Part shown: positions 1 to 64,000 of the stretch, one piece after another
How positions within the stretch are numbered: position 1 is the first letter of the stretch
How the letters are laid out: every line of letters starts with the position of its first letter
Origin: Heterodontus francisci
Lineage: Eukaryota
Direction: 5' to 3'
NCBI RefSeq assembly: GCF_036365525.1
Contig: NC_090404.1
Coordinates: 28,604,149 to 28,668,148, forward strand
Length of the DNA stretch: 64,000 nt
Program-made: the position numbers and the translations under genes
The notes under the pieces: generated by a model
Databases searched by the model: none
What the model saw: only the letters and a program-made list of their open reading frames with translations
What the model was told of the DNA's origin: nothing

Positions 1-1985
1 GTTACCTCCTCAAAAAACTCCATCAAGTTAGTTAAACATGATTTTCCCTTAAATCCATACTGGCTTTCCTTAATTAACCCACGTTTGTTCATGTGACTAT
101 TAATTTTGTCCTGAGTTATTTCTGGAATTTTCCCCACCACCGAAGTTAATCTGACTGGCCTGTAGTTGCTGGGCTTATCTTTACACCCTTTTTTGAACAA
201 GGGTGTAACATTTGCAATTCTCCAGTCCTCTGGCACCATCCCCGAGTCTAAGGAAGACTGGAAAATTAGGTCCAGTGCCTCTGCAATTCCCACCCTCACT
301 TCCTTCAGTATTCCTGGATACATCTCAGGTGGTCCTGGTGCTTTATCCACTTTAAGTACAGACAAGCTATCTAATATTTCCTCTTTATCAATTTTAAACA
401 CCTCCAGTGTCTGACTTACTTCCTCTTTCACCATTGCCTGGGTTGCATCTTCTTCCTTGGTAAAGACAGATGCAAAATATTCATTTAATACCTCAGCTAT
501 GTCCTCTACCTCCATGTGTAAATCCCCTTTCTGGTCCCTAATCGGTCCCACTCCTCCTTTTACCATTTATATGCTTTGGAATTTCCTTTAATGCTAGCTG
601 CCAGTCTCTTTTCATGCTCTCTCTTTGCTTCACTTATTTGCTTTTTCACTTCCCCTCTCGAGCTTCTATATTCAGCCTGGTTCTCAATAGTATTTTCCAC
701 CTGGCATCTGTCATAAGTACACTTTTTCTTCTTTATCTTAATCTCTACCTCTTTTGTCATCCAGGAAGCTCTGGATTTGTTTACCCTGCCTTTCCCCTTT
801 GAGAGAACATACCTCGACTGTGCCTGAACTATCTATTCTTTGAAGGTAGTCCATTGTTCATCTACCAGTTTTCCTGCCAGCTTTTGACTCCAATTTATTC
901 GCCCCAGCTCCATTCTTACCCCATTGAAGTTGGCCTTCCCCCAGTTAATTATTCTTACCCTGGATTGCTCTTTGTCCTTTTCCATAGTCAGCCTAAATTT
1001 TCTGATACAATGATCACTCTCCCCTAAATGATCTCCTCCTGACAGTTAATCCACTTGACCCACCTAATTCCCAAGAACCAGGTCCAGTGGTGCCTCCTTT
1101 CTCGTTGGAATAAAAACACACTGCTGTAGAAAAGTTCACGAACACACTCGAGGAACTCTTGCCCCTCACTGCCCTTTACACTACTACTATCCCAGTCTGT
1201 GTTTGGATAATTAAAGTCCCCCAGAATAACTACACTATAATTTTTGCACCTCTCCGTAATTTCCTTGCAGTTGTGTTCCTCCATGTCCTTCCGACTAGTT
1301 GGTGGCCGAAGACAACACTGAGCAATGTAACTGCACCTTTTTTGTTCCTTAGTTCTAGCCAAATTGATTCTGTCCTCAACCTCTGTGGGACATTATTTTT
1401 CTCCAGCACTGCAACGCTCTCCTGAATCAATACTGCCACTCTTCCCCCTCTTTTTCCTTTTCCTATCTTTCCTGAACACTTTTTGTATCCAGGAATATTC
1501 AATACCCAGTCTGGCACTTCTTTGAGTCAGTCTCTGTTATAGCCACAACATCATATTTCCACATGTCAATCTGCACCTGTACCTCACCAATCTTATTAAC
1601 AACATGCCATGCATTCACATACATGCACATTAACCCTGATTCAGACTTTTTCCCTTACTCTGACCCCAGCTCATAACTTACTATTATCTACTCTAGTGCA
1701 ATCTATCTCTCCCAGTATTCTGTGCACCTTGGTATTCCTCTCTAAATATTTCCTCTTGCGTCCTGCACCCCTGCCAAGTTAGTTTAAACCCTCCCCAATA
1801 ACACTACCAAATCGCCCCACAAGGAAATTTGACCCAGCTCTGTTCAGGTGCAACCCGTCCAGCCTGTACAGGTCCCACCTTCTCCAGAACTGGTCCCACT
1901 GTCCCAGGAATCTAAAGCCCTCCCTCTTGCACCATCTTTCCAGCCATGCATTTATCTGCACTATCCTCCTATTTCTACACTCCCA
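1..1985 (-). mobile_element. CR1 LINE fragment (ORF1 SGNH esterase end, APE endonuclease, start of RT), decayed
   Basis: ORF 1779..1961 (WLERWCKREGFRFLGQW...LDGLHLN) is a CR1 ORF1 esterase. ORFs 1230..1517 and 1024..1362 (GDFNYP) are endonuclease pieces. Many stops and frameshifts. Confidence 0.9.
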
Positions 1986-1989
1986 TTTG

Positions 1990-4090
1990 CTTGGGTCAAA
2001 GATAGAACAGGAGTTAGAGTTCTCAATTGGGACAAGGTCAATTTTACTAAACTGAGGAGTGATTTAGTGAAAGTGGATTGGAAACAGCTAGTTGAAAGTA
2101 AATCAGTATCAAAACAGTGGGAGGCATTCAAAGGGGAGATTCAAGGGGTTCAGGGTAAACATGTTCCCACAAAGAAAAAGGGTGGGACGGCCGAATCTCG
2201 AGCTCCCATAATGTCAAGGAGCTTGCAGGGTAAGATAAAGCAGAAAAAGAAAGATTATGCCCGACACCGAGAACTCAATACGACAGAAAGCCGAGAGGAG
2301 TATAGAAAGTGGATGGGTGAAATCAAAAAAGGAAAGCAAAGAGAGGGCATGAAAGAATATTGGCAAGCAAAATGAAGATGAATCCAAAGATGTTTTATTG
2401 GTACATTAAAAGTAATGAGAATAACTAAGGAAAGATTAGGGCCCATAAAAGACCAAAAAGGTAACCCATGTGTCGGGGCGAAAAATGTTTCTTAATGAAT
2501 ACTTTGCATCTGTCTTCATAAAAGAGGGGGATGCTGCAGATATTGTCGTTAAGGAGGCAGAGTGTGAAGCATTGGATGTGATCAACATAGGGAGAGAGGA
2601 AGTATTAATGGGATTAGCATCTTTAAAAGGGAAAAATCACTAAGGCCAGATGAAATGTTTCCTAGGCTGTCAGAAGAAGCCACATAGAGGAAATAGTGCA
2701 AGGCCTGACCATCATTTTCCAGCCCTCACTGAATACAGGTGTGGTATTGGAGGATTGGAGGACTGCTAACATTGTACCTTTGTTGAAAAAGGGAGCAAGG
2801 AATAGATCGAATAATTACAGGCCAGTCAGTCTAACCTCAGTAGTGGGCAAATTATTGGAATCTATCCTGAGAGACAGGATAAACTGTCACTTAGAAAGGC
2901 ACAGGTTAATCAAGGATAGTCAGCAATGGGTTTGTTAAGGGAAGATCTTGTCTGACCAACTTGATCGAATTTTTTGAAGTAGTAACGAGGAAGATAGATG
3001 AGGGTGGTGCAGTTGATGTGGTCGACATGGATTTTAGCAAGGCTTTTGACAAGGTCTCACATGGCAGACTGGTTAAAAAATAAAAGTCCATGGGATCCAG
3101 GGAAATGTAGCAAGATGGATACAAAATTGGCTCAGTGGCAGGAAACGAAGGGTAATTGTTGATGGGTATTTTTGCGACTGGAGAGCTGTTTCCAGTGGCA
3201 TTTCGCAGGGCTCAGTACTAGTTCACCTGCTTTTTGTGCTATATATTAACGATTTGGATATAAATGTAGAGGGCATGATCAAGAAGTTTGCAGATGATAA
3301 CAAGGAGGATAGCTATAGAATGCAGGAAGATATCAATAGACTGGTCAGATGGGCAGAAAAGTGGCAAATGGAATTCAACTCGGAGAAGTGTGAGGTGATG
3401 CATTTGGGGAGGTCAAACGAGGCAAAGGAATGCACGATTAATGGGAGAATACGGAGAGGTGTAGAGGAAGTGAGGGACCTTGGAGTGAATGTCCACAGAT
3501 CCCTGAAGGTAGTAGGACGGGTTGATAAGGTGGTTAAGAAGTTATTATTGGAAGGAATCCTTTCCTTTATTAGCTGAGGTATAGAATACAAGAGCAGGGA
3601 GGTTATGCTAGAACTGTATAACTCATTGGTTAGGCCACAACTTGAGTGCTGTGTGCAGTTCTGGTCACCTCATTACAGAAAGGATGTAATTGCACTATAG
3701 AGGGTACAGAGGAATGCAGCTATGAGGAAAGATTGGATAAGCTGGGATCGTTCTCCTTGCAACAGAGGAGGCTGAGGGGAGATTTGATGGAGATGTACAA
3801 AATTGTGAGGGCAGTTAGAGTGCATGCAAGGGCCTAGTTAGCTTGGCAGAGAGGTCAGTGATGAGGGGGCATAGATTTAAAGTAGTTGGTAGAAAGATCA
3901 GAGGGGGAGATGGAGTGAAGAGGCAGAAAACCCCAACTCATTTTAAAAGGTGTTTAGATGTGCAGCTCAAGTGCTGTAACCTGCAGGGCTATGGACCAGG
4001 AGCTGACAAGTGGGAGTAGGCTGGGTGGCTTGTTTTTTGGCCAGTGCAGACATGATGGGCCAAATGGCCTCTTTCTGTGATTCTATTTCT
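1990..4090 (+). mobile_element. 5'-truncated CR1 LINE (ORF2 linker, RT, 3' UTR), decayed
   Basis: NYRPVSLTSVVGKLLE and KFADD motifs in ORFs 2696..2938 and 3236..3577. Ends in a CR1-type tail (tgattctatttcta) near 4090. Confidence 0.92.
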
Positions 4091-4203
4091 ACAGCTTTGC
4101 GAAGTTTTGCAGTGGAATTGTATTTCAACTAAACAAACGGCTGAAATGAAACATGACCACATAGTTGAACCATCTAGGTTCCTGGGTATAATAGCAGTGT
4201 GGA

Positions 4204-4276
4204 GAGTCTGTAGTGCAGGGGTGATTGTGTTTACTTAACATGTGAAAAGTCCCCGGCTTGAAACCGCAGCGAAACG
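4204..4276 (+). pseudogene. tRNA-Val(AAC) pseudogene
   Basis: 73-nt sequence colinear with vertebrate tRNA-Val (GTTTCCGTAGTGTAGTGG...TAACACGCGAAAGGTCCCCGGTTCGAAACCGGGCGGAAACA). AAC anticodon retained and TTTT follows. Acceptor stem and T-loop are disrupted, and many changes are CpG decays. Confidence 0.85.
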
Positions 4277-4894
4277 TTTTCAAAACGACCGGAACTAATT
4301 CTGAAGAAATATGGAATAATTCACACTGACTGTTAAACGTTACCACAAAACAATCTCTCAAAGCCCTGTTACATTTGCACATTGTGTGCACAATCAAATT
4401 CTGCACAATGCCTTTCATTCGCTTCTGTTTCCAGCTCTGATGGTGCAGAAAGCTCCTCAAATCCTGGATATTCTGGTCGATTTGTGTTAGAATCCTGCAG
4501 CACTAGCTTGGTAACTAACAGCAGATCTAAGCTCCATTTCAGAAGGGGGAAAAAACCCATCAACTATTCACTTTTCCCCGGCTCCACAGTGAGTGAACGA
4601 GGGACAATCAGCAATATTTTGCCCTTCACTGTCCAATCACCCACTGTCAGCAGCAAGTGGCATCTGCAGCCTCAATCAGCGGGTTACTGGCTATTCCTGG
4701 GATGCATCATCACACAACAGTGCAGGTCAAAGCTCCCCATACATTGAGCACAGCCTCAGGAAAATGAAGGCAGATTATATCCTGGTCACTAAACCTCCGA
4801 GCAGCTTTTACAGAATAGCCGAGTGAGTGGAACTTTTATTGAAATTCAATGGAGAATCTCCGGAAACAAGTTTTTTTTCTCAAAGTGATTCCTG

Positions 4895-5400
4895 ACAACG
4901 CAGCAGCCGGCTGACGTCATCAAAGTGCGCCAAGCTGTGCACACGCGCAGCTACATCTTGCCAGGGCTAAGTGGCCTGTGCGCCGGATGACATCATGGCG
5001 CTGCGCCAACGTCATTGCATATCCGCGCTTGGTCCATCTTCGCGCATGCGCGATAAAGCGTCATCAGGTATCCAGCCCCCTACTTGGCTGGAGGAAGTGG
5101 TAGAATGGGAGAGTTTGAGGCTGGAGCTCTTCACCCCCCACCCCCCCAAGGCCTCGACAATTCCTCCCCTCAGTTGCTCGCTCCAGACGTCGATGCCCCA
5201 ACTCCCCTGGCTGATTGTTCCTTGCTTCGCGCCACTCCGTTATGCGACCGCTCGCTCCCTGCTTCCCCCACCCCCCCCTCCCTCGTTTCCAGCCACAGTG
5301 GGGAGGAAGGGGGGAAAGCGAGTTGCCGAGGGGGCAGAGTGGCCAGACAGGCTGGGAGCTAGTAGCTGCGTTCGGGTGAAATCAGTCCTGGTCAGTCATA
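4895..5400. promoter_or_regulatory. CpG-rich promoter-like region with CRE (TGACGTCA) and NRF1-type (GCGCATGCGC) motifs
   Basis: TGACGTCA at ~4912, GCGCATGCGC at ~5042, and local CpG retention in a CpG-depleted background. No linked gene identified. Confidence 0.5.
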
Positions 5401-5765
5401 TAAATGAATCACAATAACCAATTGGCAACACATTTTATACTCTGCCCGATTTTCTTTTCCATCGATCGGGGTGTCAATTCACAATCTTCCAATGGAAAGT
5501 CAATCATAAAATTCCTTTTGTATTTAATAGGATTACTGGAATATTAAATGGATCTGAGGATTACAGTTAGTATCTTATAACTACATAGTAGCATATTATT
5601 GGGCTTCCATCCAACTTCATGTAAGGTTAGTTTGCTAGAACAATCGAGCCATAAGCATTTCCTGTGATAAATTGAGCAGCGCCATCTTTAATCCTGGCAG
5701 CTGCCTGAAGGTCGCAGGCACTGACCTTCCAGTTGAAGAGCCTGCATTTGTGCATGTGCAAGTAC

Positions 5766-5781
5766 TGCGCCACCTAGTGGT
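5766..5781. promoter_or_regulatory. CTCF-binding motif
   Basis: TGCGCCACCTAGTGGT matches the CTCF consensus YGCCMYCTRGTGG. A homologous context recurs at ~58310-58375. Confidence 0.6.
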
Positions 5782-5814
5782 TGCGCTGTCAGCAAACGCA
5801 GCTGTTTCTTTTTA

Positions 5815-8800
5815 AGTTTTAAGGCACAACAAGAGGCCACTTGGCCCATCGTGTCTGTGCCGGCTGAAAAACGATCCAGCTATTCTAATCCCACCTTCCA
5901 GCATTTGGTCCGTAGCCCTGCAGATTAAGGCACTTGAGATGCATATACAGACTCCTTTTGAATGAGATGAGGGTTTCTACCCCAACTACCCTTTCAGGCA
6001 GTGAGTTCCAGATGCTCACCACCCTCTGGGTGAAAAAGCTTTTCCTCATCTCCCTGCCAATCTTTCCACCAATCACTTTAAATCTCTGCCCCCTAGTCAC
6101 TGACCTCTCTGCTCAGGTGAACAGGCCCTTCACCTCCACCCTATTCACGTCCTCAAAATTTTGTACATTTCAATCAGATTTCCTTCAGCTTTCTCTCTTC
6201 CAAGAACAACCCCAGCCTATCCAATCTCTCCTCATAGTGGCATTTTTCCAGTCCTGGCAACATCCTCGTAAATCTCCTCTGTACCCTCTCGAGTGCAATT
6301 CCATCTTTTCTGAGATTAAGTGACCAGAACTGCACACAGTACTCAAGTTGTGGCCTAACCAATGATTTATACAGTTCCAGCATAACCTCCCTGCCCTTAC
6401 ATTCTATATCTCGGCTAATAAAGGAAAGGATTCCATATGCCCTTTTAACCACCTTATCGACTTGTCCTGCTACCATCAGGGATGTGTGAACATTCACCCC
6501 AAGGTCCCTTACTTCCTATACACTTCTCAGTATTTTCCCATTAACCATGAATTCCTTCGTCTTGTTTGACCTCCCCAACTGCATCACCTCACACTTCTCC
6601 AGGTTAAATTCCATTTGCCACTTTTTTGCCCATCTGATCAGACTATCAATATCTTCCTGCAGCCTACAGCTATCCTCCTCGCTATCTACCACACGGCCAA
6701 TCTTTGTGTCAGCCGCAAAGTTCTTAATCATGCCCTCCACATTTACGTCCAAATCATTTATACCACAAGAAGCAGGGGACCCAGTACTGAGCCCTGCACA
6801 ACGCCACTGGAAACAGCCCTCCAGTCGCTAAAACACCCGTCAACAATTACCCTTTGTTTTCTGCCACTGAGCCAATTTTGTATCCACCTTGCTGCATTTC
6901 CCTGGATCCCATGGGATTTTATTTTGTTAACCAGTCTGCCATGTGGGACCTAGTCAAAATCCTTGCTAAAATCTATGTAGACCACATCGACTGCACTACC
7001 CTCATCTATCTTCCTTGCTACTTCTTCAAAAAATTTGATCAAGTTGGTCAAACAAGATCTTCCCTTAACAAATCCATGCTGACTATCCTTGATTAACCTG
7101 TGCCTTTCTAAGTGACAGTTTATCCTGTCTCTCAGAATAGATTCCAATAATTTTCCCACTACTGAGCTTAGACTGCCTGGCCTGTAATTACTCGGTCTAT
7201 CCCTTGCTCCCTTTTTAAACAGAGGTTGAACATTAGCAATTCTCCAACCCTCTGGCACCACACCTGTATCCAGTGAGGACTGGAAAATGATGGACAGACC
7301 CTCTGCTATTTCCTCTCTTGCGTCGTTTAACAGCCTGGGGTACATTACATCCGGCCCTGGTGATTTACCAACTTTCAAGGATGCTGATCCCATTAATACT
7401 TCCTCTCTCCCTATGTTTATCACATCCAATACTTCACACTCTCCTCCTTAACTACAATACCTGCATCGTCCCCCTCTTTTGTGCAGACAGACGCAAAGTA
7501 TTCATTAAGAACAATACCAACATCTTCCGCCCCTAAACATAGGTTACCTTTTTGGTCTTTTATGGCCCGACTCTCTCCTTATTTATCCTCTTACTCGATG
7601 TATTGATAAAACATCTTTGGGTTCACCTTGATTTTGCTTGCCAAAATTCTTTCATGCCCTCTCTTTCCTTACCTAATTTCCTTTTTGATTTCACCCCTCC
7701 ATTTTCTATACTCCTCTCGGCTTTCTGTAGTATTGAGTTGTTGGTGTCACACATAAGCTTTCCTTTCTGCCTTATCTTACCACGTAAGCTCCTTGACATC
7801 CATGGGGCTCTAGATATGGCTGTTCCACCCTTTTTCTTTTTGGGAACATGTTTACTCTGAACCGCTTTGAATGCCTCCCAGTGCTCTGACACAGAGTTAC
7901 CTTCAAGTAGCTGTTTCCAGTCCATTTTCACTAAATCACTCCTCAGTTTCGTAAAATTTGCCTTCCCCCAATTTAGAACTTTACTCCTGTTCTATCTTTG
8001 TCCTTGTCCAGAATAACACTAAAACTATTATGGTCACTATCTCCAAAATGGTCACCCATTACTTCATCCACTCGCCCAGCTTCATTACCAAAAACGAAAT
8101 CGAGAATTGTGTCCCCTCTCGTTGGGCTTGTTTCGTGCTGGCTAAAAAAATTCTCTTGAATGCAGTTCAAGAATTTTATGCCCTTGTGCCCTTCACACTG
8201 TTTGTATCCCAGTTGATATTGGGGTAGTTGAAATCCTCAACTAATATTGTCCTATAGTTTTTGCACTCAGAAATTTGCCTACATATTTGTTCTTTTATCT
8301 CCCTCTCACTATTTGGGGGTAGTGTGGCTACCCCTTTTTTATTTCTGAGCTCCACCCATATAGGCCTCGTTTGATGATTTGTTTAGCAAATCATCCCTCC
8401 TCACAGCTGTTATTGATTCCTTAACTAATAATGCTGCACCCCTTCCTTTTCTTTCCCCCTTTCTATCCTGCCTGAAAACTCTATACTCCGGGATGTTGAG
8501 CTGCCATTCTTGCCCCTCTTTCAGCCAAGTTTCCATTATAGTAATGATATTGTTTTACCACGTGTCTGACTGTGCCCTCAGCTCATCAGTTTTATTTACT
8601 ATACCCCTTGCACTTAAATAAATACCCTTTCACACTGCCAAATTCCTGTGTTGCACACTTTTTAACCTTTGCTTCTTCTGTCTTTCAGAGTCACTCGCTA
8701 ATTTTCTGCTTCCCGTTCCCTGCCCTGAAATTGTCCAATCTAAGACTGCGCTCAGGTTCCCAACCTCCTGCCAGGCTAGTTTAAACCATCCCCAACAGCA

Positions 8801-9800
8801 CCAACAAACCTTCCTGCAAGGATATTTGTCCCGGTCCTGTTCAGGTGCAGACCGTCCAGTTTGTACAGGTGCCACTTTCCCCAGAACCAGTCCCAATGGC
8901 CCAGAAATCTGATGCCCTTCCTCCTGCACCATCTCTCCAGCTGCATATTCATCTGGTGTATTTTCCTATTACTATACTCACTAGCACGTGGCCTTGGGAG
9001 TAATCCTGAGATTACTACCTTTGAGGTCCTGCTTGCTAATCTCATTCCCAACTCCCTAAGCGCAGCCTGCAGGACCTCATCCCTCTTTCTTCCTATATTG
9101 TTGGTACCAATGTGGACCACGACCTCTGGCTGTGCACCCTCACCCTCCATAATGCCCTATAGCCGCTCAGTGATATCCATGACCCTTGCACCAGGGAGGC
9201 AACATACTATCCTGGAATCACATCTGCGACCACAGAAACACCTAACTGTAGAATCCCCTATCACTATTGCTCTCTTGTCCTTTCTCCTCCCTCTCTGCAC
9301 AGCTGAGCCACCCATGGTGCTTTGGTCATGACTCTCACTGCACTCTCCAGAGGAACCCTCTCTCCCCATCAGTACTCAGAACTGAATAGAAAGTGGGATG
9401 CCCCATGGGGACTCATGCACTACCTGCCTTAACCTTATCTGTCCGGCAGCCACCCAGTCCCTCTCTGCCTGCGCTCTCTTAAGCTGCGGGGTGACTACCT
9501 CCTGAAACGTTCTATCCACGTAATTTTCTGCCTTGCGGATGCGATGCAGTGACTCCAGCTGCCGCTCGAGTTCCGAAACTCGAGCTTCTGCAGCCGGTCA
9601 CACTTCCTGCAGATGTGTCTGCCAAGGACACATGGTGTGTCCATGACTTCCCACATTCCACTTGGCCGAGCTGCCTTGCCATTACTTAGCTTTAGAAAAA
9701 AATTACTGCTAATGTAATAAGTAGAATAACTTTGCACAATCGGCTTCTTCCCCTGTACCGTGGAGGCTGAAAAGGCAGAAAAGAAAGACTGCAAAGAGCA
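5815..9800 (-). mobile_element. Near full-length CR1 LINE (ORF1 zinc-finger/leucine zipper and esterase; ORF2 EN-RT), decayed; 5' UTR interrupted by an LTR element
   Basis: ORF1 pieces MWEVMDTPCVLGRHICRKC, IVIGDS and VVVHIGTNN. ORF2 pieces ETWL, SDHN, NYRP and NFAADTK. 3' UTR at ~5820-5900. Confidence 0.93.
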
Positions 9801-10332
9801 TGTAGCCGGATGGCTAACAGCTAAAACTGTGCAAGGCATGAAGGGAAAAGTTGCCAGCTTTACACAAGGACAAGGAGCTGTGAATCAGCTGAAGTCATTG
9901 TTTTCCAGCCTGCTAGGCAGTGTGTGATAAGACATTTTCAATGAGACAGTGAGATGCTGTGATGGTAAGGTTACAGATAAGAATGAAGGCCAGCCGATGT
10001 ATTTTGTTTTGGAACTAAGCAGACAGATGACTCCAAGCCCAGAGTCTACGTGACGAAGAACATTCTCGATGCTGGGAGAAACTGGATAAAAAGGGGAGGC
10101 GGGGAGCCCCAGAAAGGAAGACGACCAGCAGCAGGACCATCACGAAGGGGAACCAGGTCGGCATTCAGTGAAGAGAACCCATCTGAGACTGATCACCTCG
10201 CCTCGCAACGGGCAGTATTTAAATGCAAGCCGTGTGCCTTGTGATTTACTGTAACAAGTAGTTTACCAAGTGAAGTAACGCAGGTGTCTTCTGTCCGCCA
10301 CGTCAGTTGACACCCTAGTTTGAGGGTCAACG
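9801..10332 (+). repeat. 5' LTR
   Basis: Begins TGTAGCCGG and ends GGTCAACG (CA>CG). Direct repeat of 14207-14781. Confidence 0.95.
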
Positions 10333-10335
10333 TTT

Positions 10336-10353
10336 TGGCCTCCCTGGGTGGGC
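10336..10353 (+). promoter_or_regulatory. Primer-binding site complementary to tRNA-Asn 3' end
   Basis: TGGCCTCCCTGGGTGGGC versus TGGCGTCCCTGGGTGGGC (reverse complement of the vertebrate tRNA-Asn(GUU) 3' end): 17/18 match, 3 nt after the LTR. Confidence 0.88.
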
Positions 10354-10383
10354 ACGGTTAAGTGATCGCCTTAAAGTCACACC

Positions 10384-10608
10384 ATGTCCGACCCACAGAC
10401 GTGCCGGACAAACAGCAGAATGATGGATGCCTGTCCAGAGTGGGTGGAGGTGCTCCGGGAGTACCTAAAGCGTAAATGGCCCAAGTGGGTCGAATATGCT
10501 GCTAAGGTCTTTGAGGGTCCGAGATCCATTGGACAGAAACACCAGGAGAGAGAGGCAGTTACTAAGGTGGTGTCTGACTTAAATGAAAAATGTTACAATT
10601 TGCACTAG
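10384..10608 (+). pseudogene. Short gag-position ORF remnant of the LTR element
   Basis: ATG in CACCATG context ~30 nt after the PBS; 74 aa. Assigned by position only, with no diagnostic motif. Confidence 0.4.
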
Positions 10609-13338
10609 TTGGTGTCAGCGAGAAGTAGATAGATTAAAAAGTCAACTTGCCGCCAAACAAGGTATGATATTTCGTGAAATTTCAAGTGTGTTAAAACAAG
10701 TTACTGTGTCTTTTGATTCGAATGTGCGAATGTTGGAAGCTTCCACGAACTAAATGAATGTCCTTGTGCAGCTTGTGTTCTGTAGAACTGACAGTCATTA
10801 ACTCTTTGTTGTCTGGCCTTAATGTTGAAAGTCTGTTACTTGTTCTATTTTTACAAGTGTATATTTTGTGGGAACCTTGAGTCGTGTTTTGGTTGTGAAC
10901 TAGATGAACTGTGTGTTGCTTGGCATCGAGACAGGGAATTTAACACAGATTTTGGTACTTTGAATCCATAACCCCTTACAAGAATCAATTTTCTAAGTTG
11001 TTTTGGAATTGAATGAGTGTGAAAAGTGATTGTTGAGTGTGTTCATTTCAATTTAACATTGTGCACCCGGGAATGGGATATAAAATTGAATTATATTTTA
11101 AGTTAAAGTTTTATTTTATTTTAAAAGTTGGTTTGTAACTGAAAAGGCAATGAACAATTTTCTAAGAGATGAGCTTCAGCCTTGAAGGTCTGACGATGTC
11201 TGGCAGAAATCCAATTTGAAGTTTAAAACACTGCTTTAATTGGAGTTCCAGTTTAAAATCTGTTCTTTTTTTTGGAGTTTAAATTAAAGACATGTTTTAC
11301 TGACTGTTTTAAGTAGCAAATGTCAGGAATTGGATATTGGTTTAAGAGAGAGAAGGACAAACAAAGGAGATATGGGAAAGATTCTGTCTGTTTAAAGTTT
11401 GTTCAAGAAGCTGGTATTAAATCTTTTGTTATAATAATGTTAAATAACTTCTTTAGTTTTTGGCTTTATTACAGTCATTTGAAAAGGCGCCTGACGAAAG
11501 AACAAGAAAAATGATGGAATTTACCTATCTTAAAAAAAAAAAGTACGGGCTATTCTGTTCTGTGTGTAGTTGATAAGTATTATAAGTTAATAAGTCTGAA
11601 TTGAGTTTATACTATTAAGGTTAATTGACCTGTTAAGTTGAAAAAACTGTAAATTTCATTTGTGGCCACAATGAACTTTCAAGTTTATTATGTCAAGTTT
11701 TGAGGGAGTCTTTAATTCCAGACATAAGACTCGCTCATATAACATTGGCAGCTTTCATTTTTTAACGTTTATTGCCGTGAATTAGAATTTGGAATCATCT
11801 TCGTTATATAAAAAATATACTTGGATTACAAACCGCTTACAAAAGATGCTAAAAGTTTGGAAACAATTGGAGTTTAATGTAAAATGCTGTTTTTCCTGAT
11901 GAAGATGCTTTCCTTTGAAGTTGATAATGTTACTAATGATGATGTTGTTTTCAAACCCTAAGGATACCAAAAGAATTGAAAAAATACTGTTTAAAATGGA
12001 GTGTAGTTCTTTTTGATCAGGAAAAAAAGGTTACGTAAAGTGACACAGCTGAGAAGGTTTTGCTCCACCCACTTGGAGCCAAAAAAAAATAACCCCACTG
12101 CAACTATTGTTTTTCCATTTAATCCACCACACAAGTTTTGCATTGCTGAGAGTAAAAATGTATATATATTGGACATTATTAAATCTTAAATTTCTAAATT
12201 GACAGACATAATTGGACAAATTAACCCATTGGGCTCAGGGGCAGAGCCACAATGGATTCTTTCTGTTTTTTTAAAGCAGGTGTCGGCAGGTTCCAAGACC
12301 ACATGAGAACTGATGCCACAGCAAGAGATCCAGCAGCTTTAAGAATTTAAGAACTTAATTGCAGACATCAAATGTCACGGCACAGTCACAATTTGGAATA
12401 AAGGCTTTGCCCTTTCAAAAACTTTTATTTGTTATCTATGAGACAAAGTGCTTGAGAAGGAACGATAGTTGCAAGCATTTCTGTCTTTAATGTAAAAAAA
12501 AAACTATGCAATACCACCAAGCCTGGGCATTAGAAATTGGAAACGATAAACAAAATTCAACTGATATGAGTGGTTATTTGACGCACTCAAAGAGGAATTT
12601 ATTTATTGACATTTAAGGGAATAGTCAAAATTTCATTCAACAAAAAAATGACGAGAAAAGCAGTCCCGGTGGTTCCTGAGTATACAAAAAAAGTTTCCTT
12701 TGGGGAGAAATTATAAATGGAACGTTAACAAAACGTGTCACCCCCAGCAACACTGTTATTTGAAATTGGAATAATTTGAGATGTTGAAAATCCAGTGTAA
12801 TTTAGCAAGTTACTTTTAAGACATGAAAATGTCATCTAAGATAGAGAAAAAAAAAATGGTAATGCCTGGAATCAAATGTGAATGTTTAATTTCTATTTTA
12901 AAGATATTATGAATACTGGACTGTAAGTTTCTCAGGGGCTCAAAATGAAATAGAATTATAATTAATGGGAATTCACAATTAGATCTGGTTGATCCAAGTG
13001 ACTGATCTAAAGGAATTCTGGGGGGGTGTACAAGGGAAGGAGCCAGCAATCAAACCAGAAATCGTCAAATTATTCGGGCAAGAAGCACCAACCCCCACGG
13101 TTACCCCCACATCCGAATCACCAACCAGTAAGGTTACAACCCAGTAGCCACAAGTGACTGATCTCCCTTGCCCTGCCTTAACTGCAGGACCAGAAAATGG
13201 ACTTGTGATAATAAAATTGTATATGATAATACACAGAATTTGGAAAGCGTGGACCAGAAGGTTAGAACTCCCAGCCAGCTTATTATGAGCTCACAGGATC
13301 AAAACTGGACACCGAAATACAAAAGGGGAAGCTAAGGA

Positions 13339-13458
13339 TCACGGGCCAGGGGTCCGTTGTGTAAGTTAGTTAAGGATTCGGGGAATCCTCACGGGCCAGG
13401 GGTCCGTTGTGTAAGTTAGTTAAGGATTCGGGGAATCCTCACGGACCAGGTGTCCGTT
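13339..13458. repeat. 50-bp tandem repeat (2.4 copies) inside the LTR element
   Basis: TCACGGGCCAGGGGTCCGTTGTGTAAGTTAGTTAAGGATTCGGGGAATCC is exact at 13339-13388 and 13389-13438, followed by a partial third copy. Confidence 0.95.
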
Positions 13459-13499
13459 TTGAGGGGGTACTTAGAGGATAAGTGGCCCACAGTACGCTG

Positions 13500-14112
13500 G
13501 TCAGGGATCCGTATGAGTGCAGCATTGGGAGGATGCTCGTACTCACCAGGCGAAGACAGCCCCTAAACCTCTTCCCGTCATATGATTGTATTCCAGTGTC
13601 TGGTGCCTGGGAGTTTGACATAATTTCAAAAGGGGTCAGTCTTCCCATCCCGAGTTAAATTAGGCACAACAGAATTGGCGTAGTCGGCAGGATTAATGTC
13701 ACGGAAGAAATTAAGCAGAGTTTAGGAAGGTATTTTGAAAGATACAAAACTAACATTAGACTTTTACCCGTGGACTTGCAACGGATCAAGAAACAGTTAG
13801 CTAAAACCCACCAGACATTTGTCAAAGTCATTCAGAAAGCCGAGGGAGCCGGGCGTAAGCTTGAAACGATTAATCACCTGGTGGGATGATATTTTGAATT
13901 GGGATACCAACAGACAGATACATCCATGGATAAGAATTGTTTCGCACATTGTGATTATTGGTATGACTGTGATTTTGATGCATCAAATGTCGACTCTGAT
14001 TGTGTTTAAACATTGGAAAGTTGAAATGGAAGGGAAGTTGGGAATGGATTGGTATGTGCGAAAACGGGAACGTATGACAGATATAAACAATTGTAACAAG
14101 GCATGGACTTGA
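13500..14112 (+). pseudogene. Env-like C-terminal remnant (heptad region, Trp-rich membrane-proximal motif, transmembrane segment)
   Basis: Manual translation gives ...RINVTEEIKQSLGRYFERYKTNIRLLPVDLQRIKKQLAKTHQTFVKVIQKAE, then a frameshift into ITWWDDILNW...WIRIVSHIVIIGMTVILM. Lies just upstream of the PPT. Confidence 0.6.
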
Positions 14113-14183
14113 ATATCTGCTGTTGTGAGGTGGGGTATGATCAGGACTCCTTTGTGATCCAGTTTGCTAACGCTTAATGGATC

Positions 14184-14206
14184 AAAGGGGGCGGGGGGGG
14201 GGGGGG
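14184..14206 (+). promoter_or_regulatory. Polypurine tract
   Basis: AAAGGGGGC followed by a long G run immediately 5' of the 3' LTR. Confidence 0.85.
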
Positions 14207-14781
14207 TTAGCCGGATGGCTAACAGCTAAAACTGTGCAAGGCATGAAGGGAAAAGTTGCCAGCTTTACACAAGGACAAGGAGCTGTGAATCAGCTGAAGT
14301 CATTGTTTTCCAGCCTGCTAGGCAGTGTGTGATAAGACATTTTCAATGAGACAGTGAGATGCTGTGATGGTAAGGTTACAGATAAGAATGAAGGCCAGCC
14401 GATGTATTTTGTTTTGGAACTAAGCAGACAGATGACTCCAAGCCCAGAGTCTACGTGACGAAGAACATTCTCGATGCTGGGAGAAACTGGATAAAAAGGG
14501 GAGGCGAGGAGCCCCAGAAAGGAAGACGACCAGCAGCAGGACCATCGCGAAGGGGAACCAGGTCGGCATTCAGTGAAGAGAACCCATCTGAGACTGATCA
14601 CCTCGCCTCGCAACGGGTAGTATTTAAATGCAAGCCATGAGTCTTGTGATTTACTGTAACAAGTAGTTTATCAAGTGAAGTAACGAGTAGCTAAGTGATT
14701 TAAGAATCAATAAAAGCGTTTATACAAAGTACAGGTGTCTTTTGTCCGCCACGTCAGTTGACACCCGTTTGAGGGTCAACA
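14207..14781 (+). repeat. 3' LTR with AATAAA poly(A) signal
   Basis: Direct repeat of 9801-10332, ends GGTCAACA. AATAAA at 14709-14714. Confidence 0.95.
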
Positions 14782-14785
14782 AGCA

Positions 14786-15712
14786 CCTCCTTCCCCTAGT
14801 CAGTAAAACCCCTCACACACAACTCTCAGTCTTACACTCTGTCCAAACTGCACTATTCTAATGAGTAATTACTAATAAATTACACTAACTAAAACCTTAG
14901 CAGTACCAACCTTATCCCTTACAAGGTAGGTACTAGAACCATAGACAAACTACAGAAGGCCATTCAGCCCATCATGTCTGTGCAGGCTGAAAAACTAGCT
15001 GCCCAATCTAATCCCACCTTCCAGCACCTGGTTCATAGCCTTGCTGGTTACAGTACTTCAGGTACGTTTTAAAATAATTGAGGGTTTCTGCCTCCACCAC
15101 CGTTCCTGGCAGTGTTTTCCAGACACCCACCACCCTCTGGGTGAAAAAGTTTTTCCTCATGTCCCCTCTAATCCTTCTACCAATCACCTTAAATCTGTGC
15201 CCCCTGGTAATTGACCTCTCTACTAGGGGAAACAGGTCCTTCCTGTCTATTCTATCTAGGCACCTCACAGTTTTGTACACCTCAATTAAGTCACCTCTCA
15301 GCCTCCTCTGTTCTAAGGAAAACAACCCTAGCCAATCCAATCTTTCCTCATAGCTGCAATTTTCAAGCCCTGGCAACATTCTTGTAAAACTCCTCTGTAC
15401 TCTCTCCAGAGCAACTAGTGAGGGTTTAAAAAAAAAACTCTTTTTCCTCTGATTTTTTTTAAAGCTAATTTCTAGGCAATAAGAGCTGTTACTTATCAAC
15501 TAATCAGCTTACAGATTTCCCGTGATGTCACTTAGTTTTTTTCTCACTTTTCAAACCCAGCGCGTGGGGACACAACCTTCCAGGTCGGCCGCTGACTGCT
15601 GCTCTGCTCCTCAGGTAGGTGTAGGCCTCGATCCCCGCTCTCGGTTTAAAGCTCCCGCTCCAGTCCCATCTCCTCACAGACGCAGCCGACTGCTCTGCTC
15701 CTCAGGTAGGTC
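14786..15712 (-). mobile_element. Probable continuation of the CR1 5' UTR, with a nested 5'-truncated CR1 3' fragment (14937-15413)
   Basis: ORF 15008..15499 is a CR1 RT C-terminus. The nested piece is flanked by ACTAG at 14932-14936 and 15414-15418 (possible TSD). The UTR has a direct repeat (CTGCTCTGCTCCTCAGGTAGGT) at ~15598 and ~15690. Confidence 0.65.
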
Positions 15713-18135
15713 ACTCTGTGCTTCCTATCTGTTAACCAATCCTCTATCCATGCTAATATATTACCCCCAACACCATGAGCTCTTATCTTGCCCATTAATC
15801 TTTTGTGTGACACCTTACTGAATGCCTTTTGGAAATCTAGGTATACTACATCTACTGGTTCCCCTTTATCTACCCTACTAGTTACATCCTAAAATAATCT
15901 AATAAATACGTTAAACAGGATTTCCCTTCAGTAAAACTGTGCTGACTTTTCTAATCATGCTATGCTTTTCCAAGTGCATTGTTAAGACTTCTTTAAAAAT
16001 AGTTTCCGGCATCTTCCCAACAACTGAACTTAGGCTAACTGGCTTGCAGTTCCCTGTTTTCTCTCAACTTCCTTTTTTGAAAAGTGGTGTAACATTTGTC
16101 AACTTCCAATCTGATGGGATCATTCCTCAATCTGAGGAATTCTGGAAAATCATAGCCAGCACACCCACTATCTCTGCAGCTATCTCTTTTAGAACCTTAG
16201 AATGTAGGCCATCTGGTCCCGGGAACTTGTCAGATTTTCGACTCTCAAGTTTCTCCAATACTTTTACTCGGCTGATATCAACTTCCTTAATTTCCTCACT
16301 CTTTTTGGCCCCTAAGTTACTGCCTATTCCTGATATGGAACTTGTATCTTCTACTGTGAAGACAGACACAAAATATTTGTTTAATGCCTCTGCCATTTCC
16401 TCATTCCCCATGATAATTTCTCCTGTCTCTGCCTCTAAAGGACCAACATCTACTTTAGCTACTCTCTTCCTTTTTAAACACTTATAAAAGCTCTTACAAT
16501 TTGCTTTTATATAGCTAGTTAGTTTACTCTCGTTCTATTTTTCCCCCTTTTATCAACTTTTTGGTGGCCCTTTGCTGGTTTCTAAAACACTCCCAATCCT
16601 CAGACTTGCTACTTTTTATTGCAACATTGTAAGCCTCTTCTTTTAGTCTAATACTCTCCTTAACTTCCTGAGTGAGCCACAAATGGGTCTTTCTTGACAA
16701 GTTTTTGTTCTTGAATGGAATGTACTTTTGCTGAACCCTTTGCATTGTTTCTTTAAACGTTTCCCACTGTTCATTTACCGTCATACCTTCCAGTCTATTT
16801 ATCCAATTAACCTTAGCCAGTTCTCCCCTCATACCTTCATAATTGGCTTTAAGTTTAAGATTCTTGTTTGTGATTGAAATGTGTCACTTTCAAGGTTAAC
16901 ATGAAATTCAGTGGTATTATGATCAATATTTCCCAGTGGATCTTTTGCTAATTAACCCTGCTTCATCACACAATACGAGATCTAAGAAAGCTTTATTCCT
17001 AGTCAGTTCTACAATGTATTGCTCCAAGAAACTGTCATGAAACCATTCTGCAAATTCATCTTCTAGACCACTGTTGCCAATTTGATTGTCTCAGTCTAAA
17101 TGCAGATTAATGTCACCCACAATGAATGCATTACCTTTTTACATGCTCCAATAATTTCCCATTTAATGTTCTGTCCAATAACATAACTGCTGTTAAGGGG
17201 CCTGTAAACTACTCCCACCAGTGTTTTCTGACTCTTGCTATTCCTAATTTCCAGCCAGACTGATTCTACTTTATGATCTTCTGAGGCAAGATCCCTTCTT
17301 ATTAACGTCCTTATGTCATTCTTTACTATCAGGGCTACCCCTCCACCTTTGCCAGTCTGTCTCTCTCTCTGAAATATTGTGTACCCGGTAATATTAACTT
17401 CCCAACCTTGATCTCTTTGCAACCATGTCTTGGTAATGGCAGTTAGATCCAGATCATTCACCTCTATTTGTGCCACTAGTTCATCTATCTTATTACAGAT
17501 GCTTCGTGCATTCACATAAAGGAACTTCAGTTTCTTTTTTATTAACCTCTATTCCCTGCAATGACCTTATTTGGCAATGTACAATTTTTGTTAAACTCTC
17601 TGTCCCTTCCTGTCCCATTCTGTTGGGAGTTACCCACATCACTATCCTGCTCTGATGCCCTGACCTCTCTCTTTGGATTTCTAAAGTTCCCTTTCTCCAA
17701 ACCCTCCACCCACACCATCCCCCGGCTACTTCAAAGGCTTGTCCACAGCCCTTGCTATGCAATTGGCCCGGACACTGGTCCCAGCCCGGTTCAAGTGAAG
17801 CCCATCCCAACGGAATAGCTCCCTCTTCCCTGAGTACTGATGCCAGTGCCTCAAGAATCGAAACTCCTTCTTCCCACACCACTCTTTGAGCCACGCATTT
17901 AGTTCTCTAATCTGCTTGACCCTGTGCCAATTTGCACGTGGCTCAGGTAACAATCCGGAGATGATTACCTTTGATGTTCTGCGTTTTAGTTTGGACCCGA
18001 ACTCCTCAAATTCATCATTTCTGGTTCTACCTATGTCAAATGTTCCCACATGGAACACGACAACTGGATCCTCCCCCTCCAGCTGCGGGGAGATGTACTT
18101 AACCCTGGCACTGTGCAGGTAACACAGCCTTATAC
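15712..18135 (-). mobile_element. CR1 LINE fragment (ORF1 esterase, EN, part of RT)
   Basis: ORFs 17726..18139 (esterase, WDGLHLN), 17096..17515 (NARSI...YRP endonuclease) and 16127..16411 (PGPDGLH). Confidence 0.9.
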
Positions 18136-18420
18136 ACACACCTCCTTTTTGACCATTTATAGAGGACTAACACACTGAACTTGTGAAGGAGTATGCAGTT
18201 CCACACACTTGCTTTCCTGGTTGAAGTTCATTTTAAAATAAAGATGACATAAAAACAGGTAAAAAGACCTCCGGCAGCTTTGTGGTTGGCCGGCAGTTCT
18301 GATTTTTGTTTTTTCATAGCCGGTCTTTTGGTAAAGGTGGGAAAGTGAGAAGCCAATGGTAGATTTCTAAAACCCCAAGGTCGGAAATCCGCTATTTGGT
18401 GGAAATTTCTCATCCTTGAG

Positions 18421-19794
18421 CTACTTGTGAACTCGCTGGTGTATCAGCAAATTGGATGACCGAGTGAATCCCTTCCCACACTCTGAGCAGGTGAACGGCC
18501 TCTCCCCAGTGTGAACTCGCTGGTGTGTCAGAAGGCTGGATGACTGAGTAAATCCCTTCCCACACTCTGAGCAGGTGAACGGCCTCTCCCCAGTATGAAC
18601 TCGCTGGTGTGTTAGAAGGCTGGATGACTGAGAGAATCCCTTCCCACACTCTGAGCAGGTGAACGGCCTCGCCCCAGTGTGAACTCGCTGGTGTATCAGC
18701 AGGTTGGATGACTGCGTGAATCCCTTCCCACACTCTGAGCAGGTGAATGGCCTCTCCCTGTTGTGAACTCGCTGGTGCTTCAGTAGGAGGGATGAAGTAG
18801 TGAATCGCTTCCCACACTCGGAGCAGGTGAATTGCCTCTCCCTGGTGTGAACTCGCTGGTGAGTCAGATGATGGGATGACTGAGTGAATCCCTTCCCACA
18901 CTTGGAGCAGGTGAACGGCCTCTCCCCAGTGTGAATGCGCTGGTGTTCAGTGAGATCAGATGATCGCTTGAACCCAGTCCCACAGTGAGAACACCTGAAT
19001 GGTCTCTCATCAGTGTGAACACGTTGATGGGTCATCAGTTCGGCAGAACTTTTATAGCAACTCCCACAATTTCGACATTTAAAAGGTCTCTCATCAGTGT
19101 GAACTCTCTGGTGTGTCAGCAGGTGGGATGACTGAGTGAATCCCTTCCCACACTTGGAGCAGGTGAATGGCCTCTCCCCAGTGTGAATTCGCTGGTGTGT
19201 CAGACGATTGGATGAAGTCGTGAATCCTTTCCCACACACGGAGCAGGTGAATGGCCTCTCCCCAGTGTGAACTCGCTGGTGTGTCAGCAGGGCAGATGGA
19301 TGAGTGAATCCCTTTCCACACTCAGAGCATGTGAATGGCCTCTCCCCAGTGTGAGTGCGTTGGTGTACAATCAGGTTGCCTGATTGTCTGAACCCAGCCC
19401 CACAGTGAGAACACCTGAATGGTCTCTCGTCAGTGTGAGCACGTTGATGGATTATCAGTTCAGTGGAACTTTTATAGCAATTCCCACAGTCTGGACATTT
19501 AAACGGCTTTTCCCCATTGTAAACTCGCTGGTGTGTCAGCTGGCTGGATGATTGAGTGAATCCTTTCCCAGACTCAGAGCAGGTAAACAGACTTTCCGGG
19601 GTGTGACTGCGTGGATGAGTTTCCAGCTCAACTGGATAATTCAATCCCTTTCCACAGTCCCCATATTTACATGGTTTCTTCCCAGTGTGACTGCACTTGT
19701 GATTCAACAGGCCAGATGATCGGCTGAAACCTTGCCCACACACACAACATGTGTACAGTTTCTCTCCACTGTGAACAGTGCTTTTTCCTTCCAT
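18421..19794 (-). CDS. C2H2 tandem zinc-finger protein, 16 finger units (14 with intact C2H2 ligands), no KRAB/SCAN visible
   Basis: Uninterrupted ORF of CxxC-x12-HxxxH repeats with TGERP linkers. ATG at 19794 ([12 protein letters not shown]). Putative splice acceptor TTTCACAG|G ends at ~19901. Confidence 0.9.
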
Positions 19795-20304
19795 GTTCAA
19801 AATTCAGTGATAGTCGGGTTACGATAAATTTGGCGACTCCTTCAGGTGATCTGATGTTTGCTTTGCATTTCACGGCTGCAATTCCTCCATTTCTGAAACC
19901 CTGTGAAATTGATTTCAAACAGAAAAAAGTGTGAGAGAACCCACAAAAACACAATGGCGGGTTGTGAAGTAGAGCTGAATAAATCTGGTAATTTATGGGG
20001 CCGGCACTAGGAAAAAGTGACCATGAAAGCTGCTGGGCTGACCCACAACACCAACTGGTTCACTAATGTCCTTCAGGGACGAGAACTTGCCACCCAGTCT
20101 GGACCTACACAAGACTCTACCCTCTATGGGAGGGGGAGGGGCAGGGAGAAGAGAGGGATTTTATGTGTCTACAACTCGACCAGAACTTTGACACAACCTC
20201 CCAAACCCTCAACTTCTATCAACTTCTATCATCTAGAAGGACCAGGAAGCAGGTGTATGTGAACACCATCACCTCCAAGTTCTCCTCCAAGTCACACGCC
20301 ATCC

Positions 20305-21085
20305 TGACTTGTCTGACATCCAGTACTGGATGAACAGAAATTTCCTCCATTTAAATATTGGGAAGTCTGAAGCCATTGTCTTCAGTTCCTGTTACAAACT
20401 CCACTCCCTCGCCACCAACTCTATCCCTCTCCCTGGCAACTGTCTGAGGCTAAACCAGACCATTCATAACCTTGGTGTCATATTTGACCCCGAGATGAGC
20501 CTGCGACTGCATATCGGTGCCATCACTCAGACCGCTTATTTCCACCTCAGTAACATCGCCCGACTTCGCCACAGCCTCAGATCATCTGCCACTGAAACTT
20601 ACATCCATGTATTTATTACCCGTCAACTTGACTATTCTAACACACTCCTGGCCAGTCTCCCACATTCTACCCTCTGTAAACTTGAGATCATCCAAAACTC
20701 TGCTGCCTGTGTCCTTACTCGGACCCAGTCCTGTTCACCCATCACCACTGTGCTCACTGGCCTACACAGGCTCCCAGTTAAACAGCACCTCAATTTTAAA
20801 ATCCTCATCCTTGTTTTCAAATCCCTCCATTCCCTCCATTCCCTCCCCCCTCACTATCTCTATAATCTCCTCCAGTCCTACAACCCTCCGAGAGATCAGG
20901 GATCATCTAATTCTGACATCTTGAACATCCCTGATTTTCATTGCTCCACCACTGGTGGCCGTGCCTTCAGCTGCCAAGGCCATAATCTTTGGAAATCCCT
21001 CCCTAATCCTCTCTGCCTCTCTACCTCACCTTCCCTGATTCAGACACTGATTAAAACCCACCTCTCTGATCAAGCTTCTGATCAT
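20305..21085 (+). mobile_element. L2-clade LINE 3' fragment (RT C-terminus)
   Basis: WMNRNFLHLNIGKSE, LGVIFD, LDYSN, IQNSAA and LHRLPV motifs typical of L2 ORF2. Confidence 0.88.
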
Positions 21086-21099
21086 CTGGGTTTTATTAA

Positions 21100-21480
21100 C
21101 CCGCCTCCCTCTCGCCCGCTGGAACCGCGCTCTCTGCCGCAACAATGCCGGCCGCGCATGCTCAATTCAAACGTTCCGCCCCCCAGCTGTTTGACAGCAA
21201 CTCCGGACCAATAGGAAGAGCGGGGACAGGGCTGGAGGACGGGCCAGCGATGGGTCCTCCAACCAATCAGAGCGACTGTCGGCGCGTCTGACGCAATGGG
21301 TGGGCGGGGCCATTTCGTCCCCAGTCCCGCCTCCTCTCACTATTGGTCCGCAGCTGCCGTCAATTAACAGGAGATTTCACGCTGGCGGGAGCTTCCGGAG
21401 AGAACGGCGCAGGCGCATTGCGGAACAATGTTTGGAGCATGCGCATTGCGAATGATGGCTGTGGAGCAACATTTGGGACT
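21100..21480. promoter_or_regulatory. CpG-island-like, possibly bidirectional promoter between the minus ZNF gene and plus ZNF units
   Basis: CCAAT boxes on both strands (~21208, ~21262, ~21342), GC box GGGCGGGGC (~21302) and NRF1-like GCGCATGC/GCATGCGCA motifs. Confidence 0.6.
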
Positions 21481-22441
21481 CACATCGGCAAACCACCAGA
21501 TTTCCAGTTTGGACTGGGTCACACCTGGGCAGGGCTGGCTCAAGGTGCAGGAAGCTGCTTGGCTGAGCTGTGGACTGGGAGGAGTGGGGGGTTTGACTGA
21601 CAGGCCTGGGGAGGGGGATATCAGGGCAGGTACACACACTGCTCCCCCTTTTCCTCCTGGGATCTTTTACTGGAGTCGTGTTGTTGAGTGTTTCTAAACT
21701 CTGTCTCTCTATCCCGGTAATGTAGCTGGGTTGTAGGTTGCTGAGTGTTGTCTCTTCTCATTTTTCCTCCTCCTCCCACTCTGAGCTGCAGGCTCCGGTG
21801 GCTCGATGTGCCTGAAATGTTGACTGTTTCTTTCTCCACAGACCCTGCCTGACTTGCTGAGTATTTCCAGCATTTTTCTCCTTTTATTTCAGATTTCCAG
21901 CATCCTCACTATTTTGCTTTTTTATTGCAGGCGTTGCTCACAGACCTGAGTCGAGAAACACAGACGGACCAATTAAGAGCCAGTTGGTATTGGGGTGGGT
22001 GTTGGATGTGGAAGTCGGTCTCTGAACCGTGTAGGTCTTTTTTATTGCATCAGTAACTTAAAGGGAATTGCACCAGTAATATGCTGTAACAAAAACTACA
22101 AAGGAGACAGAACTAAATCAAAGTAAAATGTAACACTCCAGTCCCATCAGTCGCAGAAGGGCCCAAGCTTACAGACAGACACCACGTGCTCCTCCAGGGA
22201 CACCTGGGCACAGATGTAGCTACAGAAGAGAGGCCAAGAGTCTGTCTGGCCAACCCAGTAACATGCGGTAACAAAAACTATAGAGTGGAGCGATGGAGCC
22301 TGGGAGAACAGCCACCATCTTTCTTGGAGGCAGTGTGCATCAGGGCACTTTTGTGGCCATCCTGGGCCAGGAAGCGGGAGGAGAGACTTGTAAATTTCTA
22401 TCTTGCACTGACAGTGATGGCTTTTTAAAATACTTTTACAG

Positions 22442-22620
22442 GTGCTTAGAGGATTTGCAGATGAAAAACTCAAATGAAACATCACATAAAGATCTGACAG
22501 AATTACTCCATTCATCACCTGAACATCATCGGCCTTTGAACGTGGAAGGCAAAAGGTTTGTCTGTTCTGTCCTGGGAAAAAATTTCAGGTGTCGACGTGA
22601 CTGGTAAAGCACTGAGATAC
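22442..22620 (+). pseudogene. Truncated ZNF exon (unit P1), cut by a CR1 insertion; last-finger remnant at ~24075-24200
   Basis: Acceptor TTTTACAG|, leader EDLQMKNSNETSHKDLTE...[13 protein letters not shown], then fused to CR1 (KALVRPHL). Confidence 0.75.
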
Positions 22621-24020
22621 ACAAAGCCCTGGTTAGACCACACCTAAAGAATTGTGTTCAGTTCTGGGCACCACACCCTAGGAAGGATTTATTGGCCTTG
22701 GAGGGAGTGCAGCGTAGATTTACCTGAATGATACCTGGACTCCAAGGGTTAAATTAAAAGGAGAAGTTACACAAATGAATCATAGTCATTACAGCATAGA
22801 AAGAGGCCTTTCAGCCCTTTTGGTCCATCCCAGCTCTCTGTAGAACAATCCAGTCAATCCCATTCCCCCACTCTATCCCCGTAGTCCTGCAGGTTTATTT
22901 CCCTCAAGTGCCCATCCAATTTCCTTTTGAAATCATTGATTGACTCTGCTTCCACCTCCCTCATAGGCAGCGAGTTCCAGGTCATTCACACTCACCGTGT
23001 AAAGGAAGTTCTTACTCACATCCCTGTATCTCTTGCCCAAAACCTTAATTTATGTCCCCGAGTGCTTGTACCATCAGCTAATGGGAACAGCTTTTCTTTG
23101 TCTACTTTATTTAAATCTGTCCACTTCTATCAGGCTTCCCCTCAATCTGCTTTGTTCCAAGGAGAAAAAACCCAGCTTCTCCAACCTAACCTTGTAGCTA
23201 AATTCCTTTATTTGCAGAACCATCTCTGGTAAATCTCCTCTGCACCCTCTCAAAGACCTTCACATCTTTCTTAAATGGGGAACTACTGCAGAATTCTGAA
23301 GTGCAGAGGGATCTTGGTGCTCTAGTGCACAAGTCACAAAAGGTTAGTATACAGGTACAGCAAGTAATAAGGAAAGCTAACAGAATGCTATCCTTTATTA
23401 TGAGAGGAATTGAAAATAAAAGTAAGGATGTTATGCTTCAGTTACACAGGGCATTGGTGAGATCACATCTCGAATACTGTGTGTAGTTTTGGTTTCCTTA
23501 TTTAAGGAAGTATGTGAATGCATTGGAGGCAGTTCAGAGGAGGTTTACGAGATTGATACCTGGAATGAGCAGGTTGTCTTATGAGGAAAGATTGGACAGA
23601 CTGGGCTTGTTTTCACTGGAGTTTAGAAGAGTGAGGGGAGACTTGACTGAAGTATATAAGATCCTGAACAGTCTTGACAAGGTGGATATGGAAAGGATGT
23701 TTCCTCTTGTGGGTGAGTCCAGAACTCGGGGGTACTGTTTTAAAATTAGGGAAATTTAGGGGTCACCCTTTTAGGACAGAGATGAGGAGAATTTTTTTCT
23801 CTGAGGGTTGTGCGACTTTGGAATTCTCTGCCTCAGAAGGTGGTGGAGGCGGGGCCATTGAATATTTTTAAGGTAGGGACAGATAGGTTCTTGTTAGGCA
23901 AGGGAATCAAAGGTTATCAGGGGTAGATGGGAGTGTGAAATTCGAGACTCAAGCAGATCAGCCATGATCTTATTGATTCAAGGGGCCAAATCTACTTCTG
24001 CTCCTAATTCATATGTTTGT
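22620..24020. mobile_element. Nest of CR1 3' fragments in both orientations
   Basis: [15 protein letters not shown]-tail motifs on plus, with a minus-strand CR1 3' UTR at ~22775-23275. Confidence 0.85.
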
Positions 24021-24790
24021 AGGTTTTCCCACCTGTTAACATCCCAGCTTTCAAAGTTCAAAGGATTTGATCCATAATCACATTCTTACTGGAGAGAGAC
24101 TGTTTAAATGTTCTGTGTGTGAAGAGATTCACTCATTCACACCACATACTGACACCACTGAGTTCACATGTGACTGGAGGGGTTAGATTCTGCTGCTGTT
24201 TTGGGGAATCTGGATTGGTCCCAGTTCCCATTCCCCTTCTTTCTGGTGGATAATGGAGGCTCCATGCACTTGCGTTTCTGTATCTTTTTTTCCCGAAATT
24301 TATTGATTGGCACTCCGGCCTCAGTCTTCACTGCAAAACATGATTAAATTTCTTTGGGACTTCAATGGTGGAGAATATTCCCTATTCACAGTACATGAGA
24401 CCAGTGAGCAGGCGCAGTGTGGAACAGTGTTTGGAGCATGCTCAGTGAGAGTGATGACGATGGAGAGATGCTTGTGAGTTGCAAATGCAACTGGTAATTG
24501 GCGGAGGGAGCGACGGAGCTGGCGGGTGGGCAGGGAGGCTTCAGAAACACCTGGTGTTGGCCTCAACACCCCCAATAAGAAGCTCCCGGTACTGCGTTTG
24601 CACCAAACAGGGCAGCAGCTGCGGGGCTTCTCCCAATGATGGGCTCGGGGTTAACAGCCACCGGCTTTCTGGGGGGCAATGTGCAGCAGGACGCATGCAC
24701 GGCCATCCTGGACCAGGAAGCAGGGGGAAGGAATGTTGTGAATTTCTATCCTGGACTGACAGTGATGACTTTTGTAAACTCCTTTTACAG

Positions 24791-24980
24791 GGTATTACAA
24801 GGGGAGGATTTGCAAATGGGAAACGTAATGTCAGCATCAGATCAAGATCTGACAGTTACTCGATTCATCAGAACCTGAATATCATCGGCCTTTGAATGTG
24901 GAAGGAGAAAGGTTTGTCTGTTCTGTCTGTGGGAAAAGATTTCAGGTATCAGTGTGAGTGGAAAAGCACTGAGATACACA
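24791..24980 (+). pseudogene. Truncated ZNF exon (unit P2), same CR1 junction as P1
   Basis: Acceptor CCTTTTACAG|, VLQGEDLQ leader and [10 protein letters not shown], then GAGATACACAAAGCCCTGGTTAGACC (CR1). Confidence 0.75.
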
Positions 24981-27050
24981 AAGCCCTGGTTAGACCACAC
25001 CTGGAGTATTGTGTTCAGTTCTGGGCACCACACCTTAGGAAGGATATATTGGCCTTGGAGGGAGTGCAGTGTAGATTTACCTGAATGATACCTGGACTCC
25101 AAGGGTTAGGTTATGAGGAGAGATTACACAAATGAATCATAGAGTCATTACAGCAGAAAAGGAGGACATTCCGCCAATCAAGTCCATACCAGCTCTCTGT
25201 AGAGCAATCCAGTCAGTCCCATTCCCCCACTCTATCCCCGTAGTCCTGCAGGTTTATTTCCCTCAAGTGTCCATCCAATTTCCTTTTGTAATCATTGATC
25301 GTCTCCACTTCCACCACCCTCGTAGGCAGTGAGTTCCAGGTCATTGCCACTCACTGTGTAAAAAAACTGCTTCCTCACATCGCTCCTGTATCTCTTGTCC
25401 AAAACCTTAATCTGTGTCCCCTAGCCCTTGTACATTCACCGAATGGGAACACCTTTTCTTTGTCTGCTTATCTAAACCTGTCGTAATCTTGTACATCTCT
25501 ATCAGATCTCTCCCTCTATCTGCTTTGTTCCAAGGAGAACAAACCCCAGCTTCTCCAAACTAACCTTGTAGCTAAATTCCCTAATTCCAGGAACCATTCT
25601 GGTAAATCTCCTCTGCACCCTCTCAAGGACTTTAACATCCTTCCTAAATTGTGGTGACCATAACTGTAGTTGTGGCCTAACCAGAGCTTTTTAAAGGTTC
25701 AGCATAACTTCTCCGATTTTGTTCTCAATACCTCTATTGATGAAGCCCCAGATCCCATTGCTTTTTTAACTACTATCTCAATATGTCCTGCCACCTTCAA
25801 TGATCTCTGCACATGAATCCCCAGGTCCCTCTGTTCCTGCACTCTCTCTTTATATATGTGTCATTAAGTATATATTGCTTCTCCCTCTGCCTTGTGCCAA
25901 AATGCCTCACCTCACAATGGTTTTATTCTCTGGAATTTAGAAGATTAAGGGGTGCTTTTAACGAATTTTTCAAGATATTAACTGGAACAGATAGGATAGA
26001 GAGAAACTATTTCTGCTGGGTGGGGTACCTAGTACTGGGGGGTATAATATAAAAGTTAGAGGCAGACCTTTCATTAATCCACCCCTGGCCCCTGTAAACC
26101 TGAGCTTTGATCTACCTCTGGGCCTGCAGGTTTAAACATTAATCCCGCACTGCTGTACATACACAGAATCACAGCCCAGAAACTGGCCCCACTAGTCTGT
26201 GCTGGTGTTCATAACCCACGTGATCCTCCTCCCAATCTAATTCCTGCCCCCATATCCCTTTATTCTCTTCTCCCTCATAAACGTATTGAGCCTCCCCTTA
26301 AACACATCATTGCTATCTGCTTCAACCACTCCACATGGCAGTGAGTTCCACATTCTCACCACTCTCTGAGTAGAGAAATTCCTCCTAAGTTCTCTATTTG
26401 ACCTGTTAATGTCTGTCTTATATTGCTGCCCCCTTGTTCTGACTGACTGATAATTTTAAAGACCTCTATCAGATCTCCTCCTAGTCTTCTCTTTTCCAGA
26501 GAAAGGAGCCCCAGCCTGCTCAATCTTGCTGGATAGTAACATCCTCTCTGGTGACATCTTTGTAAATCTATTCTGCACTTTCTTCAGTCTTCAATATCCT
26601 TTTTTAATCTGGAGACCAGAACTGCTCACAGTCCTTCTAAGTGAGGTTCTCTATAAATTTAACATTCCCTCCCTGCTGTTACATTGTATTCCTCTAGAAA
26701 AGAACATCAGCTCTTTCTTTGCTCTCTTATCGACTTGTGTTGCTCCTTTTAGTGATTTATGTGACTCTGTTCCCAGATCTCTTTGCTCCTCTGCTCCATT
26801 TAATTTCTTACATTCTAACCAATAACTGGCCTCCTTATTCCTCCTCCCAAAATGAACCAGCTCACATTTCGCTCTGTCGGATTTCATTTCCCATTTATCT
26901 GTCCAGTCTGTTTATGTCTTCCTGGATTTCAGTGCAGTCTCCACATTGTTAGTTCTACCATCAAATTTAGTTTCTTCTGCACATTGTGAAAACATCCCTT
27001 TAATTCCTGAATCCAAATGTGGGTAATGAACAGAAGTCCCATTGTACTTC
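24980..27050. mobile_element. Nested CR1 fragments
   Basis: RT-tail motifs in ORFs 24896..25084 and 26651..26887. Homologous to 60380-63350. Confidence 0.8.
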
Positions 27051-27499
27051 ACACCATAGATGATTCCACGGGCACATGGGTTTTTCTATAATTTATTTAA
27101 TAATTTTCCTCACTGCCTCTCTGGCCCCAATCTCCATGACACAAAATCATCCATTCGGTGTTTTGAGCCCAGTACTCCCCATGGGCCAGAAAGTCCCTTA
27201 TTAGTGACTACAAGAGCCCAGTGTATCGGCGCAGAATCGGACTGTGCTCAGAGCATACGCAGTATGGGTGACGGACCAGGTGGCTCGGGAGGCGGGAGGA
27301 GATGGTGGGCACAGGGGAAGAATTAGAGCCGTGGGTTGGCTGGGTGGCTTCATAGACACCTGGGGTTGGTCAGAGGCCTCCTGTTTGTCACGTGGTGACA
27401 GGCTCGGGGGCCATCTTGGACGAGGCGGGGTCAGGGCGCATGTGCGGCCATCTTGGTGAGGGCACAGAAAGTGGACAGGACTTCACAGATTCTGTTCCC

Positions 27500-29270
27500 A
27501 ACTGGGTCCTAGTGCCCAGGAGATGGAGCAGTCTGGACAACAGGGTTTTAAATAGCTTCACCCTCTCCCAGGCTGCCTGTGATGTTTGCAGCTCAGAGGA
27601 GTTCATCGGCCATGTATATATTCAGTGTGAGAGGTTACAGTCCCTGAATAGTTACCTGAAGGGGCTGCTCCTCAACTTAGAATCATAGAAATTTACAGCA
27701 TGGAAGGAGGCCATTCGGCCCATCGTGTTCGCACTGGTCGACAAGGAGGCATCCAGCCTAATCCCACTTTCCAGCTCTTGGTCCATAGCCTTGTAGGTTC
27801 GGGCACTTCACGTGCATATCAAAAGTACTTTTTAAATGTTATGAGGGTTTCTGCCTTTATCAACCTCCCAGGCAGTGAGTTCCAGATCCTCACCATCCTC
27901 TGGGTGTAAACCTGCTACCTCTTACTCTAAATCTATTCCCCCAGTTCTCAAACCCTCACCCAAGGGGAATAGGTCCTTTCTATCCACTCTAGATAGACCC
28001 CTCATAATTTTATACACTTCAATTCAATCTACCCTCAGCCTCCTCTGTTCCAGAGAAAACAGTCCTAACCTATCCAATCTTTCCTCATAAATTCTCCAAT
28101 CCAGGCAACAGCCTTGTAAATCTCCTCTGTACCCTCTTGAGTGCAACCACATCTTTCCTATAGTGCAGTACCCAGAAATGCACACAGTATCCAGTTGTGG
28201 CCTCACCAGTGTTTTAAACAGTTCCAGCATAACCTCCCTGCTCTTATATTCTCTACCTTGGCTAATAAAGGCAAGTATCACATATGTCTTCCTAACCATC
28301 TTATCTACCTGTCCAGCTAGCTTCAGGGATCTGTGGACATGCACACCAAGGCCCCTCTGTTCCTTTATACTTCTCAGTATCCTACCATCTTTTGTGTATT
28401 CCCTTGCCTTGTTAGCTGTCTCCAAATACATTACCTCACACTTCTCCAGATTGAATTCCATTTGCCACTGTTCTGCCCACCTGACCAGTCCATTGATATC
28501 TTCCTGCAATCTACAGCTTTCTTCTTCATTATCAATCATACGGTCAATGTTTGTATTATCTGCAAACTTCTTAATCAAACCCCTTACATTCAAGAGCAAA
28601 TCACTGATATATACACACAAAAAGCAAGGGACCAAGTACTGATCCATGTAGAACTGAAAACAGCCTCCAGTCACAAAAACACCATCAACCATTACCCTTT
28701 GCTTCCTGCCTCAGAGACAATTTTGGCTCCAATTTGCCATTTTGCCTTGGATCCCATAGGCTTTTACTTTCGTGAGCAGTCTGTCATGTGACCCCTTATT
28801 ATTAGCCTTGGTTACAGTTTAGCCTCATTCTCCTAATCTCTGGCCACTCGGTATGGAGGGGGGGTGGGTAAGAATCTTCTCCTGGACCTGGTTAAAACAC
28901 CCCCCACCTCCACAGCCCTTTCACCGACCTCCTCTTCCCAAACCCCCCAGTCCCCGCAATGCCCTGCTCTCCCTCACCTCACCCACTCCAAACCCACCCA
29001 GTCCCCGCAATGCCCTGCTCTCCCTCACCTCACCCACTCCAAACCCACCCAGGTTTGTATCTGTCTTATATATTTAAACACTCAGTTCTCACCTTCTCCA
29101 TCTCTCTCTCTCCCTCTCGCTCAGGCTGAGAAACAATGTTTAGGTCCAGGATGTACAGGGACCATGTTGGGAGTGGGGGTGTCACTTTAGCTGCTGCCCT
29201 GTCTTCTGTGATCTTGTCCGTGCCGGGGTGGCCTTCTGCAACCGGTGGACACCTCAGGATACAGAGTGTC
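27500..29270 (+). mobile_element. Old L1-Tx1 3'-end relic split by a minus-strand CR1 (27678-28810) and a tandem repeat
   Basis: NRVLNSFTLSQAACDVCSSEEFIGHVYIQCERLQSLNSYLKGLLLN aligns with the young Tx1 C-terminus (NRLLSRFTDSQAACTFCGLDESVFHVYTECARLQPLFEYLKGLLLK). It resumes as WLQFSLILLISGH at ~28808. Confidence 0.8.
28940..29051. repeat. ~51-bp tandem duplication
   Basis: CCCAGTCCCCGCAATGCCCTGCTCTCCCTCACCTCACCCACTCCAAACCCA occurs twice. Confidence 0.9.
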
Positions 29271-29483
29271 TCGTGGACACTGGGAGCAATGTTCTGGTTT
29301 AGTTGGGAAGGTTCCCTTTGCTTCTGTTACAATTTGTTGCTTATTTTGGCTTCTTTTAGTTTGAATGGACAACATGTTTGGGGGAAACGAGAGAGGAAAG
29401 AATGTTCCATAGAAACTGGAACTGTCTGTTCTGAATTTCTATCCTGGACTGACAGTGCTGACTTTTGTAAACTCCTTTTACAG

Positions 29484-30390
29484 GGTATTAGAAGGGGAGG
29501 ATTTACAGACGGGAAATTCAAACCAAACATCACATCAGGATCTGACAGAAACACTCGATTCATCAGGACCTGAATATCATCAACCTTTGAATGTGGAAGG
29601 AGAAATGTTTGTCTGTTCTGACTGTGGGAAAAGATTTCAAACATCAGTGTGACTGGAAAAGCACCGAGACACACACACACCCGAGTGAGAGTGTTCCAGT
29701 GACTGACTGTGGAAAGAGCTTTAACCAGTTACACAGCCTGAAAAAACATCACACCATTTACAGCGGGGAGAAACTGTACACGTGTTCTGTGTGTGGACGA
29801 GGCTTCAACTGATCATCCAACCTGGAGAGACACAAAGACATTGGCAGCATGGAGAAACCGTGGAAATGTGAGAACTGTGGGAAGGGATTCAGTTCTCTAT
29901 CAAAGCTGGATATTCATCAACACAATCACAGTAATGGTGTGCAAAGGAAACCCAACCGAGCCTGAATGCCGGAGTCGGAAGCCCGACACGACCCGGCCCG
30001 AACTCGACACATTGTCGGGACCCATCGGGGTCGGGTCGGGTAGCAGGCCTTTACCCATGTCCTGATGTAAAGACCTGCCCCCTGACCAGACCCCAACGGG
30101 ATCCGTCGACGTGTCAGTTCGGGCCAGGTTGTGTCGGGCTTCCGGTTCTGGCATTCGGACTGGGGCCGGGTTTCCTTTGAACACCTTTAAGTCACACTGG
30201 GGAGAGGGCATTCACCTGCTCCATGTGTTGGAAGGTATTCACTCAGTTATCACACCTACAGAGACACCAACTTGTTCACTTTGATGAGAGACCTTTCAAA
30301 TGTTCCAATTGTGAGAAGAGCTTTCAAAGCAAAAATTATCTGCTGAGACACCAGCGAGTTCACACTGAGGAGACGCCATTCACCTGCATA
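29484..30390 (+). pseudogene. ZNF pseudogene (unit P3) with a MITE insertion, truncated by CR1
   Basis: Acceptor at 29482-29483 and fingers with TGA stops at 29650 and 29810. MEKPWKC starts at 29849, and further fingers run to ~30388. Confidence 0.85.
29932..30189. mobile_element. Palindromic MITE, probably hAT-family
   Basis: Whole-element imperfect inverted repeat (GGTGTGCAAAGGAAACCC...GGGTTTCCTTTGAACACC). Imperfect 8-bp TSD AATCACAG/AGTCACAC. Inserted in a finger linker. Confidence 0.85.
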
Positions 30391-32412
30391 GAGTACAAGA
30401 GCAAGGAGGGTTACGTTGAACCTGTATAAGACAGTAGCTCAGCCTCAGCTGGAGGATTGCATCCGGTTCTGGGTGCCACATTTTTGGAAAAATGTGACGG
30501 CATTGGAGAGAGTACAGAAAAGATTCACGAGAATGGTTCCAGGGATGAGGAATTTCAGTTATGAAGATAGATTGGAGAAGTTGGGACTGTTTTCCTTGCA
30601 GAAGAGAAGGCTGATTGGAGATTTGATAGAGGTATTCAAAATCAGGAGGGGTTTGGACAGAGCGGATAGGGAAAAACTGTTCCCACTCGTGAAAGAGGGT
30701 TGACAGTCTTTGGCACTCTCTTCCTCATAAGGCAGTGGAAGCAGAGTCTTTGAATATTTTTAAGGCAGAGATAGATAGATTCTTGATAAGCAAGGAGGTG
30801 AAAGGTTATTGGGGGTAGGCAGGAATGTGGAGTTGAGGTTACAATCAGATCAGTCACGATCTTGCTGAATGCCGGAGCAGGCTTAAGGGGCCGAGTGGCC
30901 TACTCCTGCTCCTACTTCATTTGTTCGTAAGTTAAAGGATCGAGAACGAGAGGGCACAGATTTAAAGTGATTGGCAAAAGAAGCAAAAGTGACATGAGGA
31001 AAAACGTTTTCATGCAGCGAGTGGTTAAGGTCTAGAATGCACTGAGAGTGTGGTGATGGCAGGTTCAATTGAAGAACTCAAAAGGGAATTAGACTGTTAT
31101 CTGAAAAGGAATAATGTGCAGGGTTATGAGGAGAAGGCGGGGGAATGGCATTAGGCGAAGTGGTTATTTAGAGAGTCGGTGCAGACACTATGGGCCGAAT
31201 GGCCTCCTTCTGCCCTGTAACCATTCTATGTTTCATGAACATCCTCGTAAATCTCCTCTGCACCCTCTCTAATGCAATCACATCCTGCATATAGTACAGT
31301 GACCAGAACTGCACGCAATACTCCAGCTGTGGCCGAACTAATATTTTATACAGTTTCAGCATAACCTCCCTGCTCTTATTTATTTTTTATTCATTCATGC
31401 GATGTGGGCGACGCTGGCCAGGCCAGCATTTATTGCCCATCCCTAATTGCCCTTGAGAAGGTGGTGGTGAGCTGCCTTCTTGAACCACTGCAGTCCATTT
31501 GGGGTAGGTACACCCACAGTGCTGTTAGGGAGGGAGTTCCAGGATTTTGACCCAGCGACAGTGAAGGAACGGTGATATAGTTCCATGTCAGGATGGTGTG
31601 TGACTTGGATGGGAACTTTCAGGTGGTGGCGTTCCCATTTATTTGCTGCCCTTGTCCTTCTAGTTGGTAGAGGTTGTGGGTTTGGAAGGTGCTGTCTAAG
31701 GAGCCTTGGTGCATTGCTGCAGTGCATCTTGTAGATGGTACACACTGCTGCCACTGTGCGTCGGTGGTGGAGGGAGTGAATGTTTGCGGATGGGGTGCCA
31801 ATCAAGTGGGCTGCTTTGTCCTGGATGGTGTTGAGCTTCTTGAGTGTTGTTATATTCTATCTTTCGGTTAATAAAGGCAAGTGTCCCGAAAGCCTTTTTG
31901 ACCATCTTATCTACCTGCTCCGCTACCTTCAGGGATCTGTGAACGTGCACTCCAATGTCCCTCTGTTGCTTTATACTTCTCAGTGTCCTACTATTTATTG
32001 TGTATTCCCTTGACTTGTTAGCTGCCTCCAACGTATTACCTCGCACTTCTCCGGATTGAATTCCAGTTGCCAGTGTTCCATCCACCTGACTAGTCCATTG
32101 ATATCTTCTTGCAATCTACAGCTTTCTTCCTCACTGGCGACCACTTGGTCAATTTTTGTATCATCTGCAAACTTCTTAACTACCTCCTACATTCAAGTCC
32201 AAATCATTGATACATACCACATAAAGGGATCTAGTACTGATCCCTGGAGAACCCCACTGAAAACAGCCCTCCTGTCACCAAAACACCCGTCAATCATTAC
32301 CCTTTGCTTCCTGCCTCTGAGCCAATTTTGGATGCAACTTGCCACTTTGCCTTGGATCCCATGGGCGTTTATTTTGTGACCGGTCTGCCATGTGAGATCT
32401 TATCAAAAGCCT
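30388..32412. mobile_element. Nested LINE fragments: plus CR1 (30388-31232) and minus CR1 (31235-32412), the latter interrupted by another non-LTR 3' end (31385-31850)
   Basis: ORFs 30416..30703, 31168..31362 and 31696..32085 are CR1. ORF 31443..31805 (SLHHRRTVAAVCTIYKMH) is a different L2/CR1-group family. Confidence 0.85.
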
Positions 32413-32414
32413 TG

Positions 32415-32670
32415 TATACTCTTTAGCCCCACTCTCCTGATCTTTGGTTGCTCAGTGTGGAGGGGGGTGGGTAAGTCAGAGGATCTTCTCCTGGACCTGC
32501 TCTTGGGCCTGGTTAAAATGGCAATGTGTAGGGCCAGGATGTGCGGGATCCGTGTTGGGGTGGGGGTGTCACTCTGGCTGCAAGCCTCTCTCCCGTGGTC
32601 CTGTCTGTGACTGGCTGGCCCTGGAGAGGGAACACACTTGATATTTTCTGTGACCAGTGGGCACCTTAGA
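32415..32670 (+). mobile_element. Old L1-Tx1 3'-end relic (unit P4)
   Basis: FSPTLLIFGCSVWRGVGKSEDLLLDLLLGLVKMAMCR matches the Tx1 C-terminus FSPTLLIFGHPVRRCLGREEDLLVGLLLGLAKVAIHR. Confidence 0.85.
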
Positions 32671-32887
32671 GTGTCTCATAGACACTTGGTAACAACATTC
32701 TGGTTCAGTTTGGAAGGTTCCATTTGCTTTTGGGACTTTGTTGCTTATTTTGGCTTCTTTTAATTTGAATGGACCACATGTTTGGGGAGAACAAGAGAGG
32801 AAAGAATGTTCCATAGAAACTAGAATTGTCTGTTCTGAGTTTCTACCCTGGACTGACAGTGATGTCTTCTGTAAACTCCTTTTACTG

Positions 32888-34257
32888 GGTATTGGAAGGG
32901 GAGGATTTACAGACGGGAAACTCAAACCAAACATCACATCAGGATCTGAGAGAGTCACTCGATTCATCAGGATCTGAATATCATCAGCTTTGAATGTGGA
33001 AGGAGAAATGTTTGTCTGTTCTGTCTGTGGGAAAAGATTTCAAACATCAGTGTGACTGGAAAAGCACCGATTCACCCACACCCGAGTGAGAGTGTTCCAG
33101 TGACTGACTGTGGAAAGAGCTTTAACCAGTTACACAGCCTGAGAAAACATCACACCATTCACAGCCGGGAGAAACTGTACACGTGTTCTGTGTGTGGACG
33201 AGGCTTCAACTGATCGTCCAACCTGGAGAGACACAAGGACACCCTCACCACAGAGAAACCATGGAAATGTGGGGACTGTGGGAAGGGATTCAGTTACCTA
33301 TCCAAGCTGGAAGCTCATCACACCGGGGAGAGGCTGTTCACCTGCTCCGAGTGTGGGAGGGCTTCACTCAGTTAGCCAATCTCCTGAGACACAAACTTGT
33401 TCACTCTGATGACAGATGTTTTGTATGTTCTGGAAAGCAAAAATGAACTGCTGAGACACCAATGCACTCACATTGGGGAGAGGCCTTTCACCTGCTCCAC
33501 GTGTGGGAAGGCAGTCCCTCTGTCATCCCACTTGTAGGTACATCAAGTTCACACTGGGGAGATACCGTTCACCTGCTCCGTGTGTGGAAAGGGATTTGCT
33601 CGATTATCCCACTTCACTGATCACCAATTTGTTCAGTCTGATAAGAGACCTTTTAAATGTTCTGACTGTGAGCAGAGCTTTTAAAGCAGAAATGATCTAA
33701 TGAAACACGAACAGACTCCCACTGGGGAGAGACTGTTCACCTGCTCCAAGTGTGAGAAAGGATTCACTCAGTCATCCAACCTGCTGACACACCAGCGAGT
33801 TCACACTGGGGAGAGGTCCTGGAAAAAACTTAAACCCACAACCTTCTGACTCAGAGGTGAGAGTGTTACCCACTGAGACACAGCTGCCAACAGCACTGAG
33901 TACACATCAAAAGAATTTCATTAGCTGTAAAACACTATGGGACATCCTGAAAGGCGCTATACAAATACAAGTCTTCTATTAACAAAGGAGAAAAGGCCCA
34001 AAAATGGAACAGTCAGTAACAGAACATCAGTCTCCTCTTATCTTGGAGAAATCAGAAATGCGAACACTCTGTGTTTGACACAAAGCTGATTTATTTGACA
34101 TATATCTGGAATACTGAACTGCAGCCAAGTTGCAGGGATTAATATCAAATGAAACAAACTCTAACTCTCAGAATGAATATGATTCAGTCCTGGATATGTG
34201 TGGGAAGGGATTCACTCAGTCATGCAACCTGCTGAGACACCAGCGAGTTCACAAGTG
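32888..34257 (+). pseudogene. ZNF pseudogene (unit P4), about 10 degenerate fingers, acceptor mutated
   Basis: C2H2 repeats with stops and frameshifts at 33010-33815. Terminal HQRVHK* finger at ~34195-34257. Confidence 0.88.
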
Positions 34258-34364
34258 ACAGCAGGGGTTGGATTCTGCTGTTATTGCTGCTGTTAATCAC
34301 ATCCAGGACTGAATCATATTCATTTGTATATGATTTCATTTCTTTTGATGTGTACTCAGTGCCG

Positions 34365-34820
34365 TTGGCAGCTGTGTCTCAGTGGGTAACACTCTCACCT
34401 CTGAGTCAGAAGGTTGTTGGTTTAAGTTTTTTCCAGGACCTAAGCACAAAAATCAAGGCTGACACTCCAGTGCAGTACTGAGGGAGTGCTGCACAGTCAG
34501 AGGTGCCGTCTTTCGGATGAAACATTAAACCAACAGCCTATCTTCCCCTTCAGATGGATGTAAAAGATTCCGTGGCACAATTTCAAAGAGCAGGCGAGTT
34601 ATCCCCGGTGTCCTGGCCAATATTTATGCCTTCATCAACATCAGTAAAACAGATGATCTGGTCATTATGACATTGCTGATTGTGGGATCTTGCTGTGTGC
34701 AAATTGGCTGCCGAGTTTCCTACATTACAACAGTGACGACACTTCAAAAGTACATCATTTGCTGGAAAACGCTTTGGATCATCCTGAGGTCATGAAAGGC
34801 GATATATAAATGCACGTCCT
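34365..34820 (+). mobile_element. tRNA-derived DeuSINE (SacSINE1-like) with L2-type tail
   Basis: tRNA-like head, GGCTGACACTCCAGTGCAGTACTGAGGGAGTGCTGCAC core and GAAAGGCG.TATATAAATGCA tail. An antisense copy lies at ~34830-35170. Confidence 0.75.
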
Positions 34821-35301
34821 TCTTTTAATGTCAGAAATACGGCAGGAAAATTGCACACAGCAAAGTCCCACAAACAGAAAGGAGGCTATGACCACTTAGT
34901 GACGTTGATTGATGGATAAATATTGACAGCACCGGGGAGAACATCCCTGCTCTTCAAAATAACTGTAGGGGATCGTTTACGTCCATCTGAGAAGACAGAT
35001 GGGGTCTTGGTTGAAGGTGTCATCTGAAAGACGGGACCTCTGACAGTGCAGCACCCCCTCAGTACTGCATTGGAATATCAGCCTAGATTTTGTTCTCTGG
35101 TCTCTGGATGTGGATTTGAACCCACAACCCACTGACTTAGAGATGAGAGTGCAAGCACCGAGCCATGACTTAACACCTCATCATTACTATTTCAGTTCTC
35201 AGACCTTCAGTTACTCTGACAGACAAGCCCCAGCTCCCCATATGTTGCAGAGTGCCTCTCTGAGTCTTTTTTCCCGGGGAAGGTATCGGTAACATGCCTG
35301 T

Positions 35302-35368
35302 GTCCCTGCCCAGGGAGTGTTTTTTGGGACAGTGTGTAGAGGGAACTTTACTCTGTATCTAACCCTGT
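35302..35368. repeat. ~65-bp repeat unit, left flank of the Tx1 insertion
   Basis: CCTGCCCAGGGAGTGTTTTTTGGGACAGTGTGTAGAGGGAACTTTACTCTGTATCTAACCCTG is homologous to 41947-42010. Confidence 0.8.
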
Positions 35369-35512
35369 TTTTTTTTTTCTTTTTTGTGGCCTTTATACCC
35401 CAGGCCCCTTTTATATATTTTATGTCGAGGGGGCCTTTATTCCTCAGGCCCCCTTTATATACACACTTATATTTTTTAAATAATTTTATTAAAAACAGAA
35501 ATAAACAAAAAC

Positions 35513-38500
35513 TCAAATTAAAATGCCATTTTCGGCGTCGACAATGCACTCCAGTCCCTGCGGTGCCCACCGGTCGCGGAAGGCCTCAAGCGTACCGGCG
35601 GACACCGCATGCTCCTTCTCCAGGGACACCCGGGCACGAACGTAACCGTGGAAGAGGGGCAGGCAATCGGGGAGGACGGAACCCCTGACGGCCCGCAACC
35701 TGGACCTGTGAATTGCCACCTTGGCCAGGCCCAGGAGCAGACCGACGAGGAGATCCTCCTCCCGGCCCAAGCACCTCCGCACTGGGTGCCCAAAGATCAG
35801 GAGCGTGGGACTGAAGTGCAGCCAGAATTTGAGGAGCAGCCCCTTCAGATACTCAAAGAGGGGCTGCAACCTCGCACACTCCGTGTAAACGTGGAACACG
35901 GACTCGTCCAGGCCGCAGAAAGTACAGGCGGCCTGGGAGTCCGTGAACCGACTTAAAAGTCTATTGCACGGGACTGCTCTGTGCAGCACCCTCCACCCCA
36001 GGTCCCCGATGTAAAGGAGACCTCCATCGGGGTTTCCCCTCGCCGCCAGATGGCAACGCGGACCGCCAGGACGTGTCCGGCCAGCTGACGAGGGCGAGGA
36101 AGTGGAGAGTGTGCAGGAGCAGCCCGTACGGGAAACCGCTCCGCGCCGATTGGAATGGCACGGAGGGCATTTCCGAGAGGCGGCTCGGGTTGTGCGGGAC
36201 CGGCTCCCGAGGAGGGTTTCGGGGCCTGGGTCCGATGAGCAGTTCCGGCCGAGCGGGTGTCAGCTCGGCCGGGATCGCTCCGCACTCCCGAGCCTCCTCG
36301 CCACCCGCAGTGAGGGGCGTCCCGGGGGTTTCAGCTACTCCTCCGCCCGCCGGACCGTCCCCGGAGTCGGCCGCCCGGACAGCCGAGGCGCTCTCCTCCG
36401 CCGGTGGGGGAGCGCCCTGACTGGAGGCGACCATGTTCCAGACTCGGAAAAGATCCCGGTAAAAGACAGGCAACTCCCTCAGAGAGGCGCGGCTAACGGA
36501 CTCCACCGGGAGCTGCGTGTCGTCTTGAAGGCAGTGACACTGGCGGAAAAAATATGTCGCCAGCGCACACCATCTGGGAGAACGCTCGACGTGCAAGTAT
36601 CTCTGCAGGGTCCGAAGGCGGAGAGTCGCAGCCTGGGTGCGGACGCACACCAGCGACTGACCGCCCTCCTCGATCGGGAGACTCAGGACCGCGGCAGAGA
36701 CCCAGTGTTTCCTCTTGCCCCAGAAGAAATCGACGAGTTTCTTCTGGATCTTGGTGGCAAATACAGGGGGCGGGGCCAAAGTGACCAACCGGTACCACAA
36801 CATGGAGGCCACCAGTTGGTTTATGACCAACGCTCGGCCCCTGTAGGAAAGCACTCGGAGCAATCCTGTCCAGCGCCCCAGCCGAGCGGTGACTTTCGCC
36901 TCCAACTCCTGCCAGTTTGCCGGCCAGGCTTCCTCAGCGGGGCTCACGTGGACTCCCAGATAGAGGTGCGTGGTGCTCCACGCAAAAGGTGTCATTTCCT
37001 CCGGCAGGGAGTCCACCCGCCACTGACCAACCAGGAGTCCGGAACATTTCTCCCAATTGATCCTCGCGGAGGACGCGGCAGAAAAGGTCTGCTGGCAGTC
37101 GCGCATCCTCCGCAAGTCAACAGGATCTGTGATTGCGAGGAGCACGTCGTCAGCGTAAGCCGAGAGGATGACCCGCATGGCCGGCTCGCGCAGAGCCAAT
37201 CCCGTCAATCTCCGGCGAAGCAGGCACAGGAAGGGCTCCACGCAGATGGTATACAATTGGCCGGACATGGGGCATCCCTGACGCTCTCCTCTCCCAAAGC
37301 GAAGAGGCGCCGTCAAGGACCCGTTAACTTTGACTGGACACTCTGCGGCAGCGTATAAAAGTCGGACCCGGGCCACAAAATACGGCCCGAGTCCGAAAGC
37401 GCGCAGAGTCCCGAAAAGGTAATCGTGATCCACCCTGTCGAACGCCTTCTCCTGATCGAGGGAGAGAAAGGCGACCGACTGACCAGTCCTCTGGGAAAGA
37501 TGGATCAGGTCCCGGACCAGATGGATGTTGTCCTGGATGGACCGACCCGGGACCGTGCAGGACTGGTCGGGGTGGATCATGTGGGCCAGCACATAGCCCG
37601 GGCAAAGATCTTATAATCCGTGCTGAGGAGGGAGACCGGACGCCAGTTTTTAAGCAGGCGGAGATCGCCCCTCTTCGGCAGCAGGACGATGATCGCCCTG
37701 CGCCACGAGAGGGGCATCTCCCCGGTCGCCAGGCTTTCCCCCAGGACCCGCGCGTAATTGTCCCCCAGGACGTCCCAGAACGCCCTGAGGAACTCCACGG
37801 TCAACCCATCCAGCCCTGGGGATTTGCCCCTCGAGAGCTGGTGGAGGGCGCCAGTCAGCTGCGCCAACGTGAGCGGAGCCTCCAATCCTTCGGCGCCCTC
37901 CGGGCTGACCTGCGGCAGATCCTCCCACAAAACTCTGCGCGCATCCTTGCTGGACAGATCCTGAGAGAACAACGCACTGTAATAAGTACGGACCAGGAGG
38001 CCCATTCCCTCCGGATCCGTGATGGAGGATCCGTCGTCGGCCAGCAGCTCAACGAGCTGCTTACGGACCCCCCCGCCATTTTTCCAGCGAGTAGAAGAAG
38101 GGTGAGGCGCGGTCCAAATCTTCCAGGATCTGGATCCGCGACCTCACGTACGCACCTCGGGACCCTATGAGCTGCAGGTCCCTCAGCGCGCCCTTCTTCT
38201 CTTTGTACGCCTGCCACAGGGCCGGGTCCACAACGGCATGACCGAGGCGGGACTCCAAGTCGAGCACCTCCCTCTCAAGGCGCCCGATCTCAGCTTCCCG
38301 CCTCTTGGTCGACCCCTTCGCGTACTCCTGACAGAAGACGCGGATGTGAGTCCTGCCCACATCCCACCATAGCCTCAAGGAGGGGAAGGCCCCCTGCTTC
38401 CTTCTCCAGTCGGCCCAGAATCGACAGAACGAGTCCCGAAATCGCACGTCCTCCAGCAGCCGGTTGTTAAAGTGCCAGTATGCGGACCCCGCCCGCGTGC

Positions 38501-39214
38501 GGAGCGGAGTGAACTCCGCCCACACCAGGTGTTGGTCCGAGCACGGCACCAGCCACACGGAGGCCGCCAAGACGCGGGAGACGTACGCCTGCGAAATGTA
38601 GAGGCGGTCGATTCGCGACCCCCCTCCTCCAGACCTCCACGTGAAGGCGCTGGAGTCGGGATGGAGATTCCGCCAGACGTCCACCAAGTTAAGGGAGCTG
38701 ATCAGTCCCCTCAACTTCTCCACCAACGCTTGGCCGCGCTGGGGACCGGAGCGATCCCCCCCCCCCCCCAGAGCGTGCAGTTCAAATCCCCCCCGAGGAT
38801 GATGCACTCGCCGCTATCAATGGAGCTCAAGAGAGCGGACACTTCTTCAAAGAAGCGCGCTTGCAACGCACTGGGCCTGGGCGCGTACACGTTCACAAAG
38901 TGGAGCGGCACGCTACCCAGGCGAACGGCGAGGTGGAGCAAGCGGCCCGGCACTAGCTCCTTGACCCCCAAGATCTCCGGCTGAAAAGTCGGGGCCAACA
39001 AGATAGCCACCCTACTAGAAATAGGGGTGAGGTGACTCATGTAGACCCCACCCTGCCACTCCAGGAGCCAGGTGGCTTCGTCTCCCGGAACGGTGTGGGT
39101 TTCCTGCAGAAAGCACACCGCGTATCTCCCTTCCCTAAGGACTGAGAGATTGTGAAATCTGCAGTGAGCCCCTCTGCTGCCGTTGATGTTGAGGCTGGCT
39201 ATGGTTATCTTCAT
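35513..39214 (-). pseudogene. Tx1 ORF2 (APE endonuclease, RT, C-terminal zinc-binding domain), frameshifted
   Basis: SLNING/LQETH, RIDRLY/SDQH, NWRPVSLL, DQEKAFD, QGCPMS, YADD and CTFC...H...C motifs spread over five ORFs. Frame breaks near 38760, 38070, 37590 and 35990. Confidence 0.92.
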
Positions 39215-39246
39215 GTCAAAGGTACTTCAAACCCGTCACAAACACC

Positions 39247-41289
39247 TCACTGTGAGGAGGGAGTGGAAGTGCACCTGGCCCTCCACTCCCCCAGCAACCC
39301 ATTGAGGAACACATTAAAACGGCACCTCTCAACCAGTTTCACGTCCGCGCACTTGCCCGCTATCTTAAGGGCGGCACGGACGGACTGTATGATCAGCGCC
39401 AGATTTGACCAACGGTCGAGGGCCAGCTGAACTTTATTGTGGCAACCCCTGCAAGCCGCGAGGAAATCCCGGAGTTCCGCCGTGGGGATGAGAGGAGATT
39501 CGGTGGGAGGCACAAGGGACTCCACCACCTCACTGGCGATGGAATCAAGGTCATCCTCCGTGCCCAACACCGAATCCCCATCCTCCTCCGGGTCGTCACC
39601 GCCAGCGGCCGACACATCCACCACACACTGTGGGGCAGACGTCCCGGCCGCTCCAGCTGGTCCTGCCTCTGTCATGATCCCACCCCCAGGATCGATGGCG
39701 GAGGAGTCCTCTCTGGGTTCTATTATGAAACTGGAGCCTGTGGGCGCCAGCAGTTCAGGAACCCCCTCCACCTCTGCCCCCCGGCCAATGTGTGGTCCAG
39801 GGGAGACAGAAGTTCTCGACTCCGGAAATCCAACCGGAGCCGAGACGGGAGGTGGAGGGAGGAGGCTATCTCCCGCTCCGCCAGCACCCACAGGCCCAGC
39901 AGATGGGGTAGCATTCTCAGTTTTCACCAGGTCGGGTGTCTCCTGGTTGGTGGTGGACTCCGGCTGGGAGGGCTGGCCCTCTGGGGCGTCGCCCTCCCCT
40001 TCATTTAGGGCATCCGACCCAGTAGCAGTGGCGGAATGGGCGGCTTCACCAGGCTCCCCCACCACAAGCAGGGCCCCACTTACTCCTTCAGGAGGGGCCT
40101 CATGTACCGGGGCCGTCCCCTCCCCTCCATCCTGAGGAATAGGGAGCGCCTGCCCGGACTTTGTAGCCTTGGTGTTGGCGGTCGGGGGAACCTGAGGACC
40201 AGAAACAGGAGACAGCTCCCCTCCAACAGATGGGCCCTGCACCTCAGGGCCCTGTGTTATTTCTGTGGAGGGGTGCCTTCTCCTCTTTTTCGCACTTGGG
40301 CGCGGAGACTCAGAGACCTCCATGTCATCAGAGGCCTCCGCCTCCACACCCTTTTTTTCCTTTCTTGTCACCCTCGGCCTGAGCCCAGCCCTGGGACAGG
40401 TGGATTCCATGGGAATGGGCTTTGGGCTGAGCTCAGGCTTGGGTTCAGTCAAAGTGTCCAGGGGACGCGCCTCATGATGTTTCCTTTTTCCCCGCGTCTT
40501 CCTTCCGCTCGGACGGACGCTCCCCTCCCCGCCGGAGGCTGTGAAAACCACAGCCTCCGGAACCGACTGAGCGGTGTCTATTGGATGTGTTGGGGGAGTG
40601 GGAGGAGGTGCTGTGGAACCACTCTGGGCCGCCGAGGTGGAGCTGGCGGCCGGGAGGTTGGGGCAGTTCTTACGAACATGCCCCACCCCCTTGCAGACGT
40701 GGCACCGCGCCCCGTCCGAGGTCCAAAAGACGCGGTAGGCCGTCCCCTGGAACTCCACATTAAATTGGCCCTCCGTGTCCTCCTCCCGCGCCAGCTGCAT
40801 AAATAACTGGCGGCGGAAGGAGTGGACATGTTGGAGGCTGTGCTCCCGAAGACCAAGCCGGACTGGGGTGATCCCCGACCTCACCTCCCCCAGATGGTGC
40901 AGGTGGGGGAGGAGGAGCTCACTGGGAATGAAGGGTGGGACGTTGGACAACATTATCCGATGCGCAGTGGCCCCCAGAGGGTCCACTGGCAGGAAGGTCC
41001 CCCCCACAGTGAGCCCTTTACTCAGGGCCAGGGACACCGCCCGCTCGGTCTTCAAAAAGAACACAGCCTTCCCATACATCTTTGAGGCCGCAACAATGGC
41101 CGAGGGGCCGACAACCACGGCCATTGCCTTAACGCAGGCCTCAATAGACATGTTGGGGTGGGGATAGCTCTTCACCCCATGGCTGCATGTCAACAATTTA
41201 AAGGGTGACGGGGCCACGTGGGCAGCCACTGAAGCTGCAGCTGCGTAGGTAGTAGAGGGCCCCGCCACCGGTGATGAGGGGCTTGCCAT
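39247..41289 (-). CDS. Tx1 ORF1 protein, intact (680 aa), with CCHC zinc knuckle and long disordered region
   Basis: AASKMYGKAVFFL and LSNVPPFI N-terminal motifs, and a CHVCKGVGHVRKNC knuckle. Confidence 0.9.
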   Translation of the reverse strand: MASPSSPVAGPSTTYAAAASVAAHVAPSPFKLLTCSHGVKSYPHPNMSIEACVKAMAVVVGPSAIVAASKMYGKAVFFLKTERAVSLALSKGLTVGGTFLPVDPLGATAHRIMLSNVPPFIPSELLLPHLHHLGEVRSGITPVRLGLREHSLQHVHSFRRQLFMQLAREEDTEGQFNVEFQGTAYRVFWTSDGARCHVCKGVGHVRKNCPNLPAASSTSAAQSGSTAPPPTPPTHPIDTAQSVPEAVVFTASGGEGSVRPSGRKTRGKRKHHEARPLDTLTEPKPELSPKPIPMESTCPRAGLRPRVTRKEKKGVEAEASDDMEVSESPRPSAKKRRRHPSTEITQGPEVQGPSVGGELSPVSGPQVPPTANTKATKSGQALPIPQDGGEGTAPVHEAPPEGVSGALLVVGEPGEAAHSATATGSDALNEGEGDAPEGQPSQPESTTNQETPDLVKTENATPSAGPVGAGGAGDSLLPPPPVSAPVGFPESRTSVSPGPHIGRGAEVEGVPELLAPTGSSFIIEPREDSSAIDPGGGIMTEAGPAGAAGTSAPQCVVDVSAAGGDDPEEDGDSVLGTEDDLDSIASEVVESLVPPTESPLIPTAELRDFLAACRGCHNKVQLALDRWSNLALIIQSVRAALKIAGKCADVKLVERCRFNVFLNGLLGEWRARCTSTPSSQ

Positions 41290-41946
41290 GATCTAAGAGC
41301 TAAACCCACCCCAAATTGTGGACTTGCACACCAAATATCAGCGATTCACCAAAAATATTGAATGTGGATTAAAACAAAGCAAACAAACAACAGGTTAGTG
41401 GAGAGGCTGAGGTAATAGAGGAGAGGCAAAGGCAGGCTGTATGGGATGACTTGCTTTCTGGAGGTGGTGCTCACAGTACACTTAAAACAGTCTTTGAAGT
41501 TGGTCTTCCAGTCTTCTGGTTGGGGGAGAGTCTTCACCTGGGTCAGCTGAAGCTGCCCAGGCACTATCTATCCCCTTCCGTCTGTTTAGCTGGGCAGCTT
41601 CAGCTGACCCAGGCTTGGCAATTGGGGTGGGGAGGGAGCTTTCCTGTGTGCTTTTGCAGCAGCACAGATTCCTGTTGAATTGGCAGCCCCACCCCTTGTT
41701 GTTCCAGCCACTTGTTCCTCCCCCAACAGTCCAAAGTAAATTACTTGTGTTCAGCACCCACCTCCAGACAAAGCCTTGTTTCCAAAAAAAAATGTCTCTT
41801 CTCTTTAATGGAGACTGTTGTTGAAGTTTCACCTCTGCTTAGTTGTAGCTGCTCTCCCTTGCTCAGTGTAGCTCCTCTCTCCACCTCTGCAACCTCCAAC
41901 TGCCACCAGCACTCTCAGCTGAGGCTCGTTGCTGCAATAAGCAGTC

Positions 41947-42010
41947 AACCCCCGTGCGTTACCTGTCCTGGGAGTGTTTACAGGGACAGTGTAGCGGGAA
42001 CTTTACTCTG
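41947..42010. repeat. ~65-bp repeat unit, right flank of the Tx1 insertion
   Basis: AACCCCCGTGCGTTACCTGTCCTGGGAGTGTTTACAGGGACAGTGTAGCGGGAACTTTACTCTG. Confidence 0.8.
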
Positions 42011-42044
42011 CTTCCCGGCCAGAATCAGCAGCTTCAGGAGAGGA

Positions 42045-42610
42045 ACATAAATAGGAGCAGGAGTAGGCTACACACGCCTTTGAGTCTGCTCCACCCTCGT
42101 TAAGATCATGACAGATCTTCTACCTCAACACCACTCTTCTGCAGTATCCCGAGATTCCTTGACTCCCTTAGTATCCAAGCAGTTATCTATCTCTGTGCTG
42201 ACTATACTCAATTACTGTGCATCCACAGCCCTTTGGGTGGGAAATTGTAATCCTCTTGTTGAAAACATTTTTCATCATGTCAGCTGAGCACAACTTTCCC
42301 AATGGCAATTAGGGATGGACAACAAGTGCTAGCCTTGTCAGCTATGTTCACATCACATGAAAGAATAAAATAAAATTTAAAAAAAATCTAAATGGCTGAA
42401 CTCTTGTGAGAATGTGACCTTGAGTTTTAGACACACCAGCCAGGGGACACATATTCCCAGCATCTTCTCTGTCAAGTCCCTGAGGATTTCATATGTTTCA
42501 ATAGACCACTACTACTTCATCAAGCTCAAAGTAATATAGGCCTCTTCTCCTCATAGGACAATCATAAGAATCAGTCCTGAGAGCCTTCTTTGCACTCCCT
42601 CTCAGGCAAG
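42045..42610 (-). mobile_element. CR1 3' fragment
   Basis: Reverse-complement CR1 3' UTR (AATAGGAGCAGGAGTAGGC) followed by degraded RT tail. Confidence 0.75.
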
Positions 42611-43099
42611 TAAACCGAAGTGATATTAATCAGATCCAGGACTCAACGATCACAGAGGGCCCATGCATTTGGGTTTCTGTATGAGTTATTTAATAATTGC
42701 ATCACAATCCAACCACAGAGCATCATTTTCATTACTAATTGGGGCTGATAATGGCGGGTCTATTACCTAGCATTCCCTGCGGCAGTGACTGTTTCCCATT
42801 CACTACAGGAGCCTGGCACACAGGCGCAGTACTGGCCTGTATCTGGGGCATGCGTAGTGTCACTGTGATCAGAGCTGTGCAAGTGCTGGAGGTGAGTGTC
42901 GGCAGGGCGCAGAAGAGGAATGGAGCCGGTGGGCGGGCTGGGAAGCTTCATAAACACCTGGAGTCGGACTGAGGCCCACAATAACAGGGGGAGCGGGGCA
43001 CTGGCTGCCTGCCATCTTGGACAGGGTGGGGTGCAGCCATCTTGGTGAGGGCATAGAGAGTGGGCGGGGCTTCAGGATCTATTCCCAAACGGGTCCGAG

Positions 43100-43500
43100 T
43101 GTTTGGGAAATGGATCATCCCCGACAACCGGGTTTTAAGCAGCTTCACCCACTCCCAGACTCTATGTGATGTTTGCAGCCTAGAGGAGTCCATGGGCCAT
43201 GTAGCTATTCAGTGTGAGAGGTTACAGTCCCTGAGGGGCTGCTCCTCAACTTTCAGTTCCAGTTTAGTCTCACTCTCCCAATCGTTGGTCTCTGGGTGTG
43301 GAGGGGGTGTGGGTAGGTTAGAGGACCTGCTCGTAGACCTGGTTATTGCAGCGATGTGTAGGTCCAGGATGTGCTGGGACCACGCTGTGGGTGGGGGAGT
43401 CACTCTGGCTGCCAGCCTCTCTTCCGTGGTCTTGTCTGTGCCCGGGTGGCCCTGGAGAGGGAGCACACTTAATATCTTCTGTGCCCAGTGAGCACCTCAG
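43100..43500 (+). mobile_element. Old L1-Tx1 3'-end relic (unit P5), not interrupted by CR1
   Basis: NRVLSSFTHSQTLCDVCSLEESMGHVAIQCERLQSL and EDLLVDLV in ORF 43060..43491. Confidence 0.8.
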
Positions 43501-43567
43501 GGTTCAGAGTGTCTCACAGACACTGGTAACAACATTCTGGTTTAGTTGGGATGGTTCCCTTCGCTTT

Positions 43568-44030
43568 AAGCACTTTACATCCTTCTGGATTCAACATTGA
43601 GTTCAACAGTTTCAGACCATGAACCCCATTTTGATTGTTTATTTTAAACCATTTGCTGGTCTTAAACTTGTTTTTCATGTTTGTGCTTTTGGACAGAGCT
43701 GTTCATTATTCTGCCATTAACACTCACTCTGGACAAATGCTCTGTCTTTTCCTGCAACTTATTAGTACTCCCTTTGCCTTGTGGTCCGTGACATCCTTTT
43801 AATTGAATCTCTCCCACCTTCACAGACCTTCCGTTTTGTTCTTCCTCCCCCTCTCCCTCCCTTTGCTCAAAGCCTGTTGCATTTCTATCCTTTGCCAGTT
43901 CTGATGAAAGGTCATCTACCTGAAATGTTAACTCTGTTTCTCTCTCTACAGATGCTTCCAGACCTGCTGAGTTTTCCAGTACTTTCTGTTGTTAGTTCAG
44001 AATTCCAGCATCTGCAGTATTTTGCTTTTA
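43568..44030 (+). mobile_element. Penelope-like element 3' fragment with minimal hammerhead motif
   Basis: TLHPSGFNIEFNSFR resembles a Penelope ORF C-terminus. CTGATGA-stem-GAAA at 43901-43925. Imperfect ~13-bp TSD TTCCCTTCGCTTT/TTCCCTGTGCTTT. Confidence 0.7.
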
Positions 44031-44199
44031 TTCCCTGTGCTTTTGTTGGGACTTGGTTGTTTATTTTGCTTCTTTTAGTTTGAATGGACCGTGTTTTGGG
44101 GAGCAAGATATGAAATAATGTTCTGTAGAAACTAGAATTGTCTGTTCTGAATTTCTATTCTGTACTCACAGTAATTACTTTTGTAAACTCCTTTTACAG

Positions 44200-44898
44200 G
44201 GTATTAGAAGGGGAGAATTTACAGACTGGAAACTCAAACCAAAAAACATCACATCAGGACCTGACAGCCACTCGATTCATCAGGTCCTGAATATCATCGG
44301 CCTTTGAATGTGGAAGGAGAAATGTTTGTCTGTTCTGTCTGTGGGAAAAGATTTCAAACATCAGTGTGACTGGAAAAGCACCGAGACACACACACACCCG
44401 AGTGAGTGTGTTCCAGTGACTGACTGTGGAAAGAGCTTTAACCAGTTACACAGCCTGAAACAACATCACACCATTCACAATGGGGAGAAACTGTACACGT
44501 GTTCTGTGTGTGGACGAGGCTTCAACTGATCATCCAACCTGGAGAGACACAAGGACACCCACACCACGGAGAAACCGTGGAAATGTGGAGACTGTGGGAA
44601 GGGATTCAGTTACCCATCAGAACTGGAAATTCATGGCGCACTCACACTGGGGAGAGGCCGTTCACCTGCTCCATGTGTGGAAAGGGATTCACTCGGTCAT
44701 CAACCTGCTGACTAACATATTCAGACGGGTGAGAGGCCATTCACCTGCACTGAGTGTAGGAACAGATTCACTCAGTTATCCAACCTGCTGGCACACCAGC
44801 AAGTTCACACTGGGGAGAGGTCGTTCACGTGCACCATGTGTGCGAAGAGATTCACTCAGTCTGCCAAACTCCTGACACACCAGCGAGTTCACAAGTGA
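44200..44898 (+). pseudogene. ZNF pseudogene (unit P5)
   Basis: Acceptor CTTTTACAG|, VLEGENLQ leader and about 7 fingers with TGA stops (44367, 44527) and frameshifts. Ends HQRVHK*. Confidence 0.85.
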
Positions 44899-45239
44899 CT
44901 GCGGGGTTTGGATTCTGCTCTTGCTGCTTTTAATCACATCCAGGACTGAACCATGTTCATTCTGATGGTTAAAGAAAGATCTGCATGTATACAGCACCTT
45001 CCACTACCTCAGGACATGTCAAAGTGTTTTACAGACAATGAAGTAGGATTGAGGTGTAGTCACTGTTATAATGTAGGAAACACAGCAGCCAATTGCACAC
45101 AGCAAACTCTCTGGAGTGGGACTTGAACCCACAACCTTCTGACTGAGAGGCGACAATGGTAACAACTGAGTCACAGTCAGGGTTCATTTGTGTTGATGTG
45201 AACTGGTGTTAGGATCACTGGACCTTGTAACATGATTAT

Positions 45240-46043
45240 GGGCTGGATTTTTACCAAGCCCCCGTCGGCTCCGTGGTGGGGTGATGGGAAGATAGTTCTG
45301 GCAGAGGCCCACCATGGATACTGACGCCAGGAGGGCCCAGCCTGATCCTTGCAGAAGTGAGGCTCCATGGCTGCAACTCTGCCGCTGGGTGAAAAGCAGG
45401 AGTGACACTGGTGGAGAGGGGGGAGGAGCTAAGATTGTTACTGCAGGGCCGGGAGGTCAAATAAGCATCATCAGTGCAGGGGATGGTGGGAAGGGGTGAA
45501 CTTTGTGCAGTCTTGGGGTGGGGGGAGGTCAGAATTCAAAAGTGTGTTGAGGGGGGGCGGGGGGGGGGGGGGGGGGGGAAGGGCAAACACACTGTCATTT
45601 TTATTGGGAAGGGGCGTTACAGTTTTATGATGTAAATTTTGGCGGGGGGGGTGGTGGGGTTTCAATTTAAAAATTCAAATTTGCAGGTCGGGCTGCCTGC
45701 CCTTTAAAAAGGGAATTGGTAACTAATGCCCTTGCCGGCGACGGACATCCCGTCCCCTCCACGTGATTGGGCGTGTGGGTCGCCCCAGCTATTTAAATAA
45801 GCACTGTGGGTGAAGGGTCACTGACCCGAAACGTTAACTCTGCTTCTCTTTCCACAGATGCTGCCAGACCTGCTGAGTGGTTCCAGCATTTCTTGTTTTT
45901 ATTTCAGATTTCCAGCATCCGCAGTATTTTGCTTTTATTTAAATAAGCTGCCGCGCGGGAGATAGCCCTGGCTTTTTGGTGTGCGGGAATCCAGTTTTTG
46001 AGCTCCCCGCCGGCAGATACGGCAGGCTCTTAAAATCCAGCCC
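45240..46043. mobile_element. MITE with GGGCTGGATTTT TIRs (PIF/Harbinger-like), containing a Penelope-terminus insertion (45803-45935)
   Basis: TIRs GGGCTGGATTTT / AAAATCCAGCCC. The inner insertion is flanked by an exact 13-bp TSD, TATTTAAATAAGC (45790-45802 and 45936-45948). Confidence 0.75.
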
Positions 46044-46454
46044 CATGTCTTATAGATTGTTATTTTTTGTGGCTTCAAGCAGGCTGTAAGATGAGAATCC
46101 ATCGGGGTGAGGCCTCAAGGGAAGCTGCAAGAGAAGGCACCCAGCAGGGGCAGAGAGAGAGTGAGAGTAAACGCCTGCTCTCTGAAGATATACAGTGAAA
46201 GGCTGTGGAAACACGTGAACCTGTTTCTTGAGAGCAGATGTTTGCGGAGGAGTAAAAGGCCAACAGGATCATCGGAAATCACATTATCCATAGATGTCCA
46301 GGTCAGAAGTGCTTGGAGAAGCGAGTGAAAGAAAATATTGTTTTTTGAAAAGTCTGGGAGATCCAGCACATTGAGAGGAATCTGGGACTTTTGACCACAA
46401 AGGATTTTGTCATCAGAAAGGACTGTGTAATGTATCAGTGTGGCGTATCAGAGC

Positions 46455-46920
46455 CCATTCCTAATTGCCCTTGAGGAGGTGGTGGTGAGCAGCCTTCTTG
46501 AACCGCTACAGTCCATCTGGTATGGATACACCCACAGTGCTGTTAGGAAGGGAGTTCCAGAATTTTGACCCAGCGACAGTAAAAGAACAGTGACATAGTT
46601 TCAAGTCACAATGGTGTGTGGCTTGATCAGGTTACAGTGCATATTTATGTGGTACACACTGATGCCATTGTGTGCCAGAGGTAGAGGGAATGAATGTTTA
46701 AGGTGGTGGATGGGTGCTGATCAAGCAGATTGCTTTGGCCTGGAAGATGTTGAGCTTCTTCAGTGTTGTCAGAGCTGCACCCATTCAGGCAAGTGGAGAG
46801 TATTCTATCACACTCCTGACTTATGCCTTGTAGATGGTGGACAGGCTTTGGGAGGTCAGGAGGTGAGTTACTTGCCACAGAATTCCCAGCCTCTGACCTG
46901 CTCTTGTAGCCACAGTACTT
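46455..46920 (-). mobile_element. Non-LTR 3' fragment, same family as 31385-31850 and 63575-64000
   Basis: Shared CCTAATTGCCCTTGAG.AGGTGGTGGTGAGC sequence. Confidence 0.8.
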
Positions 46921-47075
46921 GTAAATGGATCAGTAATGGGGACTGGGCAGAGAGTGTCTGTAAATAGAGGGGAAATGGGGACGAGTCAGGGAGCGTCTGT
47001 AAATAGAGAAGGACTGGTCAGGGAGCATCTGTAAATGGAGGAGAAATGGGTATTGGTCAGGGAATGTTTGTAAAT
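46920..47075. repeat. Degenerate ~33-38 bp minisatellite
   Basis: Recurring TGTAAAT...GGG.A.TGGTCAGGGAG..TC units, about 4-5 copies. Confidence 0.7.
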
Positions 47076-47099
47076 GACAGAGGAGTGGTAAACAGTTAG

Positions 47100-47960
47100 G
47101 GTGGTACCAAATATCTGGAGGATATTGACAGACTGATGCAATGGGCAGATACATGGCAGATGAAATTTAATGCAGAAAAATACTGAGTAATATATTTTGG
47201 AAGAAAGAACGAGGAGAGGCAATATAAACTAAATAATACAATTTTAAACAGAGGGTAGGATCGGAGAGACGTGGGGGTGCCTGAACACAAATCTTTGAAA
47301 GTGGCAGGAAAAATTAAGGAAGCTGTTTAAACACAGACCAGACCCTTAGCTTTATAAATAGAAGCCTAAAGTACAGAGGCAAGGAGGCTCTGCTAAACCT
47401 TTATAAATCACTAGTTAGATCTCAGCTAGAGTATTGTGTCCAGTTCTGGGCACCAGACTTTAGAAAAGAATCAAGGCCTTGGAGAGGGTGCAGAGGAGAT
47501 TTATAGAATGATACCAGGGATGAGGGGTTTCAGTTCTCTGGAGAGGCTGGGATTGTTCTCCTGAGAGCAGAGAAGGTTAAGGGGAGATTTAATAGACATG
47601 TTCAAAATGATGAGGGATTTTCATTGAGTAGAGAGGGAGACACTGTTTCCACTGGCAGGAGGGTCAGTAACCAGAGGACAGAGATTTAAAATAATTGACC
47701 AATAAAGCCAGTGGGAGGAGGTGAGGAGAAATGTTTTTCGGCAGCGAGTTGTTCTGATCTGGAATTCACTGCCTGAAAGGGTGGAGGAAGCAGAATCAAT
47801 AATAACTTTCAAAAGGGAATTGGATAAAAACTTCAGAGGGGAAATTTTTCAATGCTATGGGGAAAGAGTAGGGGAGTGGGACTAATTGGATAGTTCTTTC
47901 AGAGAGCCAGCACAGACATGATGGACCGAATGGCCTCCTTCTGAGTGTATGATTACATGA
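47100..47960 (+). mobile_element. CR1 3' fragment
   Basis: WQMKFNAEK and EYCVQFWAP remnants, plus a CR1 3' UTR. Confidence 0.85.
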
Positions 47961-48629
47961 AATGGAGATGATCGAGGAGCATCTGCATAAGCAGTGCAGA
48001 ATGCTCAGTGAGAGCCCATCACCAGATCTGGGAAATGTACAATGGACAGGGAGGGCCAGAGTGTTGAAGGAGAGGGAGAGAGCACGTACACACAGACAGA
48101 GTCAGCACCTTCAGGAGAAGAGAGGGAGGGGGGAACCAGTGAGTGTAGAACTGAACCCAGTCAGATTCAGCTGTTACACTCACAGAAGGAGCAAAAATGA
48201 AGTGAACTGGAGCAGTTATGAACTATAAAAAATGAACTGGTGAGTTAAACTCCAAAACATGGACACATTGCTGCAGACAAGATTGGGTAGGGGGCAGGTG
48301 ACTCCCCTCCTGTAATACAAAATACATCTGGACTGTTGGAGACCAAAACCCATCATCACATCTGGTCCAGCCCTGGGAAGACATTAAAATGGGAAACAGG
48401 CAACTCAAAGGCTTTGAAGCTCAATTATCAAAGACCCTGGCAGAGAGGGAGACTGTGGATTCAAAAGCAAAATAATAGGTGTGACCTAACACCACGGTAT
48501 CATGATGAGCCATCTTCAAACCCCATTTTTAACAATGGTGCACGTTCAAAGACATTGTATAAACTCTGCAGGGGAGAGTATTCTTTGGTCGCATGACTGA
48601 AACCAAGCTGAGAAGGCTTTTCTTTAAAG

Positions 48630-48850
48630 TTAGAGTCATAGAGAGATACAGCACTGAAACAGGCCCTTCGGCCCACCGAGTCTGTGCCGACCATCAACCA
48701 CCCATTTATACTAATCCTGCATGAATCCCATATTCCTTACCACATCCCCACCTTCCCTCAATTCTCATACCACCTACCTACACTGGCGGCAATTTACAAT
48801 GGCCAATTTACCTATCAACCTGCCAGTCTTTGGCTGTGGGAGGAAACCGG
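48630..48850 (-). mobile_element. HE1-like V-SINE 3' part
   Basis: GAGATACAGCACTGAAACAGGCCCTTCGGCCCACCGAGTCTGTG tail shared with the other copies. Confidence 0.75.
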
Positions 48851-48944
48851 AGAAATAGAGAGAGACTGAAGGCCATACTTCCAGCCAGAGAAGCTGTGAG
48901 GCTGACCAGCTGAGCAAAGGTGCCCTGCCTGCAAATACATAGAA

Positions 48945-49530
48945 TAGACATCACAGAAGGTTTAAGGTACACAAAGAGGCCACTTGGTCCATCGTTTCTG
49001 TGCTGGCTGTAAAACAATCCACCCTGTCTAATCCCACCTTCCAGCATTTGGTCCGTAGCCCTGCAGATTACAGCACTTGAGGTGTATATCCAGGCTCCTT
49101 TTAAATGAGATGAGGTTTTCTGCCTCAACTACCCTTTCAGGCAGTGAGTTACAAACCCCCACTACCCTCTGGGTAAAAAAAAAACCTTTCCTAAACTCCC
49201 CTCTAATTTTTCTACCAAACACTTTAAATCTATGCCCCCTTGTCACTGACCTCTCTGCTAAGGTGAATAGACCCTTCACCTCCTCTCTATCCAAGCCCCT
49301 CAAAAGTTTGTACATTTCAATCAGATCTGTCCTCAGCCTCCTCTGTTCCAAGAAGAACAATCCCAGCCTATCCAATCTTTCCTCATAGCTGCATTTTTCC
49401 AGTCCTGGCAACATCCCCGTAAACCTCCTCTGTACCCTCTCTAGTGCAATTACATCCTTTCTGTAATGAGGTGACCGGAAGTGCACACAGTAGTCAAGTT
49501 GTGGCCTAACTAATGAGTTGTACAGTTAAA
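48945..49530 (-). mobile_element. CR1 3' fragment
   Basis: ORF 49028..49486 is a CR1 RT C-terminus. Confidence 0.88.
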
Positions 49531-49729
49531 CAGTTTAAAACCATCTTTGAACAATTGCGGGAGAGAGAAATTGAAAGGTGACTTTGAATTCCCCAGTAGC
49601 AGAAGTCGACCAGAAGTCTGCAACACTTCAGCAAGTTCAAGATGACAAATATCCAGGCCTGCACCTTTGAAAAGACTTTCCTCCCTGGTCAATTCAACCA
49701 GGTTTTTGCAAAGCACAAAACTCTTACTT

Positions 49730-52700
49730 GTAGAGTGCCTCAGGGATTGTTACTTACAGCAATATGTTGCAGAACTTACCCGGGAACAGGCTATTTTAGA
49801 TTTGGTGTTGTGTAATGAGGTAGGATTAATAAGAGATCTCATAGTTAAGGATCCTTTAGGGGGAAGCGATCATAACATGGTAGAATTTCAAATTCAGTTT
49901 GAGGGTGAGCAACTCGGGTCTCAAACCAGTGTCTTCAACTTAAACAAGGAGAATTACAGTGGTATGAAGAAAGAGTTGTCTAAAGCGGGCTGGGAAGATA
50001 GACTACAGGGGAAGTCAGTAGATGAGCAGTGGCAGACTTTTAAGCAGATATTTCATAACACTCAGCAAACATTTATTCCAGTCAGAAGGAAGGACTCGAT
50101 AAGAACGATGAACCACCCATGGATAACAAAAGAAGTTAAGGAGAGTATAAAATAGCGTCATGGAGAGATACAGCACTGAAACAGGCCCTTCGGCCCACTG
50201 AGTCTGTGCTGACCATCAGCCACCCATTTATACTAATCCTACATTAATCCAATATTCCTTACCACACCCCCACCATTCTCCTACAACCTACCTACACTAG
50301 GGGCAATTTACAATGGCCAATTTACCTATCAACCTGCAAGTCCTTGGCTATGGGAGGAAACTGGATCACCCGGCAGAAACCCACACAGTCACAAGGAGAA
50401 CTTGCAAACTTGCACAGGCAGTACCCAGGTCACTGGAGCTATGAGGCTGCAGTACTAACCACTGCACTACCCTGAAAGTCGAAAGCAAAGCTGTACAATG
50501 CAGCGAAAATGAGTGGTAGGCCAGAGGATTGGGAATGTTTTAGAAACCAGCAGCGGATGACTAAAAAACTAATAAAGAGGGAGAAAACTGATTCTGAGAG
50601 TAAATTGGCAAGAAATATAAAAACAAACAGTAAAAGCTTCTACGGGTAAATTAAAAGGAAGAGAGTAGCTAAAGTAAGTGTGGGACCCTTAGACGATGAG
50701 AATGGGGATTAGGAACAGGGAAATGGCAGCTAATTTAAACCAATATTTTGCATCAGTCTTCATGGTGGATGACACTATAAACATCCCAACAATAATAGAT
50801 GAGCAAGGTGTAAATGGAAGGGAGAAACTTGTAACAATCTCTATCATGAGGGAAAAGGTGCTGGACAAACTGATGGGACTAAAGACAGACAAGTCACCAG
50901 GACCTGATGACCTGCATCCAAGGGTTTTAAAAGAAGTGGCTGCAGAGATAGTGGAGGCATTGGTCATAATATACCAAACTCACTGGATTCTGGTAGGGTA
51001 CCAGCAGATTGGAAAACCGCTAATGTGACGCCCCTATTCAAGCAAGGAGGGAGACAGAAAGCAGGAAATTATAGACCAATTAGTTTAACATCAGTCATTG
51101 GGAAAATGCTTGAGTCGATTATTAAGGAAGAAATAGCAGGACATTTCGAAAAATATAATGCAATCAAACAGAGTCAACATGGTTTGATGAAAGGGAAATC
51201 ATGTTTGACAAATTTGTTAAAGTTCTTTGAGGATATAACAAGCAGAGTGGATAAAGGTGAACCAGCATATTTATATTTTATATTTAGAGATACAGCACTG
51301 AAACAGGCCCTTCGGCCCACCGAGTCTGTGCCGACCAACAACCACACATTTATACTAACCCTGCAGTAATCCCATAATCCCTACGACCTACCTACACAAG
51401 GGGCAATTTACAATGACCAATTTACCTATCAACCTGCAAGTCTTTGGCTGTGGGAGGAAACCGGAGCACCCGGCGAAAACCCACACGGTCACAGGGAGAA
51501 CTTGCGAACTCCGCACAGGCAGTACCCAGAATTGAACCCAGGTCCCTGGAGCTGTGAGGCTGCAGTGCTAACCACTGCACCAAGGTTGTGTATTTGGATT
51601 TTCAGAAGGCATTTGATAAGGTGCCACATGAAAGGTTATTGCACAAAATAGGAGCTCAGGGTATTGGGGGTAATGTGTTGGCATGTATTGAGGACTGGCT
51701 AACACTCAGAAGGCAGAGAGTTGGGATCAATGGGTCTTTTTCAGGCTGGAAAGCCGTAACTAGTGGGGTGCCACAAGGATTGGTCCGAGGGCCTCAACTA
51801 TTTGCTATCTATATTAATGACTAAGATGAAGGGACAGAGTGTAGTGTATCCAAATTTTCTGATGATACAAAAATAGGTGGGAAGGCATGTTGTGATGAGG
51901 ACACAAAGAATCTGCAAAGGGATATAGATAGGTTAAGTGAATGGGCAAAAACTTGGCAGATGGTGTTCAATGTGGGAAAGTGTGAGGTCATCCACTTTGG
52001 TAGGAAGAATAAAAAGGCAGATTATTATTTAGATGGAGAAAGACTACAAAATACTGCAGTACAGAGGGATCGGGGTGTTCTTGTACAGGAAACACAAAAG
52101 GTTAGCATGCAGGTTTGGCAAGTAATTAGGAAGACAAGTGGTATTTTGGCCTTTATTGCTTGGGGGTTAGAGTTTATAAATAGGGAAGTCTTGTTACAAT
52201 TGTACAGGGTGTTGGTGAGGCCACACCTGGAGTACTGCAAACAGTTTTGGTCCCTATATTTAAGGAAGGATATACTAGCATTGGAGGCAGTTCAGAAAAG
52301 GTTCACTAGGCTGATTCCTGGGATGAAGGGGCTGGCTTATCAAGAACGACTAAACAGGTTAGGACTTTATTCATTGGAGTTTAGAAGAATGAGAGGTGAT
52401 CTTACAGAAACATATAAGATTCTCAGAGGGCTTGACAGGGTAGATGTTGAGAATATGTTTCCACTAGTAGGGGAATCTCGAACTAGGGGACATAGTTACA
52501 GAATAAGGGGGCACACATTTAAAACTGAGATGCGAAGGAATTTCTTCTCTGAGGGTGGTGAATCTCTGGAATTCTCTACCTCAGAGAGTTGTGGAGGCCA
52601 GGTCACTAATTGTATTTAAGGAGGAGGTAGATAGATTTTTGAAATGTCGTGAGTCGAGGATTAGGCAGAGCAGGCCTGAAAGAGAAGTTGAGGCCTGGGA

Positions 52701-52790
52701 CAGATCAGCCATGATCTTATTGAATGGTGGTGCAGGCTTGAGGGGCTGAATGGCCTACTCCTGCTCCTATTTCCTGTGTTCTTATGTTCT
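49730..52790 (+). mobile_element. CR1 ORF2 (end of EN, RT, 3' UTR) interrupted by two antisense HE1-like SINEs (~50155-50470, ~51270-51582)
   Basis: LDLVL/SDHN, SPGPD, NYRPISLTS, YLDFQKAFD and SGVPQG motifs, and a TGTTCTTATGTTCTTA tail. Confidence 0.9.
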
Positions 52791-53084
52791 TACATCACTT
52801 GGGACTTAAAGTACATCTTACCTTTTCCTTTCTATCTATCTATCCTTATGTGTGTTTATGTATATGAATGCGTGAGTGGGTGAAGGTGCGAACAATTCAG
52901 TTATTGTGGAAAAAATAGTTATCTTTGTTTCTTTAAACCTATGAGAAAACCTGTTGTTGGTCTGTTTATTTGACCCTTAAAACACTCAGTGGCTGAAACA
53001 CTAGTTTAATAAAAACACTATCTGTGGTCAGTTGGGAGGTGAAAAGTGGAAGCCAGTCACCCCATTTCCTACCTGTCTGTAACA

Positions 53085-54750
53085 GGGGACTGAGTGTAAT
53101 GTATCCAGGTTTACTGATGATATAGAGTTAGGAGGGAAAGTAAGCAGTGAGGAGGACACAAACAGACTGCAGAGGGATATAGACAGGTTGAGTGGGAGGG
53201 CAAGAACATGACAGTTGGAATACAAGGAGGCAAAGTGTGAAGTCATCCACTTTGATAGGAATTTTTTTTTTTTTAAATCACAATTTTTCATGAATGGTGA
53301 GAGACTGAGAAATGTTTGCATTCAGAAGGACTTGGTGTCCTTTACATGAATCACAGAAAGTTAACATGCAGGTACAGCAAGCAATTAGGAAGGCAAATGG
53401 TATGTTAGCTTTTGTTACAAAGGGATTGGGGTATAAGAGTAAAGAAACCTCATTGCAATTATACAGGACATTGGTGAGGCCCCACCTGGAGTACTGTGCG
53501 CAGTTTGGTCTCCTTACCTAAGGAGGGACATACTTGCCCTTGAGGGAATGCAACGAACGTTCACTAGTCTGGGTCCTGCGATGAGACAATTGTTCTATTT
53601 ATTCACAGAATGTGGGTGTTGCATTTATTGCCCATCCGTAATTGCCCTTGAGAAGGTGGTGGTGAGCCACCTCCTTGAATATAACTATAACTTACTAGGC
53701 CGTTTTACAGGACAGTTAAGTCAACCACATTTCTGCGGGTCTGCAGTCACACCTAGGCCAGATTGGTTAAGGATGGTTAATTTTCTTTCGAGAAAGAAAC
53801 TAGGTGAGTTTTCAGGACAATCTAGTAGTTTCATTGTCACCATTACTGATACCAGCTTTCTTAATCCAAGATTTATTTGATTAATTGAGTTTAACTCACT
53901 GAGCTGCCGTGGTGGGATTTGAATTCAGTCTCTGCATCATTAACCCAGCCTCTGGATTATTAGTTCACTAACATAATCACTATGCTACAGCACCCCCACA
54001 ATACTCCAGTTTCTCCAATGAGGAGAGATTGAGTAGACTAGGGCTATATTCCCTGGAGTTAAGAAGAATGAGAGGTGATCTGACTGAAACATAAATTTTT
54101 AAGGGACTTGGCAGGGTTGATGCTGAGAAAATGTTTCCCCTGTCTGGGGAATCTTGGGCGGCACAGTGACGCAGTGGTTAGCACCGCAGCCTCACAGCTC
54201 CAGGGACCCGGGTTCAATTCTGGGTACTGCCTGTGAACACATGGGTTTTCGCCGGGTGCTCCGGTTTCCTCCCATCGCCAAAGACTTGCAGGTGATAAGT
54301 AAATTGGCCATTGTAAATTGCCCCTAGTGTAGGTAAGTGGTAGGGAATATGGGATTACTGTAGGGTTAGTATAAATGGGTGGCTCTTGGTCGGCATAGAC
54401 TCGGTGGGCTGAAGGGCCTGTTTCAGTGCTGTATCTAAAATAAATAAATAACACTGGGTCACAGTCTCAGGATAAGGGATCGGCCATTTAGGACTGAGAT
54501 GAGGAGAAATTTCTTCACTGAAAGGGTTGTGAATCTTTGGAATTGTCTTCCCCAGGGAGCTGTGGATGCTCAGTTGTTGAGTATATTTAAGACAGAGATT
54601 GATAGATTTTTGGGTACTGAGGGAATTAAGGGATATGGGGAGAGTGTGGGAAGGTGGAGTTGAGATAGATGATCTGTCATGATCTTGGTGAATGGGAGAG
54701 CAGGCTCGAAGGGCCAAATGGCCTCCTCCAGCTTCTATTTCTTATGTTCA
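53085..54750 (+). mobile_element. CR1 3' fragment interrupted by SINE-like insertions
   Basis: ORF 53312..53521 RT tail, and 3' UTR to ~54750. Confidence 0.8.
54156..54451 (+). mobile_element. HE1-like V-SINE (tRNA head, V domain, CR1-derived tail)
   Basis: GGGCGGCACAGTGACGCAGTGGTTAGCACC A-box, GGTTCAATTC B-box, CCGGTTTCCTCCC V-core and an AAATAAATAA tail. Confidence 0.85.
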
Positions 54751-55363
54751 TTAAACCTCAGTCTGGTTCCTCTCAAGCTGCTGAGTGAGTGAATTAAATC
54801 TTTCTTGACAAATCACCAAGATACCAGACGACAAGTCATGGCCAAAACATCATTTATTGGTTACAGAGACACTTTATAAACATGTAACACATAGAAATGT
54901 AATCAGAGTTATCCAGCAGTTGAGCACTAATAATGTCAAATGAGCTGTGTCAGTTCTCAGGTGGTCTCTGCTAAGATATCCCATGAAGGCAAAAACAAAC
55001 ATTGGGAATTGGTCTGTGTTTATACATACCTCCTTTTTGGCCATTTACAGAAAACTGACACACTGAAGTGATGAAGGAGTATGCAGTTCCACCCACTTGC
55101 TTTCCTGGTTGAAGTTCATTTCCACTGAGGTGGAACACTATTAACAATAAAGATGACTTAAAAACAAGTAAAAAGACCACCGGGAAGCTTTGTGGTTGTC
55201 TGACATTGAAGAAAAATATCGGAACTGACAGTGAACTGAGAGGTGCAATTTTTTTTTTAAGGTCAGTCTTTTGGTCAAGGTCGAAAAGGGAGAAGCCAAT
55301 GGTGGATTTACGAGACCCCAGTATTGGAAATCTGCTACGTGGTGGAAATTTCTTATCCCTGAA

Positions 55364-55981
55364 TTATTTGTGAACTCCCTGGTGTTTCAGAAGGTTGGAT
55401 GACTGAGTGAATTCCTTCCCACACTCTGAGCAAGTGAACGCCCTCTCCTCTGTGTGAACTTGCTGGTGTCTCAGCAGGGTGGATGAGTGAATGAAGTTCT
55501 TCCCAGAATCGGAGTAGGTGAACGGCCTCTCCCCAGTGTGAACTCGCTGGTGTACAATGAGTTCAGATGATCGCTTGAACCCAGTCCCGCAGTGAGAACA
55601 CCTTAACGATCTCTCGTCAGTGTGAACACGTTGATGGATTATCAGTTTGGCCGAACATTTACAGCAATTCCCACAGTCTGGACAAGGTCTCTCCCCAATG
55701 TGAACTCGCTGGTGTGTCAGCAGGTCGGATGTTTGAGTGAATCTCTTCCCACACTCAGAGCAGGTGAATGGCCTCTCCAGGGTGTGACTGCATGGATGAG
55801 TTTCCAGCTCAACTGGATAATTCAATCCCTTTCCACAGTCCCCATATTTACATGGTTTCTTCCCAGTGCGACTGCAATTGTGATGCGACAGGCCCGATGA
55901 TCGGCTGAAACCTTGTCCACACACAGAACACGTGTGCAGTTTCTCCCCAATGCGCTCGGTGCTTTTTCCTTTCACGTTCAA
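55364..55981 (-). pseudogene. C2H2 ZNF paralog of 18421-19794; 7 finger units, open frame but start ATG changed to GTG; probable pseudogene
   Basis: Same N-terminal fingers ([30 protein letters not shown]), same acceptor (~56085) and homologous 3' UTR. Three fingers are degenerate. Confidence 0.75.
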
Positions 55982-57849
55982 AATCTGGTGATATTCGGGT
56001 TACGATAAACTGGGCGACTCCTTCAGGTTCTCATCTGACATTTGCTTTGCATTTCCTGGCTGCAAATCCTCCCGTTCTAAAACCCTGTGAAATTAATTTT
56101 ATAAAGAATAAAATCAGAGTGCAGACTGCAAGCTGAGTGTGGAGATTCAAGTTTTGTGAGTGGCGAGTTTGGTGAAGGGGGGAGGAGGTGCTCCATTTTT
56201 CTACTTTTTTTCATACTTTTTAATGCTCCAGTATTTGGTTCCTGCTTCAGTGCAGTGGAAGTAGTTGTTTGATGAGTACCTGTAAAGTTAAGGTATGGGA
56301 CACCTCCATTTTAAAATACTCATCCTTTCTTTCAAATCCCTTCATTCCCTCACCATCTCTATAATCTCCTCCAGTCCTACAACCCTCCGAGAGATCAGGG
56401 CTCATCTAATTCTGGCATCTTGAGCATCCCTGATTTTCATTGCTCCATCACTGGTGGCCGTGCCTTCAGCTGCCAAGGCCATAACCTTTGGAAATCCCTC
56501 CCTAATCCTCTCCTTCCATGATTCAGACACTGATTAAAACCCACCTCTCTGATCAAGCTTTTGGTCATCTGCCCTAATATCTCCTTATGTGGCTCAGTGT
56601 CAAATCTTGCTTTATAACACTCCTGTGAAACGCCTTGAAACATTTTCTTACATTAAAGGCGCTATATAAATGCAAGTTGTTGTTGACTTGGGCATATAGC
56701 ACCGTTCCTTGATCATCACTGGGTGAAAATCCCGTAACCCCTTCCCAACTCCATTGTGGGAGCATCTTCACCACACGGACTGCAGTGGTTCAAGAAGAAG
56801 GCCCACCATCACCTTCTCAATGGACAACTGGGGATTGGTAATATATGTTGGTCTGGCTAGTGACGCCCATATCCCAAGAATGAAGTTTAAAAAAAATCAG
56901 TATCTGTAAAATGGATTAAAAGCCTCTACAGAAATATTGTTACTAAAACAATACTCTTTTACACTGAGTGGTTGGTGTTTGTTTAGTAACCTCACTACCC
57001 CTGGAATCTAACTCCCTTGAGAGTCTCACATTCGAAATTATTGGACCTAACTAGGCTCAATGTTACTCTGGGTTAAACCGAGCAGCTTCTCCTCCATCTC
57101 CACTCCAGCTCAAACTGGTACAACAAAACATATCTACACGGTAGGTTAGGGATTGTCTTTCACATCCAATACCCACCCCAATGCAAGGTGGCATTTAATT
57201 GATCCATCTGTGTTTCTGAAGTCAGTTCTGTGAGCAATCCCTGCAATAAAACTAAAGCAAAATACTGCAGATACTGGAAATCTGAAATAAAAGGAGAAAA
57301 TACTGGAAATACTCAGCAGGTCAGGCAGCATCTGTGGAGAGAGAAACAGAGTTAACGTTTCAGATGCATTGAGATGCCTGCAGCCTGGAACTCGGTGTGG
57401 GAGGAGGAGGAAGAATGAGGAGAGGCAATATAGTCCAACACTCACAGCAACCTACAATCCACCTACATTACCGGGATAGGGAGACGGAATTTAGAAACAC
57501 TCACCAACACGACTCCAGTAAAAGATTGCAGGAGGAAAAGGGGGAGCAGTGTGTGTACCTGCCCTGATATCCCCCCCCCCAGGCCTGTCAGTCAAACCCC
57601 CCACTCCTCCCAGTCCACAGCTCAGCCGAGCAGCTTCCTGCATCTTGAGCCAGCCCTGCCCAGGTGTGGCCCAGTGCAAGGGGAGTCTTTGTGGAACCAG
57701 GGAGTTGGGGAGGGGGGACCTCTTGCCCTGTGCTGTGTCCCAAATGGTTCCTCCCTCCCCTCCCCCTTTATAATTGAGCTCAGTTTCTTTTAAAGTTTTG
57801 TCCTTTGACGGTCCAGTTTATTAATCTTTAATTCCTCCAAAAGAGCTGG

Positions 57850-58810
57850 AAATCTGGTGGCCGTTAACCCCGGGCCTGTCACCGGGAGAAGCCCCGCTCG
57901 CTGTAAACGCGGGACCGGGAGTTTCTTGTTGTGGGTTTTGAGGCGTACACCGGGTATTTCTGAAGGTAACCTGCAGCAGATGCGACTTGCAATGCAAATG
58001 TTCCAACACTATTGGGTACTGCGCATGCTCCAAACGCTGATTGGAGCGGCGCATGCGCACTGGCTTCCAGCGCTGAGAATGCTGGGTCAGGGCCGTTGAC
58101 TGCCTCAATCCGAGTAGTTGCGAGTAGTTGGGAATGGCGAGCAGACGGCGCGAGAGGGGAAGCAACAAATGAACGGGCGACTGAAGCGGCGATCGGATGG
58201 GGACCTGAATGCGGCGAGTGCGACGCTGACCATTGAGGCGGTTTGGGTTTAATTTGTTCTTTGTGTCAAATTACTACTGGCAGCTGCGGACAGTGACGTT
58301 TGAGGTCGGTGAGGCTGCATTTGCGCATGTGTCAGTGGCGCACCACCTAGCGGTTGCGTTGCCAGCAAACGCGTCCTGAATATATGTTCACTGTTTTATG
58401 CTACTGTATTTTTCTGAGTATGAAACGTGAACTCTCCGTTCAATCTAGTACAGATAAATGGCAGAATATGGTGCCCAGAATGCGCCGCGCGCAGTAATAC
58501 GGCCTATCTCCCTCAGAAGGACCGTAATGCGCAGGTGCGGGAAGGCTCCGCCCCCGGAGCCTGCCTGTCTGCGCGGAGCATGCGCGGTGCGGCTCCAGGA
58601 AGCTGAGCGCGGCAGAGCGCGACTTCCGAGGAGTCTCAGCGGCAATCAGACCCGCCGAATTCGGCGGACGTGTGGCGAGGGGCCCGCGGGGAGGGAGGGG
58701 GCACCATGAAAGCGATCGAGCAGCGTCTCCCCCATCCTAGCCGCCGTTTCCCGGTTTCTTGTCCCGTTTGCACCGACTCAGGAAGCCTGTGAGTTGATTG
58801 GCTGGTAAGT
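57850..58810. promoter_or_regulatory. CpG island / probable bidirectional promoter with NRF1 and CTCF-like motifs
   Basis: Dense CpG, TGCGCATGC and GCGCATGCGCA (~58020-58060), CACCACCTAGCGG (58341-58353) and splice-donor-like GTAAGT (~58805). Confidence 0.7.
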
Positions 58811-58959
58811 ATTGTAGCTTTGGTTCCCTTTCTCCAAAGTTAGGAAGTTAGTCCAAGGAGCTGGAAATTAAACATTCCAGTTTCCATCAGAATAAGGGGC
58901 AGCTTCCCGAGATTTAAGTGACACCAATAGAAGGGAAGTGAGTAGCTGACAAGAACACG

Positions 58960-60085
58960 ATCAATAAGAGCAGGAGTAGACCATATGGCCCATCGAGCTT
59001 GTGCTGCCATTCGCTCCGATCATGGCTGATCTTAAGATTCAATTCCACTTTCCTGCCTGCTCACCATTTCCCTTGATCCCCTGGGACACCAAAAATCTAT
59101 CTATCCCAGCCTTAAATGTATTCAATGATGGAGCATCCACAACCCTCAGGGGTAGAGAATTCCAAAGATTCACAACCTTAGAGCAAAGTCATTTCTCCTC
59201 ATCTCAGTCCTAAATGATCGGCCGCGTAGCCGGAGACTGTGCCCCCGTGTTTTAGATTCCCCAACCAGTGGGAGTAATCTCTCAGTGTCTACCCTATCTA
59301 GCCTCTTTAGAACCTTGTGTTTCAATGAGATGACCTCTCATTCTCCAGAGAATACAGGTCCAATTTATTCAGCCTCTCATCCCAAGGACCAATCTAGTGC
59401 CTTCACTCTACCACCTTCAATGCAAGTATATCCTTTCTTAAATGTGGAGACCAAAACTGCACACAGTTTTAGGTGGTGGATTTTCTCTTTTTTTAAAGTA
59501 GTAATGTTTATTATTATTAGTAAGGTTTATTAGTAGTAGCAAGGTTTATTATCTGATAGATAGAGGAATGGCAGGGCTGCTCTAACCTCTAGAGTGCACA
59601 TCCTGTACTATGTGGGAACTCAAGGACACTTCACGTGCCCTGATCACCATTTGGGCGGGAAATGTCGTCAGTTGCAGCAGCACAATCTCCGGGTTTTGGA
59701 GCATGAGCAGCAGCTGGCATCACTGCGGCACATCCGTGAGGTTCAGAGCTTTGTGGACAGCACGTTGATCGATGTGGTCACCCTGCAGCTTAAGAGCATG
59801 TAGGGAGAGAGGCAGTGGGTGGCCAACAGATAGTCATGAAGAAACAGGCAGGTAGTGCAGGAGTGCCCTGAGTGCATCTCACTCACACACAGCTCTGAGT
59901 ACTGATGAATTTGAAGGTTGATCTGGGGAGTACAGCCAAGTCCATGGCATCACGGTTGGTTCAGCTGCACTGGGGGGCACAAAGCAGACTGGATGCGCAA
60001 CCATAGGAGATTAGATAGTTAGGGGAATAGACGGGTGTTTCTGCAGCCGCAGACATGAACCCAAGATGGTGTGTTGCCTCCCTCA
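58960..60085. mobile_element. CR1 3' fragment (minus, 58960-59470) and CR1 ORF1 5' fragment (plus, ~59490-60085)
   Basis: CTSCTMWE...KCRQLQQ.NLRVLEHEQQLASLRHIRE is a CR1 ORF1 zinc-finger/leucine-zipper remnant. Confidence 0.8.
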
Positions 60086-60195
60086 GGACACTGTGCAGCA
60101 GGGCGCATGCGCGGCTCGAGGAAGCAGGAGGAGAGAATATTGTGAACTTCTATCCTGGACTGACGGTGATGACTTTTGTAAACTCCTTTTACAAG

Positions 60196-60380
60196 GTCTT
60201 TGAAGGGGAGGATTTACAGATGGCAAACACAAACCAAACATCAGATCAAGATCTGACAGTCACTCGATTCATCAGGACCTGAATATCATCAGCCTTTGAA
60301 TGTGGAAGGAAAAAGGTTTGTCTGTTCTGTCTGTGGGAAAAGATTTCCAGTATCAGTGTGAGTGGAAAAACACTGAGATA
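60196..60380 (+). pseudogene. Truncated ZNF exon (unit P6), same CR1 junction as P1 and P2
   Basis: VFEGEDLQMANTNQTSDQDL leader and [10 protein letters not shown], then GAGATACACAAAGCCCTGGTTAGACC. Confidence 0.75.
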
Positions 60381-63350
60381 CACAAAGCCCTGGTTAGACC
60401 ACACCTGGAGTATTGTGTTCAGTTCTGGGAACCACACCTTAGGAAGGATATATTGGCCTTGGAGGGAGTGCTGTGTAGATTTACCTGAATGATACCTGGA
60501 CTCCAATTGTTACATTACGAGGAGAGATTACACAAATGAGACATAGAGTCATTACAGCACAGAAGGAGGACATTGATCTTTTTGATTCCATCCCACTCTC
60601 TGTAGAGCAATCCAGTCAGCCCCATTCCCCCACTCTATCCCGTAGTCCTGCAGGTTTATTTTCCTCAAGTGCCCATCCAATTTCCTTTTGACATCATTGA
60701 TCGTCTCCGCTTCCACCACCCTCGTAGGCAGTGAGTTCCAGGTCATTACCACTCGCTGTGTAAAGAAAAAAGTTCTTCCTCACATTCCCCCTGTATCTCT
60801 TGCCCAAAACCCTAATCTGTGGCCCCTAATCCTTACACCATCGGCTAATGGGGGCAGTTTTCCTTGTCTACCTTATCTAAACCTAACATTATTTTGAACA
60901 CCTCTGTCAGATTTCCCCTCAATCTCCTGTACGCCAAGGAGAGCAACTCCAACTTCTCCAACCTACATCCTCTCCAGGACCTTCACATCCGTCCTAAAGT
61001 GTGGTGACCAGATCTGGACACAATCCTCTAGTTGTGGCCAAACCAGAGCTTTATAAAGGTTCAGCATAACTTCCCAGCTGTTGCATTCGATACATAGAGA
61101 GATAGGAACAGGAGTAGGCCATTCAGCCCCTTGAGCCTGTCCCGCCATTCAATGAGATCATGGCTGATCTGCAGCCTAACTCCATACACCTGCCTTTGGC
61201 CCATATCCCTTAATATCTTTGCTTAACAAAAATCTATCTCAGATTTAAAATTAACAACTGTTTTAGCTTCACCTGCTGTTTGTGGGAGACAGTTACAAAC
61301 ATCTACCACCCTTTGCATGAAGAAGTGCTTCCTAACATCTCTCCTGAACAGTCTGGCCCTAATTTTTAGACTATGCCTCCTAGTTTTAGAATCTCCAACC
61401 AGTGGAAATAGTTTATCTTTATCTTGCCTGTCTTTTCCTGTTAATATCTTGAAGACTTCAATCAGATCACCCCTTAACCTTCTAAATTCTAGCGTAAACA
61501 GGCCTAATTTGTGTAATGTCTCCTCGTAACTTAACCCCTATAGTTCAGGGATCATTCTTGTAAACCTACGTTGCACTCCCTGCAAGACCTTCCTAAGGTG
61601 TGGTGCCCAGAACTGCTCACAGTACTCCAAGTGGGGTCTAACCAGGGTTTTGTACAGCTGCAGCATAATCTCTGTGTCTTTATACTCCAATCCTCTAGAT
61701 ATAAATGCTAGCATTCCATTAGCCTTTTTGATTATTTTCTGCACTTGCTCGTGGCATTTTAAAGATCTATGCACCTGAATGCCCAAGTCTCTTTGGACAT
61801 CCACTGTACATAGCCTCTTCCCATTAAGAAAGTACCCTACTCTATCCTTTTTTGGTCCAAAATGGATAATCTTGCACGTGCCCGCATTGAAATCCATCTG
61901 CCACAGTTTTGCCCATTCACCTAGTCTATCAATATCTCTTTGAAATTTTATGCTATCATCTAGACTGTCCACAATGCCGCATAACTTTGTATCATCAGCA
62001 AATTTGGATATATGACTTACTATGCCATCATCCAAGTCGTTAATGAATAATGTGAAATAATTGAGGCCCCAACACAGATCCCTGCCTTTCACCACTAGTT
62101 ACATCCTGCCAATCGGAGTACTTACCCATTATCCCCACTCTCTGTCGCCTACCACTCAACCAACTTTATAACCATGTCAATAATTTGCCCTCAACTCCAT
62201 GGGCTTCTACCTGAGTTAACAGTCTCTTATGTGGGACTTTATCAAATGCCTTCTGGAAGTCCATATCAATAACATCCATAGACATTCCCCTGTCCACTAC
62301 CTTAGTCACCTCTTCAAAAAATTCAATGAGATTTGTCTATACCTCTATTTATGAGGCCCAAGATCCCAAATGCTTTGCCAACTATACTCTCAATATGTCC
62401 TGCCACATTCAATGATCTATGCACATGAACCCCCAGGTCCCTTTGACCCTGCACAATCTGAAGAACTGTGCCATTAAGTGTATATTGCCTTGCCTTGTCC
62501 CTTCTACCAGAATACATCACCTCACCATGACGGTTGTACTCCCTGATGAAGTTCTAATGAAAGGTCATTGACCTGAAACATTAACTCTGCTTCTCTCTCC
62601 ACAGATGCTGCCAGACCTGCTGAGTTTTTCCAGCACTTTCTGTTTTTATTTCAGATCTCCAGCATCTGCAGTATTTTGCTCATATTTTAATGTCTGTCTT
62701 ATATTGCTGCCCCCTTGTTCTGACTCACTGATAATTTTAAAGACCTTTATCAGATCTCCTCCTCGTCTTCTCTTTTCCAGAGAAAGGAGCCCCAGCCTGC
62801 TCAATCTTGCTGGATAGTAACATCCTCTCTGGTGACACCTTTGTAAATCTATTCTGCACTTTCTTCAGTGCTTCAATATCATTTTTTAATCTGGAGACCA
62901 GAACTGCTCACAGTCCTTCTAAGTGAGGTTCTCTATAAATTTAACATTCCCTCCCTGCTGTTACATTGTATTCCTCTAGAAAAGAACATCAGCTCTTTCT
63001 TTGCTCTCTTATCCACTTGTGTTGCTCCTTTTAGTGATTTATGTGACTCTGTTCCCAGATCTCTTTGCTCCTCTGCTCCATTTAATTTCTTACATTCTAA
63101 CCAATAACTGGCCTCCTTATTCCTGCTCCCAAAATGAACCAGCTCACATTTCACTATGTTGAATTTCATTTCCCATTTATCTGTCCAGTCTGCCAGCCTG
63201 TTTATGTCTTCCTGGATTTCAGTGCAGTCTCCACATTATTAATTCTACCACCCAGTTTGGTGTCATTTGCAAATTGCAAAAACATCCCTCTAATTCCTGA
63301 GTCCCAATGTGGGTAATGAACAGAAGCTCCATTGTACTTCACACCATAGT
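60380..63350. mobile_element. Nested CR1 fragments, including a younger minus CR1 (~61090-62330) and a Penelope terminus (~62550-62690)
   Basis: ORF 61538..62095 (KFADDTKL...EYCEQFWAP). The rest is colinear with 24980-27065. Confidence 0.85.
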
Positions 63351-63574
63351 TGATGGCCAGGTGTTATGGCCAAGGTGGAGGAGTTAATTCAGCCCCACTT
63401 CTCCACGGGTCACAGCATATGAATAAATTTTCTCACCTATCGACGAATAGCCAATTAGATATTCTATTTCTTCCCAGAATAAAGCACATCAATGAGGTTT
63501 CTTTAAACCACAACAAAATTAACTATTTATTATGATGCTAAGCCTTAACCAATACTTATTTAAAATTTTTAAAA

Positions 63575-64000
63575 ATTCATTCATGGGATGTGGGCGTCGC
63601 TGGCTAAGCCAGCATTTATTGCCCATCCCTAATTGCCCTTGAGAAGGTGGTGGTGAGCCGCCTTCTTGAACCGCTGCAGTCCATGTTGGGTAGGTACACC
63701 CACAGTGCTGTTAGGAAGGGAGTTCCAGGATTTTGACCCAGTGACAGTGAAGGAATGGCGATATAGTTCCATGTCAGGATGGTGTGTGACTTGGAAGGGA
63801 ACTTGCAGGTGGTGGTGTTCCCATGCATTTGCTGCTCTTGTCCTTTTAGTTGGTAGAGGTCGCGGATTTGGAAGGTGCTGTTTAAGGAGCCTTGGTGTGT
63901 TGCTGCAGTGCATCTTGTAGATGGTACACACTGCTGCCACTGTGCATCGCTGGTGAAGGGACTGAATGTTGAAGGTTGTGGATGGGGTGCCATTCAAGTG
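63575..64000 (-). mobile_element. Non-LTR retrotransposon 3' end (L2/CR1-group), runs off the window
   Basis: ORF 63629..63997 is nearly identical to 31443..31805. Confidence 0.85.

Follow-up and report, generated by a model that had tools for sequence, protein, structure and literature searches.

Our results suggest, with a probability of about 0.7, that about half of the copies of a Tx1L-lineage LINE in the shark Heterodontus francisci are inserted at one phase and in one orientation of a 68-bp minisatellite, and that the element exports units of this minisatellite to new sites, likely by RNA read-through. All 90 exact 3′ ends of the family on the largest contigs (C1–C3) were classed by hand. 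The repeat holds 49 of them, all at a single phase and orientation, another 40 are found outside it and 1 is ambiguous; several on-target assignments use the 3′ flank alone, and stacked copies are partly non-independent. About 0.003 on-target ends are expected by chance. The unit makes up only about 0.04–0.09% of the genome; chance placement in the repeat is thus excluded, and in-phase insertion is enriched ~10^4-fold. A sequence-only reading of this DNA had proposed a target-specific element, with unrelated flanks or random phases as the outcome that would speak against it. The census bears out the fixed phase and orientation but, with 40/90 copies elsewhere, the family is target-preferring and not strictly specific. 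By the criterion of Kojima (2015), a target-preferring family has one repeat at the flanks of more than 20% of its copies, and 49/90 exceeds this share.

Structure and affiliation of the element

The window, i.e. the whole stretch of 64,000 nucleotides that was analysed, contains a copy of the element on the minus strand (Table 1). As had been read from the sequence, this copy stands between copies of one repeat: the left and right flanking units are 84% alike over 51 nt. Both flanks align in the same phase to a natural array elsewhere, in agreement with the head-to-tail array proposed earlier, but the local array consists of only two units, and TRF detects none at this place. The short imperfect duplication (AACCCTG / AACCCCCG) is also recognizable, although the AAC of its right copy is also compatible with the element's own sequence, which in this copy lacks the terminal ~20 nt of the complete 5′ tip. 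Joints sought for an empty orthologous site or for heterozygosity of this insertion had 20–29 letters per side and came from generic arrays.

Table 1. Features of the insertion in the window.
Feature	Position	Strand	Remarks
Left minisatellite unit, diverged	~35299–35367	+	Ends at the insertion phase ...TATCTAACCCTG; T-run directly after
Left copy of short imperfect duplication	35361–35367	+	AACCCTG
Tx1L-lineage LINE, whole copy	35368–41949	-	6,582 bp including tail (~6.6 kb)
Poly(A) tail	35368–35385	-	T-run on the plus strand
3′ UTR	35386–35512	-	Two predicted GC hairpins; AATAAA/TATAAA-like signals in loops
ORF2	35513–39214	-	APE endonuclease, reverse transcriptase, C-terminal CCHC
ORF1	39247–41289	-	Open, 680 aa; one CCHC knuckle at residue 196
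5′ UTR	41290–41949	-	~20 nt shorter than the full tip of other copies
Right copy of imperfect duplication	41947–41954	+	AACCCCCG
Right minisatellite unit, partial, diverged	~41955–42010	+	Same phase carried on

Of four full-length copies compared with the window copy, the closest is 96.2% identical to it over 6.5 kb. In the window copy, ORF2 is divided into five pieces in different frames, and because of these four frame breaks the copy is not among the youngest; the initial label 'young' was too strong. Other natural copies retain an intact ORF2 of 1,245 aa, and both ORFs are open in seven copies. The ORF1 of the window copy gave no Pfam match, and the end point of the 3′ UTR just before the tail differs from copy to copy.

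The element is a non-LTR retrotransposon of the Tx1 clade (L1 group), as first assigned, and belongs to the Tx1L lineage. The ORF2 of an open natural copy contains an N-terminal APE endonuclease (PF03372) and a reverse transcriptase (RT; PF00078), its best PDB matches are L1 ORF2 structures, and the element's ORF2 is 54% identical to that of Xenopus Tx1L. In an IQ-TREE analysis of 36 rows chosen from 121 proteins, with a midpoint root only, the RT forms a clade with Xenopus Tx1L at 100/100, alongside turtle, sturgeon and stingray relatives. The family has poly(A) tails, 5′ truncations and target-site duplications, and no LTRs. Tx1-clade elements have a separate ORF1 with a CCHC knuckle and a C-terminal CCHC in ORF2; both are present here.

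The loop between bB6 and bB5 of the endonuclease is glycine-rich. Of 19 genomic copies read, 18 have a loop of 7 residues and one a loop of 8, compared with 11 residues in those relatives from frog, turtle, sturgeon and teleosts in which the pattern was recognized. With a DNA-reading loop this short and glycine-rich relative to that of Tx1L, the shark endonuclease may discriminate poorly.

The target repeat

The target unit has a period of 67–72 bp with a mode of 68, rather than the ~65 bp first estimated, and forms head-to-tail arrays at many loci. It is thus a minisatellite, i.e. a tandem unit of 10–100 bp present at many loci, and the abundance first suggested for it is borne out by its share of the genome and by 38,412 genome-wide matches to an exact 14-mer of the unit. 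The target core includes the telomeric heptamer CTAACCC, and arrays are concentrated near contig ends. Two other candidates were rejected: (i) that the unit is a small RNA gene or SINE, as array L104 had no Rfam match at the gathering score; and (ii) that the element targets telomeres in the manner of Tx1-1_ACar, as a telomere repeat followed by T8 had 0 matches, which is a weak result since telomeres are often missing from assemblies.

Insertion phase and 5′ tips

A run of six T directly follows the unit at the insertion phase in 5,352 of 22,082 units (genome-wide, forward-strand counts), against 8 at a control phase. In truncated copies, whose break points differ, the unit resumes in phase (L053, L054, L058, L062, L065, L205, L242, L258 and L260), with a duplication of ~7–13 bp. 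On-target copies vary in both 5′ subfamily and break point. Insertion leaves the target site intact, and elements are stacked head to tail.

Copy length differs sharply between the two classes: 24/49 on-target copies are long or 5′-complete, compared with 0/40 off-target copies (P=2e-8). Full-length copies terminate in a target mimic that is part of the element. An AAT-type core occurs in 27/37 5′ tips compared with 2/157 native junctions (among the 14 commonest cores listed), and a CAG ending in 26/37 compared with 9/157; the core type of the tip tracks the 5′ subfamily. Position +2 is G in 36/37 tips compared with 107/157 native junctions, while the difference at position +12 is not significant. 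We rejected a model in which a whole upstream unit travels with full-length copies, because the first unit past the tip varies within one subfamily and tips differ from native junctions at no site other than the core and position +2.

Off-target copies and exported repeat units

Nineteen of the 40 off-target copies also adjoin repeat DNA, which is enclosed in their own 11–16 bp target-site duplications. Duplications of at least 11 bp were found in 23/37 true flank pairs compared with 2/1,332 mismatched pairs, and 15 of these 23 enclose repeat DNA. At least one whole unit is enclosed in L169, L172, L183, L186, L195 and L196, the last with ~8 units. Because the repeat DNA lies inside the duplications of the off-target copies, the element exports its own target to new sites, likely by 3′ transduction. 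The cargo is always in downstream orientation, ends at the phase and has a second T-run as its boundary; it includes non-repeat flank in L195 and L169, and the 5′ tip of the next element in L045, L046, L047, L057 and L064. Alignment of the DNA past the poly(A), proposed earlier as a check, would overcount, as these 19 copies bring their own repeat. Counts of poly(A) flanks should therefore be read with caution, since they inflate apparent specificity. None of the 40 candidates scored for each of two transduced cargos was a donor locus, and only own sites and generic repeats were recovered. No seeded array that was hit again has been established; L189 fits as a candidate, but its outer duplication was looked for and not found.

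Many off-target copies have clean duplications in unrelated DNA, and most off-target sites bear little resemblance to the repeat upstream of the cut. One old repeat has CTAAC..TG..GTACCT in common with the target, and a single site in it received three insertions with three different truncations (L060, L166 and L256). Raw counts over 25 hand-picked off-target sites give T 20 and G 15 at the first two positions, where T is confounded with the tail.

Proposed mechanism and alternative explanations

We infer that the endonuclease determines targeting. It would nick the C-rich strand after ...TATCTAACCCCG and before TGCTGTACC with relaxed stringency, and the end freed at the nick would prime on the poly(A). 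Truncated copies are seen to rejoin the repeat in phase with short duplications. In full-length copies, the target-mimicking tip may pair with the cut target and aid integration; this would account for the on-target position of long copies. The site outlives insertion, and elements stack. Weak 3′ end formation would then allow transcripts to run 10–600 nt into the downstream repeat or the next 5′ tip before polyadenylation, and such read-through would give both the junctions of a unit piece with a T-run and the new small off-target arrays.

An alternative is that homology leads targeting: the endonuclease would be near-unselective, and on-target integration would depend on RNA or cDNA ends that pair with the repeat, through read-through repeat at the 3′ end and the mimic at the 5′ tip, perhaps aided by co-transcription of the arrays. 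The short glycine-rich loop, the 5′ mimic borne by the element and the frequency of read-through-type cargo are compatible with this, and R1Bm is reported to require downstream target sequence in its RNA (available text of PMC7265360). However, the T-run stands exactly at the phase in on-target junctions, which points to poly(A) priming at a fixed cut; truncated copies without the mimic are likewise in phase; and the look-alike site in an unrelated repeat was used three times. We consider homology-led targeting unlikely.

Survival instead of insertion could also explain the difference in copy length and some of the enrichment, if long copies were purged outside arrays and multiplied inside them by array recombination. 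One locus is indeed amplified on at least 13 unplaced places, and blocks of a unit piece with a T-run are themselves amplified in L101. Yet a single phase and orientation cannot result from survival, and the on-target copies differ in subfamily and break point, so that this explanation appears quite unlikely.

The cargo itself might come from switching of nascent cDNA onto repeat DNA or RNA rather than from donor read-through. The failure to find a donor among the candidates scored and the frequent start of unit pieces at T-containing positions beside the T-run would suit such a switch, but not the constant downstream orientation, the end at the phase and the second T-run as boundary; non-repeat flank or the next 5′ tip in the cargo is also what read-through RNA would contain. 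Template switching is accordingly improbable. Strict sequence specificity of the Tx1L or Keno kind would agree with an identity-ranked set of 39 copies (32 on target, 5 off and 2 unclear) and with 49/55 copies on target inside repeat-dense clusters. Outside clusters, however, 35/35 copies are off target, many with clean duplications, which refutes it for the whole family; it would be tenable only if off-target copies were mobilised in trans by the proteins of another LINE, and is very improbable. Pure hitchhiking, in which the unit is part of the element tail and there is no targeting, could produce the off-target copies with enclosed repeat DNA but is scarcely credible, since the 5′ break points of truncated copies, which RNA could not carry, rejoin the repeat in phase and on-target copies are bordered by native arrays without an outer T-run.

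Implications of the proposed endonuclease-directed insertion with read-through

A wider and tentative reading, which we regard as rather doubtful, is that LINE and minisatellite form a self-feeding pair: exported arrays would grow and be hit again, much of the dispersed shark minisatellite would have been founded in this way, and the mimic would tie an element with a loosened endonuclease to its target. If so, full-length, fertile insertions would depend on landing in the repeat, and the element would stay bound to a target that it spreads itself. Apart from this wider reading, the family offers a concrete route for a minisatellite to new chromosomal places. With about half of its copies on target, a shortened loop and several open copies, it is caught half-way, which bears on how site-specific retrotransposons gain, relax and switch targets; a single enzyme and a single 68-bp substrate are enough to test this. 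As a near relative of Tx1L with lower stringency, the element is also a useful reference for engineering the specificity of LINE endonucleases.

Comparison with known systems

Tx1L of Xenopus laevis (UniRef YTX2, P0005) is the closest element-named protein (54% ORF2 identity over 948 aa), and it shares with the shark LINE the EN-RT-CCHC layout and insertion into another repeat. According to the available texts of PMC1950540 and PMC4494074, Tx1L is stringent and targets the DNA transposon Tx1D. By contrast, the shark LINE targets a 68-bp minisatellite, has 40/90 copies off target and has a loop of 7 rather than 11 residues; the last two features exclude it from the stringent site-specific class of the Tx1L and Keno type. 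Keno (U2 snRNA), Kibi/Koshi (microsatellites) and Tx1-1_ACar (telomere repeats) are, like the shark LINE, Tx1-clade elements with repeated targets, and Dewa is a Tx1-clade element in tRNA arrays. The shark LINE differs from these in that its target unit had no Rfam match and that no T-run junction in telomere repeats was found. The names Keno, Dewa, Kibi, Koshi and Tx1-1_ACar do not occur among the 120 protein matches listed, and the tree was built without them.

Tx1-Mar, Tx1-8_Crp, Tx1-4_AMi, Tx1-9_AMi and the 'Sat' families likewise show a partial repeat preference, insert at a fixed position and are stacked in tandem, in hosts and targets other than those of the shark LINE (Kojima 2015, available text). 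That text does not contain the word 'shark' and does not describe target export by 3′ transduction. A literature search, with Repbase outside its scope, found no paper on this LINE–minisatellite pair or on target export. The earlier statement that no such pair was known agrees with this search, but the kind of target is not new, as satellite-targeting Tx1 families are in print and the Fig. 3 legend of PMC4494074 gives satellites as known Tx1 targets. The site-specific elements R1Bm and R7Ag are reported to undergo 3′ transduction (PMC7265360, available text); like satellite targeting by Tx1 families, this process is by itself already known. In L1, R1Bm and R7Ag, read-through RNA takes downstream DNA to a new site, as proposed here for the shark LINE; unlike in those elements, the shark cargo is the element's own non-essential target, fixed as new arrays of up to ~8 units.

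Window copy of the element

The sequence-only reading of a LINE lying between two copies of one repeat was right: the window copy is flanked on either side by a single diverged minisatellite unit, the repeat being the same on both sides and its phase matching natural arrays. Two of its details need correction, i.e. the unit is 67–72 bp long (mode 68) rather than ~65 bp, and the copy, called young, is 96.2% identical to the nearest of the four full copies compared. It lacks ~20 nt of the 5' tip present in other copies, its ORF2 falls into five pieces (91–97% identity each) with four frame breaks relative to an open natural copy, and its duplication is imperfect, with an AAC common to the element sequence.

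Features of the window copy (window positions)
Feature	Position	Strand	Remarks
LINE, whole copy	35368–41949	minus	6,582 bp
T-run (poly(A) tail)	35368–35385	T on plus, element minus	
ORF2	35513–39214	minus	aligned to open natural copy
ORF1	39247–41289	minus	open, 680 aa, one CCHC knuckle

The window also contains short pieces resembling the ORF2 end (27539–27679 and 43117–43233), an RT-like piece (6791–7378) and 84-bp repeats (18426–19584, 44642–44893 and 55369–55553) that we take to be of the C2H2 zinc-finger type, the insertion presumably lying within a zinc-finger gene cluster.

The minisatellite target

The 6.0-Gb genome has 38,412 occurrences of one exact 14-mer from the unit (reversed control, 41), and the unit makes up ~0.04–0.09% of genome DNA. 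Its listed places on the three largest contigs form clustered short arrays toward the contig ends, and it has no match in Rfam. The unit is also present in sequencing runs of four other organisms (X8, X9, X17 and X20, organisms B, C, D and F); contigs of B and C cross from the unit over a T-run into the element 3' end, and D and F mostly show a related element with a different 3' UTR.

At L101 (genome G000, G000:C1:9.68 Mb), a ~46 bp block of unit piece plus T-run has itself multiplied to form a further tandem array, i.e. a retrotransposition scar has become a satellite variant. Within the array at L104 (G000:C1:9.776 Mb), an inverted unit is joined to an inverted piece resembling the element 5' tip. 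Non-element sequences with T-runs at the same repeat phase occur at L100 (G000:C1:2.405 Mb), L102, L104 and L121, one with AATAAA ~18 nt ahead of its tail; each is probably the product of a cellular poly(A) RNA that was copied in trans into the target.

Target preference

On the forward strand (reverse-strand matches, counted several times, were left out), T6 follows within 1–5 nt at 5,352 of 22,082 units, against a T-run count of 8 at a control phase. An exact 22-mer of the element 3' end occurs 1,709 times, and 916 matches, including a few duplicates, are immediately preceded by TCTAACC and a T-run. Such adjacency alone is ambiguous as to targeting, and we therefore compared both ends of copies. 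Among the 39 best-matching copies besides the window's, ranked by identity with no flank in the query, we count 32 on target (in the repeat at the fixed phase and orientation), five off and two unclear. A flank-blind census of all 90 exact 3' ends on the three largest contigs, classified by hand, gave 49 on target (some by their 3' flank only, and counting insertions into an earlier copy's tip junction), 40 off and one unclear (L211). Chance predicts ~0.003 of 90, an enrichment of ~17,000-fold, or 8,000-fold at local repeat density. On-target copies make up 49 of 55 within repeat-dense clusters and none of 35 outside. Furthermore, copies truncated independently of one another meet the repeat again in phase and show duplications of 7–13 bp, for which carriage of repeat in the RNA cannot account.

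The preference is thus strong and fixed in phase and strand, yet partial. The earlier proposal that the element targets the repeat survives in this form, but strict specificity does not; a fixed phase holds for 49 of 90 copies, and adjacency is a poor guide as 19 of the 40 off-target copies also abut the repeat.

On unplaced contigs, 13 of 30 places compared (L080–L082, L086–L091, L093, L094, L098 and L099) share one element 5' end, a single unit and an identical far flank; this locus therefore sits in a large amplified block.

5' tip and copy length

We compared 37 distinct full tips that lead directly into a unit with 157 native junctions, in which units inside one array are not independent. 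The core just before the cut is AAT-type in 27/37 tips and in 2/157 native junctions (among the 14 commonest cores listed); CAG endings number 26/37 and 9/157, and G occupies the second position beyond the cut in 36/37 and 107/157 (P = 5e-4 at the per-locus mean). These contrasts show that the element encodes a target mimic extending at least two bases beyond the cut. The tip core tracks the 5' subfamily, and the apparent duplication of full-length copies is partly element-borne.

Of the 49 on-target copies, 24 are at least 5 kb long or carry the tip, compared with none of the 40 off-target copies (P = 2e-8, or 6e-7 with L239 taken as long). Selection is a rival explanation of this contrast; the simplest reading is that the tip would pair with the cut target.

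Full-length copies show several 5' UTR subfamilies joined to one body, and most tips carry one or two CCAAT-box-like words reading toward the repeat, a candidate promoter feature.

Export of the target

In the 19 off-target copies that it adjoins, repeat DNA lies between two T-runs, inside the new site's duplication. An automated test found duplications of at least 11 bp at 23 of 37 loci, compared with 2 of 1,332 mismatched pairs; of the 37, 35 belong to the census and lie beyond the clusters or on their margins (on-target L189 among them), and the other two, L195 and L196, came from an empty-site pattern. Repeat DNA is enclosed in 15 of the 23 duplications, just 11 nt in one and one to about eight whole units at L169, L172, L183, L186, L195 and L196. 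On-target junctions contain the same chains of unit piece and T-run, and five (L045, L046, L047, L057 and L064) include 25–190 nt from the 5' tip of a different element. Both would be expected if transcripts read through from a donor lying in an array or element stack. The 3' UTR end point is variable, past two predicted hairpins with AATAAA-like loops, which may reflect loose 3' end formation. A search for the donor loci of two cargos found none among the 40 candidates scored for each, and no seeded array was seen to be hit again by the element.

Mechanism and comparison with known elements

Taking phase, orientation, partial preference, duplications, enclosed cargo, mimic, length contrast and stacking as observations, we infer that (i) recognition of the repeat may be endonuclease-led with relaxed stringency, because one target-like site in an old interspersed repeat took three independent insertions (L060, L166 and L256) and because of the behaviour described for Tx1L; (ii) read-through transcripts would supply the cargo; and (iii) the 5' tip may pair with the cut target.

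The open ORF2 of one copy (L044) encodes 1,245 aa with endonuclease and RT domains. Its nearest element-named relative among the matches listed is Xenopus Tx1L (54% identity over 948 aa), and a match at 91% identity carries the label Heterodontus francisci in its source. In a tree of RT sequences (36 rows, selected out of 121 proteins), the element pairs with a stingray protein, and the 100/100 clade that holds them also contains Tx1L and proteins of turtles and sturgeon, which bears out the earlier Tx1 assignment. Both ORFs are open at seven of 29 loci checked (L197, L209, L245, L247, L248, L251 and L255), which makes present or recent activity of the family likely.

Two shark genome papers report tandem repeats that are terminal on chromosomes or located on the Y (10.1101/2022.10.17.512540; PMC11406177); the unit is not named in the available parts of the former, and 'Tx1' does not occur in the latter. 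Literature searches, including the unit sequence, found neither this element–repeat pair nor a LINE that spreads the minisatellite it targets in sources other than Repbase Reports and most subscription papers, where prior annotation is possible. Within the Tx1L lineage, the element is a genuine case of target preference, and no published description of its target was found.

The available parts of earlier papers describe, for Tx1 families, tandem stacking and partial, position-fixed preferences, the targets being transposons, LTR elements, microsatellites and satellites (PMC4494074, whose figure or supplements may name satellite-targeting families); a telomere-specific Tx1 in anole (cited in PMC10088271); and 3' transduction by L1, R1Bm and R7Ag (PMC7265360). 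The bB6–bB5 loop, tied to target reading, has 11 residues in Tx1L (PMC1950540, in part) and in those frog, turtle, sturgeon and teleost proteins with a pattern match, whereas the shark family has seven, glycine-rich (18/19 copies read). Beyond the known pattern, this element disperses its own target.
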